Notes under the pieces: generated by a model
The model's database searches: none
Told to the model about the DNA's origin: nothing
What the model saw: the letters and a program-made list of their open reading frames with translations, nothing else
UHGV virus genome: UHGV-0235457
Reading direction: 5' to 3' (one strand)
DNA length: 38,103 bases
Source: a virus
Program-made: the position numbers and the translations under genes
Part shown: piece after piece, positions 1 to 38,103 of the stretch
Position numbering within the stretch: the first letter of the stretch is position 1
Layout: every line of letters begins with the position of its first letter

Positions 1-46
1 CCTCGGCGTTCGCGCTGTGCGGGTTCAAGTCCCGCTCCGGGTACCA
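1..46 (+). tRNA. leuZ: 3' 46 nt of a tRNA-Leu gene (UAA-type); 5' part lies upstream of the window
   Basis: T-arm GCGGG/TTCAAGT/CCCGC, acceptor 3' strand TCCGGGT, discriminator A and CCA; matches my recollection of the E. coli leuZ 3' end. Confidence 0.7.
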
Positions 47-91
47 TGGGAAAGATAAGAATAAAATCAAAGCAATAAGCAGTGTCGTGAA

Positions 92-113
92 ACCACCTTC
101 GGGTGGTTTTTTT
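92..113 (+). terminator. Rho-independent terminator downstream of the tRNA
   Basis: ACCACC-TTCG-GGTGGT hairpin followed by a T7 run; second copy at 36952-36973. Confidence 0.6.
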
Positions 114-586
114 GTATTTGTATTTTGTTAAATGGCGGTAAAGTGGCGATGGTGTGGCGATATGCAGAAATAATGATAGTACACGTCTGTTTAAACTCTA
201 AGGGTGAAGCAAAACTCTCCTGCAACTCATCTGCATTTCGCATATTGAACTAGGGCCTTGGTTAAACCAAAGTTTTTTCTGGGATCTTCCCACTCAACTT
301 CATTTTTCCTCCTACCATCCACCAAAAGGTGTCTGCGCTACTCTATCTTTTTTAATCTGACAACATCCTGAGAAAAAGACAAATTCGTTAGATTTACTGT
401 CTTTCTGCTGCCTCGAATGCTGATGTCTGCAGCACTGATAATAACTCTATCTCTTTGATATAGATCTTTTTTTTGATGAATTGCACGGCATATTATCGTG
501 ATGGCACCTTCTTGTTAAAGGTGTTGTACTCCTCATCTCGATTTTATGATGTGGGCTATGATTGGTTAGTAATAGAGTGTATCGGT

Positions 587-868
587 ATGCGATGTGGTTT
601 ATTAATGGCAATCTGCCTTTGTTTGGTATCTTTTAGTGGGTATGCAGCAACAGGAAAGTCAGATGCTCAGATCAAGAAAGAAATAATTAAAGAATCCATT
701 GAATCTTATCCAGGCAATTGTGCGTGTCCGTATAATCATGCAAGGAATGGTAGTAGATGTGGTGGACGCAGTGCATATAGCCGTACTGGAGGGTATGACG
801 TGGTATGTTATGAAAGTGATGTTACCGATGAAATGATCCGGCAATGGAAGCAGGAGAATGCTGAGTAA
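587..868 (+). CDS. Small secreted Cys-containing protein of unknown function (cargo); start may be 473
   Basis: ORF 473-868; internal ATG at 587 gives MRCGLLMAICLCLVSFSGYAA signal-peptide-like N-terminus, 4 Cys in mature part; AT-rich surroundings. Confidence 0.45.
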   Translation: MRCGLLMAICLCLVSFSGYAATGKSDAQIKKEIIKESIESYPGNCACPYNHARNGSRCGGRSAYSRTGGYDVVCYESDVTDEMIRQWKQENAE

Positions 869-936
869 TCTCTTTTAACTGATTTGTTGTGCGAGCATTA
901 TGTGCAGTTAACGGCTCACTAGCTAGTGAGAGTTCC

Positions 937-969
937 AAAAAGAAACCCCGCAGTTTTTACGCTGCGGGG
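937..969 (-). terminator. Rho-independent terminator downstream of the hok-like gene
   Basis: CCCCGCAG / CTGCGGGG stem with 8-nt loop, followed on the minus strand by TTTCTTTTT. Confidence 0.45.
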
Positions 970-1057
970 GTGTCATTCATGCCTATGAGATAGGGTGCCT
1001 TATCGGCCTTACCCTAACAACCGATTGACGGGGAGTTGCCTCCCCGTCGCGGTTTCC

Positions 1058-1198
1058 TTACTGCTTACACTGTAAGAACGCCGCAAACTCCGCTCCCCAG
1101 AAGCTCATCCGTATTTCACACAGCGAACCGTGCAGCATCCAGATGATGAGGATTACCGTCACGCAGAACGTGATGGCCGTAAGCGATTTTTGCGACAT
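1058..1198 (-). CDS. Hok/Gef-family type I toxin, 46 aa (below the ORF-track length cut-off)
   Basis: Hand translation MSQKSLTAITFCVTVILIIWMLHGSLCEIRMSFWGAEFAAFLQCKQ: N-terminal TM helix, conserved SLCE and AAFL-C motifs as I recall them from HokA; AAGGAG 7 nt upstream of ATG. Confidence 0.6.
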   Translation of the reverse strand: MSQKSLTAITFCVTVILIIWMLHGSLCEIRMSFWGAEFAAFLQCKQ

Positions 1199-1387
1199 AG
1201 CGCTTGCTCCTTTGTTGGAGAGGCGCTAACCTATCACTTGCTAGGTTGACGGGTTAGGGCCTCGGTTAAACAGAAATGTTTTCCGGGGCCTTTCCACATC
1301 CGGTCTTCGGGTATTCCCTCCGACCATCAGCCGAAAGGCACCCGCACGTAATCTATCGCTTTTTTGTTACTCCGGCAATTCTGCCTG

Positions 1388-1648
1388 TTAATTCTGAGGT
1401 AAAGGCAAACTCATCTGATTGTTTCCCCTGTGTGAAGCTGGCAGCTCATGCCACGGGATACCTTCTGATGAGTGAACGCCGGAGGCGTGTTTCGATGTGA
1501 ATTTATGGAAAGCTTCCAGTGTTGAGAAGCATACGCCGCATTCTAGGTTGTTACACTGGTAATACTTTTGCCGCACGGTGTTTGAATCATTTTCCGGACG
1601 ACTGGTGCGGATACGGGCAGATGCGCCACAAAGCGGACAACGGAACAT
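1388..1648 (-). CDS. ogr: Ogr/Delta-family zinc-finger late transcription activator
   Basis: MFRCPLCGASARIRTSR...YYQCNNLEC resembles P2 Ogr as recalled; AAAGGAGG RBS; sits next to gene D as in P2. Confidence 0.85.
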   Translation of the reverse strand: MFRCPLCGASARIRTSRPENDSNTVRQKYYQCNNLECGVCFSTLEAFHKFTSKHASGVHSSEGIPWHELPASHRGNNQMSLPLPQN

Positions 1649-1690
1649 AGCGACCTCCTTTAACGTGGTGCTGCCGCTATTCTAAGTTGC

Positions 1691-2800
1691 TCACTCTGTT
1701 TCCGCTATCCATTCCGGGATTTTTGCCTCAAGCTCAAGCTGCGTGGTAAAGCCGCTGTTATCAATGGTGTGCTCGGCTTTTGCAATAATCCAGTCCTGAT
1801 TATCAATCTCGCTTTTAAATCCTGTTACCGTGCCATGCATTTCGGGGTAGAGTTCTGCTCGTCCACGTGCCAGCGTGATGGAGAATGATGCGGCTCCGCG
1901 TTGTAGTTGTTGCCACTTTGCCGCCGCTGCGCGTCTTGCTGCCTGCTCGTTCTGATAAGTCTTGCGTAACACAAACACATTGCCTTCCGCGCCTTCCATA
2001 TAATCACCTTCACGGCTGCTGCTTTTCTCTTTTTTCGGTTTTGGCGGTTTGCGGCGTTTCACGCTGACTTTTTTCTTTTTCCCGTAATTAAGATCAAGCC
2101 AGTAAGCGCGTACCCCCGTATACGCCTCGCGGTCAGCAATGCGGAACTGATGGCGATCGCCGCTACTGCGTGTGATGGCGAACGATGGCAACGGCTGGCC
2201 CTGTGCGTTCACGCCACCGCCGGGCATGATGAATAACAGATTACCGCTTTTTACCGTGGTGATTGCGCCCAGCATTTCCGCCATGCGCGTAAGGAAGGAC
2301 ATGTCACTTTCTTCGGTCTGGTCGGCGTGGTCGATTTCGATATCCATCAGCATTTCGCTGATTTGCGGTTTCAGACCGTACCGATGAGCGATGGCGGATA
2401 CCACACGCTCAACGGTCACATCATGCCAGGACACCTCACGTTTAACGTTAAATTCATCCCGAAAATCTGCGCTTCTGGCTGAAACAGTCAGCCTGTCCGG
2501 CGGTCCTTCGTGAGCGATTTCATCAACAATGTAAGTGCCTTTTTCTGTCAGCGGTTCTCCTTTCCAGCCAATGAGAACCGTCAGGCGCGCGCCCCGTGGC
2601 GGTAGCTGCAACTGACCATCCGCATCATCCAGCGTGATGGTGAGCTGGTCCGCCTCAAATCCCCGGTTGTCGGTCAGCGACAGGCTCATCAGGCGCTCTG
2701 CCACGCCGGACAGCGTTTTACCCTCCGCGAGAATATCAAAATCCGGCATTTTCACGGGGTCTGTGCCCTGACTGAGCAATTGCATGGTGGTGTCGGTCAT
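1691..2800 (-). CDS. Phage late control gene D tail protein (P2 gpD-like)
   Basis: ORF 1691-2932; N-terminal 44 codons are low-complexity, so start set at ATG 2800 preceded by GGGAGGG; C-terminal region resembles gpD family as recalled. Confidence 0.8.
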   Translation of the reverse strand: MTDTTMQLLSQGTDPVKMPDFDILAEGKTLSGVAERLMSLSLTDNRGFEADQLTITLDDADGQLQLPPRGARLTVLIGWKGEPLTEKGTYIVDEIAHEGPPDRLTVSARSADFRDEFNVKREVSWHDVTVERVVSAIAHRYGLKPQISEMLMDIEIDHADQTEESDMSFLTRMAEMLGAITTVKSGNLLFIMPGGGVNAQGQPLPSFAITRSSGDRHQFRIADREAYTGVRAYWLDLNYGKKKKVSVKRRKPPKPKKEKSSSREGDYMEGAEGNVFVLRKTYQNEQAARRAAAAKWQQLQRGAASFSITLARGRAELYPEMHGTVTGFKSEIDNQDWIIAKAEHTIDNSGFTTQLELEAKIPEWIAETE

Positions 2801-2957
2801 CTGTTCCCTCCCTGTGCGGCATGGTCGCATGTGCGTGCGGAGTGGGTTACTGCTTTTTGTTGTCGCCGTGGCGGGAGAATAGCGCAGGGGTGAGATTACG
2901 CGCGTGGTGGGTGATGATTGTTGCTGAATCATTTAACGGATACAAGGGGCTGAAGCT
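2801..2957. promoter_or_regulatory. Divergent intergenic region between D and the sheath gene; presumed late promoters
   Basis: 157 bp non-coding between divergent starts; no promoter elements identified with confidence. Confidence 0.3.
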
Positions 2958-4142
2958 ATGAGTGAAACTCGTTTTCATGGTGCCCGTGTTACGGAAAGTA
3001 CCGACCTGGTAACAGCGATTAATGATGTTGATTCCAGTGTTATCGGTATCGTGGCAACGGCGGATGATGCGGATGCGGAGCTGTTCCCGCTGAACAAGCC
3101 CACACTGCTGACCCGCGTCAATGACGTGCTGGGAAAATGCGGAACAACGGGGACGCTTTATCGTGCGCTTAAGGCCATCGCAGACCAGGTGAGCACAAAG
3201 GTGATCGTCGTTCGCGTGGCTGAACACAAAGAAGAAGACGGAAAAACGCAGGATCAACTGGTTATCGGTGGTTCTGAATCTGACGGCAGCTATACGGGGA
3301 TGTATGCGCTGCTTGTTGCAGAGCAGGATGAAAGCATCGGATACCGTCCGCGTATTCTGGCCGCGCCGGAGCTGGACACGGAGGCGGTAACAAAATCCCT
3401 GTGCGTGATTGCGGGTAAACTGCGCGCGTTTGTGTATGCCTCATGTCACGGCTGTAACACGATGGCTGAGGCGATGACCTACCGCCAGAAATTCAACGAA
3501 CGTGAGGTGATGCTCTTATGGCCGGACTTCATCGCCTACAACCCGAAAAGTGGCAAAAACGAAACGTTCCCCGCGCCTGCTTATGCGTGCGGCCTTCGTG
3601 CGTACATTGACCATGAGCAGGGATGGCACAAATCACTGTCCAACGTTCCGGTTAAAAATGTGCTGGGGATGTCGAGGCATGTGTTCTGGTCGTTGCAGGC
3701 CGAAGACAGTGATGCCAACAGCCTCAACAACAAAGAAATCACGACCATTATTCGTCGCAACGGGTTCCGCTTCTGGGGCAACCGCACACCGGAAACGAAC
3801 GCCTACATCTTTGAGGTGTACACCCGAACCGCACAGGTGCTGGCTGATTCAATTGCGGAAGCGCAGTTTGAAACCATCGACAGTCCACTGACGCCTGCGA
3901 ACGTGAAGGATGTTATCAGTGCCATCAGGGCAAAACTGGATTCACTGGTTACTGCCGGGAAACTGATTGGTGCGGAGTGCTGGTATGACGTGGTGGATAA
4001 CGGCACCACGAATTTACGTCAGGGGCGTGTGCGTATTCGCTACAAATATACGCCTGTTCCCCCGCTGGAAGACATGGAGCTTTACCAGTCGTTTACTGAT
4101 GAATTCTTTGGTCCCGCATTTGCGGTGCTGGGAGGTGCCTGA
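2958..4142 (+). CDS. Contractile tail sheath protein (P2 gpFI-like)
   Basis: 394 aa; DADAELFPLNKP and AIADQ motifs as recalled for P2 FI; AAGGGG RBS. Confidence 0.9.
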   Translation: MSETRFHGARVTESTDLVTAINDVDSSVIGIVATADDADAELFPLNKPTLLTRVNDVLGKCGTTGTLYRALKAIADQVSTKVIVVRVAEHKEEDGKTQDQLVIGGSESDGSYTGMYALLVAEQDESIGYRPRILAAPELDTEAVTKSLCVIAGKLRAFVYASCHGCNTMAEAMTYRQKFNEREVMLLWPDFIAYNPKSGKNETFPAPAYACGLRAYIDHEQGWHKSLSNVPVKNVLGMSRHVFWSLQAEDSDANSLNNKEITTIIRRNGFRFWGNRTPETNAYIFEVYTRTAQVLADSIAEAQFETIDSPLTPANVKDVISAIRAKLDSLVTAGKLIGAECWYDVVDNGTTNLRQGRVRIRYKYTPVPPLEDMELYQSFTDEFFGPAFAVLGGA

Positions 4143-4654
4143 TGGCTGTACCAAAACATCTTCGCTTTTTTACGCTGTTTGTGGATGGTGAAAACGAAGT
4201 GGGTAAAGTGACATCCGTCACGCCGCCCAAACTGACGCGCAAAACCGACAGCTATCGTGGTGGTGGCATGATGGGGGCAGTAAGTATTGATCTCGGTCTG
4301 GACGACTCCGCACTTGATGCGAGTTTTGTCATGGGGGGAGCTGTTCGTGCGCTGTTCCTTAAATATGGCGGCACGATTGACGGCACGCTGCTGCGTTTTG
4401 CGGGTGAATACTACACCGATGCAGAAAGCGATCTGTATGAAATCGAGATGCGCGGGCGTGTGACGGAAATTGATATGGGGGAAGCCAAACAGGGCGAAGC
4501 CACATCACACACTTACGCTGTCAAAAACACCTACTACAAGCTGAGCGTTAACGATCGCCCGCTGTGGGAAATCGACCTGTTGAACCACATCTACCGGAAG
4601 GACGGCAAGGACATTGTGCCTGACCGCATCCGTTCCGCGCTTGGGCTTGGCTGA
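4142..4654 (+). CDS. Tail tube protein (P2 gpFII-like)
   Basis: 170 aa; start overlaps sheath stop (TGATG); position after sheath. Confidence 0.85.
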   Translation: MAVPKHLRFFTLFVDGENEVGKVTSVTPPKLTRKTDSYRGGGMMGAVSIDLGLDDSALDASFVMGGAVRALFLKYGGTIDGTLLRFAGEYYTDAESDLYEIEMRGRVTEIDMGEAKQGEATSHTYAVKNTYYKLSVNDRPLWEIDLLNHIYRKDGKDIVPDRIRSALGLG

Positions 4655-4708
4655 TAAGTAATATGCAGGCGGCGCAGTGCGTTGCCTCTGACTGAAAGGA
4701 GTTTCCTG

Positions 4709-5074
4709 ATGAAAGAGACGAAAAACATCGATACCGAAAACACGGTAGTTGCTGACACTGTGAAAGAAACCAGTGAGCGTGGCGTAAAACTTACCCAACC
4801 AATTGAGCGAGGCGGCGAAAAAATCACGTATGTGGAGATCACCGGGGCTATTGAGCAGGCTGGATCTCTGCGAGATTTGTCGCTGTCTGATGTGCTGAAT
4901 CTGAAAGCGGAATCCATGTTTACGCTGCTGTCACGCGTGACATCACCGCGACTGGATGAAGTGACGATCAAAAAAATGGCATCCCGTGACTTTATTCAGT
5001 TATGTGTGGTTGCCGTAAATTTTTTGAGCGGTGCGGACTCTGGCGGGAAGAACGAACAGGCGACGGAAGCCTGA
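4709..5074 (+). CDS. Tail assembly chaperone (P2 gpE-like), zero-frame product
   Basis: ATG 4709 with AAAGGAG 8 nt upstream; lies between tube and tape-measure genes. Confidence 0.75.
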   Translation: MKETKNIDTENTVVADTVKETSERGVKLTQPIERGGEKITYVEITGAIEQAGSLRDLSLSDVLNLKAESMFTLLSRVTSPRLDEVTIKKMASRDFIQLCVVAVNFLSGADSGGKNEQATEA

Positions 5075-5238
5075 TCACGGTTGTGTGCTTTGAGTACATA
5101 GAAGACTTTGTGGCGGATATTGCCGCCATTTTTAACTGGTCGCCCGCCGAAATCTTCATGATGACGCCCGGCGAAGTGGTTAGCTGGCGTGAGCGGGCGG
5201 CACTTCGCAGCGGGAATGCAGACAATGAAGACTCTTGA
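4709..5238 (+). CDS. Tail assembly chaperone frameshift fusion product (gpE+E'-like); -1 shift at T_TTT_TTG 5020-5026
   Basis: Slippery heptamer in correct phase in the E frame; -1 frame stays open to 5238. Confidence 0.65.
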
Positions 5239-8032
5239 TATCCGGGTCGCTTTCAGCGCCGTTGACAGGCTGACCCGGCCTGCCGAAAACGCCCGCCGCC
5301 TGATGGGGCAGTTTGGTGACTCCATCCAGCGAACGCAGGGGGCGATCAAAAATCTCGAGCGTCAGGCGCGTTCATTTGAGCGCGCCCGCGACGCTGTCAG
5401 TAAAGCGGATGCGGGTATCGTGAAAGCACGACGCCAGCTTAACGCCCTTAATCAGTTACAACGCACGGGTACAGTGCTCAGCGAAAAACAACAAAAGCTG
5501 ATGCAGCAGTTAAGCACCCGGCTTGAACGCCTGAATGAATCGCGCACACGGGAAATTCAGAAAATGCGGGAACTTGGCGGAGAGCTGAAACGCCACGGCA
5601 TTTCCCTGACAGGCAGCGATAACACCATCCAGCAGGCCATCAGACGCACCGAACAGTACAACAACCAGCTTGAACGCGAACGGCAGGCGCTTGCGCGTGT
5701 AACGCGGGCGCGTGAGCGGTATTCGCGCGTGCAGGAAACAGCGGGAAAACTGAAAACAGGTGGTGCGCTGGCAATTGGTGCGGCAGCGGCTGGCGGCTAT
5801 GCTGCCGGGCGTTTTTTGCAGCCTGCGATCGGGTTCGGGAAAGAGATGTCCCGCGTTCAGGCACTGACGCGAATCGACAAAAACAGCCCGCAGTTTAAGG
5901 CGCTGCGTGAGCAGGCGTTAAAACTTGGCTCTGAAACGCAGTTCACCGCAGGCGATGCCGCCAGTGGGCAGGCATTTCTTGCAATGGCTGGCTTCACTCC
6001 GCAGGCCATTCAGGCTGCGCTTCCGGGCGTGCTGAGCATGGCAACGGCTGGCGGCATGGATCTCGGCGAGACGGCGGATATTGGCTCAAATATCCTGACG
6101 CAGTTCGGCCTTTCTGCTGACCAGATGGACCGGGTTGGCGACACGCTCACCGCAGCATTTACCCGTACCAACACTGACCTTCGCGCACTGGGCGAAACCA
6201 TGAAATATGCAGGTCCGGTGGCGGGTAAGCTGGGAATATCGCTGGAGCAGGCCGCAGCGATGGCGGGCGTGCTGGCGAATATGGGTATCAGGGGGAGTGA
6301 TGCCGGGACGGCAATGCGTGCCAGCCTGGCTCGTCTGGCATCACCGCCAAAGGCAGCAGCAGAGGCGCTGAAAGAGCTTGGTGTGGCAGTCTCTGACGCG
6401 AACGGCAAAATGCGCCCGATGGAGGATGTGCTGGCCGACCTTTATAAAGCCACCCGCAAATACGGGGAAGTTGACCGGGTATCGTTCTTTAAGGACATTG
6501 CCGGAGAAGAGGCTTTCACATCGTTTATGGCGCTCGTTGATGCAGCGGGTGACGGTTCCTTACCTAAACTGAGAAAAGAACTTGAAGGTGCGCGCGGTGA
6601 GGCTGAACGCACAGCAAAGGTTATGGCCAACAACCTTGACGGCGATCTGAAATCACTCGGCAGTGCATGGGAAGGGTTGCGCATCCGCATTGCAGATCTG
6701 ATTGACGGTCCGCTGCGTTCTGTCACGCAGTGGCTCACGCGGGTGGTATCAAGGGTGACGGCGCTGGCGCAGGCCCATCCAACACTGACGCGCCAGCTAC
6801 TGATAGCAGGCGGTGCGTTGCTGGCAATGACTGCAACGGTTGGCTCGTTGTCGCTGGCTATTGGTGTGCTTGCTGGCCCGCTGGCAAAACTGCGTCTTGG
6901 TTTTTCTCTCCTGACCGGATCAATGAATGCTGTCAGGGTCCTGCCAGCACTATGGGGAATGGTGACGGGTTCCGTTTCTTTGCTGGGAGGTGCTATCGGG
7001 GCGCTGTTCAGTCCGGTTGGTCTTATCGTGGCTGCGCTTGCCGGAGCTGCCGTTCTTATCTGGAAATACTGGGATCCCATCAGGGCATTTTTTGCCGGGG
7101 TGTTCAGTGGGATTATGGAGCGGCTGGCCCCGTTGCGTGAAACCTTTGAACGGTTTGGCCCTGTTTTTGACGCAATCGGAAGCGGGATCAGCCAGGTGTT
7201 TAACTGGTTTAAATCGCTGCTGTCACCGATGGAGTCCAGCAAGGAAACGTTGGATAAATGTACCAGTGCTGGCGAGATATTCGGTAACGTTCTTGGTGGC
7301 GCGTTACAGCTTGTTCTGACGCCTGCAAAAATGTTGCTGGATACGCTGGCGTGGATACTTGAAAAACTCGGTGTTCTTCCGGATGAAGCGGAAAGGGCGA
7401 GAAAGAAAATCGAAGACGCACAGCGTGCGGCCATTCTTCAGGACAAGGTTGCCTTGCTTCAGGGGGACCTGGCGAAAATCAATCCGCCGAAGCCTGTAGA
7501 AAATGGCAATGGCACCGGAGGTGATAACCCCAAAGACAATAAACCGCTCACAGACAGCAATACCGGTACGCTGCGCAGACTCAGCAAAATTGCTGATAAC
7601 ACAGGTAAGCTGGTTGAGGAGACGAAAAAACGCATTGGCCCCGGCGATATTGTCTTTAAAAACCTGCCCCGAGCACTTGCTGTTCGTGGGGAGTGGCAGG
7701 AGCGGAAGATTGCGCAGGTCAGTAAGCCTGCCCCCGCAATTAATATCACACCCGTGGTCCCGGCTCCGCTGCCTCCGGCGCTGGTCCCTGTTGTTGCGGC
7801 CAGCTCCCGTCCGGTGGCGGAGGCCATACGATCTCCAGTGGCATCAGTTCCTGTAACTTCCCGTAACCGGGAGCCTGTTGCCTCCGGATTTGGTGGTGAA
7901 ATTCATGTTCATCTGCATAACGTTGTTACGCAGAATCCCCGCGAACTGGCGAAACTGGTCGGTGAAATGGTCAGGGCAGAAATGGAACGGCGCGCCCGTG
8001 CCGGGCGTGGCAGTTTTTACGATAAAGATTGA
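5216..8032 (+). CDS. Tail tape measure protein (P2 gpT-like); start ambiguous (GTG 5189, ATG 5216 or 5225)
   Basis: 947-codon ORF, coiled-coil N-terminus, hydrophobic glycine-rich central segment; follows chaperone genes. Confidence 0.85.
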   Translation: MQTMKTLDIRVAFSAVDRLTRPAENARRLMGQFGDSIQRTQGAIKNLERQARSFERARDAVSKADAGIVKARRQLNALNQLQRTGTVLSEKQQKLMQQLSTRLERLNESRTREIQKMRELGGELKRHGISLTGSDNTIQQAIRRTEQYNNQLERERQALARVTRARERYSRVQETAGKLKTGGALAIGAAAAGGYAAGRFLQPAIGFGKEMSRVQALTRIDKNSPQFKALREQALKLGSETQFTAGDAASGQAFLAMAGFTPQAIQAALPGVLSMATAGGMDLGETADIGSNILTQFGLSADQMDRVGDTLTAAFTRTNTDLRALGETMKYAGPVAGKLGISLEQAAAMAGVLANMGIRGSDAGTAMRASLARLASPPKAAAEALKELGVAVSDANGKMRPMEDVLADLYKATRKYGEVDRVSFFKDIAGEEAFTSFMALVDAAGDGSLPKLRKELEGARGEAERTAKVMANNLDGDLKSLGSAWEGLRIRIADLIDGPLRSVTQWLTRVVSRVTALAQAHPTLTRQLLIAGGALLAMTATVGSLSLAIGVLAGPLAKLRLGFSLLTGSMNAVRVLPALWGMVTGSVSLLGGAIGALFSPVGLIVAALAGAAVLIWKYWDPIRAFFAGVFSGIMERLAPLRETFERFGPVFDAIGSGISQVFNWFKSLLSPMESSKETLDKCTSAGEIFGNVLGGALQLVLTPAKMLLDTLAWILEKLGVLPDEAERARKKIEDAQRAAILQDKVALLQGDLAKINPPKPVENGNGTGGDNPKDNKPLTDSNTGTLRRLSKIADNTGKLVEETKKRIGPGDIVFKNLPRALAVRGEWQERKIAQVSKPAPAINITPVVPAPLPPALVPVVAASSRPVAEAIRSPVASVPVTSRNREPVASGFGGEIHVHLHNVVTQNPRELAKLVGEMVRAEMERRARAGRGSFYDKD

Positions 8033-8038
8033 GGAGTC

Positions 8039-8533
8039 ATGGCCATGATGATGATCTACGGCATGTTTGTTTTTGAGCTGCGCACGCTGCCGCATCAGCA
8101 GTTACAGCAAAACAAAAGCTGGCGGCATGTGAAAAATGAACGCGTTAACCGTTCAGCAAGCTGGCAGTATATCGGTGCAGGTGATGATCGCATCGTTCTT
8201 TCTGGTGTGCTTTATCCTGAAATTACAGGTGGCGAAGTGTCGCTGTCGCTGCTGACCACGCAGGCGTATACAGGACGACCCTGGCCTCTGATTGATGGCG
8301 TCGGGCAGATTTACGGCATGTATGTCCTGACCGGAACGAATACGACCCGTTCCGAGTTTGATCGCTACGGTAAGGCGAAAAAGATAGAATTTTCACTGAC
8401 CCTTGAACGCTGTGATGAGGATTTGCGGGAGCGCCTGCAATCCTCATCGTTCAGCGATATGCTGTCCGGCTTCAAAGATAAGGTGACATCATCTCTTAAC
8501 AGCGCGGCCAGTTCAGTTAAAGGGCTGTTCTGA
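8039..8533 (+). CDS. Tail protein gpU-like
   Basis: 164 aa; MMMIYGMFVFELRTLP start resembles P2 U as recalled; follows tape measure. Confidence 0.8.
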   Translation: MAMMMIYGMFVFELRTLPHQQLQQNKSWRHVKNERVNRSASWQYIGAGDDRIVLSGVLYPEITGGEVSLSLLTTQAYTGRPWPLIDGVGQIYGMYVLTGTNTTRSEFDRYGKAKKIEFSLTLERCDEDLRERLQSSSFSDMLSGFKDKVTSSLNSAASSVKGLF

Positions 8534-8544
8534 TTTAACACAAA

Positions 8545-8580
8545 AACCGCTAATGGTCAGATTAGCGGTTATTTTGTTTT
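8545..8580. terminator. Bidirectional rho-independent terminator between convergent U and invertase genes
   Basis: ACCGCTAAT-GGTCAG-ATTAGCGGT hairpin; T-rich run on both sides; the plus-strand T-tract overlaps the last invertase codons. Confidence 0.55.
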
Positions 8581-9156
8581 CTGACTCTTCTCTATTGTTC
8601 CGCTTGATTCTCCTGCGGGGTGGTAACGATAAATCGTCGATGTACCAATGCCGTAAATTATTGCCAGTTGTTTTCTGTCGTGACCGTTTTTAATCAGCCT
8701 TGCTATTTGCTCATGCTGTTCTTTTGTCAGCTTCGGTCGACGTCCGCCTGTGCGCCCCCGTGCGCGCGCTGCCGCCAGTCCGGCCAGTGTACGTTCAACA
8801 ATTAATTCACGTTCCATTTCAGCCAGGGCACCCATCACGTGGAAGAAGAAACGCCCCATTGGAGAAGATGTATCTATGCTGTCGGTCAGACTGCGAAAAT
8901 TAATCCCTCGTTCCCGTAGTTCCCCGACGAGAGAAATCAGATGTTTCATGCTTCGCCCGAGGCGATCCAGTTTCCAGACAACCAGCGTGTCACCTTTTTG
9001 AAGGCGCTTTAAAGCGCGTTTTAATCCCGGTCGGTCTGTCTTTGTCCCGCTTAATTTATCTTCAAATATTTGTTCACATCCTGCACAAACAAGAGCGTTT
9101 CGTTGCAGGTCTGTATTCTGGTCATTTGTTGATACCCTTACATAGCCAATCAGCAC
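8569..9156 (-). CDS. Serine-recombinase DNA invertase (Gin/Hin/Cin/Pin family)
   Basis: LIGYVRVSTNDQ N-terminus with catalytic Ser, C-terminal HTH; likely GTG start at 9156 with GGGAGA RBS (ORF track begins at 9174). Confidence 0.9.
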   Translation of the reverse strand: MLIGYVRVSTNDQNTDLQRNALVCAGCEQIFEDKLSGTKTDRPGLKRALKRLQKGDTLVVWKLDRLGRSMKHLISLVGELRERGINFRSLTDSIDTSSPMGRFFFHVMGALAEMERELIVERTLAGLAAARARGRTGGRRPKLTKEQHEQIARLIKNGHDRKQLAIIYGIGTSTIYRYHPAGESSGTIEKSQKTK

Positions 9157-9210
9157 GCTGAATCTCCCGTCCAAAAGCGTAAATCATGCCATGCAGGTCA
9201 GAAACGGCCA

Positions 9211-9236
9211 TTATCTAAAACCTCGGTTTACAGGAA
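9211..9236. other. Invertase crossover site (gix/hix-like), invertase-proximal
   Basis: TTATCTAAAACCTCGGTTTACAGGAA; inverted copy at 12275-12300; close to the Mu gix sequence as I recall it. Confidence 0.8.
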
Positions 9237-10172
9237 ACGGTAAATCAGGCTTCTGGCGCATTACAGAAAAACCAGAACGGCGCAGATATTCCAGGAAAAG
9301 ATACCTTCACAAAAAATATTGGTGCATGTCGCGCTTTTCACAGTGCTATTAGTACAGGGGCAGGGAACTGGACAACGGCACAATTGATTGAATGGCTGGA
9401 TTCTCAAGGGGCATTCAATCACCCATACTGGATGTGCAAATGTTCATGGTCATACGGCAATAATAAAATTATTACCGATACTGGCTGTGGAACTATTCAT
9501 CTTGCAGGTTGCGTTATTGAGGTTATGGGTAATAAAGGTGCCATGACCATCCGTGTAACCACCCCGAGCACTTCCAGCGGTGGCGGAACTACTAATGCAC
9601 AATTTACTTATATAAACCACGGTGGAGATTATGCGCCAGGCTGGCGGCGTGACTACAGTACCAAAAATCAGCAGCCTGCATTTGCTTTAGGGCAGACAGG
9701 AAGCACTGTTGGAAATGACAAAGCTGTTGGATGGAACTCAAATAGCGGCGTTTATAATGCGACTATTAGTGGAGCGTCAACATTGATTCTTCACTTTAAT
9801 ATGAATGCGGGGAGTTGCCCGGCGGTTCAGTTCCGTGTGAATTATAAGAACGGCGGTATTTATTATCGTTCAGCGCGAGATGGTTATGGATTTGAGGCTG
9901 ACTGGTCAGAGTTTTATACCACAACCCGCAAACCCTCTGCGGGAGATGTTGGTGCATATACCAAAGCTGAATCGGATTCTCGCTATGTACGAGATATTCG
10001 CCTGGGCACTCGTGTTGTTCAGACCATGCAAAAAGGCGTGATGTATGAGAAATCAGGTCATGTAATTACAGGGCTTGGCATTGTCGGCGAAGTTGATGGC
10101 GATGATCCGGCAGTATTCAGACCAATACAAAAATACATTAATGGCACATGGTATAACGTGGCGCAGGTGTAA
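9222..10172 (+). CDS. Alternative tail-fibre C-terminal domain cassette, silent in this orientation
   Basis: Frame open from the crossover site; ...LGLQETVNQ... continues in phase with the H constant region after inversion; C-terminus [14 protein letters not shown] parallels the current fibre end. Confidence 0.75.
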   Translation, partial: LGLQETVNQASGALQKNQNGADIPGKDTFTKNIGACRAFHSAISTGAGNWTTAQLIEWLDSQGAFNHPYWMCKCSWSYGNNKIITDTGCGTIHLAGCVIEVMGNKGAMTIRVTTPSTSSGGGTTNAQFTYINHGGDYAPGWRRDYSTKNQQPAFALGQTGSTVGNDKAVGWNSNSGVYNATISGASTLILHFNMNAGSCPAVQFRVNYKNGGIYYRSARDGYGFEADWSEFYTTTRKPSAGDVGAYTKAESDSRYVRDIRLGTRVVQTMQKGVMYEKSGHVITGLGIVGEVDGDDPAVFRPIQKYINGTWYNVAQV

Positions 10173-10175
10173 CTT

Positions 10176-10709
10176 ATGCAGCATTTAAAAAACATTAAGT
10201 CAGGTAATCCAAAAACAAAAGAGCAATATCAGCTAGCAAAGAATTTTGATGTTATCTGGTTATGGTCAGAAGATGGAAAAAATTGGTATGAGGAATTAAA
10301 AAACTTTCAGGAAGATACAATAAAACTGGCTTACACAGTTGAGGGAATAATTGTTGCTATGGACAAGGATGTATCGGCAATTAATCCAGAAGGTTTAAGT
10401 GTCGTTGAGTTGCCTGATATTACAGCAAATCGCCGGGCTGATATTTCGGGTAAATGGATGTTCAAAGATGGCGTAGTGATAAAGCGAACTTATACCGAGG
10501 AGGAACAGAGGCAGCAGGCAGAGAATGAAAAGCAAAGCCTGTTGCAACTTGTCAGGGATAAAACCCAGCTATGGGGCTCACAGCTACGGCTGGGCATCAT
10601 TTCCGACGAGAATAAACAAAAATTAACCGAGTGGATGCTCTATGCGCAGAAAGTCGAATCTACAGACACCTCCAGCCTGCCAGTAACATTTCCCGAACAA
10701 CCTGAATGA
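10176..10709 (+). CDS. Tail fibre assembly chaperone, partner of the alternative cassette
   Basis: 177 aa; N-terminus [11 protein letters not shown] and central DITANRRAD motif parallel the paralog at 10738-11265. Confidence 0.8.
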
Positions 10710-10712
10710 GAC

Positions 10713-10737
10713 AAGGCCCGATAGCGGGCCTTAATTT
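10713..10737. terminator. Bidirectional terminator between the two convergent assembly-chaperone genes
   Basis: AAGGCCCG-ATAG-CGGGCCTT hairpin flanked by A/T runs. Confidence 0.55.
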
Positions 10738-11265
10738 TTATTCAGGCTTTTGTGGCCATTCAGGATTTGCCGTATCCACACGGCTGACCAGAACACTGTA
10801 GCGTTCCCATGCTTCCAGTCGTGTGCGTTCCTCGTCTGTTGCCATATTCAGCCTGACAGCGCGTTCCAGCGGCTGGATGACTGATTCAGCTTCGGAAAGC
10901 AATGCGGCCTTTTGTGATTCGGCTTGTTGTTGCTGTTCGTCTGCCGTATAAATCCGTTTAACCACAGCTCCATCCTTAAACATCCACTTTCCTGAATCAT
11001 CAGCGCGGCGGTTGGCTGTAATATCTGGAACCTCAACGACGCTAAAACCTTCAGGGTTAAGCGTGGAGGCATCTTTAGTGATGGCGACAATAATATTATT
11101 TGCATCGTAAACAATCTTTATTGTGTCTGGCTGAAAGTTTTTCACTTCCTCATACCAGTTTTTTCCGTCCTCAGAGTAAAGCCAGATAACTCCGTGTTTC
11201 TTTGTTAACTCATACTGTTCCAGTGTTTTAGCGTTACCCGCTTTTATGTTCTTTAAGTGCATCAT
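10738..11265 (-). CDS. Tail fibre assembly chaperone (P2 gpG-like), expressed orientation
   Basis: 175 aa directly downstream of the fibre gene. Confidence 0.85.
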
Positions 11266-11266
11266 A

Positions 11267-13564
11267 TTAAACGCTCGCTACATTATACCAGGTGCCATTT
11301 ATATACTTTTGAACGGGTCTGTAATAAACGCCCGCTATATTATCGGCAGAGTTGGCCCCTGTATCCTGAACATTAATACCAGACAATACATGACCTGACG
11401 GGCACTGGAAATTCCATGTTTGCCAGTTGTTCACTCCATAATATTGCTGTGAACCAAGTCGAACATCTTTCACATATCTGGAATCAAAATTGCCATAGTT
11501 GCCGGGAATAACTTGCGAGCCGCAAAGCCAGTTCCCGTTATTATCCATGTACGCCTGACCATCGGTACCATTGGCTGTCCTTGAGTTATTAATCATGTAG
11601 ATGCCAAATTGCTTATTCCCCAGTCCACCAATCATAAATTTGCGATCAGCGTGGTCCTGACGAAGTAATGCCTGCGCACCATCGGTGGATACCGCATTGC
11701 GTCCCAAAATAACATTCTGGTCACGCATATGAATCCACATGCCGGTACTACTGTTAATTGCAAAACGGTTTGCAAATATATCCCCTGTAACATCAAGACC
11801 ATGCCCCATGCTTATCCGACCAGTTCTAAGGTTAATCGTAAAGGGGCGTAATGGCCCTATATCACCATTTTCTCCCTCATTCTCTCGTGTAGGGATGATA
11901 TGCAGGCATTCTTCAGAACGGCGAAAAATGGCACCAAAAGATGAATTAAATATCCTCAGTGCATTGACTGTCGATATTTTTACTTCACTGCTGAAAAGGG
12001 CTTTAACAAGAACAGACAAAGCATCCCATTTAAGATTCATCAGGTCTTTTGTTGTGGTGCTTTGTTTGCTTCTCCATTTGAAATATTCATTGCCGTTGTC
12101 GCCTGTTTCAAACCACATGTATGAATCAGTGTCACCATCGGCATCATTTTTAAATCCAATCTTCGCCCAGTCAGTATTTCGAATCCAGGCAAGGATTGAG
12201 TCATTTTCAAAAGTAAGCCCACCGGACAAGGTATCGCCATTTTTTTGCACGGCGTTACCAGCCCTGTTTACCGTTTCCTGTAAACCGAGGTATTCGATAA
12301 CGGCAGCAACGGTCGATTTCGCAAGAATATCCCGCCCGACTTTTGTCAGGGTTGCCAGGCTGGCGACATCATTCCCCGTAAAATACGGAAACTTGTCTGC
12401 AGCAGTAGCAAGCCCGGCCAGCGCCGTCAGGGTGGCATCTTTCGGTTGCTTACCCGCAAGCGCGTTAGTCATGGTGGTCGCAAAATTCGGGTCGTTTCCC
12501 AGCGCCGCCGCTAACTCGTTCAGCGTATTCAGTGCGTCAGGTGACGAATCTACAAGGGCGGCAATCGCAGCCATAACGAAAGCCGTGCTTGCGATTTGGG
12601 TATTATTCGTTCCCTGTCGCGCAGTTGGCGTTGTTGGCGTTCCGGTCAACGCAGGACTGTTTAAGGGCGCTTTCTTGTTCGTTTCATCCATTACCGCCTT
12701 GACCGCTTTCGATGTCGCGGCCAGTGTTTCAGACGTGCTGTTGGTGGCACTACTGAGCTGGACTATCCCTTTTTGTGCCGTCGTGGCGTCCTGAGCGGTA
12801 TATTTTGCGTTAGCAAGGTCATACGCGGCCTTTACTGCTTTCGGCGTTGCAGCCTGCGTTTCAGACGTGCTGTTGGTTGCACTGCTGAGCTGGACTATCC
12901 CTTTTCGTGCCGTCGTGGCGTCCTGAGCGGTATATTTTCCGTTAGCCAGGTCATACGCGGCCTTAACCGCTTTCGGCGTTGCAGCCTGCGTTTCAGACAC
13001 GCTGTTAGTGGCGCTACTGAGTTGAACAAAGCCTTTTGCGTTCAGCGAGGCGTCCGGGTGACGTCGTGACTGTTCATGCTCTTTCAGTTTGTCATCCACG
13101 TAATCCACTGTGGCCATCACCATGGTGTTATCCACGGTAAGTGCCACGGTGGCAGTGCTGGATACGGTCAGAATGGTGCGAAATGTTTGTGCACGACCGG
13201 ACCCTTCGGCAACGGCTGGCTTGTAACTTTCGGCAGTATTGCCCACCGCGATTAAATCGCCGTGCTCATCAAATACACCAATTTCCCGGATCCAGAATCC
13301 GCCCGTTTCTGGAGGAATAACCAGCTCTGCAATAATGCGGTTCTGATGTGTTGCGTCCAGGATGACGCGATTAACAGTATGTCGCCACACCTCATGCACC
13401 AGACGGGTCTGCTTACTGTCTGGCGTGGGCAATGTACCGCCACCGTCGCCCACGGCCATATGAGTCAGGCGGACAGGCTTACCATCTGGCGCGGCTGCCT
13501 GAGCTAATTTTTTGGCACCCGTATCGGTGATAACGGTTTTAAATTTACGTGTTGTGGTACTCAT
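11267..13564 (-). CDS. Tail fibre protein (P2 gpH-like); constant N-terminal ~426 codons, variable C-terminus inside the invertible segment
   Basis: 765 aa; internal fibre repeats; crossover site at codons encoding [10 protein letters not shown]. Confidence 0.9.
12275..12300. other. Invertase crossover site (gix/hix-like) inside the fibre gene
   Basis: TTCCTGTAAACCGAGGTATTCGATAA, inverted relative to 9211-9236. Confidence 0.8.
12680..13030. repeat. Three tandem ~129-bp coding repeats in the fibre shaft (phage tail fibre repeat)
   Basis: Units encode [41 protein letters not shown]; near-identical DNA copies visible. Confidence 0.8.
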
Positions 13565-13566
13565 GC

Positions 13567-14097
13567 TTAATCGTCCGGATAAATGGTAATGACTTCACCG
13601 TCGTAAGTTGCTGCCGCCGCGAAAATATCTCCCGGGATCTCCTGAATGATATTCAGCCCTGTCATGTGGCGGCTGACCGGGCGGGCATCAGCAATCAACC
13701 GCTCCATTTCCAGATACATTTCCTCCGTCACGCCACTGTCCAGCGTGCCGACTTCAACGGTAAATGTTCCCGGTTCTCCGCCGAACTCCCACCACTCAGA
13801 CACGCGAATGAGGTACCCCAGCGGCTCAATGGCCCGGCGCAGTGCGCTGATGGTTCCCTTGTGTCGGTGTATCAGCCATGCATCACGAATCACCTGTCGC
13901 TTTGTCTCTTCCGGCCAGTTGCGATCCCAGCGGTCAACGGAAAATGCCCAGGCGAGATAAGGCAGCAGATGCACCGGGCAGGTGTCCGGCGACCACAGCG
14001 TGTTGAGGTCTACCGGAATGTCTGTAATGCGCGCTCCGACAGCTTCGGCGCAACGCATGAAACTGCTGGCTGATGGCGGTAACAGTGAATTACTCAT
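13567..14097 (-). CDS. Baseplate/tail protein gpI-like
   Basis: Internal ATG at 14097 gives 8-bp overlap with upstream J; 176 aa. Confidence 0.8.
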   Translation of the reverse strand: MSNSLLPPSASSFMRCAEAVGARITDIPVDLNTLWSPDTCPVHLLPYLAWAFSVDRWDRNWPEETKRQVIRDAWLIHRHKGTISALRRAIEPLGYLIRVSEWWEFGGEPGTFTVEVGTLDSGVTEEMYLEMERLIADARPVSRHMTGLNIIQEIPGDIFAAAATYDGEVITIYPDD

Positions 14098-14986
14098 TAC
14101 GCCCACCTTCGCTGATGGTGAATGACTCACAGCGCGCCGCCTGTATGTCGCTGATGGCCATATTCTGTGTGGGTTCGATTATCTCCACGCGTTGCACACC
14201 GTGCACATGCAGTGCGGCAGCAATGGCGGACAACGCCACGTCCTGACCGATAAGCCCCTGCTCAGCCAGCCACTTCCTGAACGACGATTCAGCCGCAGCC
14301 AGAATAGGTTCGGATTCCGGGCCGGGATAAAAGTACAGTTTTGCATTCAGCCGCCATGTCACGATTCTTGCACTCTGTACGGTCAGGCGGTCGGCCACCG
14401 GGCGGGTATCCTCTGCATTCAGAACGGCGCGAACGGTATTAAGCAACGCCTCCGTTGCTGTGCCGTCGCCTTCAGTGGACAGGATGGAAACCGTCACATT
14501 TGCCGGAGACGGACTGATAGCCCGCGCATCACGCACCAGACCGCTGGCGCTGCGGGCAAAATACTCGTATGCACCTGACGGGCCAGCAACACTCAGGCCG
14601 TCATACGCCCGCTGCGCCCGCAGTCTCAGCGAGGTGTCGCTCTCCATCACCGCGTCGGTGGTATCCGTTGCCGGAGTGATAACCAGGCGCTTTGTGTTCA
14701 TATTGCCCGCGAGGTTGTCCAGGTTTGTCCCTGAACCGTGGCTTAACATACAGGCGCGTGCGCCCTCGTTAACCCGCTGGCGTAACAGCATTTCACGAAA
14801 CGACATGGTTTGAGCGATAACGTTAAGGGGTTCCGACTCCAGCTCCAGCGCGGCGGAAACGGCTTCACGCTGTTCGGCGGGATAGGACGCAATCATCATG
14901 GCCTTTGTGTCAGCCAGAATTGCCTCAAAGTCAGGCTCCGCGATGATGGCGGGTTCCGGTAACTGTGAAAGGTCAACGGCGGGCAT
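14090..14986 (-). CDS. Baseplate assembly protein gpJ-like
   Basis: 298 aa; synteny W-J-I-H. Confidence 0.85.
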   Translation of the reverse strand: MPAVDLSQLPEPAIIAEPDFEAILADTKAMMIASYPAEQREAVSAALELESEPLNVIAQTMSFREMLLRQRVNEGARACMLSHGSGTNLDNLAGNMNTKRLVITPATDTTDAVMESDTSLRLRAQRAYDGLSVAGPSGAYEYFARSASGLVRDARAISPSPANVTVSILSTEGDGTATEALLNTVRAVLNAEDTRPVADRLTVQSARIVTWRLNAKLYFYPGPESEPILAAAESSFRKWLAEQGLIGQDVALSAIAAALHVHGVQRVEIIEPTQNMAISDIQAARCESFTISEGGRNE

Positions 14987-14989
14987 GAT

Positions 14990-15340
14990 TTACTCCCTCA
15001 GCGTGATGGTTAATTCAACATTCTGCATGGTCTGCATGACAGTGCCCGACAGCGTCACCCCGGCGCGGCCTCCCGCTTTCCAGACAACGTCGATGGCATC
15101 CAGGGCAATGCGGGGTTCCCATCGTGTCAGCGCAATCACGGCAGCACTCATGCATTGCAGACGCGTGGTGTTATTCATGGGTTCGTCAATCAAATCAGGC
15201 ACAAGGCTGCCATATTCCCGTCGCATAACCCGGCTTGCCAGCGGGGTGGTCAGGATGTCCCTGACTGACTGTTTCAGGTGCTCCGTATCGTTCAGGTTTC
15301 CCGTTCCGTCCGGGTTCATTCCTGTGTAGCGGGTTGTCAC
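14990..15340 (-). CDS. Baseplate protein gpW-like
   Basis: 116 aa; synteny. Confidence 0.8.
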   Translation of the reverse strand: MTTRYTGMNPDGTGNLNDTEHLKQSVRDILTTPLASRVMRREYGSLVPDLIDEPMNNTTRLQCMSAAVIALTRWEPRIALDAIDVVWKAGGRAGVTLSGTVMQTMQNVELTITLRE

Positions 15341-15918
15341 TGCGGGCCTCCTGTCGAATCGCTGCCACCTTTAACGCCACCGTGTTTATGCGTATGCACA
15401 GTGATGCCGTTTGAGGTGAAGTCGCCGCCGCTGTGCGTGATATTGCCGCTCATCTTTCCCCCTTTTGTGACGTCAATCTCGGCTGTTTTCAGAAGGTTTG
15501 TGCATTCCACGACAGGCGTGTCCAGTGTCACACTGACGGATGCCTGCAGGGTGGCTGTTTTCATGCCGCTGGCGCTCAGTGCGCCTGCGTCTGCGTCGTA
15601 GCGGAACACCGCGCCATCCGGCGCGCTGACCACGATTTCTTTCAGGCTTTTGCCGGGGGCAGGAATGGCATCACTCCACAGGCTGCCGATTATCATGGCG
15701 GTTTCCGGATTGCCGCCGATGCAGGCAATTACCACCTGTTCGCCAGGTGATGGCGGCAGCCATACATTGAAGGCTCCCGCGCGCGTGGTGCTCCAGCGCA
15801 GCCAGCCTGTTTCCAGTTCGCCACTGCGAACGCGAACGCGCCAGGACTTCTCATCAACTTCAGAGATGATCCCGGTGCGGATGATATTGCTCAGCAGTCG
15901 CATGAGTTCTGCGCTCAC
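15337..15918 (-). CDS. Baseplate spike/assembly protein gpV-like
   Basis: 193 aa; Gly-rich C-terminus; 4-bp overlaps with neighbours. Confidence 0.8.
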   Translation of the reverse strand: MSAELMRLLSNIIRTGIISEVDEKSWRVRVRSGELETGWLRWSTTRAGAFNVWLPPSPGEQVVIACIGGNPETAMIIGSLWSDAIPAPGKSLKEIVVSAPDGAVFRYDADAGALSASGMKTATLQASVSVTLDTPVVECTNLLKTAEIDVTKGGKMSGNITHSGGDFTSNGITVHTHKHGGVKGGSDSTGGPQ

Positions 15919-16559
15919 CGTACAGCCTCCGCAATCCGGCCCAGCACCGTGTTATAAATCAGGCGTTCATCTGCCTGACTGATACCCAGCAGCTCACGTA
16001 CCGGGTAATCGGTGAAAATGCCCGGCGCAACCTGATCGCGCTCGCCGAACTGATGAACGCGTGCAATACGTGCGGCCACGCCGCTGTAACCCACCGTCAC
16101 ACCGGAAGCATCTGCACGGGCTTTCAGGTAGCGGGCGGTGCGCAGTTTTACGAACATGGGGACGCGCTTTGTGCTGTCCTGGTTGATGCGCCGGGTGCGT
16201 ATTTCCAGAAAACGGTCGATGTCATCCCGGTAAAACGTGCGGATATTGTTTTTATCCTCATCCCACCCGGTAATGGTTCGCCCGTATTTCCCCGTGTCGT
16301 GATGCCAGTTTTTCAGCGTGCGTGCTTCGTTATTCCAGATAAAGCGAATGCGCTCCTGTATCCGGGTTACGCGGCGTCTGCGTGGTGTCCATGCAGTCCC
16401 GTCCGGCGCTTTCTGTGACCGGATACGTGCCTGCTGGGCGCGACGTAAATCCTGTGCCAGCTTTCTGGCGATGTTATTGATGGCCTGCTGATTCAGGCTG
16501 TCGCGGATAGCCTCAAAGGTTTCATCCACGCGGGTGAATGCCTTATCCATCGCTTTCAC
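15915..16559 (-). CDS. Virion morphogenesis/tail completion protein gpS-like
   Basis: 214 aa; position between R and V. Confidence 0.7.
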   Translation of the reverse strand: MKAMDKAFTRVDETFEAIRDSLNQQAINNIARKLAQDLRRAQQARIRSQKAPDGTAWTPRRRRVTRIQERIRFIWNNEARTLKNWHHDTGKYGRTITGWDEDKNNIRTFYRDDIDRFLEIRTRRINQDSTKRVPMFVKLRTARYLKARADASGVTVGYSGVAARIARVHQFGERDQVAPGIFTDYPVRELLGISQADERLIYNTVLGRIAEAVR

Positions 16560-17010
16560 CCCACGTCACATCCTGGAATACATGCGACCAGTCGCCTTCG
16601 GAAGATGGCAGGCGGGGTTTTGGCTCCGACAGGTGTTCTGCTTGCGGTGTGCCCTGACTGCTGCGCGTGATGCGAACGCGTTCCCGCAGGGGGAGCGTAA
16701 ACAGGAGATCGGCGCTGTCATCGTCATTGATAACGGCGGAGAATTTGATGTCCTGATTACGCTCAGGGTTGAGCAACAACTGTGGCTGATTTTCGGATAA
16801 CCACGCCAGCAGCGGCAGCGTGAGGTCGTCCAGCTCCCCGGCGTAATCCATGACAAACATCACCATCTGATAGCGGTAAACAAACGAGGGAGTTTCTCCG
16901 GTCGTTTCAATGTTGCCGCTCTCCACGAAAATGGTGAATTTTTCCGGGTTGGCCTGACACCATCGGCATGAACGGGTCATGGCTTCACGCAGGGAATCAG
17001 TTTTCAGCAT
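16543..17010 (-). CDS. Tail completion protein gpR-like
   Basis: 155 aa; follows lysis cassette as in P2. Confidence 0.75.
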   Translation of the reverse strand: MLKTDSLREAMTRSCRWCQANPEKFTIFVESGNIETTGETPSFVYRYQMVMFVMDYAGELDDLTLPLLAWLSENQPQLLLNPERNQDIKFSAVINDDDSADLLFTLPLRERVRITRSSQGTPQAEHLSEPKPRLPSSEGDWSHVFQDVTWGESDG

Positions 17011-17287
17011 GGTTGTTGTCCTCGTTGTTCAGTCGTTGCAGCCTGCGCTGTTCCAGTAATTCAATGGCCCGTTTATCTGCGTTACAGGTTTCCAGTGCAT
17101 CCAGAAGGCGGTCGCCCCATATACCGAGATTTCCCCATGTGGGAGTGTCAGGGAAGGGGGGAGGCGTTACCGGTATGGTCAGCGTCTGCGGTATAAGCCG
17201 GACTGACGGCGCTGGCCGTGGCGCGTTCTGCGTGCCTGCGCAACCTGTCAGTAAAACGAGCATCAGGCAAAGCGTGGGCGCATTCAT
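16997..17287 (-). CDS. Outer-membrane spanin lipoprotein (Rz1/LysC-like)
   Basis: Internal ATG gives MNAPTLCLMLVLLTGC with lipobox LLTGC, Pro-rich body; overlaps the 3' end of the i-spanin gene in another frame. Confidence 0.7.
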   Translation of the reverse strand: MNAPTLCLMLVLLTGCAGTQNAPRPAPSVRLIPQTLTIPVTPPPFPDTPTWGNLGIWGDRLLDALETCNADKRAIELLEQRRLQRLNNEDNNHAEN

Positions 17288-17555
17288 CTTTTGCAATATC
17301 GTTGCGTAGCTGTTCACGTCTGGCTTCTCCGTCCTGATTGCGTTGCTGATTTTCCACGCGGAGTTGCGCCAGCACCTGCTGCATATCCTGTACCCCGGTG
17401 CTGATGATATTCAGGGTGTCGACGGTACTTTTCAGGGTGCTGGCCTGCGCTTCGTTTCTGGCGTTCTCCCGGCCCAGCGACCACGACAGACGCATGGATG
17501 TTCCCCATGCGGCAATCAGAAGAAAAGCGACGCCCAGAGAAGCCCATAACTTCAT
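17148..17555 (-). CDS. Inner-membrane spanin (Rz/LysB-like)
   Basis: N-terminal TM segment, coiled-coil Q/R-rich body; start overlaps endolysin stop. Confidence 0.7.
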   Translation of the reverse strand: MKLWASLGVAFLLIAAWGTSMRLSWSLGRENARNEAQASTLKSTVDTLNIISTGVQDMQQVLAQLRVENQQRNQDGEARREQLRNDIAKDECAHALPDARFTDRLRRHAERATASAVSPAYTADADHTGNASPLP

Positions 17556-18097
17556 GCTGCCACGCGTTCCTTTATCCAGCCGTAGACAAACGATTCGTTG
17601 GCTTCGCGTTTTTCCGCCAGCTCCAGATAGCGTTCACCCTGTGTACAGTTCAGTGCTGTTAACATCACCATCTCGCCGTCCCGACCGCGTTTTTCCAGAT
17701 ATGCACGCAATGCGTTAATCGTGCGTGGGCCAGTGCGTCCGTCCGTGTCCATATCGGGATACAGTTTCCCGCCCTGATTGAATGCGTTCAGCCAGCGCTG
17801 AAGCATTCTGGTTGCCACAGACGGTCCCATATTTACTCCGGTGTCACACAGTTCTGCGGCAATATCCGGGGACAGCTTCGCTATCTGATCAAAACGCGGT
17901 CCGTACCAGTAATCAGCTTCAAGGATTTCCAGTGCCTGTCCGCGCGTTAAATCACGCATATCGCCACGGTATCCGTGCGCCCGTGCCACCTTTTCAGTGA
18001 TGCCCCATTTTGTCGGACCGCCTCTGTCATCCGGGTGATTGACGTAGCCGCCTTCTTTGCCCAGAACGGCATCAAAAATTTCGTCTTTCGATTTCAT
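17552..18097 (-). CDS. Endolysin, GH108-type muramidase with C-terminal peptidoglycan-binding domain
   Basis: 181 aa; N-terminal region resembles glycoside hydrolase family 108 as recalled; position in lysis cassette. Confidence 0.8.
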   Translation of the reverse strand: MKSKDEIFDAVLGKEGGYVNHPDDRGGPTKWGITEKVARAHGYRGDMRDLTRGQALEILEADYWYGPRFDQIAKLSPDIAAELCDTGVNMGPSVATRMLQRWLNAFNQGGKLYPDMDTDGRTGPRTINALRAYLEKRGRDGEMVMLTALNCTQGERYLELAEKREANESFVYGWIKERVAA

Positions 18098-18151
18098 TTC
18101 GTCACCCCTGTGAACAATTTTTATGGTGATAGTCAGCGTTAAGTCTGTGAC

Positions 18152-18475
18152 TTATTCATCCTCGCTTTTGGTTCTGCGATTAAAGGCCGCAATAACCTTG
18201 TCGCGTGCTTTCTCTGCGCCCATAAAACCGATTGATGCGCCGATAAACGTCACGGCATCTTCAGGAAAACCGAAGAAGCGCAACGACCCGGCCACGGCCA
18301 TGGCAAGAACGCCGCACGCCAGCGATCCCGTTACGGTCTGAACCAGTGTTCGTCCGTCATAAAGACTCATCAGCGCGGAAATGCTGACCGCCGCGCCTGC
18401 TGCATACACCGTTGGCAGGTGGTCAAAGAGCCACGCAATAACCTGCTCTGTGATCCCTGTTTGAATGGTGCTCAC
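18152..18475 (-). CDS. Holin (probable GTG start)
   Basis: GTG at 18475 preceded by GGGGGGAG; 107 aa with three hydrophobic segments and charged C-terminus; sits between X and endolysin. Confidence 0.6.
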   Translation of the reverse strand: MSTIQTGITEQVIAWLFDHLPTVYAAGAAVSISALMSLYDGRTLVQTVTGSLACGVLAMAVAGSLRFFGFPEDAVTFIGASIGFMGAEKARDKVIAAFNRRTKSEDE

Positions 18476-18477
18476 TG

Positions 18478-18678
18478 CTACTCCCCCCACAACTGAATCA
18501 TTTCTCGTTTCTTCTTCTCCGGCTCCGGCATCTCCACTTCCTGCCCGGCGTCCAGAAATACCTGCTGACAGAGTCCGGGGTTGGCATCCAGCACCTTTTC
18601 GGTGACGCCCTGCGTCGTGCCGTAGTACCGGAAACAGAGCGAATCCACGGTGTCGCCTTCCAGTGCCTTCACTTTCAT
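18478..18678 (-). CDS. Tail protein gpX-like
   Basis: Internal ATG 18678 overlapping the L stop; MKVKALEGDTVDSLCFRYYG resembles P2 X as recalled. Confidence 0.75.
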   Translation of the reverse strand: MKVKALEGDTVDSLCFRYYGTTQGVTEKVLDANPGLCQQVFLDAGQEVEMPEPEKKKREMIQLWGE

Positions 18679-19181
18679 CAGCACAACTCCGCAAAGATTC
18701 GCGGGCGGCACAGAATGTCAGAGATGGCCCTGCTCACATCACGCCACAAATCCGATGTCTGTATATCCAGAGCGTCCGCCCGGCGGTCGCCCTTGTCCGT
18801 TGTGTCTGCATCACGATAACGCTCCAGAATCAGGGCGCGCGTGGTGGTATAAACAGCATTGCGCCAGTGCCAGAGATTGACGCTTTCTCCGTTAATTACG
18901 GGTGCCGGAACATCGGCCAGCGTCTGATGGCCAGCCGCCTGCTGTTCCTGCTGCCATGTTTCCAGCTCGCGGGTAACGTGTGCCACAGCTCCGGTGGCGG
19001 TATGCAGCAGGCGGGAGGTGGTCACGCGCCCCGGCAGTCGTACCGCCAGACGCAGCTCGCGCAACACAATATCCGGCCAGAATGCACCCGCTGAAATGCG
19101 GGTATCGCCATCATCGGTATCGGTGATGTCGTCCTCTGCGGGTCTGGGTTCAGTTCTGGCAACCATACTCATGGGGTTCAC
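18678..19181 (-). CDS. Head completion/stabilisation protein gpL-like
   Basis: 167 aa; synteny M-L-X. Confidence 0.8.
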   Translation of the reverse strand: MNPMSMVARTEPRPAEDDITDTDDGDTRISAGAFWPDIVLRELRLAVRLPGRVTTSRLLHTATGAVAHVTRELETWQQEQQAAGHQTLADVPAPVINGESVNLWHWRNAVYTTTRALILERYRDADTTDKGDRRADALDIQTSDLWRDVSRAISDILCRPRIFAELC

Positions 19182-19274
19182 TCCTGAAAAAAATCGGGCG
19201 GTGGGTGCGCGGTGTAAACGGTCACGGAGTCAAACCGGAACACCACGCACGCCGCCCGCTGACGGGGTCAGTCG

Positions 19275-20075
19275 TTAACCGCGCTTCGCCTTCTGCGTCG
19301 CGGTGGTTTTTCGTGTTGCAGGCTTCCGCGTTGTCTTTTTACTTTTGCTGCTTTCGTCCTGCGCCTGCTGTGCGCTGGCGTCTTCTGGTCCGGCTGCGGA
19401 ATCGGCTTTTTTCAGGGCGCGGGAAAGGGTTGCAATCTCGCGTTTCACACCTGCGTTCGGGTTCAGGTGCATCGCTTCGCGCAGCAGCTTCAGTGATGAG
19501 GCCATGTTGTCTGCATCGGTCAGACCACGACGGGCAAAGGCGCACGCCTTGCATAATTTGGCGCGCACTTCGTCCGGCATGTCCTGGTCGGTGACAATCT
19601 CCCGGAGGGTATCCAGTGGTTCGATAAAGGCGGACAAATCCGCGTCGGCATCCGTCCCGGCCTGCGTCAGTACCGGGTTGCAGATTTCTTCGGTCAGCAC
19701 TGTGGCAGCCGTACGGCCAAAGTTATCCGGCATAATGAGGTTATGACGGACCACATACGCACCAATACGCAACGCCAACGGAAGATTGCCGCAGTCAATC
19801 GCCCACACCATCAGCGTGGCAATCACTTCGTCCTGCTGCCCGCCGTCAGCCTCCAGCGTTCCCTCAATCCAGCCGGAAAAGTCCGGCAACAACTCTTTTT
19901 TGATGGCGGCTTTCGCGCTTCTGGCCTGTACGCCCTTAAGCCGGGCCTGTACCAGACGCAGACGATACAGCACCTCTTCATGCGCGGTACGCGCGGCATG
20001 GTCCACGCCTTCATTCGCCCGGCCTGCGCGCTGTGCCATCACGTTCTGCCAGTGTTGCTGTGCAGGAGTAATCAT
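19275..20075 (-). CDS. Terminase small (endonuclease) subunit gpM-like
   Basis: 266 aa; synteny N-M-L. Confidence 0.8.
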   Translation of the reverse strand: MITPAQQHWQNVMAQRAGRANEGVDHAARTAHEEVLYRLRLVQARLKGVQARSAKAAIKKELLPDFSGWIEGTLEADGGQQDEVIATLMVWAIDCGNLPLALRIGAYVVRHNLIMPDNFGRTAATVLTEEICNPVLTQAGTDADADLSAFIEPLDTLREIVTDQDMPDEVRAKLCKACAFARRGLTDADNMASSLKLLREAMHLNPNAGVKREIATLSRALKKADSAAGPEDASAQQAQDESSKSKKTTRKPATRKTTATQKAKRG

Positions 20076-20120
20076 TTTTTCTCTCCGTTACAGGCGGGCA
20101 TGATGCCCGCCGTGAGTTGA

Positions 20121-21173
20121 TTAGCTGTCGGCGAACTTCAGGCCAGTGACCATCGCGCACTTGCCATAGTCTTCAACGACATAAGCGTCATTGATGGACT
20201 GGTAGGTGGCGATGCGGTTGTATTCCGGCTCGTCTTTCATCAGGCGACGCATTGAACCTTTCTGCCAGTAAATCGACAGGTTGTTGAACGAGGTGATAAG
20301 CATCGTTGCATCCGGGAAGAACGGCGCAAGGAACACGCCCAGCCCGCCAATGGTGCGCGATGACAGGATGAGCTGCCCGGCGAGTAATTCCGCATTGGGA
20401 TTCTGGCCGCTGATGCTGTTCAGCACGGGCAGACGCAGCGAGTTAAACAGGTTGCGCCCCATAATCACCACGAGGTCGTCAGCTTCCTTGTGCCATTCAT
20501 CCAGCAGGGATGAACGCGCGTCCTGTACCAGTGCATCAGCATTCGCATACTTACCCGCGTGCGCCACGGTGTTGTCCATGTTGCGGGAGGTCAGCGTCAC
20601 GTCATTCATAACGCGTTCGCTGGCGTCGGTTCTGATGTGCTCCAGCCAGCCCACGTTAACGTCCTGAAGCAGCTTGTTGGTGCTGAAGTTGGACTCATCC
20701 GCGTGAGACGTGCCGTTGAAACCGATCATGATGCGGTCAAGCGCCACCTGTCGGGCAATCTGTGCGCTGATGCGGGACTGAAAATCAGGGTGTGCCGACC
20801 AGGCATCAAGCTGCGGATACGAAATAAACGTGTCGTAGTTCACCTGTTCACACTGATATTTGCGGTTTTTCAGATCAACCACGTTATTCGGGTTACGGCG
20901 TTTTGTGCCGTCATAACTGGTATTCGTGCGTGCAATTGGCCCGGTGGTGTCCAGGAGGATTTTTTCGCCTTTCTGGTCGGTCACGCCGATCACGTTAATT
21001 CTTTTTGTAAATTCGGTGCTTTCCTTTGAGGCGTTTTCAAAACGCTGCTGCACCGAGGGTTCCACGGTAAATCGCGATACCAGTGCGGAAACCGGGATAT
21101 TATTAAGCGACGCCTGCTGCGCCATATAGCAACCCAGCTTGTTGCGGGTAATATCTGACATCACCAGATTCAT
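20121..21173 (-). CDS. Major capsid protein gpN-like
   Basis: 350 aa; FTVEPS and LSIY motifs as recalled for P2 N; AAAGGAG RBS. Confidence 0.9.
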   Translation of the reverse strand: MNLVMSDITRNKLGCYMAQQASLNNIPVSALVSRFTVEPSVQQRFENASKESTEFTKRINVIGVTDQKGEKILLDTTGPIARTNTSYDGTKRRNPNNVVDLKNRKYQCEQVNYDTFISYPQLDAWSAHPDFQSRISAQIARQVALDRIMIGFNGTSHADESNFSTNKLLQDVNVGWLEHIRTDASERVMNDVTLTSRNMDNTVAHAGKYANADALVQDARSSLLDEWHKEADDLVVIMGRNLFNSLRLPVLNSISGQNPNAELLAGQLILSSRTIGGLGVFLAPFFPDATMLITSFNNLSIYWQKGSMRRLMKDEPEYNRIATYQSINDAYVVEDYGKCAMVTGLKFADS

Positions 21174-21196
21174 AAAAAATTTGCTCCTTTGTCTTA

Positions 21197-22033
21197 TCAG
21201 AAGTCAGCCAGCTGGTCGGAGGCTGCGCCCGTTGCGGTGAACCGGTTCTGCGGATCGCCGTCCTGCGTGCGCAGTTTTTCCTTCAGTGCTGCCAGCTCTG
21301 TGGTCAGTGACGTAATTTTCTGGCGGTCCTGCTGATGGCGGGTTTCCAGCACATTAAAACGGTCGATAATGTCGGCCTGTGACGTTGCGACGCCTTCCAC
21401 CGCTTCCTGAATACGGGAAAAACTGGCGTCATCCGCTTTGCGGCCACGGCCAATAATTCCCATTACGCGGTTAAACCACTGGGTGCCTTCTTCCTGGCGT
21501 TGTTCTGCCATTTCGATGATTTCAGACTCGATGGCTTCGGAGATAAGCGGTGCTTCACCCTGGATACTGTTGAACGTCATCACTGCCTGACGTTGCTGTG
21601 CCGTGAATTTCAGGCGCTCAGTGCCCAGGCTTGCCGGGGTGTCGGTCATCGCCAGCCCGACCAGATAGGCGCGCCCGTTAACGGAGAACTGCGGGTGCAG
21701 TTCGATACTGGAATAGATTTTCTTGCCGTCAGCGACAAGCTGCTTCATGCGCTCGGTCGGTTCGATTTCTGCATACAGCGCAGTACGTCCGGCCAGCGGG
21801 CCTTCCGTAATATCTTCCGTACTCAGCGCGGTGACATCGCCCATTGCGGAAAATTCGCTTGACGGGCATGGCGAGAGATAGTGCTCAACGTTCACGCGGG
21901 CAGCGTAAACATCCGGGTTGAAGTTCTCGGCAGCTTCACGCAGATGTACCGGACTGATTTCGCGTCCATCAACAGTTGATCCGGAGACAGCCACGCGAAA
22001 CTTTTTGCGGGATGTCTTTTTTTCATTAGCCAT
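21197..22033 (-). CDS. Capsid scaffolding protein gpO-like
   Basis: Start set at ATG 22033 (GAGGGG RBS) rather than 22066; KKFRVAVSGSTVDGREIS resembles P2 O N-terminus as recalled. Confidence 0.8.
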   Translation of the reverse strand: MANEKKTSRKKFRVAVSGSTVDGREISPVHLREAAENFNPDVYAARVNVEHYLSPCPSSEFSAMGDVTALSTEDITEGPLAGRTALYAEIEPTERMKQLVADGKKIYSSIELHPQFSVNGRAYLVGLAMTDTPASLGTERLKFTAQQRQAVMTFNSIQGEAPLISEAIESEIIEMAEQRQEEGTQWFNRVMGIIGRGRKADDASFSRIQEAVEGVATSQADIIDRFNVLETRHQQDRQKITSLTTELAALKEKLRTQDGDPQNRFTATGAASDQLADF

Positions 22034-22187
22034 AGTTTTTGCCCCTCTGACTGGTTCTTCAGTCATGATGGCAAAGCGTAACAGGCTGATACAAAGGGCT
22101 TTTGTTGTAAGAAAACGGCCAGAACAGGGGGTTAAGGAGAACGGTTTCGCGCGCGGGTAATCTTCCTGTAATTACTCAGGGGGAGCA
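22034..22187. promoter_or_regulatory. Divergent late promoter region between scaffold and terminase operons
   Basis: 154 bp non-coding between divergent starts; by synteny with P2 PP/PO; no motif asserted. Confidence 0.35.
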
Positions 22188-23939
22188 ATGATTCAGGACG
22201 CTTTTGTGCGCCAGCGTGCGCGTCAACTTTACTGGCAGGGTTATCCGCCCGCAGAAATATCACGTCTGATGGGAATAAACCCGAACACGATTTATGCGTG
22301 GAAAAAACGCGACCAGTGGGATGAAACGCCACCCGTGCAGCGTGTCACGCAGTCCATCGATGCGCGCCTCATCCAGCTCACTGAAAAACAGAATAAAACA
22401 GGTGGTGACTTCAAGGAAATAGACCTGCTGACCCGGCAGCTTAAAAAACTGCATGATGGCCAGCCGGATGCGGCGGCCACAGGAAAGAAAGGCCGGGCGA
22501 AAAAACTCAAAAATCATTTCACGCCGGAACAGATTGCCGCACTGCGGGAAAAAATCATCAGCAGGCTGGAGTGGCATCAGCGGGGCTGGTTTGACTCCCT
22601 GACCCTTTGCAGGGAAGCCGGGATACGTAACAGGATGATCCTGAAATCCCGACAGATTGGGGCGACCTGGTATTTTGCACAGGAAGCTCTGCTGATGGCG
22701 CTGCGTGACGATGTGGCGCAACCTTACCAGCGTAACCAGATTTTTTTGTCTGCTTCGCGTCGTCAGGCGTTCCAGTTTAAAAGCATTATTCAGAAGGCTG
22801 CGGCTGAAGTTGATGTGGAGCTGAAAGGGGGCGATAAAATCATCCTCTCCAACGGCGCAGAGCTGCATTTTCTCGGCACTTCTGCTGCGTCGGCACAGTC
22901 CTATACGGGCAATTTTTATTTTGATGAATTTTTCTGGGTCAGTCGCTTTGCTGAACTGCGCAAGGTGGCTGGCGCTATGGCAACCCTCAGCGGACTGCGG
23001 CGCACCTACTTCTCCACGCCATCCACCGAAACGCACGAGGCATACGCCTACTGGAACGGCGACCGCTGGAACGAGAAAAAGGCCTCGCATAAACGCCAGC
23101 GTTTTTCTGTTGACTGGAAAACGCTGCATAACGGGCTTATCTGCCCTGACCGGACGTGGCGGCAAATTGTCACGCTGGAAGATGTGGTTAATCACGGCTG
23201 GAAACACACCGATATTGACGAAATCCGTGATGAAAACACCGAAGACGAGTTCCTCAATCTCTATATGTGTGAGTTTGTCCGCGAAGGGGAATCGGCATTT
23301 AACCTGAATATCCTGATTGGCTGCGGTGTTGACGGATACGACGACTGGAAAGACTGGAAACCTTTTGCTCCCCGCCCGATGGGGAATCGGGCGGTATGGA
23401 TTGGGTATGACGCAAACGGCAGCAGTGGCAACGGCGACAGCGGCGCTGTGTCCGTGGTGGTTCCTCCGGCTGTTCCTGGTGGCCGTTTTCGAACGGTGGA
23501 GACGCGACGCGTTCAGGGGCTGGAGTTTGAAGAACAGGCCAGAGTCATTGAAGAGTTCACGTGTCGCTACAACGTGGAACACATCGGCATTGATGTGACG
23601 GGCGGGAACGGGGAGGCTGTTTATCAGATAGTGAAACGGTTTTTCCCTGCTGCTATTCCGTACACCTTCACGCTGTCATCAAAACGGTCGCTGGTACTGA
23701 AAATGCTGCAAATAATGCGTGCCGGGCGGTGGGAATACGATCGCGCCGAACGCGAGCTGGTCGCGGCCTTTAACGCCGTGCGTAAGGTGAAAACACCGGG
23801 CGGCTTTATCACTTACGAAACGGACCGCGCGAGGGGGATCAGCCACGGCGACCTTGCGTGGGCAACCATGCTTGCTGTCATTAACGAACCGATTGGCGGC
23901 GAAGGAGAAAACGAGCGTTTCACGGTTATGGAGTTCTGA
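22188..23939 (+). CDS. Terminase large (ATPase) subunit gpP-like
   Basis: 583 aa; GGGGGAG RBS. Confidence 0.9.
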   Translation: MIQDAFVRQRARQLYWQGYPPAEISRLMGINPNTIYAWKKRDQWDETPPVQRVTQSIDARLIQLTEKQNKTGGDFKEIDLLTRQLKKLHDGQPDAAATGKKGRAKKLKNHFTPEQIAALREKIISRLEWHQRGWFDSLTLCREAGIRNRMILKSRQIGATWYFAQEALLMALRDDVAQPYQRNQIFLSASRRQAFQFKSIIQKAAAEVDVELKGGDKIILSNGAELHFLGTSAASAQSYTGNFYFDEFFWVSRFAELRKVAGAMATLSGLRRTYFSTPSTETHEAYAYWNGDRWNEKKASHKRQRFSVDWKTLHNGLICPDRTWRQIVTLEDVVNHGWKHTDIDEIRDENTEDEFLNLYMCEFVREGESAFNLNILIGCGVDGYDDWKDWKPFAPRPMGNRAVWIGYDANGSSGNGDSGAVSVVVPPAVPGGRFRTVETRRVQGLEFEEQARVIEEFTCRYNVEHIGIDVTGGNGEAVYQIVKRFFPAAIPYTFTLSSKRSLVLKMLQIMRAGRWEYDRAERELVAAFNAVRKVKTPGGFITYETDRARGISHGDLAWATMLAVINEPIGGEGENERFTVMEF

Positions 23940-24985
23940 TGAGCAGAAAAAATAAAAAAGTGCGAATGAGTTCACGCATTGATCTCGCTGATGCGCTCAG
24001 GAAAGAATCATCGCTCAGTGCATTCACATTTGATGGTCCTTATCGCCTGACCGGGCATGACCTGCTGGACAATATGTACTGTGCTGATAACGGGCGGTGG
24101 TATGAAACCCCGGTGGACTGGTACGGTCTGGCAAGAGCAGCCCGGCAAACGTCCTGGCATCAGTCTGCGCTTTACTTTAAGCGCAATGTATTACTCGGTT
24201 GCTACATCCCGCACCCGCTGCTTTCCCGGCAGGATTTCTCGGCGCTGGCGCTGGACTGGTTTGTGTTCGGTAACGCATTCCTTGAGCTTAGAAGCAATAT
24301 GCTCGGCGAACCGCTTAAATTACGGCACGCACTGGCGAAATACATGCGACGCGGAAGCGATCTTGAATCATGGTGGTATGTGCAGGATGGCAAGGACGCG
24401 TTCCAGTTTCGCCCTGGCAAAGTGTGCCACCTGATAAATCCGGATATTAACCAGGAAATTTACGGCATGCCGGAATATCTTGGCGCATTACTCTCGGCCA
24501 GCCTGTCTCATTCGGCGGACATGTTCAGAAAACTGTATTACGACAATGGATCCCACGCCGGGTGCATCATCTACATCGGAGCAGCGCAGGTAAACCGCGA
24601 AAGCATGGACTCCCTGAAAGAAACGTTACAGGGTGCGCGTGGTGGTGGCGCGTTTAAAAACGTGCTCATCCATGCGCCCAACGGGGGCAAAGAGGGGGTG
24701 CAAATTTTGCCGTTCCAGCAGATCACCGCAAAGGATGAGTTCATGAATGTTAAGGCGGCATCCCGTGATGATGTGCTGGCTGCGCACCGCGTTCCGCCGC
24801 AACTGATGGGGGCGATGCCGGGCGAAAAAAGTGCGTTTGGTGATGTGGAGAAGGCCGCGCGGGTTTACGCAATTAACGAGCTGATGCCCGTCATGGAGGC
24901 CATGAAGCACATCAATGACTGGCTTGGCGAAGAGGTGATCCGCTTTAACCCTTACGCACTGTTAGACACCCAGCCCACATCCTGA
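23939..24985 (+). CDS. Portal protein gpQ-like
   Basis: 348 aa; start overlaps terminase stop (TGATG). Confidence 0.85.
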   Translation: MSRKNKKVRMSSRIDLADALRKESSLSAFTFDGPYRLTGHDLLDNMYCADNGRWYETPVDWYGLARAARQTSWHQSALYFKRNVLLGCYIPHPLLSRQDFSALALDWFVFGNAFLELRSNMLGEPLKLRHALAKYMRRGSDLESWWYVQDGKDAFQFRPGKVCHLINPDINQEIYGMPEYLGALLSASLSHSADMFRKLYYDNGSHAGCIIYIGAAQVNRESMDSLKETLQGARGGGAFKNVLIHAPNGGKEGVQILPFQQITAKDEFMNVKAASRDDVLAAHRVPPQLMGAMPGEKSAFGDVEKAARVYAINELMPVMEAMKHINDWLGEEVIRFNPYALLDTQPTS

Positions 24986-25476
24986 CGCGCTTCGCTTGTC
25001 TGCTGCTTCGCCGGGGCATAAAAAATTTATGCCCCGACTCTCCAGCTCCTGTATCAGTCAGATAATTTCACGACGCCTTCCGGTTTATCGCCACCATCGA
25101 CGGTCAGACTCTTACGCAATCCCACCGCGTTGACTGCATGTTCTCGCCGCCTCAGTGCGATTTTGACGGCCTTACCTTTCACCCCATCAAATCAGAATCC
25201 CTCACGTCTTTTTCACGCTCAGCGTGAGAAATACGGCCATTCTGTCGTGTCGCTGCGACATCGTTAAGGGAACGCTATTTACCCCCTGAAACGCGGGCTG
25301 TTCCCCCGTCACCTGCGCGCAGAAAAAACGCGTTTTTTTGTGCACGCACGGATCCTTGACGGATCCAGCCGCCACGCGGGCTGGAAGGGTAAAAAGTCGT
25401 TCAAAAAAATTGTGCAAATTTGTGCACTATTGTGCATTGAAATAAACGCCCTGGAAGAGGGCGTTTTGGCTCATTT
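24986..25476. other. Non-coding region expected to contain cos, between portal gene and end of the early/accessory operon
   Basis: Position equivalent to cos in the P2 prophage map; palindromes present (GGGGCATAAA-N3-TTTATGCCCC at 25017-25039); exact cos ends not identified. Confidence 0.3.
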
Positions 25477-25818
25477 CTATAGCTTTGATGCAGGCTGGGC
25501 TAGATGTAAGGGTTGGACATACCAGCCTTTTGATAACCAACTCTCTGCAACATCTTTACTCCTTGTTATTGCTGGTATTCCGATGCCGTTATTTACATGC
25601 ATCCATGCTACTGGCTCTGCTTCCAGCGATGCCAGCACAATTCGTGCCAGCTCACGCACTACTTCCGGGGGCGCGTAACGGTCATTCAGGTCATCCCACA
25701 GGCGTAGCATGTTATCGCTACCAGGGTGAACATCCTCGTTAGTTCCGGCAAGCGCACTAATAACCTCATCGGCTGCCTCAATAATTTTCAGAGCTTGTTC
25801 TCTGGTAATAGTGGTCAT
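25477..25818 (-). CDS. Hypothetical protein, last gene of accessory operon
   Basis: 113 aa; 4-bp overlap with upstream gene. Confidence 0.55.
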   Translation of the reverse strand: MTTITREQALKIIEAADEVISALAGTNEDVHPGSDNMLRLWDDLNDRYAPPEVVRELARIVLASLEAEPVAWMHVNNGIGIPAITRSKDVAESWLSKGWYVQPLHLAQPASKL

Positions 25819-26024
25819 TTGTTAATCCTCAAAACTTTATGCCCGGGCGCAAAAGCACGCGTTTTGTCTTGACTTATTCGCCACCCGTCTTTACGGGCCT
25901 CTTTTGCACAGCCAGCCCATGACGTACCGATATATTCACCAAAGTCTGGCGTTTGATATTTACCATTTGTACACTGGCGACAATCACAATAGAGATGCAT
26001 GGTGTAACTTGCGGCAATAGCCAT
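25815..26024 (-). CDS. Hypothetical small Cys-containing protein (CxCxxC)
   Basis: 69 aa; translationally coupled to neighbours. Confidence 0.5.
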   Translation of the reverse strand: MAIAASYTMHLYCDCRQCTNGKYQTPDFGEYIGTSWAGCAKEARKDGWRISQDKTRAFAPGHKVLRINK

Positions 26025-26025
26025 A

Positions 26026-26340
26026 TCAGTCTCCTTTGATGCCAGTGTTTACAACCTGACAAGCCTCTTTGAGCACCCAGTCAACAGCGTCTTTCCATGC
26101 TCCGGTTTCGGCTGGCGGATTCTCACGCTTTACCAGTTCATAGAAATGTACTGCTCTAACCAGTCCATCTGACGGTTTTGCCTGTAGTGCAGCCTGAGCT
26201 ATGCGGTATGCCTGGAGCATACGGGCGTCGTTGATATCCATTCCGAACGGAATTTCTGATGATTGTGACTCTGCATCTTCAAGCCTGGCAATTTCTTTAC
26301 GTAAGAAGTATTTCAACTCTTGTTTCTGTTTTCTGTTCAT
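26026..26340 (-). CDS. Hypothetical protein
   Basis: 104 aa; overlaps upstream gene stop. Confidence 0.5.
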
Positions 26341-26669
26341 GCGTTTTTTTCCTTTTTGTCTGTCACTTCTTTCCTGATAATTTCATTGCACAAATCCACG
26401 CACTCATTGCAGATGTAAACAGACGGTCCGGCAATCACCTTTGTGACTTCGTACTGGGATTTATTGCAGAAACTGCAATAAACCGTCTTCTCGCCTGAAG
26501 TCCATGTTTTGCTGGTTTCGCCAGACATCAGTTGTTTGAGGTCTTTTTCACGACGAAGAACTATCTGGCCACATTCAGCTATTTTTTGGATGTTGACATT
26601 TTCTTCTTTCGCCAGCGCTTCCATCCGCTCAATCAGTCGCTGCGCTTTTTCTCTGTCAATGTGTTGCAT
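26337..26669 (-). CDS. Protein with C-terminal ClpX-type zinc-binding domain
   Basis: [38 protein letters not shown] closely parallels the ClpX N-domain C4 motif as recalled; AAGGGGGA RBS. Confidence 0.75.
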
Positions 26670-26732
26670 TGTGTCCCCCTTGTTTATGCTCCCGGGTTAA
26701 AGTCATCAGGGCGGATGCGCCCTGATGTTGTG

Positions 26733-27044
26733 TTATTCGGGAAATAACGCCCGGATATTTCCGGCCATCTGACTGGTTATCTGTGCGGCTGATACTGGCT
26801 GTGACGCGGGGCGTTCTGTCCTGGTTTGTGTCATTGATAACGCCTCATCATCAGCCCATGCAGCCAGTCGGTAAGCCTCTGCCGGATTCATTTTCAGTAG
26901 TGCCAGCCCGGCCAGAAAAGCCACGCGTTGACCACTTTTGCGGGCTTCTGGTGTAAGGCTGTCCAGCCAGGCGCATGCTTCGCCTTCGTTCTTGACGGCG
27001 GCGGGCTTCAGATAGAAACTTATCCGTCTGGTTGGTGTCGTCAT
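26733..27044 (-). CDS. ParR-like centromere-binding adaptor
   Basis: Internal ATG 27044 with AAGGAG; RRISFYLKP, LDSLTPEARK, FLAGLAL and C-terminal IRALFPE parallel plasmid R1 ParR as recalled. Confidence 0.6.
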   Translation of the reverse strand: MTTPTRRISFYLKPAAVKNEGEACAWLDSLTPEARKSGQRVAFLAGLALLKMNPAEAYRLAAWADDEALSMTQTRTERPASQPVSAAQITSQMAGNIRALFPE

Positions 27045-27048
27045 TGGT

Positions 27049-28008
27049 TTACTCCTTGTCCATTGCGTACAGCCCATTAACCAGAGCAAACTGTGGCACC
27101 CCGTCCGCGATGAAAGTCGCATTAACTCCGCAGGCTTCGCGGATAGCGGGTGCCACAATCTCTGCCCCGCCACCGACAACCATCACCCGCCCGTAACCCG
27201 AAAAACCCGCCAGCGCGCGGATCACGCGTTGTTTCAGTGTTTCTTCCTTTTCACGAATAACCGCCATCAGGCTGGCGTAATGCGCGTCATTGTGGATGTG
27301 CTGGCGCAGCCAGGCTTCATCATGGCGATGTTCGATAATGGTATTGGCGATGTGGTGACTGGTACGCATACCGTTAGTGGCCATCACCGACAGTACGGCA
27401 TCGGCCATCAGGGAAACGCCTACGTGTGGATCGCAAAACACCTGGCTGATACCTGCCAGTTGTCCCTGAACCTTTGCCACATCCAGCGTGGTTCCGCCTA
27501 AATCCACAATCAGCAGGGATTCAAACGGACTCATGTCAGCCAGTGCTTTAAAACCAGCCGGTATGGATTCAGGCATAACCCGTACGTTACGGATAGTGAA
27601 TGCTTTTCCGTTCTGGTACGCCACCGGGCGCATGACGTTTGCTTTTTTGCGGTTGATGTTGGCTATGTCCGGCTGTGCGTTTGTGTCGAAATACTCGCTC
27701 AGTGGCAGGGTGACAACCACATCCACCTCCTGTGGCGTGATGCCTGATTTGACCAGCGCGTGATGAATGGCAATGACATTCACATCGCTGTACTGGTATT
27801 GCGTATCGGTCGTCTGGACAAAGCGATCGCTGACCGGATCAAAACCATAGCGCACGCCATCAAGCATGTAGTTCGCGGGCTGCGTGCCACCGAACGGCGC
27901 AGACCATTCCGACTTGAAGCTGTTCGGGCTGATGGCGTTGCGGCGTTCGCCGTTCTCAGTCCATGCCAGCTTGATGTTGGTGGAGCCGTCGTCGATACAA
28001 ATTTTCAT
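27049..28008 (-). CDS. ParM/StbA-like actin-family ATPase
   Basis: IDDGSTNIKL (phosphate 1), DLGGTTLD (phosphate 2), VVGGGA (adenosine) motifs; 319 aa; N-terminus parallels R1 ParM as recalled. Confidence 0.75.
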   Translation of the reverse strand: MKICIDDGSTNIKLAWTENGERRNAISPNSFKSEWSAPFGGTQPANYMLDGVRYGFDPVSDRFVQTTDTQYQYSDVNVIAIHHALVKSGITPQEVDVVVTLPLSEYFDTNAQPDIANINRKKANVMRPVAYQNGKAFTIRNVRVMPESIPAGFKALADMSPFESLLIVDLGGTTLDVAKVQGQLAGISQVFCDPHVGVSLMADAVLSVMATNGMRTSHHIANTIIEHRHDEAWLRQHIHNDAHYASLMAVIREKEETLKQRVIRALAGFSGYGRVMVVGGGAEIVAPAIREACGVNATFIADGVPQFALVNGLYAMDKE

Positions 28009-28032
28009 GTCGCTTTTCCTTATGTTGAATAA

Positions 28033-30924
28033 TTAATCGGTTACAGGATTTTTAAATCCCGCTTTTGCCTGTTTTGTGCGCGCTTCATATATCGCGGCAC
28101 GTTTTTGCTCATTTACGGGATTTGTGAGTCCCGTTTCTGTCTGTTTTTTGTTTCCACTGGTCAGGCTACCCCGCAGCAGGTCTGCTTTGCGGCGGGCGCG
28201 TTCAGTGGTTTCACTGATTCTCTGTGCGTGCTCTGCGTCACGGATGGCGCGCAGCATGTCAGAAAGCATGGTAACGGGGGTTTTCATGGTGTTCTGGCCC
28301 TGCTGAAGTGTGGATGCCAGGCGTGCGGTGGCTTCGGGGTCTGATGCCCCCAGCTGTTCCAGATAGCTGGCGACCGGGTTATGGCGGATCTCCGTGCTGC
28401 TTACGCCGTGGTTACGGCTCAGACGCTGCCAGAGCTGCGTGATCCGGCTGTCCGGTCGGGTATCCGGTTTGCGTACAATTTCAAATCCCTGAGGTGCAAT
28501 GATGCTGCCGTCAACGTACAGACTGCCGCCCCGTAACAGGTGCTGCATCTGCTGTTCACCGATATGCAGGCCGAGAGATTCAGCAGACTCCCGCCATTCT
28601 TTAGCGAGTAATTCGTGGTTATCAGGCAAAGGCCGCTGCTGTTTGCGGCTCTGTGTCCAGCTCTGCATTTCATCACTGCTGTTTTTTGCCTGTTTGTCAC
28701 GAAGCGAACGCATCAGCGCCCGGCGTTCGTGCCGTTTCAGTGAGCGCATCCATTCGTTCACTTCAACGCCGTCAAGGAGCTGCGGCCATGGTGCTGGCCG
28801 TTCTTCCGGCTGTTCTGTCCCGTTGTTGTCCGTTTCCTGTACACGGGGACAGTTATTGCCACGAGTCCAAGGGGCGGCAGGGCCGCCCTGAAGGTCAAAA
28901 CCATTTTCGCGGGCACTGTCTTCCGCTTCCGGTTTGCGTCTTACCAGCTTCCAGTTATCCGGATGCGTGCACACACGGGAGGATTCCCCGATGAGTGGTG
29001 ACCAGATCCCGTAAATCTGTACGCTCTGTTCGCCGTAATCGTTTAGCTCATCGGCGAGGTCGTAGGCGGTGCGAATCAGGTAGTCTTTGCGTGGAACAAG
29101 TACGCCGCCCTGTTTCTCTATGTAGGTGGCAAAACATCCGGCATCAGCGGCGGCAAGAACCGCATCCATTGCGTCATCCTTTAGCCGTTGCGGGCCTTCC
29201 GGGTTGCGTGCCATCTGGCTGGCAAGGCGGCGCAGTTCACGCCATACCTGGCGGGAGGGGATGCCAAAGAACTGGAACTGGCGGACCCGGTGAAGGCGCG
29301 CCCAGCCGATGGCGCGTTCCACGCTCTCGGCCATTGATTTTCCGGTTTCGTGGTCAACGCGTGGCTTGCCCGTTTTCGGGTCGATGCCATCCACGGCACG
29401 GCTGTCCAGGTTTTTCCCGATGTAGGTGGCGATGTAGCTGGTCGGTGTGCCTTTTGAGCCGTCGACGTACTCCGCCTTAAAGCGTGGGGTAATATCATCA
29501 CCCAGCTCGTGACGATCTTCCTGAATGGCAATATCGCGGGTGTGGGACACAATAGTGTCGATTTCTTCCGGATGAGCAAAGACCATCATATGCCAGTGCA
29601 CGGTGCCGTCATGGTGAGGCTCCACCGTGCGGATGCCATACCAGCGCAGGCCGTCGCGGTTCAGTTTCTTGCGGACCGCCGCAAAAAACGTGTTAACCAG
29701 GTAATCGCTGGAGTCGCGCATGGTGGCCCCGTTCCATTTGGGATTCGGATGACCGTTCTCTGTTGTGGCGTGGTATTTTGACGGGCAGGTGACAGTCAGA
29801 AACACCGCTTTGTCGCCACGGGCTTCGGCCAGAAGTTCCAGCCCCTTCATGGTGGCCATCATTTCTGCCTTACGGTGAACCGGGTTACTTACTCCCGCGT
29901 AATACACTGTCTCGAGATCAATCGTGAACCCATCTTCGTTTTCCAGCATGAAACTTTTCAGGAAATCGCGTGTTTTCTCGCGCTGTGCGCGAAACTCGCT
30001 TAATGCGTCCTGGCTCAGATAGGGCGATGTTTTTCTGGAAACCAGACAGGCGGCGCGGAGTTGTTCTTCTCTCCACTCGCAACGTAACAGCCACAGTTTG
30101 CGTTTCCACCATTCCGCACAGGTCAGGCGAAGGATTGCGCCCGGCAGCAGCTCCGTGTCCGGTCCGTTCCTCCGGTCTTTATCTGTTGTCAGTGCGTCAT
30201 AATGTGGAGGCATGATGTGCAGGTGTAACGCCATGCGGGCCAGCATCTGATACGCCTTCAGCGTTACATCCATGGTCAGTTCGCCATCGGTCGCGCCAAA
30301 GCCATCGCAGAGTTTTTCGAAGGTGCTGCTGAACATCGCCGCCGTCATGGTGGCCAGCGTCTGTATCTGGTGTTTGTTGAGCTGCGGCAGGTAAAGCAAA
30401 TCGTCCAGGCGTTCGCGTCCGGCAAGGGAGCGATAACCCGGTGTCAGCCAGCGCCCGTCAGTGCGATCCAGACGTTCGAATATTTTGCGCAGGGTTCCGC
30501 GTGTATAGCGTTCCGCCTGCCAGCTCTTTTTGCCTTTCTGACGATCGGCTTCCTGCTTCTTGCGCAGGAAAGAGAGGTGGCGGCTCAGAGGTTCTCGCAG
30601 ATAAACGGGAAGCACCTTCAGTGTGGCAAAGGCACGGGCTACCGGGTCTTGTTCTGTTGCCCGGCGCTTACTGATGATGCTCTGTGCCAGCTTTTCACGC
30701 TGTCCGGCTTCCTCAAGGGATGCCATGAGTTTTTTACCCATGGCGGATTGTGCGAAAAAGGCTTCTTCCTTCGCTTCCTGTTCTTCCTGTGCCCTTTTGT
30801 CCGCCTCAAGGTAGTAACGGATGGCGCGTTGCAGGTCGGTTTCAGTTTCCTGCCTGCGCTCCGTAAATCTGGCCGGATCAATAGCTGGTCGTGGTTCATT
30901 CCAGCTCCATGCAAACGCACTCAT
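28033..30924 (-). CDS. Rolling-circle replication initiator (P2 gpA-like); alternative GTG start at 30951
   Basis: HWHMMVF (HUH-like) and YIATYIGK motifs; ATG 30924 overlaps upstream stop (ATGA). Confidence 0.85.
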   Translation of the reverse strand: MSAFAWSWNEPRPAIDPARFTERRQETETDLQRAIRYYLEADKRAQEEQEAKEEAFFAQSAMGKKLMASLEEAGQREKLAQSIISKRRATEQDPVARAFATLKVLPVYLREPLSRHLSFLRKKQEADRQKGKKSWQAERYTRGTLRKIFERLDRTDGRWLTPGYRSLAGRERLDDLLYLPQLNKHQIQTLATMTAAMFSSTFEKLCDGFGATDGELTMDVTLKAYQMLARMALHLHIMPPHYDALTTDKDRRNGPDTELLPGAILRLTCAEWWKRKLWLLRCEWREEQLRAACLVSRKTSPYLSQDALSEFRAQREKTRDFLKSFMLENEDGFTIDLETVYYAGVSNPVHRKAEMMATMKGLELLAEARGDKAVFLTVTCPSKYHATTENGHPNPKWNGATMRDSSDYLVNTFFAAVRKKLNRDGLRWYGIRTVEPHHDGTVHWHMMVFAHPEEIDTIVSHTRDIAIQEDRHELGDDITPRFKAEYVDGSKGTPTSYIATYIGKNLDSRAVDGIDPKTGKPRVDHETGKSMAESVERAIGWARLHRVRQFQFFGIPSRQVWRELRRLASQMARNPEGPQRLKDDAMDAVLAAADAGCFATYIEKQGGVLVPRKDYLIRTAYDLADELNDYGEQSVQIYGIWSPLIGESSRVCTHPDNWKLVRRKPEAEDSARENGFDLQGGPAAPWTRGNNCPRVQETDNNGTEQPEERPAPWPQLLDGVEVNEWMRSLKRHERRALMRSLRDKQAKNSSDEMQSWTQSRKQQRPLPDNHELLAKEWRESAESLGLHIGEQQMQHLLRGGSLYVDGSIIAPQGFEIVRKPDTRPDSRITQLWQRLSRNHGVSSTEIRHNPVASYLEQLGASDPEATARLASTLQQGQNTMKTPVTMLSDMLRAIRDAEHAQRISETTERARRKADLLRGSLTSGNKKQTETGLTNPVNEQKRAAIYEARTKQAKAGFKNPVTD
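28041..28138. repeat. Two imperfect ~38-bp direct repeats, each with an internal near-palindrome, in the 3' end of the replication gene just upstream of the ParM-like gene
   Basis: TTACAGGATTTTTAAATCCCGCTTTTGCCTGTTTTGTG vs TTACGGGATTTGTGAGTCCCGTTTCTGTCTGTTTTTTG. Confidence 0.45.
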
Positions 30925-31310
30925 GGCTGGTATCCCGTCACGCGCTGCCACTCCTGCGAGAAGAGGGCGGAAAGGCGGTTAAATTCAGCGGTGTATTCAC
31001 TCAGCGAGGCACACCCGCCAGCAGTGCGATGCGCCAGCATTGCTGCAAATACGGAGGCCGGGGAGTCGTAATACGCCAGCAGTGATTCGCCGTGCGGTGT
31101 CAGGCAGTGCAACGCCAGTCCGTGTGGTGTGAAATCCACGCGGTAGCAGTCGTCTACTGTGAAATAAAGGGTGTCTGCATTCTCCGGTTTTGTGGTGCGT
31201 GCTCTGTTGTCACGACCACGGATGTAGAGATCAAATAACCCCTGAAGAACGGGAGCCAGACGGGTGTCCTGTGTGCGCACCCATCTTGTGAAGTCATGAG
31301 CGTCAATCAT
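30921..31310 (-). CDS. Hypothetical early protein
   Basis: 129 aa; translationally coupled to the replication gene. Confidence 0.55.
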   Translation of the reverse strand: MIDAHDFTRWVRTQDTRLAPVLQGLFDLYIRGRDNRARTTKPENADTLYFTVDDCYRVDFTPHGLALHCLTPHGESLLAYYDSPASVFAAMLAHRTAGGCASLSEYTAEFNRLSALFSQEWQRVTGYQP

Positions 31311-31382
31311 GCTGCAATTCTCTTTACTACAGATGTGCGAAGGCCTCCCGCCGCAAGGTGCAGGAAAGGCCCGGAACAGGAA

Positions 31383-31613
31383 TTAATGGAGTTTGTTTTG
31401 CTGCTGGATGAGCTGTTGAAGCTCGTGCAGATCATCCGCCAGATAGCTGAAAACAGAGGCGGAATAAATGTTTGATAGTGCGTGGCTGCGCTCATGCAGC
31501 ATATTGATGTGCATGATTTGCGCGACGCGTGATGCGCGGGAAAGTCTGCGGTTGATTTCAGTCTGGATGTGACGACGCTCCGCGATAGCGCGGTGCTGTT
31601 TGCGGTCTGCCAT
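31383..31613 (-). CDS. Hypothetical small early protein
   Basis: 76 aa. Confidence 0.5.
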   Translation of the reverse strand: MADRKQHRAIAERRHIQTEINRRLSRASRVAQIMHINMLHERSHALSNIYSASVFSYLADDLHELQQLIQQQNKLH

Positions 31614-31790
31614 GGTGTGGCCTCTTTGCTCGGTGATAGAAATAACTCACCATCCAGAGTTGAGAATCTCGGGGTGGCGAGACGTACAGGGTTCTCAACA
31701 CCGGAGAGCAAAGAATCCGGCCCGACCGAAGTCGGCCCCGTACGCCCCGCCATAATTCTGACGCGAAAAAGACGTGGCAATACAGTACGC

Positions 31791-31816
31791 ACAAAAAAAC
31801 CGCTTGCGCGGTTATG
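31791..31816 (-). terminator. Rho-independent terminator-like hairpin within the early-region non-coding stretch
   Basis: AACCGCGCAAGCGGTT stem followed by T7 on the minus strand. Confidence 0.5.
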
Positions 31817-31935
31817 CGCTTTGCTCTGTATCGGGTTGAGAATCCCGGCACCCGTTTTATGAGGTGCAGCGGAAATGTAACCTGACCGATTGAGGCATGG
31901 CAAGCGGTTTTTTTGTGTGTGCATGTTCTGGTTTC

Positions 31936-32235
31936 TTACTGGTTCAGAAAAAAATCAAAAACGTTATCGATGCGTTGCAGCAGCTCTTGCTGCATTGCTT
32001 CCGGCGTTTCCGGTTCGCCAGGTGCCCCCAGCGTTGCGCAGAAATCAGCGATTTCATGATGGAGCGTGAGGCGAATGGCAGGAGCCGTGGTTCTGGCGTG
32101 CTCCAGCTGATCCAGCAGTGCCAGCACAGCAGACGGCGAGAGCATTGCGCGAAATGCCAGTAATTTTTGAGGCGTTGCCATTCGTTGCAGGGCAAATGCC
32201 AGTTCGCGTAGCTTCTGGTGGTTGATGGTGCTCAT
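31936..32235 (-). CDS. Hypothetical early protein
   Basis: 99 aa; 4-bp overlap with upstream gene. Confidence 0.5.
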   Translation of the reverse strand: MSTINHQKLRELAFALQRMATPQKLLAFRAMLSPSAVLALLDQLEHARTTAPAIRLTLHHEIADFCATLGAPGEPETPEAMQQELLQRIDNVFDFFLNQ

Positions 32236-32477
32236 GCTCTGGCTTCCTTCAGTAGCTGGTTAAACATGTTGGTAAGTGGATTGCCGCACCCGAACGGCAT
32301 CGGGTTTATCTGGTAAGAAAAGCGACCGCCTGTTTTGCGCTCTTTTCTTATGACTGAACCGCTGCGCCAGAGTCGGCGTAACTCCGCATTAATGGCTGTG
32401 GTTGGGGTATTCAGTGCTGCGGCGATTTCTCCACCGCTACACCCCGGATTGGCAGCGATATAATCCAGAATGGTCAT
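32232..32477 (-). CDS. Hypothetical early protein, possible DNA-binding
   Basis: 81 aa; translationally coupled. Confidence 0.5.
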   Translation of the reverse strand: MTILDYIAANPGCSGGEIAAALNTPTTAINAELRRLWRSGSVIRKERKTGGRFSYQINPMPFGCGNPLTNMFNQLLKEARA

Positions 32478-32677
32478 CTGCGTGACTCCTGTACCTGTCG
32501 GATAAGGTTCACCTGCACCACATTCGTGGCGCAGAAGTAAGTGCCGTCAGTGAGATAGATGTGATGTGCATCCTTTTCTGAACGGTGTTTGTCGATTGTG
32601 GTAATCAGGCGTTCGTCGACTTCGTATTCACGTCCTCTGGAGGTAAAACGAACGACAGGAAAATGCTTAATTGCCAT
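32474..32677 (-). CDS. Hypothetical small early protein
   Basis: 67 aa. Confidence 0.45.
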   Translation of the reverse strand: MAIKHFPVVRFTSRGREYEVDERLITTIDKHRSEKDAHHIYLTDGTYFCATNVVQVNLIRQVQESRR

Positions 32678-32763
32678 TACGCCTCCTTGGCGTATGCGAA
32701 TACCTCCGCGAATGCGGATTGTTTTTACATTTTCTTATTTAACCTGTGGTTTTATTTGCTCTG

Positions 32764-32877
32764 TTATTCGCCAGTGAAAAAGCGTTCAATCTTTTTTACT
32801 GAATGAATAATTCGCATAATCCCAATGGCGCAGGCCACAGAAATAATCAGAACAAGCCATGAGATAAATATACTCAT
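32764..32877 (-). CDS. Putative 37-aa hydrophobic peptide (not in ORF track)
   Basis: MSIFISWLVLIISVACAIGIMRIIHSVKKIERFFTGE; ATG overlaps stop of upstream gene (ATGA). Confidence 0.35.
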   Translation of the reverse strand: MSIFISWLVLIISVACAIGIMRIIHSVKKIERFFTGE

Positions 32878-33116
32878 GCGATATTCCCCAGCTTATACGG
32901 TTCAATATGTTCCCCGCATTCTGCGGCACAGATTAGCTCGGAAAGTTCGTTAAGTGCATCCAGATCATCAGCGTAAAAAGCCACGTCATACAGACTCCGG
33001 ATTGCCCTGGTCAATGAGTCACGGGCTGCATGTTCAGCATGAGCGCCTGATGCACTTAAGCGAAAATAAAATCGTTCAAGTGCTTTGTTAATGAGAGTTT
33101 TATATTCTTTGCCCAT
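32874..33116 (-). CDS. Hypothetical early protein
   Basis: 80 aa. Confidence 0.45.
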   Translation of the reverse strand: MGKEYKTLINKALERFYFRLSASGAHAEHAARDSLTRAIRSLYDVAFYADDLDALNELSELICAAECGEHIEPYKLGNIA

Positions 33117-33127
33117 CGCAACGCCCT

Positions 33128-33406
33128 TTAATCTGCTTTCTGAATTTCAGCTTCTGAATCCATACAAATAATTTCGATATAGGGTTCATCGCCATTAACC
33201 TGACGTGCCTTTTCAGCTTCGCTAATGATTTCTCGTACGGTCTGGTACGGAAGCTCCACAGTCAGGCGCGTACCGTTCAGATAAACGTAAGTAGCTGCGT
33301 TTTTTTCGGATGGAACAACTCCGTCAATGGCTGATGCGCGTAATAACAGTTCACCGCGAAAATCAATAAAACGGATAAATACACCTTGTGCATGCTCTTT
33401 GGTCAT
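33128..33406 (-). CDS. Hypothetical early protein
   Basis: ATG 33406 with AGGTG RBS; ORF track extends to 33466. Confidence 0.45.
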   Translation of the reverse strand: MTKEHAQGVFIRFIDFRGELLLRASAIDGVVPSEKNAATYVYLNGTRLTVELPYQTVREIISEAEKARQVNGDEPYIEIICMDSEAEIQKAD

Positions 33407-33416
33407 AAAGCACCTG

Positions 33417-33767
33417 TTATAAATCAGCCTGTTTAATAAAACTTTGCCCGCGAAGCAGACGATCAACCGTGCGAAGTGCTTCGTATAATGTGAAATCCTG
33501 CCCGAAGTGATTGTCGCCGCAGTTCAATGTAAAAATGCGGTTTCCGGTAAACGGATTGCGTGGGCATTTGTGGACCACGATTCCAGCTTTCTCAATCAGC
33601 CAGGCATGCTCGCCGATTTGTTTTACAGCGTGGCCATCCGGTGTTGCGTGCGTCTCGTTCAGGTTATAGCGACTGTTACTACGTGATGCACTGGTAGCGA
33701 CGTGGTGTACATGGCGTTCTACGCCATTACGAAATTTGGAGTATGGATTATTAGCGTTTTTTTTCAT
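33417..33767 (-). CDS. Hypothetical early protein
   Basis: 116 aa. Confidence 0.45.
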   Translation of the reverse strand: MKKNANNPYSKFRNGVERHVHHVATSASRSNSRYNLNETHATPDGHAVKQIGEHAWLIEKAGIVVHKCPRNPFTGNRIFTLNCGDNHFGQDFTLYEALRTVDRLLRGQSFIKQADL

Positions 33768-33788
33768 GATGGTGCTCTGTTCATTGTT

Positions 33789-33992
33789 TTAGCTGTTAGC
33801 CAAAGCGTCTTTTAACATCGCCACAAGGTTTACTTCAGGCTTTTCCATTTTGGCGCGTTTGGGGCGGATAATAATTCGACCGTCAGCCAACATCTTTTTG
33901 CATGTATTAAGAGGGATACCTGTTATCTCTGCATATTTCTGCAGGGATACATAGGGGGCATTCACATTGATATTGATGGTTATACCTGACAT
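33789..33992 (-). CDS. Small HTH DNA-binding protein, excisionase/Cox-like candidate
   Basis: 67 aa; LQKYAEITGIPLNTCKKMLADGRI looks like an HTH; second gene of the early operon. Confidence 0.5.
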   Translation of the reverse strand: MSGITININVNAPYVSLQKYAEITGIPLNTCKKMLADGRIIIRPKRAKMEKPEVNLVAMLKDALANS

Positions 33993-34008
33993 CCCACTAG
34001 CCTCCTGA

Positions 34009-34215
34009 TCAGGAAGATTTGTTTTGTTCTTTCTGGGTTAGCTCTAGGCCGCGAAGGAAGATCATGCGCGCCATGTTAGAGGATGAGCGTTGTTCTTTAG
34101 CTGCCATTTCATCAATGACGGCTCGCTCCTCGAGGGACAGCCGAAGTGCCAGTCTTGGACCTGTGGCGGTGTTACGCGGAATGCGTGATCTGGTATCGTG
34201 AAGAACTTGTTTCAT
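34009..34215 (-). CDS. Ribbon-helix-helix regulator, first gene of the early lytic operon (Cro/Cox-like role)
   Basis: 68 aa; LALRLSLEERAVIDEMA is RHH-like; divergent from repressor. Confidence 0.55.
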   Translation of the reverse strand: MKQVLHDTRSRIPRNTATGPRLALRLSLEERAVIDEMAAKEQRSSSNMARMIFLRGLELTQKEQNKSS

Positions 34216-34290
34216 AGTGGTATATTGTGATCATCTAATAGCTCGTGAAATCATTTTGGTATCAAAAAAGATACCTGTCAAGGTTTTTGT
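34216..34290. promoter_or_regulatory. Immunity switch region with divergent promoters and operator-like palindrome
   Basis: GGTATC-N6-GATACC at 34258-34275 lies in the 17-bp spacer of a minus-strand TTGACA ... CAAAAT promoter candidate. Confidence 0.45.
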
Positions 34291-34695
34291 ATGAAAAATG
34301 ATATTGGTCAGCGGTTGCGTGAGGAAAGGGAAAGATTGGGACTTAGTCAAGTTGCCATGAGCGACATTGGTGGAGTCAAAAAGCTAACTCAGCTTAGATA
34401 TGAGAAAGGAGATAGCTTTCCTGATGCTGCGTATTTGGCAGCGCTGTCTCGTTTTGGCCTTGATGTTCAGTATGTTGTGTTGGGAATTCACTCACCTGAA
34501 ACTTATAACGATGATGAGCAGGAGTTGATTACTCGCTTTCGAGCAGCTTCGTTAGATGTGAAAAACGCGGTGATTGGGGCTTTAAAAGGTGCGATCAGTG
34601 AAAAGGAAACTCAGCCATCAGGACGTGAGTTAAATATTTCTGGTGGTAATAACCGTATCGCTGGTCGTGACTATAACGAAACTAAGGGTAGGTGA
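34291..34695 (+). CDS. XRE-family HTH repressor (immunity repressor candidate)
   Basis: 134 aa; N-terminal HTH (LGLSQVAMSDIGGVKKLTQLRYEKG); divergent from early operon, upstream of integrase. Confidence 0.75.
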   Translation: MKNDIGQRLREERERLGLSQVAMSDIGGVKKLTQLRYEKGDSFPDAAYLAALSRFGLDVQYVVLGIHSPETYNDDEQELITRFRAASLDVKNAVIGALKGAISEKETQPSGRELNISGGNNRIAGRDYNETKGR

Positions 34696-34710
34696 TAGTA
34701 GGGAGGTGAC

Positions 34711-35361
34711 ATGGCCGTCAACTCAAACGGTTCAAACAATCGCGTTGCTGGGCGTGATTTTCACGAAAAGAATATTCAGATAGAGCGATATGATGGTTCT
34801 CATACCGTCAATATCGCAATCCCTTCGAATAATGATGATGACGATCGCCCTTTGCTTAAGGCTCAGCGTAAGGAGCTAAATAGCTTGGTTGCTGCTATTG
34901 CAGAAGCTAGCAATACTGAAGCGTTTATTATTTGGCAAAAAGTACATGCGGAGATTGGTGTAGCTGGTATTGATGATATGACAGTAAATCAATATAAAAC
35001 AGCGGAGAGTTTTCTGCATGCAATGCTTGAGCGATGTAAAGATCATGATGCCTGTAAGGCTCTTGTAAGTTTATTACTGCGTAACAGTGAAGACTGTGGA
35101 CTTCGACAAAAACTTCTGCGGTATTGCCATATCAATTTCGGTACAGGACGTTTAAACGATCTTACTCGTTCTCAGTTACAGTCTGCATTGTCGTGGTTAG
35201 AGCAACAATCGGCATCAAGCCACACAGAGAGTTCGACCTTACCAGAAGTCCGACTTCGTGCTTCAGAATTAATCCGACTTTATCCAAAAGAAATAATATT
35301 CTTTATCTGCGTAGGGGTTTTGGTAGGCGGTGTCATTTCTAGGGCGTTTTTTAATTTGTAA
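34711..35361 (+). CDS. Hypothetical protein with C-terminal transmembrane anchor (lysogeny-operon cargo)
   Basis: 216 aa; GGAGGTGAC RBS; C-terminal IIFFICVGVLVGGVISRAFF; N-terminus shares a 13-aa motif with the repressor C-terminus. Confidence 0.6.
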   Translation: MAVNSNGSNNRVAGRDFHEKNIQIERYDGSHTVNIAIPSNNDDDDRPLLKAQRKELNSLVAAIAEASNTEAFIIWQKVHAEIGVAGIDDMTVNQYKTAESFLHAMLERCKDHDACKALVSLLLRNSEDCGLRQKLLRYCHINFGTGRLNDLTRSQLQSALSWLEQQSASSHTESSTLPEVRLRASELIRLYPKEIIFFICVGVLVGGVISRAFFNL

Positions 35362-35390
35362 TCTTACTTGAGCTAAATTGAGGTAATGAT

Positions 35391-35738
35391 ATGAAAGTAA
35401 AAAAGGTTCAACTATTAGTTACTTTTTTATCTATGTTTTCTTTTTCCGCCGTCGCAATGCCTTTTAAAACTATTGAACGTGAGAGTTTCAATGGGGTATG
35501 GCCATTTAATACTGATGAGGTTCAATTACAGTGTCTTGATGGTAATCCTTATGTGATGAATTTTGACGATAATAAGTTATATGCACTTACAGGTTTGGCT
35601 CGAATAAAAGGTAAAACATTTGGTGCGTTACCGTTAGATAACAATAATCCATTTTGGCTAGATAATGATGCCGCCCCAGGGTTAAAAAAGAGTCTGGGGG
35701 ATGTCACTAAGGCTGCATTTGATTTATGTGATAAGTAA
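35391..35738 (+). CDS. Hypothetical secreted protein (lysogeny-operon cargo)
   Basis: 115 aa; signal-peptide-like MKVKKVQLLVTFLSMFSFSAVA; AT-rich. Confidence 0.6.
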   Translation: MKVKKVQLLVTFLSMFSFSAVAMPFKTIERESFNGVWPFNTDEVQLQCLDGNPYVMNFDDNKLYALTGLARIKGKTFGALPLDNNNPFWLDNDAAPGLKKSLGDVTKAAFDLCDK

Positions 35739-35743
35739 CTAAA

Positions 35744-36745
35744 ATGTCGGTTCGTAAGATTCCATCAGGTAAATGGCTTTGCGAATGTTATCCCTACGGG
35801 GCATCGGGAAAACGCATTCGTAAACAGTTTGCGACAAAAAGTGAGGCGCTCTCTTATGAGCGCCGTTTAATGAATAGTAGAGTTGGAGACGAGTTTCAAG
35901 ATGGTTCTGGTCCTCGTCTTTCTGAGTTGATTGCTCGTTGGTTTGAGATGTACGGTAAAACCTTGTCCTCTGGTGCAGAGCGCAAAGTCAAACTTGAGGC
36001 GATTTGTTCCAGGCTGGGAGATCCATTTGCTTCTCAGTTTGACAAAAATATGTTTGCCACTTATCGGGAAAGAAGGCTATCAGGAGAATGGAATCCCAAG
36101 GGGAAGAAAAAACTTAGTGAAGCAACCGTTAATCGCGAGCAGTCATATCTACATGCTGTTTTTGCCGAACTGAAGCGCCTTGGGGAGTGGTCTGGTGAAA
36201 ACCCCCTGACTGGTATTCGCAAGTTTCGTGAGGAAGAAAAGGAACTGGCGTTTCTGTATGTAGATGAGATTGAACGCCTTCTGATTGCGTGTGATGAGTC
36301 ACGGAATAAAGATTTGGGGGTTGTTGTCCGTATTGGGCTTGCGACTGGTGCTCGGTGGAGTGAAGCAGAAGGATTAAAGCAATCTCAAGTACTGCCCGGT
36401 CGAATCACATTTGTTAAAACTAAAGGAAAGAAGAACCGCACTGTACCGATTTCACCTCAATTGCAGGCTATGCTTCCCAAAAAACGAGGAGCGCTATTTT
36501 CACCATGTTATGAGGCTTTTGACGCTGCAATTAAGAGAGCGAAGATCGAGCTTCCTGATGGGCAATTAACTCATGTGCTACGTCACACGTTTGCCAGTCA
36601 TTTTATGATGCGGGGCGGAAATATTCTTGTGTTGCAAAAAATACTGGGGCATAGCGATATAAAAATGACTATGCGTTATGCGCATTTTGCTCCAGGTCAT
36701 TTAGAGGCTGCTGTTGAATTGAACCCTTTTGACAATAGAGGGTAA
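35744..36745 (+). CDS. int: Tyrosine recombinase integrase, P2-like
   Basis: 333 aa; GKRIRKQF...SEA N-terminus, HVLRHTFASHF and MRYAHF motifs; adjacent to right att repeat. Confidence 0.9.
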   Translation: MSVRKIPSGKWLCECYPYGASGKRIRKQFATKSEALSYERRLMNSRVGDEFQDGSGPRLSELIARWFEMYGKTLSSGAERKVKLEAICSRLGDPFASQFDKNMFATYRERRLSGEWNPKGKKKLSEATVNREQSYLHAVFAELKRLGEWSGENPLTGIRKFREEEKELAFLYVDEIERLLIACDESRNKDLGVVVRIGLATGARWSEAEGLKQSQVLPGRITFVKTKGKKNRTVPISPQLQAMLPKKRGALFSPCYEAFDAAIKRAKIELPDGQLTHVLRHTFASHFMMRGGNILVLQKILGHSDIKMTMRYAHFAPGHLEAAVELNPFDNRG

Positions 36746-36860
36746 AAAGTGGCGATAAAAAGTGACAATAGATTCAAATGGCGTTGTATAGAGCCATTTT
36801 CAAAGTTAATAAAATCATAATGTTATGATTTATAAATGGTGGTTGATAGTTTTTAAAATC

Positions 36861-36906
36861 CCTCGGCGTTCGCGCTGTGCGGGTTCAAGTCCCGCTCCGG
36901 GTACCA
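36861..36906 (+). tRNA. Duplicated 3' fragment of tRNA-Leu at the right junction (partial, not a complete gene)
   Basis: Same 46 nt as 1-46 but preceded by phage sequence with only patchy tRNA similarity. Confidence 0.6.
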
Positions 36907-36979
36907 TGGGAAAGATAAGAATAAAATCAAAGCAATAAGCAGTGTCGTGAAACCACCTTCGGGTGGTTTTTTTGTATTT
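36861..36979. repeat. Right att direct repeat
   Basis: Identical to 1-119; similarity to the tRNA extends 9 bp further left (TTTAAAATC at 36852-36860). Confidence 0.85.
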
Positions 36980-37036
36980 TATTTTTCATTTCCGAAGATG
37001 CGTCCGAAGATGATTTTTCTCTGGACGCATCATCAT

Positions 37037-38083
37037 TCATTTTCTCTGGCCACCAACTACGGGCACTACTTTAACTTTTCGGTCATAGGCAGCTGTCTGT
37101 CGTGGGTTCTTATGCCCGGAAATTGCTTGCTTCTCTTCCAGGCTGCCTTCCAGATCAGAGATACCTTTTGCTTTCAGATCATGAAATGTGAAGTCTATTT
37201 GCAGATGAGGATATTTTTCCTGTGCTGCCGCTTTGACATCACGCCAACGAGAGTTAAAACCATCACGGGTATACTTGCCACCGGTAGTTTGATGAATCAC
37301 AAACAGGCTACTGATTCCCGTTTTTAATGGCAGAGAACGAGCCAGAGCTATCGCTTTCTGCAGACGAGGCGACCAGGCTTTGATTTGCTTAACGCCGGTT
37401 TTTCCCTGACGAATGTAGATCCCGGAATCGAACAGCTGGTCTTTCTGCAATGAAAGTACATCACTCTGTCTGGCCACGCATAAGTAGGCAATCTCCATTG
37501 CTACGCGAACAACATCAGGAGACACTTCATAAACGGCCTGATATTCTTCATCCGTAATATAGCGTTCGCGAGCTTTCTCTTTAAACTGTTTAACTCCCTG
37601 ACAAGGATTCCTCTGAACATAACCTCGTTCATAACCCCAACGGAATACCCGGGACATAAAGCTTTTTTCCCTGTTTGCCTGAGTTCGGCTTGATAAACCG
37701 CGTTGATCCATATAGCGCCGAATATGTTCAGGTTTGATTTTATCCGGGTCGATCTTCCCGAAGACAGGTAGAACTTTTCCGGAATATTTTGTGTAGTCTT
37801 TCCTGGTTTCGACTGCCAAATCCATAAAATCAGGGGAGGTCATGAATTGTTCCGTGAGCGCCTGAAAAGTATTTCTTTCTTTTTCGTCACCGACCGCTTT
37901 TTCATATGCCAGCCATACGGCTGATCGTGGCGCATCCAATGCGCACAGGCGTATCGCTTTGTTATCTTTATTCCTGAATTCGTAGGCCGCTTTGCCCTGG
38001 TAAACACGAGGCGGCATCCAGTTATCTGCTGGGTTCTTTCTCTTTCCGGCCATTAAATATTGCTCCAAAATCAGGTTCATCAT
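37037..38083 (-). CDS. Tyrosine recombinase integrase of a second integrative element
   Basis: 348 aa; HDLKAKG and AAYDR catalytic-region motifs; lies outside the right att repeat, 3' end facing the tRNA fragment. Confidence 0.8.
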   Translation of the reverse strand: MMNLILEQYLMAGKRKNPADNWMPPRVYQGKAAYEFRNKDNKAIRLCALDAPRSAVWLAYEKAVGDEKERNTFQALTEQFMTSPDFMDLAVETRKDYTKYSGKVLPVFGKIDPDKIKPEHIRRYMDQRGLSSRTQANREKSFMSRVFRWGYERGYVQRNPCQGVKQFKEKARERYITDEEYQAVYEVSPDVVRVAMEIAYLCVARQSDVLSLQKDQLFDSGIYIRQGKTGVKQIKAWSPRLQKAIALARSLPLKTGISSLFVIHQTTGGKYTRDGFNSRWRDVKAAAQEKYPHLQIDFTFHDLKAKGISDLEGSLEEKQAISGHKNPRQTAAYDRKVKVVPVVGGQRK

Positions 38084-38103
38084 CTTTTCGCGTCGTCACC
38101 TCC

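Follow-up and report, generated by a model that had tools for sequence, protein, structure and literature searches.

The viral genome UHGV-0235457, whose whole stretch of 38,103 nt was analysed and is called the window below, probably (at a probability of roughly 0.7) carries an intact hok/sok-type type I toxin–antitoxin cassette. The cassette would be carried as cargo by a P88-like prophage (P2-type, Xuanwuvirus), in the interval separating ogr from the right prophage end, and would work as a mok-independent switch. The apparent lack of the usual mok leader frame, as read from the sequence, taken with a conserved alternative fold that could stand in for mok, was the only point going beyond the current annotation of this locus.

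The toxin gene and its product

The ORF at positions 1058–1198 of the minus strand (ATG start, 46 codons and a stop) encodes the peptide MSQKSLTAITFCVTVILIIWMLHGSLCEIRMSFWGAEFAAFLQCKQ. Its assignment to the Hok/Gef family, made in the first-pass annotation, held in the present analysis, with PF01848, PHROG 251 and the homolog search in agreement. The Pfam profile PF01848 (HOK_GEF) was matched with 30.1 bits (gathering score, 22; E = 3.7e-7), peptide residues 7–44 being aligned with profile positions 5–42 of 42, and the match to PHROG 251 ('MokW-like host killing') had an E value of 2.5e-23. The search of the protein database revealed 68 homologs from E. coli, Shigella, Salmonella and Klebsiella, among which the source-named ones were designated Hok/Gef, save one 'protein HokA'. 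BLASTP showed 43% identity with HokA of K-12 and 39% identity over 31 aa with Hok of R1. The best NCBIfam match was the HokA equivalog NF007290, with 35.8 bits, well below the cutoff of 89. Judged by these comparisons, the 46-aa peptide is a relative of HokA, yet not HokA.

The conserved Hok motifs SLCEIR and AAFLQC, the N-terminal transmembrane helix and the strong AAGGAG ribosome-binding site listed by the first-pass annotation were all recovered. Both motifs were found in the peptide, which also contains LCE and AEFAAF; a single helix was detected, with a mean hydropathy above 2 across residues 4–27; and AAGGAG is located at 1212..1207, 8 nt ahead of the hok ATG. In the alignment with Hok, HokB and HokC, the residues C12-V-T14, L26-C27-E28 and E37-F-A-A of the peptide corresponded to those of the other proteins, the C-x-T falling inside the hydrophobic segment. 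The C-x-T, L-C-E and E-x-A-A positions are conserved in >80% of homologs in a Hok survey (10.1101/2025.08.07.668861), and this preprint describes representatives of Hok clusters as toxic. The dN/dS ratio of 0.1–0.4 for the peptide versus distant members of the same 46-aa subfamily points to purifying selection on the Hok peptide. By family membership, the ORF at 1058–1198 (minus strand) is classified as a gene for a Hok/Gef-family membrane toxin. Gene callers often skip such small genes or leave them as hypothetical, and this one had been rightly read from the sequence alone.

The hok transcription unit

The predicted elements of the transcription unit are as follows:

1350–1378, minus strand: putative hok promoter, with −35 TTGCCG (1378..1373), a 17 nt spacer and −10 TAGATT (1355..1350)
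937–1343, minus strand: predicted full-length hok mRNA of ~406 nt, its 5′ end placed by hok-leader homology
1207–1212, minus strand: hok Shine–Dalgarno sequence AAGGAG, buried in a local hairpin of the predicted full-length structure
1058–1198, minus strand: hok-family toxin gene
937–969, minus strand: intrinsic terminator of the hok mRNA

The putative promoter begins directly after the ogr stop codon and was found in a relaxed scan with 8 of 12 consensus matches; in most of the homologous loci its −10 hexamer is TAGATT, TAGAAT or TAGAGT. The leader of ~190 bp (1199–1387) proposed in the first-pass annotation could be kept only in part, as its transcribed portion would be ~145 nt (1343..1199), the remainder being the hok promoter. 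The 5′ end of the mRNA was set at 1343, where the alignment with the Rfam family RF01794 begins. The downstream terminator at 937–969 was found again by the terminator scan, as a stem at 969..946 followed by a T-run, and showed covariation in 4 pairs. The hok mRNA of R1 reportedly has a length of 398 nt.

A scan of the whole window against Rfam at the gathering score detected no hok or sok family. In a permissive scan, RF01794 ('sok') aligned end to end with 1343..1188 on the hok-sense strand with 48.2 bits (E = 1.4e-9), short of the gathering score (59). The scores of further 46-aa subfamily members were 38–52 bits, and because of these scores the annotation pipelines mark no RNA here. For the hokC, hokB and R1-like controls, the match was likewise to the sense leader, with 87–118 bits (87 for the R1-like locus). 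In the window and in the loci L004, L005 and L006, the part matched by this 'sok antitoxin' family was the hok-sense leader, between the 5′ end of the mRNA and the AUG of hok, and the annotated sokB and sokC stand on the strand opposite the RF01794 match. Strand calls made from RF01794 need care, since the model fits the hok-sense leader.

Folding of the full-length mRNA

The RNA elements recognized in the hok mRNA are listed in the order of the transcript:

1331–1343, minus strand: tac element GGGUGCCUUUCGG, the mRNA 5′ end, paired with fbi in the minimum free energy (MFE) fold
1285–1294, minus strand: ucb-like box GAAAGGCCCC, 5′ arm of the leader hairpin and alternative partner of tac
1259–1289, minus strand: leader hairpin GGCCCCGG...CCGAGGCC, present in the MFE and consensus folds; on the plus strand, the terminator hairpin of the predicted Sok-like RNA
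1217–1231, minus strand: anti-SD strand GGUUAGCGCCUCUCC, whose CUCC pairs with the hok Shine–Dalgarno sequence in the closed form and whose GCCUC (1224..1220) pairs with GAGGC in the open form
1078–1093, minus strand: intra-coding stretch GCGGAGUUUGCGGCGU, in long-range pairing with the AUG and first codons
1026–1049, minus strand: GC-rich stem-loop just after the hok stop codon, with compensatory changes in 5 pairs
993–1006, minus strand: fbi element CCGAUAAGGCACCC, complementary to tac

The MFE of the full-length hok mRNA was −178.5 kcal/mol (z = −7.1). In this fold, the first 15 nt of the mRNA pair with 1006..993, forming the tac/fbi fold-back, and the ribosome-binding site lies inside the UAGCGCCUCUCC / GGAGCAAGCGCUA hairpin. 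For the analysis of fold conservation, 19 distinct loci of the 46-aa subfamily were collected and aligned. RNAalifold predicted for them the tac/fbi pairing, the leader hairpin, the ribosome-binding-site hairpin, the AUG/AEFAA helix, the post-stop hairpin and the terminator. Helices 1 and 2 of tac/fbi were paired in 100% and 94.7% of cells, with 4 compensatory pairs, a GC to AU compensatory change was observed in the leader hairpin in 8 sequences, and the helix of the AUG with the AEFAA codons (alignment columns 153–168 with 258–273, 14 pairs) had 99.6% of cells paired.

Over the 19 loci, the closed fold had 97.7% of cells paired, in comparison with 33–42% in the slid-partner controls, and 18 pairs changed on both sides, compared with 2–6 in these controls. 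Its covariation score was reached by none of 500 shuffles. The compensatory changes that preserve the helices span E. coli, Salmonella, Citrobacter and Klebsiella. The fold-back regulatory structures for which the first-pass annotation had seen room in the leader were found by folding and are conserved across loci, and according to these models the mRNA folds back in the manner of hok mRNAs, its tac, ucb and fbi elements being conserved. The stem-loop at 1026–1049 is probably the 3′ protective hairpin of the processed mRNA, by analogy with Tr-hok of R1 (PMC9841398).

The Sok-like antisense unit

On the opposite strand, two elements were predicted within the leader region:

1204–1232, plus strand: predicted Sok-like promoter, with −35 TTGCTC (1204–1209), a 17 nt spacer and −10 TAACCT (1227–1232)
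1239–1295, plus strand: predicted Sok-like antisense RNA of ~57 nt, an unpaired 5′ tail followed by the terminator hairpin

The antisense promoter has 6 of 12 consensus matches and was not called in the sigma-70 scans; it was assigned by positional homology to the R1 promoter TTGCGC-17-TATCCT, which was identified by eye in the R1-like sequence. Among the relatives, the −10 hexamer is TAACCT or TATCCT, the 17-nt spacer is retained and the −35 hexamer is TTGCTC, TTGCCT or TTTACT. The predicted RNA folds with −24 kcal/mol (z = −2.9) and fits the annotated sokC (59 nt) and sokB (57 nt) in length and position. By analogy with these RNAs, we infer a Sok-like antisense RNA at about 1239–1295 of the plus strand.

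The conservation of this unit weighs against another explanation, in which the gene would be a hok-type, self-repressed toxin with no working antisense RNA, expressed mainly by ogr read-through and late transcription and serving as a lysis helper. The scan found no intrinsic terminator between ogr and hok (1388 to 1343), which leaves room for read-through from late transcription, and the predicted sok promoter is weak. Additionally, hokW–sokW of the prophage Sp5 causes faster growth arrest and doubled phage release after mitomycin C induction (PMC8621323). A role of this sort without antisense control is nevertheless unlikely. Both hexamers of the antisense promoter (−10 and −35), the distance between them and the terminator hairpin are preserved in several genera at positions homologous to those of R1, sokB and sokC, the cassette has its own conserved promoter, and it has also been located outside the ogr neighbourhood, on plasmids and in lambdoid prophages. 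Moreover, HokW of Sp5 is a different, HokC-like paralog accompanied by the sokW RNA, so the experimental results obtained with it are not directly transferable.

The mok frame and the alternative fold

In R1, the translation of hok requires the mok leader frame to be translated up to the hok start (PMC9841398). A check for such a frame, raised by the first-pass annotation, gave a negative result, as no leader frame enters hok in the window. In 11 of the 19 loci, the window among them, no ATG, GTG or TTG frame extends from the leader to the hok ribosome-binding site; the remaining 8 have GTG or TTG frames only, at non-homologous places. An ATG frame into hok is present at the expected place in every one of the controls (R1-like, hokC and hokB). 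No relevant description of a hok lacking mok, or of hok adjacent to ogr, came up in the literature search, and the latest Hok survey explicitly leaves Mok and Sok aside (10.1101/2025.08.07.668861).

Two upstream ORFs were considered as mok substitutes, one of 28 aa (1327..1241) and one of 21 aa (1299..1234). Both were rejected as not conserved: in the Stx-phage copy they are interrupted or shifted in frame, and the Salmonella copies lack them.

By position, the GAGGC at 1263..1259 (minus strand) corresponds to the mok ribosome-binding site of R1, where GAGG is the mok Shine–Dalgarno sequence (PMC9841398). In the loci, GAGG is invariant except for one GAGA variant (L025b).

Folding of the mRNA without its 3′ part (1343..1020) shifted tac onto GAAAGGCCCC. 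The tac:ucb pairing had 94.1% of cells paired over the 19 loci, with two compensatory pairs, and tac position 7 was mismatched with ucb in 8 of the 19. In the predicted open fold, tac:ucb breaks the leader hairpin, GAGGCCCUAACC then pairs with GGUUAGCGCCUC, the strand that masks the ribosome-binding site, and the ribosome-binding site itself keeps 3 bp only. The open fold was 94.5% paired across the 19 loci, as against 32–57% in the slid controls, an edge that is inflated because the fold was derived from the window's own MFE. Compensatory changes were observed at 10:51, 11:50 and 88:127, and tac positions 10–11 covary with both fbi and ucb. In the locus L025b, the three partners change jointly (GGUCCC, GAGAC and GUCUC), and the three-way covariation of the open fold rests on this one sequence. 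The alternative open fold in the 3′-processed mRNA is, on these models, supported, not proven.

These folds have to be set against a canonical hok/mok/sok organization, in which a leader frame starting from a non-canonical codon after GAGG, or one of the two short ORFs, would be coupled to hok as in R1. The near-invariance of GAGG would suit such coupling, as would frame +1, which is open from 1251 through the hok start. The frames reaching the hok ribosome-binding site are however missing from 11 loci and non-homologous in the others, the two short ORFs are not conserved, and GAGG is constrained by two RNA helices, which account for its conservation without any coding role. Canonical coupling was accordingly judged improbable, and slightly more so than the reading above that has no working antisense RNA.

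As a tentative proposal, to which we give somewhat less than even odds, the 46-aa subfamily may be a natural mok-less form of hok/sok. GAGGC would in this form have been turned into an anti-anti-SD, processing would expose the hok ribosome-binding site, and the antisense RNA would mask GAGGC and block no leader peptide. The subfamily so read ranges over P2-like and lambdoid prophages, some plasmids, and Salmonella arrays of two or three copies.

Proposed mechanism of the mok-independent switch

In the preferred reading, that of an intact hok/sok-type cassette, a weak constitutive promoter would give a stable full-length mRNA that is translationally closed. The closed form would be held by tac:fbi, with the ribosome-binding site in the CUCC:GGAG hairpin and the AUG region paired with the AEFAA codons. 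Slow 3′ trimming would strip fbi, upon which tac would switch to ucb. The tac:ucb pairing would free GAGGC, which could capture the GCCUC of the anti-SD strand, so that the hok ribosome-binding site would be exposed and mok translation would be unneeded. A short unstable antisense RNA (~1239–1295, plus strand) would pair with ucb and GAGGC; since it covers both, its binding would re-close the ribosome-binding site and make an RNase III substrate. Once antisense synthesis stopped, through loss of the element, transcription shut-off by an infecting phage or prophage induction, Hok would be made and the inner membrane depolarised. Within this scheme, we infer the 3′ processing, the antisense transcript, the toxicity and the mok independence. 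The cassette looks like a compact, mok-free hok switch, and its conserved alternative folds make the switch directly testable.

Distribution and genomic context

The position of hok next to ogr was confirmed, the neighbours on the same strand being the ogr/Delta zinc finger gene (1388..1648) and the gene of the gpD baseplate hub (1691..2932). BLASTN of the region 900–1400 identified phage P88 and other Xuanwuvirus (Peduoviridae) phages with 93–95% identity; taken together, the P88, Xuanwuvirus and RefSeq E. coli prophage copies share 93–99% nucleotide identity and the same post-ogr position. Of 5426 complete E. coli genomes (RefSeq), 1269 contain at least 80% of the window region 900–1400, and the best 25 of the 1269 records all have a 'Hok/Gef family protein' beside an 'ogr/Delta-like zinc finger family protein'. 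The gene is annotated as 'MokW-like host killing; hok/gef family protein' in P88 (YP_009113095.1) and as 'Hok/Gef family protein' in RefSeq (WP_000078920.1); in several GenBank phage records it is unannotated or hypothetical, which fits the first-pass remark that the ORF track had missed it. The P88, Xuanwuvirus and RefSeq records annotate the coding sequence only, without an antisense RNA or mRNA elements, and show no difference of importance from the cassette described here. The description of the module as notable was overstated, since annotations of the gene next to ogr exist in many E. coli genomes and phage P88 has one as well: the hok cassette is common, already annotated prophage cargo. 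A 2025–26 survey counted 32,532 hok loci, with a four-fold enrichment in prophages and 'islets' of 2–6 copies (10.1101/2025.08.07.668861).

The gpD–ogr–hok order recurs in P2-like prophages of E. coli and Salmonella, as gpU/gpD–ogr–hok in those of Salmonella. The cassette was also detected elsewhere, at the tail-fibre end of a lambdoid prophage, on plasmid-like contigs close to a TraI relaxase, and in an island of Klebsiella. In some Salmonella P2-like prophages, two or three tandem hok cassettes follow ogr ~498 bp apart, at 2005, 2503 and 3001 in L025 and L026, at 3001 and 3491 in L021 and at 3001 and 3495 in L022, and every tandem copy has its own leader and terminator. The fixed post-ogr position and the tandem amplification in Salmonella mark the ogr–attR junction of P2-like prophages as a cargo slot. 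At the end of one Salmonella P2-like prophage (L015), the STnc540 sRNA was found at 3295–3492 (minus strand, 171.6 bits) immediately beyond the hok cassette, its neighbours being an HU/IHF-like DNA-binding gene and a phenylalanyl-tRNA synthetase beta-subunit gene.

The search for related loci with protein alignment identified 7 loci, three of them on probably contaminant contigs. These three (L007, L008 and L011) come from assemblies labelled Planococcaceae MAG, Vagococcus sp. and Xanthomonas pisi. The peptide of the Planococcaceae and Vagococcus copies is 100% identical to that of the window, and the X. pisi copy is 74% identical; in L008, the flanking DNA is also the same as in the window. 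Most likely, all three are contaminating enterobacterial contigs.

In the loci L019/L020 and L027/L028 (at 3001), the ORF is kept and the tac 5′ end is absent, with fbi retained in at least L019. The leaders look truncated or replaced, so these loci may be deregulated or dead. That the cassette of the window is itself a decaying, non-functional hok remnant, as these tac-less relatives, the missing mok frame and the IS150-cut hokA/mokA locus of K-12 might suggest, is very improbable, since no damage is seen in its ORF, promoter, tac, fbi or terminator, the dN/dS values are those of a constrained peptide and compensatory changes preserve the helices in all four genera.

Other features of the element and possible roles

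The parMR-like genes noted in the first-pass annotation are present, as ParM (27049–28008) and a StbB/ParR-like gene (26733–27179). ParM is full-length, with the StbA_N and ParM C-terminal domains (E = 1e-81), and the StbB/ParR-like gene was identified with E = 6e-24. The pair (26733–28008, minus strand) lies directly after the replication gene gpA (28033–30951, minus strand), and an ORF for a ClpX-type zinc finger is located nearby, at 26337–26669. Together, the two genes give this integrating P2-like phage a partition system in the style of plasmids.

Rfam matches at the gathering score were obtained for the C4 antisense RNA (31670–31757, minus strand, 78.5 bits) and, beside it, for the Hfq-binding RNA isrK (31793–31867, minus strand, 63.1 bits). 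Their presence in the early region points to an RNA-based control of immunity or anti-termination, of the P1/P7 type. Two tyrosine-integrase ORFs lie near each other at the window's far end (35744–36745, plus strand; 37037–38083, minus strand), and one of them may belong to a neighbouring element. Beyond the hok terminator, the ORF at 473–868 (plus strand), with a signal-peptide-like start, matched only PHROG 27544 of unknown function (E = 2.7e-59). The homology with P88 ends at ~935, which makes this region of the prophage end a second cargo slot, of variable content. Neither a tRNA nor an att site was detected in the window, and PADLOC found no defence-system model.

Post-segregational killing, and with it prophage retention, is a plausible role of the cassette, one of several. 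It could also serve in the exclusion of other phages or help lysis. The R1 hok/sok system reduces the plating of T4, as cited in PMC8621323.

Comparison with known hok systems

Like the cassette described here, the hokW–sokW locus of the Stx2 prophage Sp5 is prophage-borne, and the label 'MokW-like host killing' in PHROG 251 and in the P88 annotation was borrowed from it. HokW is a 51-aa, HokC-like protein (MKQQKAM...) with a canonical GGGTGCTTGAGG leader, and the identification of the window gene with HokW was rejected on account of this different paralog. Stx2 phages carry a copy of the 46-aa subfamily too, with 82.6% nucleotide identity and 76% protein identity.

The closest named paralog is HokA of K-12, with the W-M, SLCE and AAFL-CK residues shared. 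The hokA, hokB and hokC genes all have annotated mok frames (mokA being a pseudogene), unlike the gene of the window, and the hokA/mokA locus of K-12 is cut by IS150.

The hok/mok/sok (parB) system of R1 differs from the window cassette in several respects. It is carried by a plasmid, whereas the cassette is carried by a prophage; its peptide has 52 aa in comparison with 46; its mok frame is absent from the window; and the R1-like locus scores 87 bits on RF01794, compared with 48 bits for the leader of the window. The likeness extends to the Hok/Gef peptide, the mRNA of ~400 nt, the tac, ucb and fbi elements and the GAGG/dcb-type pairing. In R1 as in the predicted antisense unit of the window, the antisense promoter, with its 17-nt spacer, overlaps the region of the hok ribosome-binding site, and the antisense RNA consists of a 5′ tail and a hairpin; in both systems, the 3′ terminator of the mRNA is located just after fbi.

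Follow-up and report, generated by a model that had tools for sequence, protein, structure and literature searches.

An inverted sheath-to-U tail block beside a divergent D-ogr unit in a P88-like prophage: an old, clade-wide gene order with a predicted two-way late promoter

Gene organisation of the tail region

The window considered here, meaning the whole stretch of 38,103 nucleotides of UHGV virus genome UHGV-0235457, is, judging from its similarity to known phages, a P88-like (Xuanwuvirus) prophage of the P2 family, Peduoviridae. It aligns colinearly with phage P88 over 30.8 kb at 95% mean identity, with approximately 7 kb of the window left unaligned, and the tail region in particular (positions 1200-9400) matches P88 at 97% identity over 99% of its length. 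Phage genera are delimited at about 70% or more genome-wide nucleotide similarity (identity x coverage), and the extent of the P88 match (30.8 kb at 95%) places the window at that level within Xuanwuvirus. The P2-type late gene set is present, including the head genes Q, P, O, N, M and L, the baseplate genes V, W, J and I, the fibre genes H and G, and the tail genes FI, FII, E, T, U and D together with ogr, and tblastn comparison returns 25-89% identity for each of the P2 genes in this list.

The features of the tail region are collected in Table 1. D and ogr lie on the minus strand, as do the other late genes, with ogr downstream of D across a gap of 42 bp, while FI to U (2958-8533) occupy the plus strand. 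The start of D is preceded by a Shine-Dalgarno sequence, GGAGGG, and is identical in the P88 record; its product is 48% identical to P2 gpD, and the translation of ogr displays a four-cysteine CX2C...CX4C pattern. The tape measure gene T probably starts at 5225, following the P88 annotation, and U is the final gene of what is here a shortened F operon. The invertase gene adjoining the block shares 92-96% DNA identity with gin of phages Mu and D108.

Table 1. Genes and sequence features of the tail region (positions in the window; a point marks features assigned to neither strand).
Feature	Position	Strand	Description
ogr	1388-1648	-	late-gene activator, Ogr/Delta zinc-finger family; Pfam Ogr_Delta, E = 5e-14
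D (gpD)	1691-2800	-	tail/baseplate hub protein; Pfam Phage_GPD, PHROG 52
D/FI divergent control region	2801-2957	.	157 bp; one junction of the ancient inversion
P_D -10 hexamer (predicted)	2821-2826	-	GACCAT (nAnnAT), mirror image of the P_F hexamer; start ~2814
Ogr-type activator site (predicted)	2861-2878	.	TGTCGCCGTGGCGGGAGA, TGT-N12-AGA; sole such site in the spacer
P_F -10 hexamer (predicted)	2913-2918	+	GATGAT (nAnnAT), 35-40 nt from the dyad edge; start ~2925
FI	2958-4142	+	tail sheath; Pfam sheath domains, 46% identical to P2 FI
FII	4142-4654	+	tail tube; Pfam Phage_tube, E = 2e-45
E + E'	4709-5238	+	tail assembly chaperone pair; PHROG 103, PHROG 1756
E	4709-5074	+	member of the chaperone pair
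E' part (GpE)	within ORF 5002-5238	+	second frame; Pfam Phage_P2_GpE
T	5189/5225-8032	+	tape measure protein; Pfam PhageMin_Tail, E = 2e-58
U (gpU)	8039-8533	+	tail protein; Pfam Phage_P2_GpU, E = 1.5e-38
Two-way intrinsic terminator	8545-8570	.	hairpin, 10-bp stem, A-tract before and T-tract after
Invertase	8569-9174	-	Gin/Hin-family serine invertase; Pfam Resolvase + HTH_7

The P2 F operon contains the same genes at 33-48% protein identity, but in the P2 reference record H, G, FI, FII, E, T, U, D and ogr all point the same way, and the transcript that starts at pF has D as its final gene. The window does not have this canonical organisation: its F operon ends with U, and D and ogr make up a divergent unit of their own. 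In both phages ogr is located downstream of D, and a late promoter of the same type, in the window a predicted one, lies upstream of FI, with the centre of its activator site about 80 nt before the FI start. At the other end of the block, the gap between the U and invertase stop codons (8534-8568) holds a hairpin that a terminator scan scored on both strands and whose T-tract (8572-8580) overlaps the last invertase codons. This terminator is common to the converging F operon and fibre/invertase operon and constitutes the other junction of the ancient inversion. Read-through to D from the invertase side would need the terminator to leak across a 5.6-kb antisense block, which is unlikely.

This layout had been described in the original prediction, made from the DNA alone, as an FI-to-U block on the plus strand with D and ogr on the minus strand, diverging from D across a 157-bp spacer, converging with the invertase gene on a bidirectional terminator that runs into its last codons, and departing from a co-directional FI-to-D order in P2. 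Open reading frames, Pfam and PHROG matches, spacer coordinates, the hairpin on both strands and the P2 record agree with each of these statements.

Distribution and origin of the inverted order

Phages P88, phiSM and P884B11 share the gene order of the window at 95-97% nucleotide identity. For example, P88 runs from H-G through an invertible fibre segment and gin to a reversed U-T-E-FII-FI block and D-ogr, with the same 157-bp spacer, and the P88 group differs from the window at strain level only, with some early-region and fibre sequence being different. Annotated phage genomes with this arrangement have already been deposited, and no paper was found that discusses this gene order, the P88, phiSM and SEN4/5 papers being silent on the inversion. 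When coverage of at least 80% of positions 1200-9400 in one colinear place is required, 13 phage records and 1109 E. coli records (1107 genomes) qualify, and the D/FI junction itself is colinear in 1357 of 5426 complete E. coli genomes (approximately 25%), or 98% of the 1380 genomes that have any match. Beyond E. coli, the inverted order was found in 31/31 surveyed loci whose D is 61-99% identical to that of the window, always with ogr after D on the same strand. These loci span about 14 enterobacterial genera and include SEN5 and Kp4871-3 as well as prophages of Salmonella, Kosakonia, Klebsiella, Enterobacter, Xenorhabdus, Photorhabdus, Providencia, Morganella, Hafnia, Rouxiella, Dryocola, Citrobacter, Yersinia and Pectobacterium.

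The departure from the textbook P2 order might suggest an assembly error or a recent inversion confined to this genome. Such a reading deserves virtually no credence in view of identical junctions in P88, phiSM and P884B11, viable phages that have been sequenced (PMC5285337, PMC6456863), the same order in about 14 other genera at D identities of just 61-76%, and the colinear E. coli junctions, the identical junction in more than 1300 independent complete genomes excluding misassembly. The interpretation given in the original prediction thus stands in part. A 5.6-kb inversion as an event of this particular genome does not hold, because related prophages routinely show the same arrangement (31/31 loci, 1357/1380 genomes), an observation named beforehand as speaking against it; on the other hand, its second option, a lineage whose late transcription has been rewired and whose D gene is no longer coupled to the F operon, is supported by an old, single, clade-defining event and by conserved mirror-symmetric elements of predicted late promoters in the spacer. 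The breakpoint intervals that it proposed, 2801-2957 and 8534-8568, are right in an evolutionary sense, and so is its report that the junctions lack inverted repeats: no repeats flanking the block exceed chance expectation (the best pair, 26 nt at 77% identity, lies inside coding sequence), and gix-like sites are absent from both junctions.

It could also be supposed that the Gin-family invertase or another recombinase flips the FI-U block as a programmed switch, so that both orientations coexist. The invertase gene abuts the block, and the phage does possess an invertible fibre segment of the Gin type, bounded by gix sites at 9211-9238 and 12273-12300. However, flanking sites of the Gin/Hin type bound the fibre segment (9211-12300) and not the FI-U block, which is without flanking inverted repeats, and the window contains no other gix-like site with up to 3 mismatches allowed. 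The populations sampled also speak against coexisting orientations, as 98% of the matching E. coli genomes share the D/FI junction, no flipped junction occurs among the E. coli matches listed, and the orientation is uniform across the 31 clade loci. Furthermore, SEN5 and many other clade members carry the inverted block without an adjoining invertase, and flipping back would part D from its conserved predicted promoter. Such a programmed switch is therefore very improbable, and the invertase is, on the evidence of site content and distribution, a neighbour of the block rather than a part of the inversion mechanism.

More distant relatives display the canonical order. It was found in 139/139 loci, 26 of which are partial and were scored from the U/D junction only, and every locus with a D at most 53% identical to that of the window is canonical, including relatives in Pseudomonas, Mannheimia and Burkholderia. 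The inverted order was seen in 0 of 80 more distant IMG/VR loci, and no independent inversion in another lineage was detected among the approximately 139 canonical loci drawn from GTDB genomes, GenBank phages and IMG/VR. Cartapus (Elveevirus) and similar canonical phages are instructive in this regard, as their G gene and sheath region are separated, just as in the window, by a fibre-inversion cassette and gin, and the D of Cartapus is 53% identical to that of the window, yet gin is followed by FI-FII-E-T-U-D-ogr, all co-directional; this arrangement seems to represent the pre-inversion state. SEN5 (species Senquatrovirus SEN4) and Kp4871-3 (Reginaelenavirus), with D proteins 63-70% identical to that of the window, have the reversed U-T-E-FII-FI block diverging from D-ogr just as the window does, and a single TGT-N12-ACA in spacers of 136-171 bp; SEN5 has no invertase beside U. 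The xenorhabdicin tailocin locus was considered as a possible member and set aside, since its sheath gene apparently stays next to the fibre region and it does not belong to the inverted clade.

In neighbour-joining trees of D and of FI, both simple and without bootstrap support, the inverted loci form one exclusive clade, which points to a single old event. These comparisons support an inversion that is old, single, fixed and clade-defining, with the canonical order being ancestral, and the clade includes at least Xuanwuvirus, Reginaelenavirus and Senquatrovirus.

P2-like genomes are mosaic, and a sheath-to-U cassette might instead have been acquired from another contractile-tail phage and inserted in reverse by illegitimate or homologous recombination. 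In line with this, the region directly downstream of U is a clear exchange boundary at which other strains carry different cargo, and, among the matches listed, those E. coli alignments that fail to span the junction stop at about 8538-8539. Nevertheless, the module replacement is quite unlikely, and the foreign-module reading is rejected on two grounds: all modules have diverged evenly from P2, and D and FI give the same clade. Identities to P2 amount to 46% for FI, 43% for FII and 46% for U as compared to 48% for D, 42% for N, 44% for P and 47% for Q, i.e. 33-46% for FI, FII, T and U versus 42-48% for D and the head genes, and FI identity rises and falls with D identity across loci. Moreover, canonical relatives have the same predicted FI-side promoter (site and -10), equally far from the FI start.

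Under the preferred reading of an old inversion, the segment comprising the pF promoter, FI, FII, E/E', T and U would have flipped once in the ancestor of a large enterobacterial branch of the P2 family, with one breakpoint between U and D and the other just upstream of the pF activator site, and vertical inheritance would then have led to its fixation. In canonical phages U and D abut or overlap, whereas approximately 60 bp separate the activator site from the D start in the window, a distance that was counted against the inversion model.

The D/FI spacer and its predicted divergent promoters

Late promoters of the P2 type, which depend on Ogr/delta, carry a TGT-N12-ACA dyad centred about 55 nt upstream of the transcription start, and their transcription needs Ogr and the alpha subunit of RNA polymerase. 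A search of the D/FI junction for such elements yielded a single predicted site of the form TGT-N12-AGA, and its position agrees with the spacing of about 55 nt if transcription starts at the predicted positions ~2925 and ~2814. The window has AGA in one half where its relatives have TGT-N12-ACA, the published P2 late-promoter consensus (PMC3931495); the substitution was counted against the promoter model. An extended form, TTTTGTTGT...AGAA, is common to this site and to the site in the divergent O/P spacer at 22106-22123, and start-codon spacing in the window is also similar, at about 154 bp for O/P versus 157 bp for D/FI. Upstream of the R-S-V operon (17011-17147) nothing convincing was found as a further late-promoter site, and the other TGT-N12-ACA matches in the window lie inside genes at chance rate (6 observed, approximately 9 expected).

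Exactly one TGT-N12-A[CG]A is present in 29/31 related spacers (ACA in 26 loci, AGA in 3), with a variable and divergent N12 between the half-sites, and TGT-N12-ACA reaches a density of 5.43 per kb in the spacers versus 0.185 per kb in the background, a 29-fold enrichment. The distance from site to FI start is 74.5-88.5 nt in inverted loci and, with a single exception, 76.5-86.5 nt in canonical loci. Two Providencia loci (L016 and L024) are devoid of TGT/ACA triplets and contain a different dyad, GGTTCTC...GAGAACC; these exceptions were counted against the promoter model.

The spacer also contains a weak -10-like hexamer, nAnnAT, on each side of the site. The A, A and T positions of the FI-side hexamer are approximately 90% conserved both in 18 non-redundant inverted and in 31 non-redundant canonical loci. 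At the mirrored position, the D-side nAnnAT is 80-90% conserved in the 18 inverted loci, whereas the corresponding columns of the 31 canonical loci are unconserved (20-30%); P_D is thus predicted to be specific to the clade, with a hexamer conserved in inverted members only. The geometry of P_F equals that of pF, pO and pP in the P2 record. Together with the nAnnAT elements on both sides, the window has the other attributes of such promoters, namely no consensus -35 and a phage-encoded activator of the Ogr family. The predicted D leader is short, at about 14 nt, which was counted against the promoter model.

The strongest competing explanation accepts an old and real inversion and places D under a separate constitutive or early promoter, or under a second, so far overlooked activator site, with the mirrored -10 being coincidental. 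The D-side hexamer GACCAT is indeed weak, one sub-clade shows a further conserved element, GACAAC, left of the site, and the Providencia loci use their different dyad. However, the D-side nAnnAT stands at the exact mirrored distance, 35-40 nt from the dyad edge, and has been kept in the 18 non-redundant sequences despite diverged flanks while being absent from canonical loci; a promoter scan of 2801-2957 gave no match to a sigma-70 consensus promoter; D encodes a structural tail protein that is needed late; and P2 itself offers, at pP/pO, a precedent of identical geometry. For these reasons a separate D promoter is considered unlikely, though more seriously to be reckoned with than the explanations above.

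In the P2 record, pP and pO have one activator site in common, and, as predicted for the D/FI spacer, a single dyad lies between divergent late operons with starts about 55 nt on each side, or 55.5 nt either side of the centre of a TGT-N12-CCA match. In phage Smp131, PP' and PO' have similarly been described on one site (PMC3931495). P2 pP/pO serve packaging and head genes, whereas the predicted D/FI site would serve the tail genes from FI onwards and D-ogr, and would do so in the inverted clade only.

From this conservation and geometry we infer that a single site drives a divergent pair, P_F and a new P_D, built like P2 pP/pO, with Ogr presumably binding at 2861-2878 and both promoters firing from there. 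The inverted order would be workable through the dyad symmetry of P2-type late activator sites, which can act in both directions, as at P2 pP/pO. The inversion would have placed the pF site beside D, leaving one TGT-N12-AGA/ACA site midway between two mirror-image weak -10 hexamers, with predicted starts about 55 nt either side of its centre, at ~2925 for FI-FII-E/E'-T-U and ~2814 for D-ogr. D would then head a new, short D-ogr late transcription unit, and the shortened F operon, like the converging fibre/invertase transcript, would end at 8545-8570. For the model as a whole, combining an old single inversion with divergent late promoters on a shared site, we estimate a probability of about 0.75.

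Significance for the P2 family

For annotation, the distribution of this order means that an opposed orientation of D and the sheath-to-U block is no reason to mark prophages of the P88, SEN4 and 3LV2017 types, present in about 25% of complete E. coli genomes, as rearranged or misassembled. The divergent D/FI junction can moreover serve as an easily scored synteny marker of this P2-family branch. With regard to regulation, it may tentatively be proposed that a second two-way promoter on a shared site, together with a short D-ogr unit, leads to tighter and faster positive feedback on late expression; if this is true, ogr would lie about 1.2 kb from an Ogr-dependent start, as compared to the end of a transcript of approximately 6.4 kb in P2. 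If the promoter model is true, the locus would also represent a natural case in which a palindromic activator site was recruited to rescue a gene that a rearrangement had severed from its operon. It is a tidy case of a tolerated operon-breaking inversion, in which a dyad site that works both ways elsewhere in the same phage has apparently been reused for the orphaned gene.

Late gene layout and identity of the element

Genes were called from an ORF listing together with Pfam and PHROG searches of the window, and every gene call of the original prediction was borne out. In the P2 reference record H, G, FI, FII, E, T, U, D and ogr are all co-directional, whereas in the window the block from FI to U is reversed, in every detail as had been predicted. 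Sequence and terminator scan also agreed with the predicted 157-bp divergent D/FI spacer and two-way terminator at the invertase 3' end. The longest D reading frame reaches 2932; GGAGGG stands before the ATG at 2800, which the phage P88 annotation also uses as the start, and the spacer therefore measures 157 bp (2801-2957). In the gap separating U from the invertase gene, a hairpin with a 10-bp stem, flanked by an A-tract and a T-tract, scored as an intrinsic terminator on both strands, its T-tract overlapping the invertase 3' end; further on come the fibre-inversion segment and, on the minus strand, G and H.

Coordinates of genes, sites and predicted elements in the window
Feature	Position	Strand	Description
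46-aa ORF	1058-1198	-	Looks like Hok/Gef-type toxin
ogr	1388-1648	-	Ogr/Delta zinc finger
D	1691-2800	-	gpD hub protein
Sigma-70 consensus match	1828-1799	-	GTAACA-18-GATAAT
D-side hexamer	2826-2821	-	GACCAT (nAnnAT)
Spacer CDS	2847-2978	-	Probably spurious
Predicted activator site	2861-2878		TGT-N12-AGA
FI-side hexamer	2913-2918	+	GATGAT (nAnnAT)
FI	2958-4142	+	Tail sheath
FII	4142-4654	+	Tail tube
E / E'	4709-5074 / within 5002-5238	+	Chaperone pair
T	to 8032	+	Tape measure
U	8039-8533	+	gpU
Hairpin	8545-8570	both	Scored intrinsic terminator
Invertase	8569-9174	-	Gin-family
gix sites	9211-9238; 12273-12300		Inverted copies
Alternative fibre tip	9384-10172	opposite to H/G	
Fibre-tip chaperone	10176-10709	opposite to H/G	
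O/P spacer site	22106-22123		Same extended form
C4 antisense RNA match	31670-31757	-	78.5 bits
isrK match	31793-31867	-	63.1 bits

Over 30.8 kb and at 95% identity, the window is colinear with Escherichia phage P88, a Xuanwuvirus of the family Peduoviridae, and positions 1200-9400 match it in a single piece at 97%. The P88 record has the same map, with fibre genes, invertible segment, invertase, opposite-strand U-T-E'-E-FII-FI and then D. The element belongs to a known phage genus and its arrangement is already visible in deposited annotations; the block inversion is not discussed in the P88, phiSM or SEN4/5 papers. P88 and Citrobacter phage phiSM are inducible and plaque-forming (PMC5285337, PMC6456863), and the arrangement is therefore functional. 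Rearranged late operons have also been noted in Smp131, another P2-like phage.

At the prophage end, beyond ogr, a 46-aa ORF (MSQKSLTAITFCVTVILIIWMLHGSLCEIRMSFWGAEFAAFLQCKQ) looks from its sequence like a Hok/Gef-type membrane toxin; P88 carries an annotated MokW-like hok/gef gene at the matching place, and the Rfam search of the window returned no Sok-type RNA. Matches to C4 antisense RNA and to the Hfq-binding sRNA isrK, both above the Rfam gathering score, lie side by side in the early/immunity region.

Invertase and the junction downstream of U

Two inverted 28-bp gix copies (TTATCNAANACCTCGGTTTACAGGAAAC) stand either side of a 3-kb fibre segment of the Mu G-segment type (about 9223-12285), which contains the H 3' part, the G gene and, on the opposite strand, an alternative fibre tip and its chaperone; the invertase DNA is 92-96% identical to gin of phages Mu and D108. 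That FI-U itself is a switch was rejected: the gix sites flank the fibre segment only, the window holds no further gix-like sequence with up to 3 mismatches allowed, the repeat search found no inverted repeats flanking the block, as originally reported, and the reversed block of phage SEN5, like that of many other clade members, has no adjoining invertase.

U runs continuously into this invertase in 621 of 1592 matching E. coli genomes, and among the matches listed the partial ones stop at about 8538-8539. The junction downstream of U (about 8534-8545) is an exchange or mosaic boundary, and a decayed O157:H7 copy has a serine O-acetyltransferase at this position. In P2 the cargo site, holding Z/fun, lies between G and FI, and its counterpart in the window is the junction downstream of U.

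Distribution and origin of the inverted order

At least 80% of 1200-9400 was found in one colinear place in 1107 of 5426 complete E. coli genomes, and a 901-bp probe showed the D/FI junction to be colinear in 1357 of the 1380 with any match. The survey was extended by D-protein alignment to phages in GenBank and to GTDB with a single genome for each species, loci being classed by tblastn with the window's proteins. Where D was 61-99% identical to that of the window, the block was reversed in all loci (31/31), including phages P88, SEN5 and Kp4871-3 and prophages of Salmonella, Kosakonia, Klebsiella, Enterobacter, Xenorhabdus, Photorhabdus, Providencia, Morganella, Hafnia, Rouxiella, Dryocola, Citrobacter, Yersinia and Pectobacterium. 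The split was clean, since all loci with D at or below 53% identity were canonical (46 complete and 10 partial), as were the more distant Pseudomonas phage Dobby, Mannheimia phiMhaA1 and Burkholderia KS14; among 80 IMG/VR loci, 64 were fully canonical, 16 were partial with a canonical U/D junction and none was inverted. Enterobacterial P2-like prophages also occur in a contig labelled Vagococcus sp. WN89Y (L008; D 98% identical to the window's) and an assembly labelled Chryseobacterium sp. (L082), and in these assemblies, whose labels are those of a Firmicute and a Bacteroidete, they are probably contamination.

The original prediction had offered either a recent inversion or a lineage with rewired late transcription. 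The former is refuted by the relatives sharing the order, which was the refuting condition set with the prediction; the latter is supported by the inverted loci forming one exclusive clade in neighbour-joining trees, rooted on KS14, for both D and FI, and by a predicted D-side promoter element specific to them. Import of the block from elsewhere is ruled out by an identity to P2 that is even between the block (FI 46%, FII 43%, T 33%, U 46%) and the other late genes (D 48%, N 42%, P 44%, Q 47%). The simplest history is that the segment comprising the FI-side promoter (pF) and FI through U would have inverted once in the clade ancestor, the new order then being inherited vertically.

A predicted shared late promoter site

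P2 late promoters are described as Ogr-dependent and bearing a TGT-N12-ACA dyad (PMC3931495, citing Christie and Calendar 1985, Julien and Calendar 1995). In the P2 record one activator site is annotated for the divergent pP and pO; the mapped starts of the two promoters (3016 and 3127) flank the centre of this site's TGT-N12-CCA match at 55.5 nt on each side. A search for such elements at the D/FI junction, proposed with the original prediction, yielded exactly one predicted site, TTTTTGTTGTCGCCGTGGCGGGAGAA, and the divergent O/P spacer has the same extended form, TTTTGTTGTAAGAAAACGGCCAGAA. A single TGT-N12-A[CG]A site is conserved in 29 of 31 related spacers (ACA in 26, AGA in 3), its triplets nearly invariant and its N12 freely divergent, and ACA sites occur at 5.43 per kb in spacers versus 0.185 per kb across these loci as a whole. 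Two Providencia loci of the inverted clade (L016, L024) lack TGT-N12-ACA in this spacer and have at the equivalent position a different dyad, GGTTCTC-N9-GAGAACC (TCT-N12-AGA), which suggests drifted activator specificity.

With 18 non-redundant inverted sequences anchored on the dyad, 80-90% conservation of an nAnnAT hexamer was seen both on the FI side, at +35 to +40, and on the D side, where its position is the exact mirror image. The FI-side hexamer was equally well conserved among 31 non-redundant canonical relatives, but their mirrored columns were not (20-30%); only the inverted clade thus has the predicted D-side element. Transcription would then start near 2925 and 2814, each about 55 nt off the dyad centre, as in P2. 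Conservation and geometry thus point to a predicted shared-site pair of divergent late promoters, in which pF would drive FI-U and a new D-side promoter, pD, would drive D-ogr. The scan found no sigma-70 consensus promoter in this spacer. Ahead of R-S-V, no third late promoter could be identified with conviction. Canonical phages have U and D abutting or overlapping, so that the 60 bp or so separating the activator site from the D start are without an obvious origin.

A hypothetical protein of about 43 aa is annotated through the spacer in P88 and in many RefSeq E. coli records. Conservation there resembles a promoter motif, not codons, spacer length is 122-194 bp among relatives, and the CDS is likely to be spurious. 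The scan gave just two sigma-70 consensus matches in 1200-9400, one of which sits inside the D 3' end, roughly 150 nt upstream of the ogr gene; it may correspond to the ogr-specific promoter of P2 between D and ogr.

In conclusion, the arrangement is most aptly regarded as a variant of P2's late gene layout that is typical of its lineage, in which a two-way activator site is predicted to have been reused.

Follow-up and report, generated by a model that had tools for sequence, protein, structure and literature searches.

The region 8569-13564 of this stretch of 38,103 nucleotides (hereafter the window) is, we conclude with high confidence, a site-specific DNA inversion switch of the Gin/Cin/Pin type that acts on a tail-fibre gene and is carried by a complete P88-like prophage (Peduoviridae, Xuanwuvirus) of Escherichia coli. 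Directly seen for the switch are the two crossover sites and their match to Mu gix, an intact invertase gene, the orthology of the cassettes, their in-frame fusion to the fibre, and a relative naturally inverted at these sites. Dependence on Fis and an enhancer, the recombination chemistry and the consequence for host range are expected by analogy with the characterised Mu, P1 and Hin systems. An initial annotation had read the region as a Mu G-segment-like invertible switch; the gix-type sites, the Gin orthologue, the match of the cassettes to Sv/U and Sv'/U' and the inverted relative all support that reading.

Crossover sites and layout of the fibre locus

Two 26-bp, imperfectly palindromic sites lie in inverted orientation and share the same asymmetric central TC dinucleotide. 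The site near the invertase gene (9211-9236, + strand; TTATCTAAAACCTCGGTTTACAGGAA; central TC at 9223-9224) and the site within the fibre gene (12275-12300, - strand; TTATCGAATACCTCGGTTTACAGGAA; central TC at 12288-12287) were compared with Mu gix, as the initial annotation had suggested, and show one and two mismatches, respectively, the two on the fibre side both being substitutions in the outer half-site. A core of 25 nt, ACCTCGGTTTACAGGAAACGGTAAA, is identical between them, and the inverted repeat around the sites reaches 65 nt at 78% identity. They are of the gix type because the query 26-mer has an exact copy at each of the two G-segment boundaries annotated in phage Mu (NC_000929). A pattern search returned 2 matches against 0.00 expected (100 shuffles), which rules out a chance inverted repeat as the origin of the sites and bears out the earlier description of two inverted sites flanking about 3.06 kb; centre to centre, they are 3064 bp apart. 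Three differences between the sites had been counted, but there are only two, at positions 6 and 9 of the outer half-site. One site was indeed correctly placed 55 bp from the invertase gene, measured to the GTG start at 9156, and the other inside the fibre gene, where it codes for (V)IEYLGLQE in a 765-aa ORF (11267-13564, - strand). No third crossover site was found in the 38-kb window even at ≤8 mismatches of 26; since the two sites stand alone at that threshold, a Min-type or EPEC-type shufflon is also ruled out.

The locus has the layout of the Mu G and P1 C segments, i.e. a constant fibre N-terminus outside and two convergent cassettes inside, in frame both ways. The constant part (Sc; 12301-13564, - strand) is P2 gpH-like, with a Phage_tail_fib N-terminal domain (Pfam, 1.5e-55) and three Phage_fiber_2 repeats, and shows no meaningful identity to Mu Sc. 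Now fused to it is an Sv-type fibre C-terminal cassette (11267-12274, - strand; Pfam Gp34_trimer), which is 72% identical to Mu Sv, 94% to Shigella phage SfMu, 84% to P88 and 80% to the C-terminus of P2 gpH. The U-type tail-fibre assembly chaperone of this cassette (10738-11265, - strand; Pfam Caudo_TAP, 8.7e-38; 91% identical to Mu U) is predicted to be the one expressed in the present orientation. On the opposite strand, the silent Sv'-type cassette (9237-10172, + strand; Pfam gp37_C), open from 9222, has neither a start codon nor a promoter of its own and is 76% identical to Mu Sv', 99% to the Yersinia Mu-like phage vB_YpM_6 and 80% to P1 Sv'. It is accompanied by a silent U'-type chaperone (10176-10709, + strand; Pfam Caudo_TAP, 9.6e-34; 85% identical to Mu U'). 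A GC-rich hairpin at the segment centre, between the convergent cassettes (10713-10732; 8 pairs, of which 6 GC, with a T-rich tail in the terminator scan), is probably a terminator. ORFs, Pfam matches and one-for-one orthology to Mu Sv-U and Sv'-U' thus agree with the previous reading of two convergent cassettes, each a fibre C-terminal domain plus a chaperone. The same holds for the divergence of the two C-terminal domains and their shared terminal motif: the tips share only 31% identity, and both fibre forms end in the same 12 residues followed by (Q/S)V. The tips match those of phages whose isolation hosts differ (Shigella for SfMu, Yersinia for vB_YpM_6).

The invertase and its candidate enhancer

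The invertase gene (8569-9156, - strand) encodes a Gin-family serine DNA invertase of 195 aa and starts with GTG, like Mu gin. The family assignment (Gin/Hin in the initial annotation) stands on 86% identity to Mu Gin, gap-free over 181 residues, on Pfam matches to Resolvase (1.3e-50) and HTH_7 (9.2e-14), and on Gin structures 4m6f and 3uj3 as the top PDB matches (E about 1e-100). In NCBIfam, the invertase hit no model specific to its family and matched those of other serine recombinases below threshold only; the fibre parts had no match at all. The protein has the features of a small serine recombinase, with an N-terminal catalytic domain and a C-terminal helix-turn-helix. Its N-terminus reads MLIGYVRVS, with Ser9 present, the residue that is the nucleophilic serine in Gin (PMC3575834). 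No inactivating lesion was seen, as had been noted from the outset: the alignment to Mu Gin is gap-free and Ser9 is kept. The C-terminal DNA-binding domain is diverged from that of Gin, and for this reason the efficiency of inversion could differ from that in Mu. Between the invertase gene and the convergent gpU-like gene (8039-8533, + strand), a scan of both strands found a bidirectional terminator-like hairpin (8545-8570), which forms an inverted repeat.

The first 200 nt of the invertase gene (8957-9156, - strand) form a candidate Fis-dependent recombinational enhancer (sis), a proposal that rests on DNA identity to Mu gin: nt 1-100 are the same in both, nt 101-200 differ at 3 positions, and all Fis-consensus-like matches of Mu gin 1-260 are unchanged. 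In Mu, the stimulating site sits inside the invertase gene (Kahmann 1985, as cited in PMC3798978). The Fis-contact residues Gln151, Arg154 and Leu155 of Hin are described as conserved among Fis-dependent invertases (PMC3798978), and their equivalents here are Q150, R153 and L154.

The invertase may be read as a mosaic in which the catalytic domain and enhancer region are Gin-identical and the DNA-binding domain, being diverged, is closer to Hin/Pin. Together with the two outer half-site changes of the fibre-side site, this might confer an inversion rate or orientation bias unlike that of Mu, or permit the enzyme to act as well on further Pin-type segments of its E. coli host. We consider either outcome unlikely. 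Such loci occupy a median of 2 places per genome and up to 12, and many genomes carry several.

Evidence for inversion of the segment

The silent cassette lies in a 316-codon open frame (9222-10172, + strand), which keeps the reading frame of the fibre through the LGLQETV codons common to both and is shut upstream by an in-frame TAA (9216-9218) in the outer half of the invertase-side site. When the inversion was simulated with crossover at the central TC, an uninterrupted fibre of 741 aa was obtained, as against 765 aa in the form found, which upholds the earlier claim that this cassette stays in frame after inversion. A natural counterpart exists in prophage L003 of E. coli GPT24-02, where flanks about 97% identical to ours enclose a segment inverted between the same two sites. 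L003 is colinear with the simulated inverted form, whereas against the as-is form colinearity breaks at both sites. Among complete E. coli genomes with a full-length junction, 124 carry the inverted and 355 the as-is arrangement. The fibre-side site variant is also present in relatives, and these occur in both orientations. Inversion in P2-like E. coli prophages has been detected by sequencing (PMC4272514). The natural relative L003 and the common occurrence of both junction types in E. coli genomes give indirect support to the view that the segment inverts at this locus.

By analogy with Mu and Hin, invertase dimers would bind both gix-type sites, and the bound sites would assemble with Fis on the enhancer in the 5' part of the invertase gene. 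Ser9 would then cut both sites at the central TC, one pair of subunits would turn by 180 degrees, and religation would leave the 3.06-kb segment flipped. Transcription and translation would come from outside the segment, i.e. from the late baseplate/fibre operon and the constant part, and therefore only the cassette joined to the constant part would be expressed. The present orientation would yield Sv and U, with the 765-aa fibre, and the inverted one Sv' and U', with the 741-aa fibre. A lysogenic culture should thus release mixed virions with two receptor specificities, a form of host-range bet-hedging.

Could the locus instead be a frozen relic, which keeps the architecture of an active ancestral switch but in which weakness of the sites, low expression of the invertase or an ill-matched DNA-binding domain has brought inversion down to a negligible rate? 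The fibre-side site has its two changes from gix, the C-terminal domain of the invertase is diverged, and a sigma-70 consensus scan found no convincing invertase promoter near 9157-9260, in a scan where promoter-like sites overall were fewer than in shuffles. Moreover, in the related phage phiSM the proximal site is degraded (4 mismatches) and the silent cassette truncated, evidence that such switches do decay. Against this, the two sites, the invertase and each cassette with its chaperone are intact here, the silent frame still runs to its full 316 codons, and the same fibre-side variant occurs in relatives of both orientations. We therefore regard a relic as very improbable and the copy as apparently an ordinary switch with all its parts in place.

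Carrier prophage, related systems and meaning

The carrier, a P88-like prophage (Xuanwuvirus, Peduoviridae) of E. coli with tRNA-Leu as its integration site, looks complete. It has P2-type genes for structure, replication and integration, and its Pfam matches include Phage_P2_GpU, Tail_P2_I, Baseplate_J, Phage_cap_P2, Phage_GPA, Phage_GPD, Phage_tube FII and an integrase, and its nearest phages by DNA are phiSM (Xuanwuvirus), P88 and P884B11. The initial label, P2-type prophage, is right as to family, on the Pfam genes and the nearest phages (Peduoviridae), but P88-like is more precise because the tail-gene order is unlike that of P2. The att repeat, of 119 bp, is intact. ARAGORN found no tRNA in the 38-kb window, which begins inside the tRNA-Leu of the attachment site; the duplicated portion of this tRNA gene is its 3' part only. 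A PADLOC search of ten other, non-switch ORFs of the prophage gave no significant defence match. Two weak RmrA matches (E about 3e-4) both fall on 34291-34695.

Inversion could also serve mainly the lysogen, e.g. through altered expression of prophage proteins that block the adsorption of other phages, rather than virion host range. There is a precedent, in that PinQ/PinR inversion of cryptic-prophage DNA is reported to inhibit adsorption of phage T2 (PMC12529663; bioRxiv 10.1101/2025.03.28.646004). The present prophage, however, is not cryptic, since its set of P2-family genes is full and its att repeats are undamaged; the inverted DNA codes only for fibre tips and chaperones, fused in frame to a structural fibre; and PADLOC gave nothing beyond the two weak matches in the ten ORFs searched. 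A host-serving function is accordingly the least probable of the readings considered, and we retain that of a virion host-range switch.

The closest characterised system is the Mu G segment with Gin (also in D108 and SfMu). The two share the 26-bp site (1-2 mismatches), the 86% identical invertase with the same GTG and a near-identical 5' gene region, about 85% DNA identity over the invertase gene and the whole segment, orthology cassette by cassette, and the order of invertase outside the segment, site, Sv', U', U, Sv, site and Sc. They differ in the helix-turn-helix domain of the invertase, in the tips, only 72-76% identical to those of Mu, and in the constant part, P2 gpH-like here rather than Mu Sc: DNA homology to Mu, D108 and P1 stops at window position 12300 (query 4301), the outer edge of the fibre-side site. 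Moreover, Mu is a transposing phage whereas the carrier here is a P2-family integrating prophage. The P1/P7 C segment (Cin) and the e14 P segment (Pin) belong to the same family of invertible tail-fibre segments, with 85-88% DNA identity over the segment and the Sv' likeness to P1 given above, in other carrier replicons and with other constant fibre parts.

Within the Peduoviridae, P88, Xuanwuvirus P884B11, Citrobacter phage phiSM and Escherichia phage 503458 show 89-97% DNA identity over aligned parts and the same order of tape measure, gpU, invertase, two fibre C-termini, two chaperones, fibre, gpI and gpJ, already so annotated. P88 differs in its fibre tips (Sv 84% and Sv' 75% identical), and phiSM in its degenerate proximal site and truncated silent cassette, both intact in our copy. 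The P2-like prophages of EPEC E2348/69 (Goldberg et al. 2014, PMC4272514) are alike as a system: two-state inversion was shown there by sequencing, and one locus is a multi-site shufflon, in contrast to the two sites here.

The Mu/P1-type tail-fibre flip-switch is already known, with near-identical copies in many sequenced genomes, and the importance of the present locus beyond correct annotation is small. The fibre gene that appears "partial" or "N-terminally truncated" beside the invertase is not a pseudogene but the silent half of what is probably a working two-state host-range switch, and two assemblies of the prophage that differ in the orientation of the 3.06-kb segment may both be correct. 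The locus is a clean case of modular exchange, in which a Mu-type invertase and G segment have been grafted, right at the crossover site, onto a P2-type fibre shaft.

A P88-like prophage at a tRNA-Leu locus

Essentially the whole window is taken up by one complete prophage, which has a P2-type Pfam set (gpD, sheath, tube, tape measure, gpU, gpI, gpJ, capsid, terminase, portal, replication protein A and integrase). Its nearest phages, Citrobacter phage phiSM (Xuanwuvirus, 90.9%), Escherichia phage P88 (88.7%), P884B11 and 503458, share its gene order and are annotated with a DNA invertase, two fibre and two assembly genes. The flanks are E. coli chromosome, found at 99-100% identity in thousands of genomes, and the integration site is the tRNA-Leu 3' end within the glyW-cysT-leuZ cluster. 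The attachment sites are marked by a perfect 119-bp direct repeat, with copies at 1-119 and 36861-36979, made up of the last 46 nucleotides of tRNA-Leu and 73 bp downstream; the left copy may reach past the window start. Because the window holds only the 3' part of tRNA-Leu, an ARAGORN scan of it found no tRNA. Just outside the prophage lies a second tyrosine integrase (37037-38083, minus strand), accompanied beyond the window end by a DUF4224 gene. Both genes belong to a neighbouring element that many E. coli genomes carry at this tRNA-Leu locus, pointing to tandem occupation of one integration hotspot.

Judged by 99.7% identity to an annotated E. coli locus, the left prophage end carries a Hok/Gef-family toxin gene (about 1058-1198, minus strand) and an ogr/Delta-like zinc-finger late activator (about 1388-1648, minus strand). 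The sheath/tube/tape-measure/gpU block (2958-8533, plus strand) is opposed to gpD (1691-2932) and the baseplate/fibre operon, both on the minus strand, and thus the invertase and its segment stand at a convergent junction. Block order over 1691-8533 is of the P88/Xuanwuvirus type and differs from that of P2. In the early region, adjoining matches to C4 antisense RNA (31670-31757, minus strand, 78.5 bits) and the Hfq-binding sRNA isrK (31793-31867, minus strand, 63.1 bits), both above the Rfam gathering score, suggest that a P2-family phage here carries a P1/P7-type module for antisense immunity or anti-repressor control.

Crossover sites and invertase

Searching with the Mu gix 26-mer at up to 3 mismatches recovered exactly two sites, TTATCTAAAACCTCGGTTTACAGGAA on the invertase side (9211-9236, plus strand) and TTATCGAATACCTCGGTTTACAGGAA inside the fibre gene (12275-12300, minus strand), and no further gix-type site was found across the 38-kb window at up to 8 mismatches. 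The same query matches exactly, in inverted orientation, the two features annotated as ‘G-segment boundary’ in phage Mu (NC_000929). A chance origin of the pair is excluded, 0.00 matches being expected from 100 dinucleotide-preserving shuffles. The sites share a 25-nt core within a 65-nt inverted repeat (9207-9271 versus 12240-12304, 78%) and were initially annotated as differing at 3 positions; our reading of the sequence gives two. The central TC is the same in both, and they are therefore truly inverted relative to the asymmetric crossover dinucleotide. As first described, the fibre-side site lies within fibre codons, encoding (V)IEYLGLQE, and the other begins 55 bp from the invertase start codon.

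The invertase is a 195-residue serine recombinase (8569-9156, minus strand) with Resolvase (1.3e-50) and HTH_7 (9.2e-14) Pfam domains, followed by a bidirectional hairpin (8545-8570). The mechanical ORF call begins at TTG 9174; homology places the start at GTG 9156, and Mu gin also starts with GTG. The top solved structures are Gin 4m6f and 3uj3 (E about 1e-100). Ser9, the nucleophile of Gin (PMC3575834), is present, and alignment to Mu Gin is gap-free at 86% identity, in agreement with the earlier view that the gene carries no inactivating lesion. Nearly all differences fall past residue 120, with only two changes in the catalytic domain (residues 1-120; K39/R and V120/I), while the HTH domain and C-terminal tail, encoded in the 3' part of the gene (8569-8860, minus strand), have diverged. 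On these alignments, the invertase appears to be a mosaic of a near-Gin catalytic domain and a diverged HTH domain and tail. The HTH domain may be more Hin/Pin-like.

At the DNA level, nucleotides 1-100 are the same as in Mu gin, three differences occur in nucleotides 101-200, and divergence climbs steeply only past about nucleotide 300. In Mu, a Fis-dependent stimulating site is placed within the invertase gene (Kahmann et al. 1985, as related in PMC3798978), and all Fis-consensus-like matches of Mu gin 1-260 are unchanged here. Hin residues Gln151, Arg154 and Leu155, conserved in Fis-dependent invertases (PMC3798978), correspond to Q150, R153 and L154.

Two fibre cassettes on a P2-type shaft

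All four segment genes have one-for-one counterparts in Mu. The active cassette comprises the tip Sv (11267-12274, minus strand, 72% identity), which is the end of a 765-residue fibre ORF (11267-13564), and the 175-residue chaperone U (10738-11265, minus strand, 91%); the silent cassette comprises Sv' (9237-10172, plus strand, 76%) and the 177-residue U' (10176-10709, plus strand, 85%). A GC-rich hairpin (10713-10732) separates the convergent cassettes. Between them the two tips share only 31% identity, and both finish, as initially noted, in [12 protein letters not shown](Q/S)V. The silent cassette lacks a start codon, and a TAA (9216-9218) in the outer half of the invertase-side site shuts its frame upstream; that frame, claimed to be open over 9222-10172 and in register with the constant fibre region, proved to be so. 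The closest counterparts of the active tip are in Shigella phage SfMu (94%) and at the C-terminus of P2 gpH (80%); those of the silent tip are in Yersinia Mu-like phage vB_YpM_6 (99%) and P1 (Sv', 80%).

Unlike that of Mu, the constant part (12301-13564, minus strand) has a P2-type tail-collar N-terminal domain and three Pfam Phage_fiber_2 repeats. DNA homology to Mu, D108 and P1 stops at 12300, the outer edge of the fibre-side site, and the invertase-segment module therefore appears to have been joined, at the crossover site, to a fibre shaft of another type. The three repeats are tandem 132-bp (44-residue) units (12696-13091, minus strand, 75-90% identity), whose copy number may vary among relatives, altering shaft length.

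Inversion in the prophage family

Crossover simulated at the central TC yields an unbroken 741-residue fibre that joins the constant part to Sv', with U' as the next gene. Of 5,426 complete E. coli genomes searched with 701-nt junctions of both forms, 124 contain the inverted junction over its full length (best 99.1%) and 355 the as-is junction (best 99.6%). E. coli GPT24-02 (NZ_OZ282453.1) carries both junctions, one per orientation, at two separate related prophages (junctions at 1216920-1217620 and 1602072-1602772, each 99.1% identical to the window). Its inverted-type region, annotated as fibre, chaperone, convergent chaperone, ‘incomplete’ fibre fragment, recombinase, gpU and tape measure, is colinear over its whole length with the simulated inverted window in local BLAST. 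Against the as-is window, the flanks align at about 97%, but colinearity ends at query 5338 and returns at 8352 with the interior reversed, these breakpoints falling at the 26-bp sites (query 5301-5326 and 8365-8390). This is direct evidence, from the family rather than from this strain, that inversion at these sites has occurred.

Could the segment nonetheless be a relic that keeps the architecture and no longer inverts? Decay of this kind is seen in phiSM, where the invertase-proximal site (2717-2742) departs from gix at 4 positions and the invertase lies only about 780 bp (2663-3440) from the silent chaperone, so that the silent fibre cassette is truncated; from its sequence, phiSM is probably locked in one orientation. 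Every switch component is intact in the window, making a relic possible but unlikely here. Nor do we favour a host-serving role, as reported in accounts of PinQ and PinR in cryptic prophages (PMC12529663; bioRxiv 10.1101/2025.03.28.646004), since this prophage is complete and its segment codes only for fibre tips and chaperones.

The two-cassette inversion switch of the initial annotation was correctly read, with gix-type sites, an intact Gin orthologue whose 5' gene region is conserved, an alternative fusion that stays in frame and a relative found naturally inverted. It is of the classical Mu G/P1 C/e14 P type and already known: annotations of P88-like phages show this arrangement, inversion within P2-like E. 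coli prophages has been demonstrated by sequencing (PMC4272514), and at least 80% of the 5.6-kb region is found, at roughly 90% identity or above, in 55 complete E. coli genomes. By analogy with Gin and Hin, whose systems are characterised (PMC3575834, PMC3798978), dimers of the invertase on both sites would synapse with a Fis-bound enhancer on supercoiled DNA, Ser9 would cleave at the central dinucleotide, and one subunit pair would turn by 180 degrees before the ends are religated. Expression would enter from outside the segment, through the late baseplate/fibre operon, and the sole cassette made would be the one adjoining the constant part. The expected result would be mixed virions with two receptor specificities.

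Follow-up and report, generated by a model that had tools for sequence, protein, structure and literature searches.

The locus examined here most closely resembles the R1/pB171-type ParMRC partition modules, the AlpAC/alpS system of the Corynebacterium glutamicum prophage CGP3, and gene arrangements recorded in the gpA-gpQ slot of P2-like phages. In CGP3, an integrated prophage, an actin-like filament protein and a DNA-binding adaptor are induced early; the adaptor is co-transcribed and binds the region upstream of its own operon, circular phage DNA replicates efficiently only when both AlpA and AlpC are present, and the excised circle is the proposed target of the system (PMC4446434). The gpA-gpQ slot was described as a hotspot with 1,650 gene arrangements by Rousset et al. 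[quoted passage not shown] The annotation of CREC-591, a sequence 99% identical to our window, also includes the Table S5A accessions WP_000211251, WP_001163782, and WP_122998051. The locus is already catalogued in the literature; the catalogue covers the same locus and the same genes, but without a centromere, a modularity analysis, or a treatment of the gene for the ClpX-type zinc-binding domain (ZBD). Literature searches on phage ClpX ZBD proteins, Xuanwuvirus, and ParM in P2-like phages returned as relevant the Rousset et al. study and the CGP3 AlpAC papers.

Organization of the locus in a P88-like prophage

The window, that is the whole stretch of 38,103 nucleotides analyzed, was found to be collinear with phage P88 and to represent an integrated P88-like (Xuanwuvirus) prophage that encodes its own repressor and integrase. 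A preliminary description of this DNA had placed six same-strand genes between the replication gene and cos, had equated the slot with the tin/old position of P2, and had considered it a hotspot. All six ORFs were detected on the minus strand at 25477-28008, flanked by replication gene A on one side and by cos/portal on the other; the collinearity with P88 bears out the tin/old (gpA-gpQ) assignment of P2-like phages, and the slot is the hotspot of Rousset et al. (PMC9122126). The ParM-like, ParR-like, and ClpX-ZBD calls were likewise correct (Pfam StbA_N/ParM C-terminal, Plasmid_stab_B, and zf-C4_ClpX, respectively). The features are listed in the order of the minus strand.

28033..30951, minus strand: replication gene A (gpA), the upstream neighbor; Pfam Phage_GPA 2.5e-131; its 3′ end overlaps the candidate centromere
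28041..28150, minus strand: candidate parC/promoter region; two 38-nt direct repeats (28041-28078 and 28113-28150; repeat family D1/I1), 72 bp apart, just upstream of parM
27049..28008, minus strand: parM, actin-like partition ATPase, 319 aa; Pfam StbA_N 1.4e-81 and ParM C-terminal domain 1.2e-68
26733..27044, minus strand: parR, adaptor/centromere-binding protein, 103 aa from the ATG at 27044; Pfam Plasmid_stab_B 2.5e-24; PHROG partition protein 4e-58
26704..26727, minus strand: stable hairpin in the parR-ZBD spacer; −20.5 kcal/mol, z = −5.3; without a proper U tract
26337..26669, minus strand: ClpX-ZBD protein, 110 aa; zf-C4_ClpX 6.8e-18; E. coli ClpX ZBD E = 7e-20
26026..26340, minus strand: 104-aa Ea22-like mosaic protein; PHROG 26213/660; variable N-terminal helix and conserved 48-aa C-terminal module
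25815..26024, minus strand: 69-aa CxCxxC protein, promiscuous phage moron; PHROG 926; phiV10 p52 / VT2-Sa p07 family
25477..25818, minus strand: 113-aa Ea22-like mosaic fragment; first ~70 residues in common with the 170-aa protein P0229, C-terminal module missing; PHROG 60/660 partial
25444..25466, minus strand: intrinsic terminator closing the gene string; 9-bp G+C-rich stem followed by UUUAUUU (DNA TTTATTT); −14.8 kcal/mol, z = −3.9

The gpA product is 87-98% identical to gpA of P88-like phages, and its ORF ends 24 nt before parM because an A5 tract (28102-28106) stands where most relatives have A6. The tight coupling proposed for the six genes was confirmed at most junctions, including (i) a 4-nt spacer between parM and parR, with an AAGGAG within the end of parM; (ii) ATGA overlaps between the ZBD and 104-aa genes and between the 69-aa and 113-aa genes; and (iii) a single nucleotide between the 104-aa and 69-aa genes. 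The exception was the 63-nt spacer between parR and the ZBD gene, which contains the very stable hairpin. Related loci diverge at or just past this hairpin, and several variants carry canonical terminators there; the hairpin marks the module boundary and may serve as a leaky terminator or a stabilizer of the mRNA 3′ end. Directly after the 113-aa gene, the string is closed by a canonical intrinsic terminator (25444-25466).

Identity and conservation of ParM and ParR

ParM was found to be 47% identical to R1 ParM (PDB; E = 1.6e-92), with the nucleotide-binding motifs DDGSTN, PESIPAG, DLGGTTLD, and GGGAE all intact. The pN/pS ratio was 0.07 for ParM (89 alleles) versus 0.03 for the portal gene, and ParM is under strong purifying selection. 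Over residues 1-61, ParR shares 33% identity with its counterpart in R1-like loci, and comparison by sequence with solved structures returned no relative. The ParR alleles form two classes (83-100% and 52-58% identity), both of which retain the N-terminal MTTPTRRISFYLKP and the C-terminal NI(R/Q)A(L/F)FPE, while the linker between them is hypervariable. The conservation of this C-terminus beside a nearly invariant ParM is the sole sequence feature that would favor ParM filament dynamics and filament capture by the ParR C-terminal peptide.

With regard to the attributes looked for in a type II system, ParM has intact nucleotide-binding motifs and parR lies directly downstream of parM. The low-copy extrachromosomal carrier typical of such systems is not the rule here: of the 1,455 places at which ParMR was detected in complete E. 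coli genomes, 1,453 were chromosomal prophages, with an extrachromosomal phase that is only transient, and one circular record of phage length exists. Plasmid records matching ParR by tblastn numbered seven, and every one of them also matched a P88-like region. In a scan of genome contigs, all detected members of the phage-type ParM clade were 97-99% identical and came from Escherichia, Salmonella, and one record titled Vagococcus. Independent phage ParMR lineages were also sought; the next ParM relatives were at most 62% identical, and no gpA was detected nearby.

Repeats upstream of parM

Each of the 38-nt direct repeats contains a palindromic core (28043-28062 and 28115-28134; consensus ACGGGAYTyxxRAATCCCGT), and the palindrome motif occurs in the window at these two sites only, with a chance expectation of 0. 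Exactly two copies of the repeat were present in 121 of 121 ParM-positive loci and none in 10 ParM-less P2-like loci, although only one lineage is represented. In plasmid relatives, this position is taken by two clusters of iterons that are 62-94 bp apart. The two ParR allele classes share one N-terminal strand and one set of repeats upstream, so there is no covariation to compare. A consensus scan for sigma-70-type promoters found none for either parMR or the ZBD gene. Read from the sequence alone, a weak TTTAAA-N16-AATTAT match overlaps the proximal palindrome. A separate set of repeats, three copies of TGCACAA in 10-bp phasing (25410-25436), was considered as an alternative centromere and set aside, as these repeats track the portal/cos type and not ParM; ParM-positive loci whose portal differs lack them, and ParM-less loci have them.

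Co-occurrence of the six genes

The order gpA-ParM-ParR was found in all 80 ParM-seeded IMG/VR loci of sufficient length, and the downstream genes were far from constant: the ZBD gene was detected in 14 of the 80, the 104-aa gene in 17, and the 69-aa gene in one. Among the 52 ParM-seeded loci that reach the P88-type portal gene, 37 carried ParMR without the other four genes. Similarity among related loci stops at the parR stop codon, and the cargo that follows takes 65 distinct versions of 0.99-4.2 kb with alternative first genes. ParMR was detected in 1,307 of 5,426 complete E. coli genomes (~24%). The corresponding numbers were 823 for the 69-aa gene, 112 for the ZBD gene, and 72 for the entire 3.1-kb region at a coverage of at least 80%. 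Of 80 IMG/VR loci with the 69-aa gene, 72 lay outside a P88 context, and of the 980 places of this gene in E. coli genomes, 179 were on plasmid records. The gpA-ParM-ParR order is a fixed backbone, and the four downstream genes are separately exchangeable cargo.

The free-standing ClpX zinc-binding-domain protein

The 110-aa protein encoded after parR has no AAA+ ATPase module and no ClpP-docking loops and is, therefore, a ZBD-only protein rather than a ClpX; NCBIfam clpX models match residues 60-108 only, far below their cut-offs. In the AF2 model (pLDDT 81.5), a helical hairpin (residues 6-48) and a flexible linker (53-59) precede the ZBD (~62-105), which superposes on the E. coli ClpX ZBD structures 2DS5/2DS6/2DS8 at 0.6-1.0 Å with 74-80% identity (Foldseek). 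The protein shares with the ClpX N-terminal domain (PDB 1OVX and 2DS5-2DS8) the C4 zinc site, the fold, and the F16/I46 docking patch; within its family, the four Cys ligands are invariant or nearly so, as are the positions that correspond to ClpX F16 and I46. In place of the AAA+ module of ClpX, it has an orphan 50-residue helical hairpin and the flexible linker. A search for remote homologues of this N-domain among 1.84 billion representative proteins returned 11 matches, essentially all from its own family. The ZBD protein is kept in the gpA-gpQ slot of Escherichia and Salmonella P2-like phages with or without ParMR.

The three small genes at the end of the string

The 104-, 69-, and 113-aa proteins had been described as three unknowns. 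This holds insofar as none belongs to a Pfam or NCBIfam family, but all three match PHROG families (of unknown function), and kinship to Ea22-like proteins and phage morons was detected. The 104-aa protein has 549 homologues of many lengths, some with Pfam Ead_Ea22, in which only the C-terminal module is common. The CxCxxC motif pointed out in the 69-aa protein is genuine, with C13, C15, and C18 invariant in the family, and most occurrences of the gene are in phages, lambdoid and other, and in phage-plasmids. The CREC-591 copy of the 113-aa gene is annotated by PGAP as a pseudogene with its C-terminus missing, and the gene is probably a truncated remnant. In phage P88, compared with the window, a 525-bp indel fuses two of the ORFs. 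The Ead_Ea22 profile (PF13935) did not match the 104- or 113-aa protein. Judged by their shared sequence modules, these two proteins are Ea22 relatives by mosaicism rather than members of the profile, as longer homologues that share the modules carry PF13935. Genes of the lambdoid Ead/Ea22 region (e.g., Stx2 phage 86 orf45/46 and phiV10 p52) have 90-95% nucleotide identity or protein modules in common with the three genes; the difference is one of setting, with a lambdoid early-left operon there and a P2-family hotspot here. The three would be best described as small Ea22-region morons.

Discussion

We consider it likely that the locus is a composite, in which a type II partition module on the P88-like Peduoviridae backbone acts on the phage circle and is followed by exchangeable hotspot cargo. 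The repeats, parM, and parR would constitute an R1 ParMRC-like module welded to the 3′ end of gene A. ParR dimers are proposed to bind the two palindrome-bearing repeats upstream of parM, probably also repressing a weak promoter there, and ParM filaments would capture the complexes of ParR with DNA and drive the copies of the phage circle away from each other. Since the phage is almost always integrated, partition most likely acts on the phage circle in its extrachromosomal form; by analogy with CGP3 AlpAC, it may take place (i) after infection and before integration; or (ii) after excision and gpA-driven replication. The cargo would probably be transcribed by read-through past the leaky hairpin. 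The likeness to the R1/pB171-type systems extends from the gene order and from ParM to the two candidate parC units ~72 bp apart, whose placement resembles that of the two iteron clusters of plasmid parC. The P88-like module differs in residing in an integrating P2-family phage, in its shorter ParR (103 aa), and in a candidate centromere of two 38-nt units overlapping the end of gene A instead of 10 iterons of 11 bp. It shares with CGP3 an integrated prophage host, an actin-like protein, and a DNA-binding adaptor; the gene order (alpA and alpC versus parM-parR) is different, and the function of AlpAC is established by experiment, whereas the P88-like module is known from its sequence.

Two points of this reading, the role of the repeats and the state of the phage DNA, have competing explanations. 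The palindromes may instead form hairpins in RNA, or work as intrinsic terminators in antisense orientation at the boundary of backbone and hotspot, with the true parC elsewhere or absent. In plus-strand orientation, a T-rich run follows each palindrome and both were scored as terminator-like, and the sense-strand RNA hairpins have predicted energies of −9.0 and −8.8 kcal/mol, with one palindrome arm variant that pairs only as G-U in the sense RNA; furthermore, a candidate parC of just two palindromic units is unlike the short direct iterons of plasmids, of which R1 has ten. However, no repeat family other than the palindrome repeats was found near parMR, the TGCACAA repeats follow the portal type, the palindromes strictly co-occur with ParMR, and their position and 72-73-bp spacing parallel those of the paired iteron clusters in plasmid parC regions. 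We regard the hairpin explanation as possible, though the less favored, and infer that the repeats are bound by ParR. With regard to the phage DNA, Rousset et al. (PMC9122126) suggested that such phages could be stable plasmid prophages, in which case ParMR would maintain a plasmid rather than segregate transient circles; one circular 34.4-kb record labeled as a plasmid is a complete P88-like genome with ParMR. Nonetheless, nearly all ParMR places are chromosomal, and these phages, the circular record included, carry integrase, repressor, and Cox. Moreover, gpA-type rolling-circle replication is not a known mode of plasmid maintenance. Permanent maintenance as a plasmid is improbable, and the transient circle is retained as the preferred substrate.

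The preliminary description had read the six genes as one functional unit that matches no nameable system. The shared strand, the two ATGA overlaps, the 1-4-nt spacers, and the single end terminator would be in keeping with one co-functioning system, e.g., a new defense or lysogeny-control system, and the exact six-gene arrangement recurs in CREC-591, STEC388, and one IMG/VR contig. However, only two of the 1,307 ParMR-positive genomes have that exact arrangement, and each downstream gene was found without the others and without ParMR. The gene-neighborhood survey for which the description had called found ParMR, the ZBD gene, and the 69-aa gene regularly apart, in unrelated contexts, the very outcome it had set against its own proposal; the 104- and 113-aa genes are Ea22-like mosaics, the latter seemingly truncated, and the indel in P88 fuses two ORFs of the supposed unit. 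No PADLOC-DB 2.0 profile matched five of the proteins, and the 104-aa protein matched only PDC-M28C at a non-significant level (E = 0.008, 13 bits). The co-occurrence data largely refute the one-unit interpretation, and a joint function of all six genes is very improbable indeed. A system can also be named for part of the string, as ParMR is the type II ParMRC partition system already noted in this hotspot by Rousset et al.; the six-gene proposal is without significance as a new system because it combines a known partition module with ordinary hotspot cargo. A narrower version, in which the last three genes are unrelated and the ZBD protein cooperates with ParMR by controlling ParR/ParM turnover by ClpXP or by tethering the segrosome to ClpX, would fit the position of all 42 close ZBD homologues in IMG/VR (91-100% identity) directly after parR, the 37%-identical ZBD homologue that follows a type-2 ParR in locus L070, and the ParR C-terminal remnant that precedes the ZBD gene in locus L125. 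L125 is, however, devoid of ParM, ~91% of the ParMR-positive E. coli genomes are without the ZBD gene (112 versus 1,307), homologues of 44-54% identity occupy the same slot in P2-like phages without ParMR, and parR and the ZBD gene are parted by the 63-nt spacer with its strong hairpin. Such cooperation is unlikely, and the composite of a partition backbone and exchangeable cargo remains our preferred interpretation.

As for what the ZBD protein may do by itself, no study of a phage-encoded ClpX ZBD protein was found in the searchable literature. [quoted passage not shown] Most plausibly, the phage protein would titrate ZBD-dependent adaptors or substrates of host ClpXP, or deliver a partner bound by its orphan N-domain. 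We tentatively propose, as a possibility well short of a probability, that it is an undescribed phage modulator of host ClpXP, either a decoy, titrating SspB, RssB, or substrates that depend on the ZBD, or a mimic that pairs with the ZBD of ClpX to deliver a target. A decoy of this kind would stabilize sigma-S or block ClpX-dependent steps of competing phages such as Mu.

Overall, an actin segregation machine of the R1 type, housed in an integrating prophage and under strong purifying selection, is present in about 24% of complete E. coli genomes. Candidate roles for ParMR include a higher efficiency of lysogenization, the organization of replication after induction as in CGP3, or an episomal carrier state. 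The stand-alone ClpX adaptor-docking domain, in turn, is a plausible route by which a phage may rewire host proteolysis.

Genomic setting and gene content

The window is an integrated P88-like prophage (Peduoviridae, genus Xuanwuvirus) oriented in reverse of the usual P2 map, and P88 was found to be collinear with it over nearly the full length. The six minus-strand genes reported at 25477-28008 were recovered, and their assignment to a P2 hotspot was correct, with the position being that between gpA (the replication gene A product) and the portal gene Q. The six-gene region was 95-98% identical to P88, PhiR44_2, Shae_phiSM, and other P2-family coliphages.

Features of the window
21197-22066, minus: scaffold gene O
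22188-23939, plus: terminase gene P
23939-24985, plus: portal gene Q
Between portal gene Q and the six minus-strand genes: cos-proximal spacer
25444-25466: canonical terminator closing the gene string
Minus: ORFs of 104, 69, and 113 aa, with matches limited to PHROG families of unknown function
[quoted passage not shown]
26733-27044, minus: parR (Pfam Plasmid_stab_B, 2.5e-24)
27049-28008, minus: parM (Pfam StbA_N, 1.4e-81; ParM C-terminal domain, 1.2e-68)
28041-28078 and 28113-28150: two 38-nt direct repeats directly upstream of parM, each with a palindromic core, 72 bp apart
28033-30951, minus: replication gene A
34291-34695, right end of the window: repressor-like HTH gene
35744-36745, right end of the window: integrase of the prophage

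The family calls of ParM, ParR, and ClpX ZBD were upheld by Pfam and by matches to plasmid R1 ParM from the PDB (E = 1.6e-92, 47% identity, with phosphate-binding, catalytic, and adenosine motifs intact) and to the E. coli ClpX ZBD (E = 7e-20). PADLOC defence profiles matched none of the six proteins. The tight junctions described earlier were confirmed for parM to parR (4 nt), 104 to 69 (1 nt), and the ATGA overlaps of ZBD/104 and 69/113, but not for parR to ZBD, where a 63-nt spacer holds a 10-bp G+C-rich hairpin (-20.5 kcal/mol, z = -5.3) without a proper U tract.

A second tyrosine-recombinase gene (37037-38083) lies about 300 bp from the prophage integrase on the opposite strand, suggesting that another integrative element abuts the prophage. 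Gene A carries an A5 tract at 28102-28106 where most relatives have A6, and the resulting frameshift takes gpA (28033-28110) across both palindromic repeats to a stop 24 nt before parM, compared with about 76 nt in P88 and most relatives; this homopolymer polymorphism alters the gpA C-terminus. Between the cargo terminator and the cos/portal side, three TGCACAA copies phased at exactly 10 bp precede a T run (25410-25436, minus). Across loci these repeats track the P88-type portal gene and not ParM; thus, they are cos-related, and probably represent a packaging (cos-side) or host-factor binding element.

A conserved partition module with exchangeable cargo

IMG/VR loci were fetched around relatives of ParM, the ZBD protein, and the 69-aa protein, and each was scored for the six proteins, gpA, and the portal. 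Among the 80 ParM-seeded loci (ParM 98-100% identical), gpA-ParM-ParR was present wherever the contig was long enough; 14 of the loci carry the ZBD gene, 17 the 104-aa gene, and 1 the 69-aa gene. None of the four downstream genes was present in 37 of the 52 ParM-seeded loci that reach a P88-type portal gene. Loci cease to resemble one another at the stop codon of parR, frequently inside a hairpin or immediately past it, with a textbook terminator there in several variants; the stretch from this codon up to the portal gene came in no fewer than 65 distinct versions (0.99-4.2 kb). In 5,426 complete E. coli genomes, parMR with the upstream repeats occurred in 1,307 (24%), the 69-aa gene in 823, and the ZBD gene in 112, with at least 80% of the whole 3.1-kb region in 72 and 100% of it in 2. 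The preliminary description had treated the six genes as one unit forming a single unnamed system; neither view is supported, as the genes are regularly found apart, ParMR mostly lacks the four others, and the cargo is so variable. Instead, the locus is a known and catalogued type II partition module, conserved, followed by ordinary and independently mobile hotspot cargo.

Other genes were also seen past parR (among L021, L072, and L114-L116, loci of the survey), including (i) as alternative first genes, a 196-aa Cys-rich protein (MSEINYQALRERY...CPICG...YACSG) or a 174-aa protein; and (ii) an XF1762-family gene and a Doc/Phd-like toxin-antitoxin pair in the opposite orientation. In eight further loci (L022, L053, L060, L061, L063, L070, L071, and L226), the gpA-ParM-ParR block (ParM 98-99% identical) is joined to a wholly different portal gene (30% identity); hence, the partition module travels with the replication module and not with the head module.

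The same gpA-gpQ hotspot was analysed in E. coli by Rousset et al. 2022, with 1,650 arrangements over 18,150 loci (PMC9122126). The portion of their Table S5A considered here includes StbA, Plasmid_stab_B, zf-C4_ClpX, and three hypotheticals as one arrangement, three accessions of which are also annotated in strain CREC-591. StbA appears 489 times and zf-C4_ClpX 43 times in that part of the table (PMC9122126), which agrees with our genome counts for ParMR and the ZBD gene. ParM, a partition protein, and a ClpX-like gene are likewise already annotated in the GenBank records of P88 and relatives.

ParM, ParR, and a candidate parC

The pN/pS of ParM was 0.07 (89 alleles) versus 0.03 for the portal protein (53 alleles); constrained like the portal, ParM is therefore in use. 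ParR alleles formed two classes, at 83-100% and 52-58% identity to the window copy (loci L005-L084), both beside ParM that is 98-100% identical. Kept in both classes were the N-terminal MTTPTRRISFYLKP, whose aligned counterpart in R1-like ParR is the N-terminal DNA-binding domain, and the C-terminal NI(R/Q)A(L/F)FPE, by analogy with R1 the presumed ParM-binding tail. The linker between these ends (residues ~66-95) is hypervariable and of low complexity.

The core motif of the repeats upstream of parM was found nowhere else in the window (0 expected), and occurred exactly twice in 121 of 121 ParM-positive loci and in none of 10 ParM-less P2-like loci. This co-occurrence is weak evidence because all loci are of one lineage, and both ParR classes carry the same repeats, such that no covariation signal is available. 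A terminator-like element or RNA hairpin is a possible explanation of the palindromes. In plasmid relatives of the window ParM, R1-like contigs among them, this position is occupied by two iteron clusters with 62-94 bp between them, and thus the overall layout fits a parC (the centromere) bracketing a promoter. We lean toward assigning the two repeats as parC.

The ZBD protein

All 42 close ZBD homologues in IMG/VR lie directly after parR, which at first suggests a link to ParMR. More distant homologues argue against a strict link, as those of 44% (Salmonella) and 54% (E. coli) identity occupy the same gpA-portal slot in other P2-like phages without ParMR, and in L125, a distant phage, a ParR C-terminal remnant and a Doc/Phd pair come before the gene, and ParM is absent. 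The ZBD gene therefore appears to belong to the slot rather than depend on the partition module.

The AlphaFold model (pLDDT 81.5) comprises a helical hairpin (6-48), a disordered linker (53-59), and the ZBD, which overlays the crystal structures of the E. coli ClpX ZBD at 0.6-1.0 Å (74-80% identity). The hairpin had no relatives beyond its own family among 1.84 billion representative proteins. Conserved in the ZBD are the four Cys ligands and the residues aligning with ClpX F16 and I46, which in ClpX form the patch to which lambda O, SspB, RssB, and trigger factor bind (PMC7804408). [quoted passage not shown] The phage protein may thus be a decoy or adaptor-mimic that modulates host ClpXP. 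Our literature searches found no paper on free-standing phage ClpX ZBD proteins.

The 104-, 69-, and 113-aa genes

The 69-aa gene was outside any P88-like context in 72 of 80 IMG/VR loci, and occurs also in Stx2 phages and phiV10 (p52); of the 980 places it has in E. coli genomes, 179 were on plasmid records (those listed, 58-98 kb). Purifying selection acts on it (pN/pS 0.12), with C13, C15, and C18 invariant and APGHK conserved. The 104-aa protein is a mosaic: its near-invariant 48-residue C-terminal module is joined to varied N-terminal/middle modules in hundreds of homologues, some of which Pfam identifies as Ead_Ea22. The 113-aa protein appears to be truncated: the opening ~70 residues are common to it and a 170-aa homologue, and the C-terminal module is missing; the 99%-identical copy in CREC-591 is a pseudogene according to NCBI's pipeline. 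Both ends of a 525-bp indel relative to P88 (window 25504-26028; P88, locus L004, 10835/10836) fall inside ORFs; in P88 the 104-aa protein is thereby joined to the final eight codons of the 113-aa ORF, giving gp20 (112 aa), which illustrates how modules are shuffled at short stretches of shared sequence.

Role of ParMR in an integrating phage

In complete E. coli genomes, 1,453 of 1,455 ParMR places were chromosomal. NZ_CP148288.1, a circular 34,461-bp E. coli "plasmid" record, is a complete P88-like genome with integrase, Cox, repressor, structural genes, and ParMR, and is either a true episome or an excised circle that the assembly captured. Separately, enterobacterial-type ParM loci (P88-like prophage or R1-like parMR) were noted in assemblies of unrelated Gram-positive taxa, including Vagococcus sp. 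WN89Y (L227), Streptomyces morookaense (L241), and Clostridiales/Lachnospiraceae MAGs (L242/L249), most likely by contamination or mis-binning.

No evident sense-strand terminator was found between gene A and parMR, so parMR is probably co-expressed with the early replication genes. Functionally, the nearest precedent is AlpAC, the actin-like protein and adaptor of the integrated Corynebacterium glutamicum prophage CGP3. Both proteins are early-induced and required for the excised circle to replicate efficiently, and the adaptor binds DNA upstream of the operon that encodes it (PMC4446434). On this precedent, we favour a model in which ParMR would act on the extrachromosomal phage circle, once the phage has infected a cell or been induced, rather than one of stable plasmid maintenance. 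With the locus itself already catalogued, its residual interest lies in what ParMRC does in an integrating phage and in the free-standing ClpX ZBD protein.

Follow-up and report, generated by a model that had tools for sequence, protein, structure and literature searches.

A gene at positions 26337..26669 (minus strand) of the viral genome UHGV-0235457 encodes a 110-residue protein in which a predicted helical hairpin is followed by a zinc-binding domain (ZBD) of the ClpX type. The window, i.e. the whole 38,103-nucleotide stretch analysed here, is a P2-like prophage of the P88 type (Peduoviridae, Xuanwuvirus). The gene is already annotated and catalogued, yet functionally unexplored. We tentatively propose that its product is a free-standing, dimeric decoy of the ClpX N-domain, which might divert adaptors and substrates from ClpXP; this is the best of the readings weighed here, although we consider it possible rather than probable.

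The gene and its two-domain product

The gene is complete, as judged from the ORF list, Pfam, and its membership of phrog_6797 and the P88 gp19 family. The 110-codon ORF starts with ATG, a Shine-Dalgarno sequence AGGGGG (26675..26680, minus strand; read from the sequence) lies 5 nt 5' of this codon, and its stop codon shares an ATGA with the start codon of the following gene, orf104. Residues 1-106 align with positions 5-107 of the 107-position phrog_6797 profile (E=2.1e-58), a full-length match to a family of unknown function. The protein is 100% identical in amino-acid sequence to its homologue in PhiR44_2 and 96% identical to P88 gp19, consistent with the prophage setting that the earlier note had assumed. 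In GenBank and RefSeq records of P88, D6, and many E. coli genomes, the family bears a widespread misannotation, 'carboxylate--amine ligase', while a newer RefSeq name is 'ClpX C4-type zinc finger protein'.

Between parR and the ZBD gene, a gap of 63 bp contains a perfect hairpin with a 10-bp stem, CATCAGGGCG GATG CGCCCTGATG (26704..26727), which was found in a terminator scan and is also conserved in P88. The hairpin is terminator-like on the non-coding (plus) strand only, and no T run follows it on the coding (minus) strand. Inspection of the upstream regions by eye revealed neither a LexA-type box nor a conserved promoter, and a consensus promoter scan found fewer promoter-like sites than in shuffled sequence.

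An AlphaFold2 (AF2) model of the 110-residue protein has a mean pLDDT of 77.6 and consists of an N-terminal hairpin, a disordered linker, and a zinc ribbon with a C-terminal helix. The ZBD comprises residues 62-102 (26364..26486, minus strand), as delimited by Pfam, PDB search, alignment, and the AF2 model. Consistent with the earlier note, which had recognised a ClpX ZBD in the protein's C-terminal portion, residues 64-99 match Pfam PF06689 (zf-C4_ClpX) with E=6.8e-18 and 64.7 bits against a cut-off of 27. A PDB sequence search returned ClpX entries only, with the E. coli ZBD at the top; specifically, phmmer aligned residues 58-104 without gaps to 1OVX (6.9e-20) and 2DS5/6/8 (2.5e-19). The domain is identical to E. 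coli ClpX (5' end of clpX, locus L006) at 31 of 41 residues. The predicted zinc ribbon adopts a treble-clef fold with a C-terminal helix and superimposes on 2DS5/2DS8 at 0.7 Å over 40 residues. Taken together, these matches go well past what chance would produce.

The four cysteine ligands, whose presence the earlier note had singled out for checking by careful alignment, are all retained. C65, C68, C87, and C90 (minus-strand codons 26475-26477, 26466-26468, 26409-26411, and 26400-26402) correspond to ClpX C14, C17, C36, and C39, and these positions are invariant in alignments A1 and A4 as well as in 30 of 30 family ZBDs. The protein is not itself a ClpX: against the ClpX equivalogs TIGR00382 and NF003745 it covers model positions 6-54 only and scores 51 bits (TIGR00382 cut-off, 370.75). 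It ends 8 residues past the ZBD helix, and the AAA+ module is absent.

Residue conservation was compared between 30 distinct family ZBDs and 8 ClpX ZBDs. In ClpX numbering, the family keeps C14, S15, F16, C17, K19, Q21, V24, I28, A29, G30, V33, I35, C36, E38, C39, V40, C43, I46, and I47. F16 and I46 line the ClpX pocket used by trigger factor, λ O, SspB, and RssB (PMC7804408). The pocket for trigger factor overlaps the λ O site and the SspB/RssB site, and mutation of pocket residues abolishes the effect of trigger factor (PMC7804408). In the phage family, F16 is present in all 30 ZBDs, position 46 is I or V in 29, and I47 is present in 29. Other ClpX-invariant positions are changed or variable, namely L11, G18, H22, E23, R25, P31, S32, D37 (mostly N), D45, R48, and E49. 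The D6-type clade departs further, with the AGPSVY hairpin replaced by AGD(A/N)VF and L42 by A, V, or D. Judged from these alignments, the ligand pocket is conserved, while part of the ClpX-specific surface is not.

Natural variants also occur at non-ligand positions where the ClpX sequences compared show little or no variation, including Y85C (ClpX Y/F34), C94F, and C94Y (both ClpX C43). Alleles on pAVS-type plasmids carry Y64C, which creates a CCSFC motif. These variants were found among L026, L030-L032, L037, and P0003.

The N-terminal hairpin (residues 6-48; 26526..26654, minus strand) is predicted to consist of two helices, residues 6-23 and 27-48, with pLDDT of 82-94. It is connected to the ZBD by a variable linker (residues 49-61; 26487..26525, minus strand), which is predicted to be disordered (pLDDT <50 for residues 52-59) and differs in length and sequence among homologues. 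The earlier note had described the N-terminal region as unrelated sequence attached to the ZBD, a description that needs revision. A profile of the N-terminal 58 residues searched against 1.84e9 representative proteins gave 18 matches. All intact matches have the arrangement N-domain, variable linker, and ZBD, and no other type of zinc ribbon follows the N-domain; the remaining matches are copies damaged by truncation or frameshift, or coiled coils of low complexity. Thus, the N-terminal ~50 residues form a conserved, family-specific domain that intact proteins carry only in fusion with the ZBD, in front of it. Searches of the N-domain against Pfam (E<=10) and of its profile against PDB returned noise only and no significant homologue.

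The first 18 residues of the protein (26616-26669) resemble the N terminus of the product of a nearby gene, orf113 (MTTITREQALKIIEAADE, 25477-25818), and the likeness is reminiscent of the leaders that ead/Ea22-like accessory genes have in common. It is not significant in hhalign, which gave probabilities of 15.6% for orf113 and 0.1% for orf104 in comparisons of the N-domain with these neighbours.

Origin, prophage setting, and spread

The ZBD is 76% identical to that of E. coli ClpX in protein and 66% identical in DNA. The same codon is used at only 11 of the 31 identical residues, and the differences include codon-family switches at two serines (AGY/TCN) and one arginine (AGG/CGC). In a sensitive blastn search of 5426 complete E. 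coli genomes with the ZBD gene, clpX was never matched. A recent capture from E. coli clpX is therefore ruled out by the DNA identity, the scrambled codons, and the blastn search.

Both domains are constrained. Among P2-type lineages, pairwise dN/dS is 0.06-0.32 in both domains. Using 50 distinct gene sequences from two clades in IMG/VR, we obtained pN/pS of 0.25 for the N-domain and 0.30 for the ZBD in the P88 clade, and of 0.34 and 0.55, respectively, in the phage-plasmid clade. Positive or relaxed selection on the phage-plasmid ZBD, suggested by a dN/dS of 0.9-1.3 among 3 sequences, was dropped as not robust when 20 sequences gave the pN/pS of 0.55; the apparent excess is partly explained by reassorted N-domain and ZBD variants. 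These values indicate that purifying selection has held the ZBD ClpX-like despite saturation at synonymous positions.

The gene lies in the order gpA-ParM-ParR-ZBD-orf104-orf69-orf113-(cos)-Q. The left border of this interval is the P2 gpA-type replication endonuclease gene (28033..30951, minus strand; Pfam Phage_GPA, E=2.5e-131), which is followed by genes for a ParM/StbA actin-like segregation ATPase (27049..28008, minus strand; Pfam StbA_N, E=1e-81, and ParM_N, E=1e-68) and a ParR/StbB partition protein (26733..27044, minus strand; Plasmid_stab_B, E=6e-24, and P88 gp18 annotation), the latter directly upstream of the ZBD gene. Downstream are three small genes of unknown function, orf104 (26026..26340, minus strand; ORF list, match to phrog_660/26213), and orf69 and orf113 (together 25477..26024, minus strand; phrog_926 and phrog_60/660). 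The right border is the convergent portal gene gpQ (23939..24985, plus strand), identified by P88 annotation, tblastn, and context.

An obligate partnership with orf104 was rejected, as this gene is missing from a third of P88-clade loci and from all other contexts, and one with ParMR was rejected, as many P2-type loci lack it. The neighbouring genes change between the P88-type, other P2-type, D6-type, and SSU5-type contexts, with none conserved throughout, which suggests that the ZBD gene works alone or with host factors.

In every P2-like locus examined, the ZBD gene is located between gpA and the portal gene Q, with ParMR present in some loci and absent in others. These loci span gpA identities of 31-97% and portal identities of 29-99%. 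In P2, this cos-proximal gpA-gpQ interval is a hotspot that includes old and tin; in E. coli it has been shown to store anti-phage systems, with 1,650 arrangements of genes (PMC9122126; PMC13586616). An arrangement 'StbA + Plasmid_stab_B + zf-C4_ClpX + hypothetical' appears in the supplementary hotspot table, and in the table text covered here 'clpx' occurs 43 times and 'stba' 489 times (PMC9122126; PMC13586616). The defence models of PADLOC-DB v2 include no family that matches the ZBD protein at E<=0.01; among its neighbours, the only match is a marginal one of orf104 to PDC-M28C (E=0.008, 13 bits).

The P88-type allele was found by blastn on the chromosome of 112 of 5426 complete E. coli genomes (~2%). 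Some part of a 2.7-kb query covering 25400-28100 matches in 2,085 of 5,426 such genomes, including O157:H7. Among the matches listed, most span only the 3' end of gpA, ParM, and ParR, and at least 80% of the query is matched in only 48 genomes. The ZBD gene thus behaves as variable cargo against a gpA/ParMR backbone. In three loci (L075, L076, and L079), gpA and ParM are 94-97% and 96-98% identical to those of the window, and the ZBD alleles in the same slot are only 37-50% identical; the portal of L079 is only 29% identical to that of the window. This pattern indicates allele replacement and mosaicism at the locus.

Full-length homologues occur in E. coli, E. albertii, Shigella, and Salmonella. 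A scan of genome contigs for wider taxa was dominated by chromosomal clpX, with no family member among the matches listed. About 94 plasmid records carry the D6-type allele, a full-length homologue of roughly 50% identity; these plasmids are 85-111 kb long and non-mobilisable, and they are P1/D6-like and SSU5-like phage-plasmids. Their ZBD genes are embedded in arrays of small, overlapping, same-strand accessory genes (ead/Ea22-like, DUF4752). Across these contexts, the ZBD gene moves among phages as a single autonomous gene.

In a Salmonella-type P2-like prophage (L013), the ZBD gene is flanked by two 71-nt direct repeats (5891-5961 and 6390-6460) that are 97% identical. The repeat, CCGCTCGCCGCAAGCCCTGATTA..GAGCCGCACGGCGGCGAGTCTGTCAGGGCGAGGAAGCGGAATTACT, contains an internal inverted repeat, and it resembles the P2 cos core. 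A degenerate upstream copy is present in L012 and a downstream copy only in L008 and L010; the repeat is absent from the window. It may mark how the ZBD cassette was inserted.

Other features of the window lie outside the hotspot or concern its partition genes. Although the prophage is of the integrated type (integrase at 35744-36745), it bears plasmid-type ParM/ParR genes (26733-28008) directly after gpA. A second tyrosine integrase gene (Phage_integrase and Phage_int_M; 37037-38083) starts ~300 bp past the prophage integrase, an arrangement suggestive of another integrative element, or what is left of one, at the same site; the window contains no tRNA gene. A Hin/Cin-type serine invertase gene (Resolvase and HTH_7; 8569-9174) adjoins a tail-fibre C-terminal segment (gp37_C; 9384-10172) and a tail-fibre assembly gene (10176-10709). 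Together, these genes (8569-10709) suggest an invertible host-range switch.

Possible role as a ClpX docking-domain decoy

ClpXP controls sigma-S, SOS components, antitoxins, FtsZ, and the replication proteins of λ and Mu. What follows on the activity of the ZBD protein is drawn from ClpX biochemistry. The phage ZBD would dimerise as in ClpX, and pairing of the hairpins would probably reinforce the dimer. The soluble dimer would offer a ClpX-like ligand pocket without the AAA+ motor, and could capture the XB-type tails of adaptors (SspB, RssB, or UmuD-like), N-domain-dependent substrates (λ O- or MuA-like), or both. Delivery of the captured proteins to ClpXP would be competitively lowered, while N-domain-independent degradation, e.g. 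direct recognition of ssrA, would continue. The N-terminal hairpin might add avidity through oligomerisation or bind a second partner, and its self-association would favour homodimers over heterodimers with ClpX. Possible beneficiaries are the phage's own proteins, the physiology of the lysogen (e.g. through stabilisation of sigma-S), and the exclusion of competing ClpX-dependent phages.

Studies of ClpX itself define what an isolated ZBD can do. Purified ClpX ZBD added in trans inhibits RssB-dependent degradation of sigma-S, the ZBD dimer cross-links to one RssB, and SspB and RssB compete for the ZBD (PMC7226468). Isolated His-ZBD(1-52) binds XB peptides with KD of 35-82 nM (PMC12373786), and degradation of λ O requires the ClpX ZBD (PMC7804408). 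The recombinant ZBD is thus a motor-less dimeric competitor, which is the behaviour proposed for the phage protein; the former is a laboratory fragment, whereas the latter is the product of a natural, selected gene and has an extra domain. A natural motor-less ZBD that has kept the pocket would be expected to soak up adaptor tails and N-domain-dependent substrates by competition.

Titration or heterodimerisation, as suggested in the earlier note, becomes more credible because the ZBD has been kept ClpX-like by purifying selection despite saturated synonymous sites, because the residues of the pocket for SspB, RssB, trigger factor, and λ O are retained across the 30 family ZBDs, and because the ClpX ZBD inhibits in trans (PMC7226468) and binds XB peptides (PMC12373786). 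On the other hand, G18, H22, E23, R25, P31, S32, D45, and R48, all invariant in ClpX, are free to vary in the family. Taken together with the changes in the D6-type clade, this relaxation implies that ligand specificity may not match that of ClpX, or may have disappeared in some members. A pure decoy also leaves the constant second conserved domain unexplained, and it would have to be made in roughly stoichiometric amounts. Of the interpretation offered in the earlier note, then, the domain assignment holds and both titration and heterodimerisation with host ClpX are kept as conditional readings; its example, protection of phage replication or regulatory proteins from degradation, is not supported, as no client was identified.

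Heterodimerisation would give the protein a different role. The phage ZBD would pair with a ZBD protomer of ClpX and tether the hairpin to the ClpX hexamer, where the hairpin would either serve as a new adaptor, bringing in a specific cargo to be degraded or remodelled, or, as a plug, perturb the three ZBD dimers. Cross-pairing is sterically plausible, given the ClpX-identical core and helix positions (C14-C17, I28-G30, V33, I35, V40, C43, I46, and I47), and a conserved second domain, always present and flexibly linked, is what one would expect of an adaptor; a 303-residue phage ORF (L089) likewise has a C-terminal ZBD after a different N-terminal region. We nevertheless consider this reading unlikely. 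The ClpX ZBD reportedly forms a constitutive dimer of great stability (Wojtyra 2003, as cited in PMC7226468), so subunit exchange should be slow; a self-associating hairpin would favour homodimers; and no cargo candidate adjoins the ZBD gene in any context examined. A generic scaffold is the least likely of the readings weighed here. The ZBD would then only dimerise the hairpin, which would be the real effector (e.g. a small regulator), and there would be no link to ClpXP. Treble-clef zinc fingers commonly serve as modules for dimerisation and interaction, which fits such a role, as do the relaxed ClpX-invariant surface residues and an N-domain at least as constrained as the ZBD (pN/pS 0.25-0.34 versus 0.30-0.55). 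However, a scaffold needs neither 76% identity to host ClpX after synonymous saturation nor the retention of exposed F16, I46, and I47 in ~30 diverged sequences, and no other type of zinc ribbon has replaced the ZBD after the N-domain.

The remaining alternative invokes the same interference with the ClpX N-domain, selected as anti-phage exclusion that blocks ClpX-dependent superinfecting phages, e.g. of Mu type. The transpososome of Mu-type phages must be remodelled by ClpX, and Mu depends on the ClpX N-domain. The gpA-gpQ slot occupied by the gene in every P2-like locus examined is the hotspot of old and tin (PMC9122126; PMC13586616), the StbA, Plasmid_stab_B, and zf-C4_ClpX arrangement is listed in the hotspot table, and alleles of 37-50% identity in one slot of near-identical backbones are typical of conflict genes. 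Against this, PADLOC gave no match, the hotspot also carries non-defence cargo such as ParMR, and pN/pS stays under 1, the larger sample giving no hint of positive selection. We regard exclusion as the selected function as quite unlikely.

Returning to the decoy, we give a similarly low probability to its most far-reaching form, a dedicated docking-domain decoy of temperate enterobacterial phages and phage-plasmids, in which a domesticated ClpX N-domain would reprogram the substrate choice of ClpXP through sequestration of adaptors or N-domain-dependent clients. When carried in the P2 defence hotspot, it would be a single-gene factor for exclusion or counter-defence. For example, it would block ClpX-dependent phages such as Mu, or stabilise sigma-S or antitoxins that are labile to ClpXP. 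If the decoy reading is true, the protein would be the first natural ClpXP inhibitor to work by mimicry of the protease's own recognition domain, and such mimicry would be a new strategy among the ways in which phages tamper with host proteolysis. A decoy could account for a gene that recurs as cargo in the P2 defence hotspot and in phage-plasmids of the P1/SSU5 type. It would also provide a ready genetic tool to switch off only the adaptor-dependent branch of ClpXP.

Comparison with known systems and other phage ZBD proteins

The closest relative of the phage ZBD is that of ClpX (PF06689; 1OVX, 2DS5-2DS8), with which it shares the pattern and spacing of the C4 ligands and the pocket residues F16, I46, and I47. 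The two proteins differ in three respects: the phage protein lacks the AAA+ module, its ZBD is C-terminal and follows a hairpin that is absent from ClpX, and the ClpX-invariant residues G18, H22, R25, and D37 are changed or variable in the phage family.

We tentatively place the protein among phage-encoded modulators of host AAA+ proteases, acting by domain mimicry. Known modulators of AAA+ proteases include T4 PinA and T7 Gp4.5 (Lon), λ CIII (FtsH), and SPO1 Gp53 (ClpC), and IraD, IraM, and IraP are anti-adaptors of RssB. Similarly to the role proposed here, they are small proteins, several of them phage-encoded, that alter what an ATP-dependent protease of the host degrades; unlike the ZBD protein, to which they have no sequence relationship, none of them, to our knowledge, copies the substrate-docking domain of the protease itself. 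With its N-domain giving no significant Pfam or PDB match, the protein shows no homology to SspB, RssB, or IraD/M/P. In the literature searched, no natural protein is described that inhibits ClpX by competing for the ligands of its N-domain.

Short ORFs that encode little more than a ZBD are found in other phages, although a full-text literature search returned no paper on phage or plasmid ZBD-only proteins. They include phrog_12435 ('protease'), phrog_5259, a 65-residue 'Clp protease' of Pseudomonas phage PP9W2, and an ORF of Caulobacter phage Cr30. These proteins do not have the hairpin N-domain, which is restricted to the enterobacterial family. In IMG/VR contigs, 461 ZBD-encoding stretches were confirmed, some of which are full-length clpX. 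The 303-residue ORF mentioned above (L089:3087-3254; IMG/VR 3300047160_015042) also comes from this collection, and its ZBD matches Pfam with E=3e-18. The ZBD is therefore used as a C-terminal module by phage proteins of more than one architecture.

Follow-up and report, generated by a model that had tools for sequence, protein, structure and literature searches.

Partition by an actin-like ATPase and a centromere-binding adaptor is described in plasmids R1 and R100 (ParMRC, also StbA/StbB), where parM precedes parR, the two genes are tightly coupled and, in R1, the centromere consists of ten 11-bp direct iterons. In complete ParMRC loci, several ParR-binding repeats immediately before parM form the cis-acting centromere parC, which overlaps the par promoter. 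Among normally integrated elements, the SXT/R391 ICEs have a type II-like partition system, srpMRC, which stabilises the excised, relaxase-replicated form of these elements (PMC4489591). This system acts on a transient circle replicated by a rolling-circle-type enzyme, and its small centromere comprises four 13-bp repeats, direct or inverted, that lie upstream of the ATPase gene. In the Corynebacterium prophage CGP3, an actin-like filament and a DNA-binding adaptor (AlpAC), with adaptor sites (alpS) upstream of the operon, are induced early, act on circular phage DNA and are needed for efficient phage DNA replication (PMC4446434), which is the role shown for them rather than segregation. The P1-like D6, a non-integrating 91-kb plasmid prophage with an obvious need for partition, carries StbA/StbB, a phage-borne ParM and its ParR-like partner, with repeated copies of TTCTCAAAT lying upstream.

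The gene pair described here lies in an integrated E. coli prophage of P2 type, P88-like (Xuanwuvirus), analysed as one stretch of 38,103 nucleotides (the window). Both the pair and the idea of a plasmid-like state are already known in databases and print. The genes are named 'plasmid segregation protein ParM' and 'partition protein' in GenBank/RefSeq, P88 has been flagged as possibly having episomal and integrative states (Pfeifer 2021), and a putative partition system has been reported in about one quarter of E. coli P2-like phages, with plasmid-like maintenance suggested (Rousset 2022). We found no functional study of, or experiment on, the P88-type parMR cassette in the literature. What our analysis adds is the recurrent synteny of the cassette, its ParM clade, purifying selection, a ParR tail motif, a candidate centromere and evidence against a stable plasmid state; its value lies in the sharpened, testable details of the tail motif, the candidate centromere and the plasmid question.

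The phage cassette resembles R1/R100 ParMRC in the order and tight coupling of the genes, in a ParM that is 47% identical over its full length, in a homologous ParR N-terminal domain, in a ParR C-terminal motif alignable with the tail of R1 ParR and in candidate sites directly upstream of parM. However, it resides in an integrating P2-type phage, apparently co-transcribed downstream of a rolling-circle initiator and with no recognisable promoter of its own, and in place of the R1 iterons it has two 16-bp dyads 72 bp apart. SrpM and SrpR are distant from ParM and ParR, to which the phage proteins are closely related; srpMRC belongs to an ICE and not to a phage, and it is backed by experiment, whereas the phage cassette is known here from sequence. 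AlpC belongs to a distant actin-like family, with the order alpA, alpC and a Gram-positive host. The D6 ParM is 48% identical to that of the window, but it falls outside the clade of P2-like prophage ParMs in a neighbour-joining tree. The cassettes of P88 and other Xuanwuvirus members are the same as the one in the window (ParM 98–99%, ParR about 95% identical) and show no material difference, apart from the single-nucleotide deletion described below.

We consider it probable that this is a genuine type II (ParMRC-type) cassette which is now a conserved component of the replication module in one P2-like lineage, comprising the P88-like Xuanwuvirus phages and related prophages of Hafnia, Plesiomonas, Serratia and Enterobacter, and that it serves to segregate or position transient circular phage DNA. 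Coordinates of the features are collected in Table 1.

Table 1. Features of the replication and partition region in the window.
Feature	Position	Strand	Description
gpA	28033-30951	-	P2-type rolling-circle replication initiator; Pfam Phage_GPA 438 bits, residues 194-518
Probable ori nick region	28842-28884	-	inside gpA; 28 of 43 nt shared with the P2 ori nick region (similarity only)
Distal dyad GGGACTCACAAATCCC	28117-28132	-	candidate ParR-binding site (parC-like), within the gpA 3' end
Proximal dyad GGGATTTAAAAATCCT	28045-28060	-	candidate ParR-binding site; ends 36 bp before the parM ATG
parM	27049-28008	-	319-aa ORF; actin-like segregation ATPase of type II partition systems; Pfam, PDB and PHROG matches
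parR	26733-27044	-	103-aa predicted centromere-binding adaptor; ATG at 27044; PF10784
Hairpin	26704-26727	.	10-bp stem, perfectly paired, with a 4-nt loop; 5 nt past the parR stop; closes the parMR module on its 3' side

An intact ParM

The preliminary description of this DNA had recognised actin-fold ATPase motifs in the 319-aa protein and an N-terminus close to that of R1 ParM, and both observations are borne out. DDGST (residues 6–10, phosphate-1), DLGGTT (169–174, phosphate-2) and GGGA (279–282, adenosine) are all present and all conserved in alignments with R100/R1 ParM and PDB 1mwk, while the N-terminus MKICIDDGSTNIKLAW aligns to MLVFIDDGSTNIKLQW of R100/R1. Both Pfam ParM domains (PF06406 and PF21523) are matched over their full length and above their curated thresholds, StbA_N at residues 1–157 with 272.6 bits (E 1.4e-81, cut-off 24.6) and the C-terminal domain at residues 159–316 with 230.6 bits (E 1.2e-68, cut-off 27.4). 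R1 ParM (PDB 1mwk) is matched over residues 2–316 with an E-value of 1.6e-92, and the PHROG match is family 691, 'partition protein'; a search of NCBIfam gave sub-threshold matches and nothing above threshold. The profile searches did not place the ATPase in an actin-like family outside segregation. Compared with seven close prophage copies, dN/dS is 0.04–0.15 for parM and 0.18–0.42 for parR, and the sampled copies of both genes are all intact. Both genes are thus under purifying selection, and the 319-aa protein is an intact, full-length ParM for which polymerisation activity is predicted.

ParR and its C-terminal motif

The parR frame, nested in a longer 148-aa ORF with a TTG start, begins four nucleotides after the parM stop, and its AAGGAG Shine-Dalgarno sequence overlaps the 3' end of parM. 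Its product is a ParR, assigned to PF10784 (Plasmid_stab_B; residues 6–76, E 2.5e-24, 85.4 bits with a cut-off of 25), and is predicted to bind DNA. An alignment of phage ParRs matches R100 ParR with 97.5% probability in hhalign, and a ParR profile that includes R100 ParR matches pB171 ParR (2JD3) at 3.7e-13; a single-sequence phmmer search of ParR against PDB gave no match. Together with the Pfam and PDB matches of ParM, these results fully uphold the identities first proposed for the gene pair.

The protein consists of a conserved N-terminal domain (residues 1–65), which is 34% identical to that of R100 ParR, a hypervariable linker (66–92) and a conserved C-terminal motif, NI(R/Q)xLFPE. It is shorter than the ParRs of R1, pB171 and other prophages, lacking their central helix segment. 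Despite the hypervariable linker, N96, I97, F101 and P102 of the motif are invariant across 17 phage ParRs, and N96 and L100 are common to the C-terminus of R100 ParR. Three alignments place the motif opposite the C-terminus of R100/R1 ParR. The assignment of the small protein to ParR by three sequence blocks accordingly stands, but the last block was paired with the wrong stretch: the counterpart of IRALFPE is KKNAMKLIN at the extreme C-terminus of R1 ParR, and not the internal ILRSLFPKE. The C-terminal tail of R1 ParR is known to bind ParM, as reported by Gayathri et al. in 2012 (PDB 4A62). The phage protein retains a motif aligning with this tail, by which it might contact ParM in the same manner.

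An AlphaFold2 model of the ParR monomer is of low confidence (mean pLDDT 57.6) and predicts helices at residues 20–29, 32–52 and 54–61 and a C-terminal helix at 86–100. ParRs of this family are ribbon-helix-helix adaptors that dimerise through the N-terminal fold; the N-terminal strand is not formed in this low-confidence model, as expected for one chain of an intertwined dimer. The low confidence of the model is a point against the explanation given above.

Distribution and the integrated state

RefSeq names both parM and parR in 1307 of 5426 complete E. coli genomes, so that the cassette is present in about one quarter of them, besides the related prophages of several enterobacterial genera. 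The order gpA-parM-parR-...-portal is kept in the divergent P2-like prophages of Hafnia, Plesiomonas, Serratia and Enterobacter (ParM 54–63% identical), and the ParMs of P2-like prophages form one clade apart from plasmid and ICE ParMs in the neighbour-joining tree. All 14 phage records with this ParM also have a P88-type replication region, with gpA 73–99% identical where listed. A search of genome contigs for related loci returned only three, near-identical to each other and one of them labelled Vagococcus.

It has been raised explicitly (Pfeifer 2021; Rousset 2022) that P88-like phages might be stable phage-plasmids, alternating an integrated state with a long-term, low-copy plasmid prophage maintained by gpA replication and ParMR. 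The compact, plasmid-like block of replication gene, origin, candidate parC and parMR would suit such a lifestyle, a true plasmid prophage, D6, uses a related ParM, and one PLSDB record, NZ_CP148288.1, is a circular 'plasmid' of 34,461 bp that comprises a whole P88-like phage. However, 1453 of the 1455 E. coli copies in the complete genomes lie in the chromosome, and this speaks against life as a stable plasmid; the circular record, the only one of its kind, may just as well be an induced prophage in its replicative form. The other matches in plasmid records that were examined proved to be a prophage inserted into a plasmid of 129 kb and a linear, degraded fragment. In addition, the prophage retains its integrase and the Cox/C switch. 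To our knowledge, no copy-number control is known for rolling-circle replication by gpA in P2 biology, which also counts against stable maintenance. Phage-plasmids in the sense of Pfeifer et al. 2021 are separate replicons in lysogens, and among the copies and plasmid records examined the single circular record is all that has this appearance. We therefore regard a stable plasmid prophage as distinctly unlikely. The copy in the window is itself flanked by a second integrase-bearing element.

Replication gene and expression of parMR

The nick-like region inside gpA was found by comparison with P2 (NC_001895, nick annotated at 29892) and encodes AAPWTRGNNC at the corresponding residues of the P2 protein. 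It is located about 0.75 kb upstream of the dyads, and the replication gene, the origin (by similarity), the candidate parC and parMR would together make up one block of 4.3 kb.

In the window, the gpA ORF and the parM ATG are separated by the 24 bp originally reported. This gap is correct but peculiar to this copy: the window is short of one A in the run at 28102–28106 compared with seven of seven relatives, and the missing A shifts the last gpA codons and lengthens gpA, so that the gap is 24 bp here and 76 bp in the relatives. There is no terminator-like site on the parMR strand between gpA, parM and parR, and a crude consensus scan found no consensus sigma-70 promoter upstream of parM, either here or in P88. 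Given a distance of 24–76 bp after gpA, no terminator and no recognisable promoter of its own, parMR most likely shares the expression of the early (replication) operon, and co-transcription with gpA is plausible. That the absence of a promoter comes from a crude scan weighs against the explanation we favour.

The same arrangement, directly after gpA in the early operon and with no recognisable promoter of its own, would also suit a cassette that only organises the lytic cycle, in which ParM filaments would place replicating DNA, for example at the poles or off the nucleoid, and so raise replication or packaging in the manner of AlpAC, with no role in inheritance. P2-type phages package monomeric circles, so that separating circles could be of help. 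However, the cassette is closely related to a segregation system that pushes DNA copies apart and not to AlpC, and about 96% of gpA-bearing phage records manage without it (14 of 382 have it). A purely lytic function overlaps with the segregation or positioning of transient circles to such an extent that sequence alone cannot separate the two; we hold it to be rather unlikely.

A candidate centromere upstream of parM

Two 16-bp sites of the form GGGAY-N6-AWCCY, 72 bp apart, are located 37–124 bp upstream of parM. The string GGGAYNNNNNNAWCCY is matched exactly twice in the 38-kb window, at these two dyads, against 0.30 matches expected by chance. The pair occurs directly upstream of parM, with a spacing of 72–73 bp, in the P88-like, Hafnia and Plesiomonas loci, and footprinting over these three lineages reveals the dyads as conserved islands within otherwise diverged sequence. 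In the relatives, the proximal dyad falls in the 76-bp intergenic region between gpA and parM. Of the 101 IMG/VR loci in which the double dyad is accompanied by a ParM, 99 have the end of the motif at precisely 36 bp from parM, on its upstream side; the scan returned mostly near-identical P88-like contigs, plus 19 loci with no ParM match, and thus gave positional consistency but no new lineages. Elsewhere in the phage, degenerate dyads with one mismatch are not enriched (11 found, 11 expected). We propose the dyads as a candidate centromere to which ParR may bind.

A k-mer scan that recovered the R100 iterons as a control found no R1-like iteron array here. The small size of the candidate centromere, just two dyads (four half-sites) against the ten R1 iterons, counts against the explanation we favour, and so does the fact that the motif was defined after the sequences had been seen and is absent from the Serratia/Enterobacter subclade, where other inverted repeats are present instead.

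Other readings of these sites and other sites were considered. A replication origin at the dyads is ruled out, the P2-type nick region mapping 0.75 kb away. RNA hairpins are unlikely, as the Hafnia and Plesiomonas dyads would pair only GGG with CCC. Three TGCACAA repeats at 25406–25436, which adjoin the operon end and the cos region, are unsupported as parC: they are found in close relatives only and lie 1.3 kb past parR.

Proposed role of the cassette

In the explanation that we favour, segregation or positioning of transient circles, ParR dimers would bind the two dyads upstream of parM, and the conserved C-terminal helix of ParR would capture ATP-ParM filaments at their ends. Growing between two circles with bound ParR, the filaments would then drive the copies apart, as in plasmid R1. 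The genes would be expressed with the early operon while the phage genome is an extrachromosomal circle, be it following infection or excision or while gpA drives rolling-circle replication, and the cassette would position or segregate these transient circles rather than maintain a permanent plasmid prophage. P2-type lytic replication yields many copies with no obvious need of active partition, and this counts against such a role. If transient circular phage DNA is indeed what the cassette acts on, it would correspond in phages to srpMRC of the ICEs and would bear on how temperate phages escape loss between infection or excision and integration.

A bolder reading, possible though doubtful, is that gpA, its internal origin, the minimal two-dyad centromere and parMR constitute a self-contained rolling-circle replicon with actin-type partition, which gives integrating P2-like phages in about a quarter of E. 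coli genomes a segregating episomal phase. Such a phase might consist in delayed integration, in a carrier state or in the ordered distribution of replicating circles. If so, the boundary between integrative prophages and phage-plasmids would blur, and two dyads could suffice for a working type II centromere.

The 3' boundary of the cassette

In P2-like phages, defence systems have a documented hotspot between gpA and gpQ (PMC9122126), and variable genes come after the parR hairpin. It is conceivable on these grounds that parMR is accessory cargo of the gpA-portal hotspot with a role other than partition, such as defence against phages or plasmids, R1-type incompatibility or the decaying remnant of a captured plasmid. 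However, neither ParM nor ParR has a match in PADLOC-DB at E <= 0.1, the strong purifying selection and intact ORFs do not fit a decaying remnant, and the synteny with gpA is kept across genera at 54–63% ParM identity, unlike that of shuffled cargo. Interference with R1 plasmids is not expected because the DNA-binding domain of ParR is only 34% identical to that of R100 and the upstream repeats are unlike R100 parC. We consider accessory cargo very improbable.

The hairpin after parR agrees with its first description as a perfect 10-bp stem with no U-tract: on the parR strand, the stem and 4-nt loop are followed by ACUUUAA. Its RNA fold has an energy of -20.5 kcal/mol (z = -5.3). As a centromere it is ruled out, being a single, unrepeated stem-loop at the 3' boundary of the module with a loop that varies. 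In loci L004 and L005 the stem is kept while the loop and the downstream gene are different. On the opposite strand, the hairpin is followed by TTGTGTTATT, which makes it terminator-like for transcription of the + strand.

Host prophage and early operon

The window represents an integrated P88-like prophage of E. coli, which is of the P2 type (Xuanwuvirus, Peduoviridae) and carries genes for tail, head, terminase, portal, Cox/C switch and integrase. Its gene order agrees with that of the P88 record, and the segment 26300–31000 is 96–98% identical to PhiR44_2, P88, Chuche and Citrobacter phage PhiSM. On the minus strand, four small genes follow the hairpin downstream of parR and lead to the cos-proximal region and then the portal gene.

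Features of the replication and partition region
Feature	Coordinates	Strand	Remark
gpA (early operon)	28033–30951	-	first of the listed genes
parM, 319-aa ORF	27049–28008	-	after gpA
parR, 103-aa ORF	26733–27044	-	after parM
perfect hairpin	26704–26727		after parR
distal dyad	28117–28132		GGGAY-N6-AWCCY match
proximal dyad	28045–28060		ends 36 bp before parM ATG
P2 ori nick region homologue	28842–28884	-	inside gpA

Both partition genes are already named in GenBank/RefSeq and filed as partition proteins in PHROGs. In the PhiSM paper the gene is given as a fitness factor, and the D6 record mentions a similarity to StbA of P88. [quoted passage not shown] The presence of parMR in P88-like prophages is real, but it is annotated in databases and discussed in print and therefore not new, and its interpretation is a published hypothesis. 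No functional study of the cassette was found in the literature. The present analysis adds the conservation across genera, the correspondence of the ParR tail, a two-dyad centromere candidate and the neighbouring ori.

Identity of ParM and ParR

ParM gives full-length matches to the two Pfam ParM domains (1.4e-81 and 1.2e-68), its residues 2–316 match the R1 ParM crystal-structure sequence (E 1.6e-92), and it is 47% identical to R100 ParM. As in the preliminary description, it has three actin-fold motifs and an N-terminus resembling that of R1 ParM. ParR matches PF10784 (Plasmid_stab_B, 85.4 bits); an alignment of 17 phage homologues pairs with R100 ParR at an hhalign probability of 97.5%, and a ParR profile that includes R100 ParR matches pB171 ParR (PDB 2JD3) at 3.7e-13. 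The profile matches clearly place the ATPase in a segregation family of actin-like proteins and give the small protein similarity to ParR.

Across the phage homologues, ParR consists of a conserved N-terminal domain (residues 1–65), a hypervariable linker (66–92) and a conserved C-terminal motif with invariant N96, I97, F101 and P102. Such a layout would be expected of a type II adaptor with a DNA-binding domain, a flexible linker and a filament-binding tail. The block IRALFPE is present as described earlier, but its R1 counterpart is the extreme C-terminus (...KKNAMKLIN in R1/R100) and not the internal ILRSLFPKE. The AlphaFold2 model of the ParR monomer, of low confidence (pLDDT 57.6) and used for predicted helices only, places a C-terminal helix at 86–100. 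Comparison with loci L003 and L011, two of the related parMR loci, reveals at least two allelic C-terminal halves of parR (26733–26900) with ~53% overall identity; the ParMs beside them are 98–99% identical, and the first 48 and last 8 residues of ParR are conserved.

Candidate centromere and probable replication origin

In R1-type loci, parC lies upstream of parM. A k-mer search found no R100-like 11-bp iteron array at the window locus, while the control recovered the R100 iterons. The pattern GGGAY-N6-AWCCY has exactly two matches in the 38-kb window against 0.30 expected, but it was set after inspection of the sequences and so these statistics are indicative only. The two dyads are 72 bp apart, and such a pair, spaced by 72–73 bp, is present immediately before parM in every P88-like locus as well as in Hafnia and Plesiomonas prophages, where the dyads form conserved islands in diverged surrounding DNA. 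ParM is present in 101 of the 120 IMG/VR loci returned for the motif, and in 99 of these 101 exactly 36 bp separate the end of the motif from the ParM gene downstream. RRISFYL, the stretch near the ParR N-terminus that should form the RHH strand, is conserved across the dyad-sharing lineages with one conservative I/V change; Serratia and Enterobacter ParR read NRKISFYL, and in place of the dyads these two have 19-bp inverted arms starting GGGAAC. We infer that the dyads are a candidate parC to which ParR binds.

A role of the dyads as replication origin was ruled out, as the ori nick homologue is located 0.75 kb away. This homologue is identical to the P2 ori nick region at 28 of 43 nt (nick annotated at 29892, NC_001895), falls within the codons for AAPWTRGNNC and is the probable origin of the window phage. 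Initiator gene, putative ori, candidate parC and parMR thus form one 4.3-kb block.

Expression and boundary of the module

The coding strand from gpA to parM showed no terminator-like site, and a crude scan gave no consensus sigma-70 promoter ahead of parM in either the window or P88. The simplest reading is that parMR is transcribed with the early replication operon; the crude scan is compatible with a weak or ParR-regulated promoter that may lie upstream of parM. The 24 bp reported from the end of gpA to the parM start codon is correct for the window and is a peculiarity of this copy, relatives having 76 bp. Positions 28102–28106 read A5 in the window and A6 in all seven relatives compared; with one A fewer, the last gpA codons are therefore in another frame. 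This 1-nt deletion brings the gpA stop to 24 bp from parM, where the relatives have 76 bp, and may reflect a genuine mutation or a sequencing error in the homopolymer.

The hairpin has the 10-bp stem described earlier with a 4-nt loop, and its stability far exceeds that of shuffled controls (-20.5 kcal/mol, z -5.3). Variable genes start past it, and the stem is kept even where the following gene differs.

Selection and distribution

A decaying remnant is contradicted by purifying selection on both genes, dN/dS being 0.04–0.15 for parM (vs seven close prophage copies) and 0.18–0.42 for parR (vs six close copies), and both are intact in all sampled copies. A defence function is likewise unsupported, PADLOC giving no match for the parMR proteins.

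ParMs of 62–63%, 58% and 54% identity occupy the equivalent location in Hafnia, Plesiomonas, Serratia and Enterobacter prophages, with parM after gpA (sometimes with 1–2 small genes between), a PF10784 gene after parM and the portal gene downstream. The ParMs of P2-like prophages form one clade in a neighbour-joining tree; outside it, ParMs of ~50% identity are found in an ICE, an integrated plasmid and a plasmid-like contig. Of the 50,697 phage records searched, 382 have a GpA-type initiator and only 14 a close ParM, all 14 matching the P88-type replication region; the sole further match to ParM is plasmid prophage D6 (48%). Because of the shared place across genera, the single clade and the 14/14 association, parMR looks like a core component specific to one gpA lineage rather than shuffled cargo. 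A ParM 97% identical to that of the window is also present in a P88-like prophage region on a 226-kb contig (NZ_JBQPOM010000071.1) assigned to the Gram-positive Vagococcus sp. WN89Y, most likely an enterobacterial contamination.

Possible role in the phage life cycle

The cassette is present in 1307 of 5426 complete E. coli genomes, where 1453 of its 1455 places are chromosomal, a new count which speaks against a stable plasmid state. Plasmid matches were examined on the smaller records. One 34,461-bp circular PLSDB record is a whole P88-like phage, perhaps a genuine episome or simply an induced prophage in its replicative form; the others are an integrated prophage within a 129-kb plasmid and a linear, degraded fragment. 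Because the places are nearly all chromosomal and the other examined plasmid matches integrated or degraded, a habitual plasmid prophage state is disfavoured, and the data fit a role confined to transient circular DNA. Every feature named in the preliminary description is confirmed, and its interpretation is partly supported.

Insertional ParM polymerisation separates ParR-bound DNA in R1, and gpA rolling-circle replication yields monomeric circles in P2. In the window phage, ParR dimers would bind the dyads and their tails would capture ParM filament ends, and ParM, inserting by polymerisation between two ParR-bound circles, would push them apart. The substrate might be the circular genome after infection or excision, or monomeric circles from gpA replication. 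That a rolling-circle replicon with a minimal actin-type partition unit provides a segregating episomal phase in an integrating phage lineage is a tentative and rather doubtful proposal. Two systems of known function come closest. One is srpMRC, by which SXT/R391 ICEs are stabilised in their excised, relaxase-replicated form via four 13-bp repeats (PMC4489591); the other is AlpAC, on which prophage CGP3 depends for efficient replication of its DNA (PMC4446434). By itself, the sequence is compatible both with a role in inheriting a transient episome and with one in organising lytic replication.

Other features of the prophage

The first gene past the hairpin (26337–26669, minus strand) is variable cargo, a different gene being present there in other relatives. 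Its 110-aa product has a ClpX-type C4 zinc finger as its sole recognisable part (zf-C4_ClpX, 6.8e-18, residues 64–99; TIGR00382 N-terminus), without the AAA+ domain, and might act on host ClpX as a decoy or modulator. Three TGCACAA motifs with 10-bp phasing (25406–25436), found in close relatives only, are located between the last early-operon ORF (25477–25818) and the cos/portal region. In the Serratia prophage locus L009 (9370–9440), four TGACTTCA copies form inverted pairs and a strong hairpin between parR and a hicAB toxin-antitoxin pair, and are probably the hicAB operator.

Upstream of gpA, Rfam identifies a C4 antisense RNA (31670–31757, minus strand, 78.5 bits) and the Hfq-binding sRNA IsrK (31793–31867, minus strand, 63.1 bits) in the early region. 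They adjoin a 76-aa ORF (31383–31613, minus strand), by position the 'derepression protein' gene of P88; a 205-aa ORF covering both RNAs (31307–31924) is probably spurious. A 132-bp tandem repeat (12696–13021; 2.5 copies, 89% matches) lies inside a large ORF (11267–13564, minus strand), probably the tail-fibre gene. A second tyrosine integrase gene (37037–38083, minus strand), ~300 bp past the phage integrase (35744–36745), suggests that two mobile elements share one attachment site in tandem.

Follow-up and report, generated by a model that had tools for sequence, protein, structure and literature searches.

Two small RNAs, IsrK and C4, make up what Barquist et al. called the "IsrK-C4 immunity system": they are structural homologues of the seqA and CI RNA of P4 (PMC3632133), and the system occurs in similar form in P1, P7, and N15 (PMC3632133). 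In Gifsy-1, an RNA of ∼80 nt, STnc1160, is processed from transcripts that read through the IsrK terminator and is lost on deletion of the isrK promoter; in this prophage, the effect of the short IsrK on the translation of the downstream genes is activation and not repression (PMC4825925).

Does the DNA considered here belong with these systems? The window, i.e., the whole stretch of 38,103 nucleotides presented as virus genome UHGV-0235457, holds an island at 31614-31935 that is, with high confidence, an IsrK-C4 antisense-RNA immunity cassette located in the early operon of a P88-like phage of the P2 family. The cassette is the same device as the seqA-CI RNA-seqC arrangement of P4, and it is kin to c4 of P1/P7, cA of N15, and IsrK/STnc1160 of Gifsy-1. 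An earlier note on this DNA had proposed a small RNA, an attenuator, or a protein-binding site. The first two of these options were right in kind, as two minus-strand small RNAs are encoded, while the anatomy that accompanied them was wrong.

The island lies between the ORFs 31936..32235 (Ead/Ea22-like) and 31383..31613, and the divergent minus-strand early genes flank it on both sides, which agrees with its description as embedded in an early operon. With 322 nt, it is the biggest gap separating these genes. It had also been called the only sizeable non-coding stretch, and this holds less strictly, because a second gap of ∼196 nt (32678-32873) has to be counted if the ORF in it is unreal. This second interval contains only a 37-codon minus-strand ORF and a plus-strand terminator-like hairpin (32705-32718). 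A 341-nt minus-strand RNA of the island folds with z = -5.5 relative to shuffled sequences.

As for the phage, the DNA of the 1-kb region is most similar, at 91-93% identity, to that of complete P88-like phages assigned to Xuanwuvirus (Peduoviridae, P2 family). The idea that the element is a satellite of the P4 kind, and that its 972-aa ORF encodes an alpha primase, was rejected: this ORF is gpA according to Pfam, and the relatives are complete phages. The minus-strand early operon runs in the order Arc-like, Cox-like, small ORFs, MarR-type wHTH, Ead-like, island, 76-aa protein, orf129, and gpA. The 76-aa protein, the first product under the putative control of the cassette, scores 32.5 bits against PF25738 (cut-off 27), shares 32% identity over 50 residues with P4 epsilon (BLASTP, E 6e-9), and is labelled "derepression protein" by PGAP. 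By its similarity to epsilon, it is a predicted anti-repressor.

The whole window was scanned with Rfam at gathering thresholds, and exactly two matches were returned, both in the island, on the minus strand, and full length. The first is isrK (63.1 bits versus a gathering score of 50; E 2.3e-11; model positions 1-77 of 77). In the 75-nt RNA, two hairpins, numbered 1 and 2, precede an intrinsic terminator (31813..31793), for which the terminator scan gives a stem AACCGC/GCGGTT at 31813..31798, a loop GCAA, and seven T residues ending at 31793; this is the minus-strand terminator noticed previously and placed at 31791-31816. Folded alone, the RNA is predicted to form the three hairpins, with a terminator probability of ∼0.95. 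Upstream of it, a promoter-like site combines a -35 TTGCCA (31903..31898) with a -10 TACATT (31879..31874) over an 18-nt spacer, and transcription would start at ∼31867, coinciding with position 1 of the isrK model.

The second match is the C4 family (78.5 bits versus a gathering score of 45; E 6.6e-14; model positions 1-87 of 87), and this RNA begins 35 nt past the end of the IsrK-like RNA. It forms a 17-bp basal stem with two hairpins, and its minimum-energy fold (-47.6 kcal/mol, z = -4.9) is the Rfam consensus. The C4 part is 76% identical at the DNA level to N15 cA, the "secondary immunity repressor". How is this RNA supplied? A strong terminator separates the promoter from it, so that its supply needs either read-through or a second, doubtful promoter-like site located between the terminator and the C4-like RNA. 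The latter might be a source of C4-like RNA independent of read-through; it is poorly conserved, its -35 reads TCGCCA in many relatives, and it has no equivalent in the P4 or lambdoid cassettes compared.

The C4-like RNA carries two recognition elements, a' and b', that are unpaired when the RNA is folded alone, and each of them is complementary to one site in the IsrK-like RNA (a1, b1) and to one in the leader of the next gene (a2, b2). At the DNA level, the pairing of a' with a2 appears as the complementarity of GTTGAGAA (31659-31666) to TTCTCAAC (31692-31699), which extends to 14 nt at 86%. It had been taken for an 8-bp stem around a 24-nt loop; the complementarity exists, with 25 nt between its halves, but the hairpin does not, since what was seen is a recognition element and its target. 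Likewise, the motif described as recurring is present twice, as the direct repeat GTTGAGAATCTCGG (31659-31672) and GTTGAGAATCCCGG (31835-31848), and its role is that of target sites: one copy is a1, inside the IsrK-like RNA, and the other is a2, in the leader that precedes the next gene. The bare repeat is within chance (longest perfect match 10 nt, while shuffles reach 14), so that whatever significance it has comes from the covariation in relatives and not from its length. The second complementary set, b' (CUUUGCUCU as noted on the sequence) with its partners b1 and b2, had been overlooked. Here, b2 overlaps the Shine-Dalgarno sequence of the epsilon-like gene, 7 nt before the AUG (31613). 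No further paired a and b targets of the C4-like RNA occur elsewhere in the 38-kb window. The features are collected in Table 1.

Table 1. Features of the island and of the genes around it, with positions in the window (RNA sequences where so marked)
Feature	Position	Strand	Sequence, match, or remark
Integrase	35744-36745	+	
HTH repressor	34291-34695	+	
Upstream arm of the inverted repeat	31920..31900	-	ACACACAAAAAAACCGCUUGC (RNA); overlaps an A-tract (~-47..-41) and the first four -35 bases
Upstream-arm letters			contains CCGCUUGC
Sigma-70 promoter-like site of the IsrK-like RNA	31903..31874	-	consensus match only
IsrK-like leader RNA (P4 "seqA" region)	31867..31793	-	Rfam RF01394 isrK
Target a1	31842..31835	-	UUCUCAAC (RNA); in IsrK hairpin 2, covering loop and 3' side; pairs with a'
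Target b1	31827..31819	-	AGAGCAAAG (RNA); single-stranded IsrK stretch before the terminator; pairs with b'
Downstream arm of the inverted repeat	31807..31787	-	terminator loop, 3' stem half, U-tract, then GUGCGU
Second promoter-like site	31780..31752	-	TTGCCA-17-AATTAT; between IsrK terminator and C4-like RNA; doubtful
C4/CI-type antisense RNA, 88 nt	31757..31670	-	Rfam RF01695
Recognition element b'	31714..31705	-	UCUUUGCUCU (RNA); loop of C4 hairpin 2
Recognition element a'	31699..31692	-	GUUGAGAA (RNA); single-stranded junction between hairpin 2 and 3' side of basal stem
Target a2	31666..31659	-	UUCUCAAC (RNA); 4 nt past the C4 model match; "seqC" side
Target b2	31631..31623	-	GAGCAAAGA (RNA); overlaps Shine-Dalgarno AAGAGG of epsilon-like gene
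Epsilon-like gene, 76 aa, first regulated gene (predicted)	31383..31613	-	Pfam PF25738 Derepression
orf129	30921-31310	-	no Pfam match
gpA-type replication endonuclease	28033-30951	-	Pfam Phage_GPA, E 2.5e-131

A further argument for this anatomy comes from the relatives. In an alignment of two phage records, the mean column identity is 95%, and the differences sit in six patches in which complementarity is kept. A broader set of 80 viral contigs encoding the epsilon-like protein (91-100% identity) gave 42 distinct versions of the island. Among these 42, both sides have changed in 4 of the 8 pairs of a1-a' (92% of the cells paired), in 6 of the 9 pairs of b1-b' (100%), in 4 of the 8 pairs of a'-a2 (92%), and in 5 of the 9 pairs of b'-b2 (98%). 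The covariation scores amount to 0.245 (shuffles 0.078) and 0.271 (shuffles 0.062), and none of 500 shuffles reaches the observed values; with the partners slid by 1-3 columns, the score is at most 0.072, and at most 0.056 for the comparison that gives 0.245 (a1-a', b1-b'). The structure of the C4-like RNA follows the same rule, as double changes occur in two basal-stem pairs and in two of the five pairs of hairpin 1, while its helices are 100% paired in the 42 variants. The covariance analysis across related phages that had been suggested for this island finds its paired regions covarying, and their pairing is clearly conserved.

One may ask if these pairings could be purely local. According to this alternative, no RNA would act in trans, the island would serve as a cis attenuator or bind a protein, and the stem and the inverted repeat would be local structures or operators. 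The complementarities are indeed present in cis, and the second gene upstream of the island codes for a DNA-binding protein of the MarR type. Nevertheless, we regard this reading as very improbable. It has to face two full-length matches to RNA families; the 8-bp stem would need the breaking of the 17-bp basal stem of the C4-like RNA; the arms of the inverted repeat are 92 nt apart, unlike an operator; and the three-way covariation (a1, a', and a2; b1, b', and b2) fits a shared trans-acting partner. As for protein binding in particular, none of the results lends it support.

The variation falls into discrete specificities: five a-types and ten b-types (two of which differ by one base), found in ten a'/b' combinations, to which three additional genomes contribute more. 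Such a pattern is what one would predict for an antisense RNA that acts in trans and is selected for distinct specificities. Similar specificity variation has been described for P1 versus P7 and for P4 versus phiR73, and in P1/P7 the specificity variants give heteroimmunity. By analogy, the many specificity types of the present cassette would point to a phage-specific control of the same sort.

The same variants serve to judge another proposal, that the island is protein-coding and that a 205-codon ORF (31924..31307) is a gene of the "Ash" family. Across the island, 38 of the 42 variants keep this frame open, it has a weak match to Pfam Phage_ASH (E 0.0026), and one RefSeq record, NC_049391, annotates it as a CDS for a "transcriptional regulator" (6377-6994). 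Yet, the Phage_ASH score of 18.6 is under the cut-off of 26, the ATG is missing in 8 of the 42 variants, and a stop or frameshift interrupts the frame in 3. Moreover, the ORF overlaps the entire epsilon-like gene in a different frame, and the variation of the island is limited to the pairing patches, where it is compensatory at the RNA level. PGAP, for its part, annotates no RNA at the island and leaves the region empty or marks it as merely "similar to ash family protein". There is also a precedent: the equivalent ORF of P4, the "cI protein", covers the CI RNA according to the relevant passages of Barquist et al. and of the P4 work cited there (PMC3632133). In the P4 record NC_001609, positions 8168-8584 are annotated as "cI gene product, transcriptional repressor" over the RNA gene. 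We therefore put the 205-codon ORF down to the historical artefact that also produced the P4 "cI protein" ORF, and we reject it as a gene, given the sub-threshold Pfam score, the lost ATGs, and the broken frames; that it is real nonetheless seems extremely unlikely. The earlier judgement that the ORFs crossing the island look like junk is borne out, as none of them is a credible gene.

How would the IsrK-C4 cassette work? In the scenario that P1, P4, N15, and Gifsy-1 suggest, the cassette promoter would fire, and most of the transcripts would stop at the IsrK terminator. The RNA that reads through would be processed into a stable C4-like RNA, presumably cut from its precursor at the 5' end by RNase P; the support for this step consists of the GCCACCC that follows the C4 basal stem and of the family resemblance. 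The C4-like RNA would then pair with a2 and b2 and block translation of the epsilon-like anti-repressor, the untranslated RNA would be open to Rho, and orf129 and the replication gene A may in this way be under polarity control and have their expression lowered. Pairing with a1 and b1 would have one of two effects: either it reinforces early termination, as in the P4 view, or the IsrK-like RNA titrates the C4-like RNA and so activates, as in the Gifsy-1 view. Overall, we infer premature Rho-dependent termination and superinfection immunity by antisense pairing. Points against the best explanation are the terminator that stands in front of the C4-like RNA and the identity of the first downstream gene, which corresponds to neither the kil of P4 nor the icd of P1.

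The Gifsy-1 precedent also allows for the same cassette with a reverse logic. In this case, the terminated IsrK-like RNA would be a trans activator, an anti-antisense, that pairs with b' and a', located in either the C4-like RNA or the read-through transcript, and so makes the ribosome-binding site free; the island would be chiefly an ON switch for the epsilon-like anti-repressor. The targets a1 and b1 match a' and b' as well as a2 and b2 do, and they covary equally; in Gifsy-1, IsrK supplied in trans raised the translation of anrP more than 100-fold, and compensatory mutations back the pairing (PMC4825925). On the other hand, the C4, CI, and CA RNAs are repressors in P4, P1, and N15, and TraDIS has indicated that the IsrK-like region is required for the quiescence of P4-like prophages (PMC3632133). 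This reverse logic is compatible with the identification of the island as an IsrK-C4 cassette, and we hold it to be possible, if somewhat doubtful. With the short IsrK of Gifsy-1 acting as an activator of downstream translation, the net control in the present cassette may be of either sign.

A feature of a different nature is the long inverted repeat. The 15-bp repeat reported previously is real, although it was placed one base off: AAAAAAACCGCTTGC lies at 31793-31807 and GCAAGCGGTTTTTTT at 31900-31914, instead of 31792-31806 and 31901-31915. It extends to 21 nt with 95% complementarity (31787-31807/31900-31920), and 18 of these nucleotides are perfect, compared with a longest perfect repeat of this kind that averages 8.5 nt, and reaches 12 at most, among 200 dinucleotide shuffles. 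The upstream arm precedes the predicted start of IsrK and is consequently present only in RNAs begun further upstream. It is conserved throughout the 42 variants; this includes those with another gene in the upstream position, in which the homology starts exactly at the arm. The upstream arm is found as well in the Citrobacter phage Shae_phiSM and in Salmonella and E. albertii genomes, and the arms are identical in three further species of the genome collection. The P4 and lambdoid cassettes compared (P4, phi346, and ASU11) are devoid of the repeat, and for this reason the idea that it is a family-wide feature was rejected.

What keeps the two arms complementary? Among the 42 variants, 17 of the 21 pairs are invariant and no pair covaries; the sole variable position, in the terminator loop (A/C/U), is uncompensated and mismatched in 36 of the 42, and its partner is a -35 base. 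Constraints on the promoter and on the terminator could each explain one conserved arm, but not complementarity across 18 bases. Equilibrium folding of the variants separates the RNAs by their origin: the terminator hairpin has a probability of ∼0.9 (range 0.32-0.99) in RNAs starting at 31867, and of at most 0.17 in every variant in RNAs begun upstream, whereas in the lambdoid cassettes it stays at ∼0.97 regardless of the upstream sequence added. A tentative proposal, about which we have real doubts, is that the inverted repeat ties the fate of the IsrK terminator to the origin of transcription. RNAs from the cassette promoter, which lack the upstream arm, would terminate and yield IsrK; those of the early operon, begun at the Cox-side promoter, would carry the arm, and this would pair with the terminator loop, the 3' half of its stem, and the U-tract. 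The outcome of this pairing would be either that termination is prevented or that a duplex of 18-21 bp forms, which RNase III could possibly cut, excising IsrK. If the proposal is true, a stand-alone immunity cassette could occupy the interior of an operon while transcription would still reach the replication gene A, and the repeat would represent a simple case of termination dependent on the promoter of origin. A caveat is that the terminator strand contested by the arm is the 3' one, while the 5' one is not sequestered, which is kinetically unfavourable.

In five variants that have a different upstream gene (L090, L092, L044, L039, and L072), the arm is closely preceded by a T-run and, ahead of this, by a strong hairpin, CCGGCCAG...CTGGCCGG; in L090 and L092 this hairpin is placed ∼60-20 nt upstream of it. 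Transcription coming from upstream may end at this point, and this bears on the antitermination idea.

The island is present in 1178 of 5426 complete E. coli genomes, i.e., about one in five, and 367 matching records are at least 99% identical, including those of O157:H7 strains, whose island has 99.4% identity. Phage 520873 (NC_049344), of the same genus, has at its site 3574-3596 a deletion corresponding to window positions 32226..31426; what is missing is the Ead-like gene, the island in full, and the larger part of the epsilon-like gene, inside which the deletion ends. A phage living without the module suggests that it is dispensable for the core genome. Some relatives have ParM-type segregation/partition genes right after gpA (L001, 10262-11540; NC_049391, 10262-11537; L087, from 7887), a hint of a plasmid-like maintenance option in P88-like phages. 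A near-identical enterobacterial P88-like cassette, that of L092, also occurs on a 226-kb contig, NZ_JBQPOM010000071.1, labelled as Vagococcus sp., a Gram-positive; contamination or mislabelling is the likely cause.

What does the finding mean? The device itself is known, having been described for P4, P1/P7, N15, and lambdoid prophages, and it is now met in P88-type phages of the P2 family; a search returned no Xuanwuvirus paper whose title or abstract describes it. These phages would carry a second, RNA-based layer of control over their epsilon-like anti-repressor. Along with this, a false reading of the region as a "hypothetical protein" or "transcriptional regulator" is removed, and in its place there are two RNA genes and their targets. 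The ten natural specificity combinations, set in a near-identical background, constitute a panel for the evolution of antisense specificity and heteroimmunity. The inverted repeat is the one unexplained, lineage-specific feature of the cassette.

Placed beside the known systems, the cassette shares something with each of them. In Gifsy-1 (isrK - orf45 (STnc1160) - anrP), IsrK has its own promoter and terminator, it is complementary to the downstream RNA, and an anti-repressor gene comes next (PMC4825925), all as predicted for the window. Unlike Gifsy-1, the window has no translated frame like orf45 that would end on the next start codon. The cassettes of Stx phages have ∼71% identity to the window and both Rfam families, and in Stx and other lambdoid phages the IsrK-C4 pair stands in front of anti-repressor genes. 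The lambdoid cassettes begin their own operon and are without the upstream arm, their terminator stays folded in the predictions with any upstream sequence, and their downstream gene is of the Rha/Ant type, unlike the epsilon-like gene of the window.

In P1/P7 immI (c4 - icd - ant) and in N15 (cA - icd - antA), the antisense RNA is of the same Rfam family and has two recognition elements; as in the window, the targets are duplicated up- and downstream, the downstream one covers the ribosome-binding site, and the regulated product is an anti-repressor, as predicted here, albeit one of a different family. P1 and N15 have an icd-like gene downstream, which is absent from the window, where the epsilon-like gene is first and orf129 has no Pfam match. 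A further difference is that an IsrK-like terminated leader precedes the antisense RNA here, unlike in P1/P7 and N15.

P4, with its layout PLE - seqA - cI/CI RNA - seqC - kil - ... - epsilon, provides the closest parallel. The Rfam scan places isrK at 8692..8615 and C4 at 8507..8420, in the same order and orientation and upstream of epsilon, and the PLE promoter (TTGCCT-17-TATAGT) has the same position as the IsrK promoter-like site of the window. In both, an intrinsic terminator ends the leader, a and b complementarity links the antisense RNA to upstream and downstream sites, and the downstream b site covers the ribosome-binding site of the first gene. The differences start with the host element, which is a complete P2-family phage with gpA replication here and a satellite with an alpha primase in the case of P4. 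In addition, P4 has kil first, while kil/eta are absent here and the epsilon-like gene is first; IsrK and C4 are separated by 35 nt here and by 107 nt in P4; and the cassette of the window sits inside an operon and has the 21-nt inverted repeat that P4 is without.

The elements themselves can also be compared. In P4 they are a' UUCUCAC versus GUGAGAA and b' CCUGUGAA versus UUCACAGG, and the a helix is strand-flipped between the systems: the P4 CI RNA reads UUCUCAC and its targets GUGAGAA, whereas in the window and in the Stx phage phi346 the RNA reads GU(U)GAGAA and the targets UUCUCA(A)C. As a consequence of this flip, the recognition element of C4 RNAs of the phi346 type has its complement in the P4 CI RNA, and a satellite and a resident prophage could engage in cross-talk via the flipped a element.
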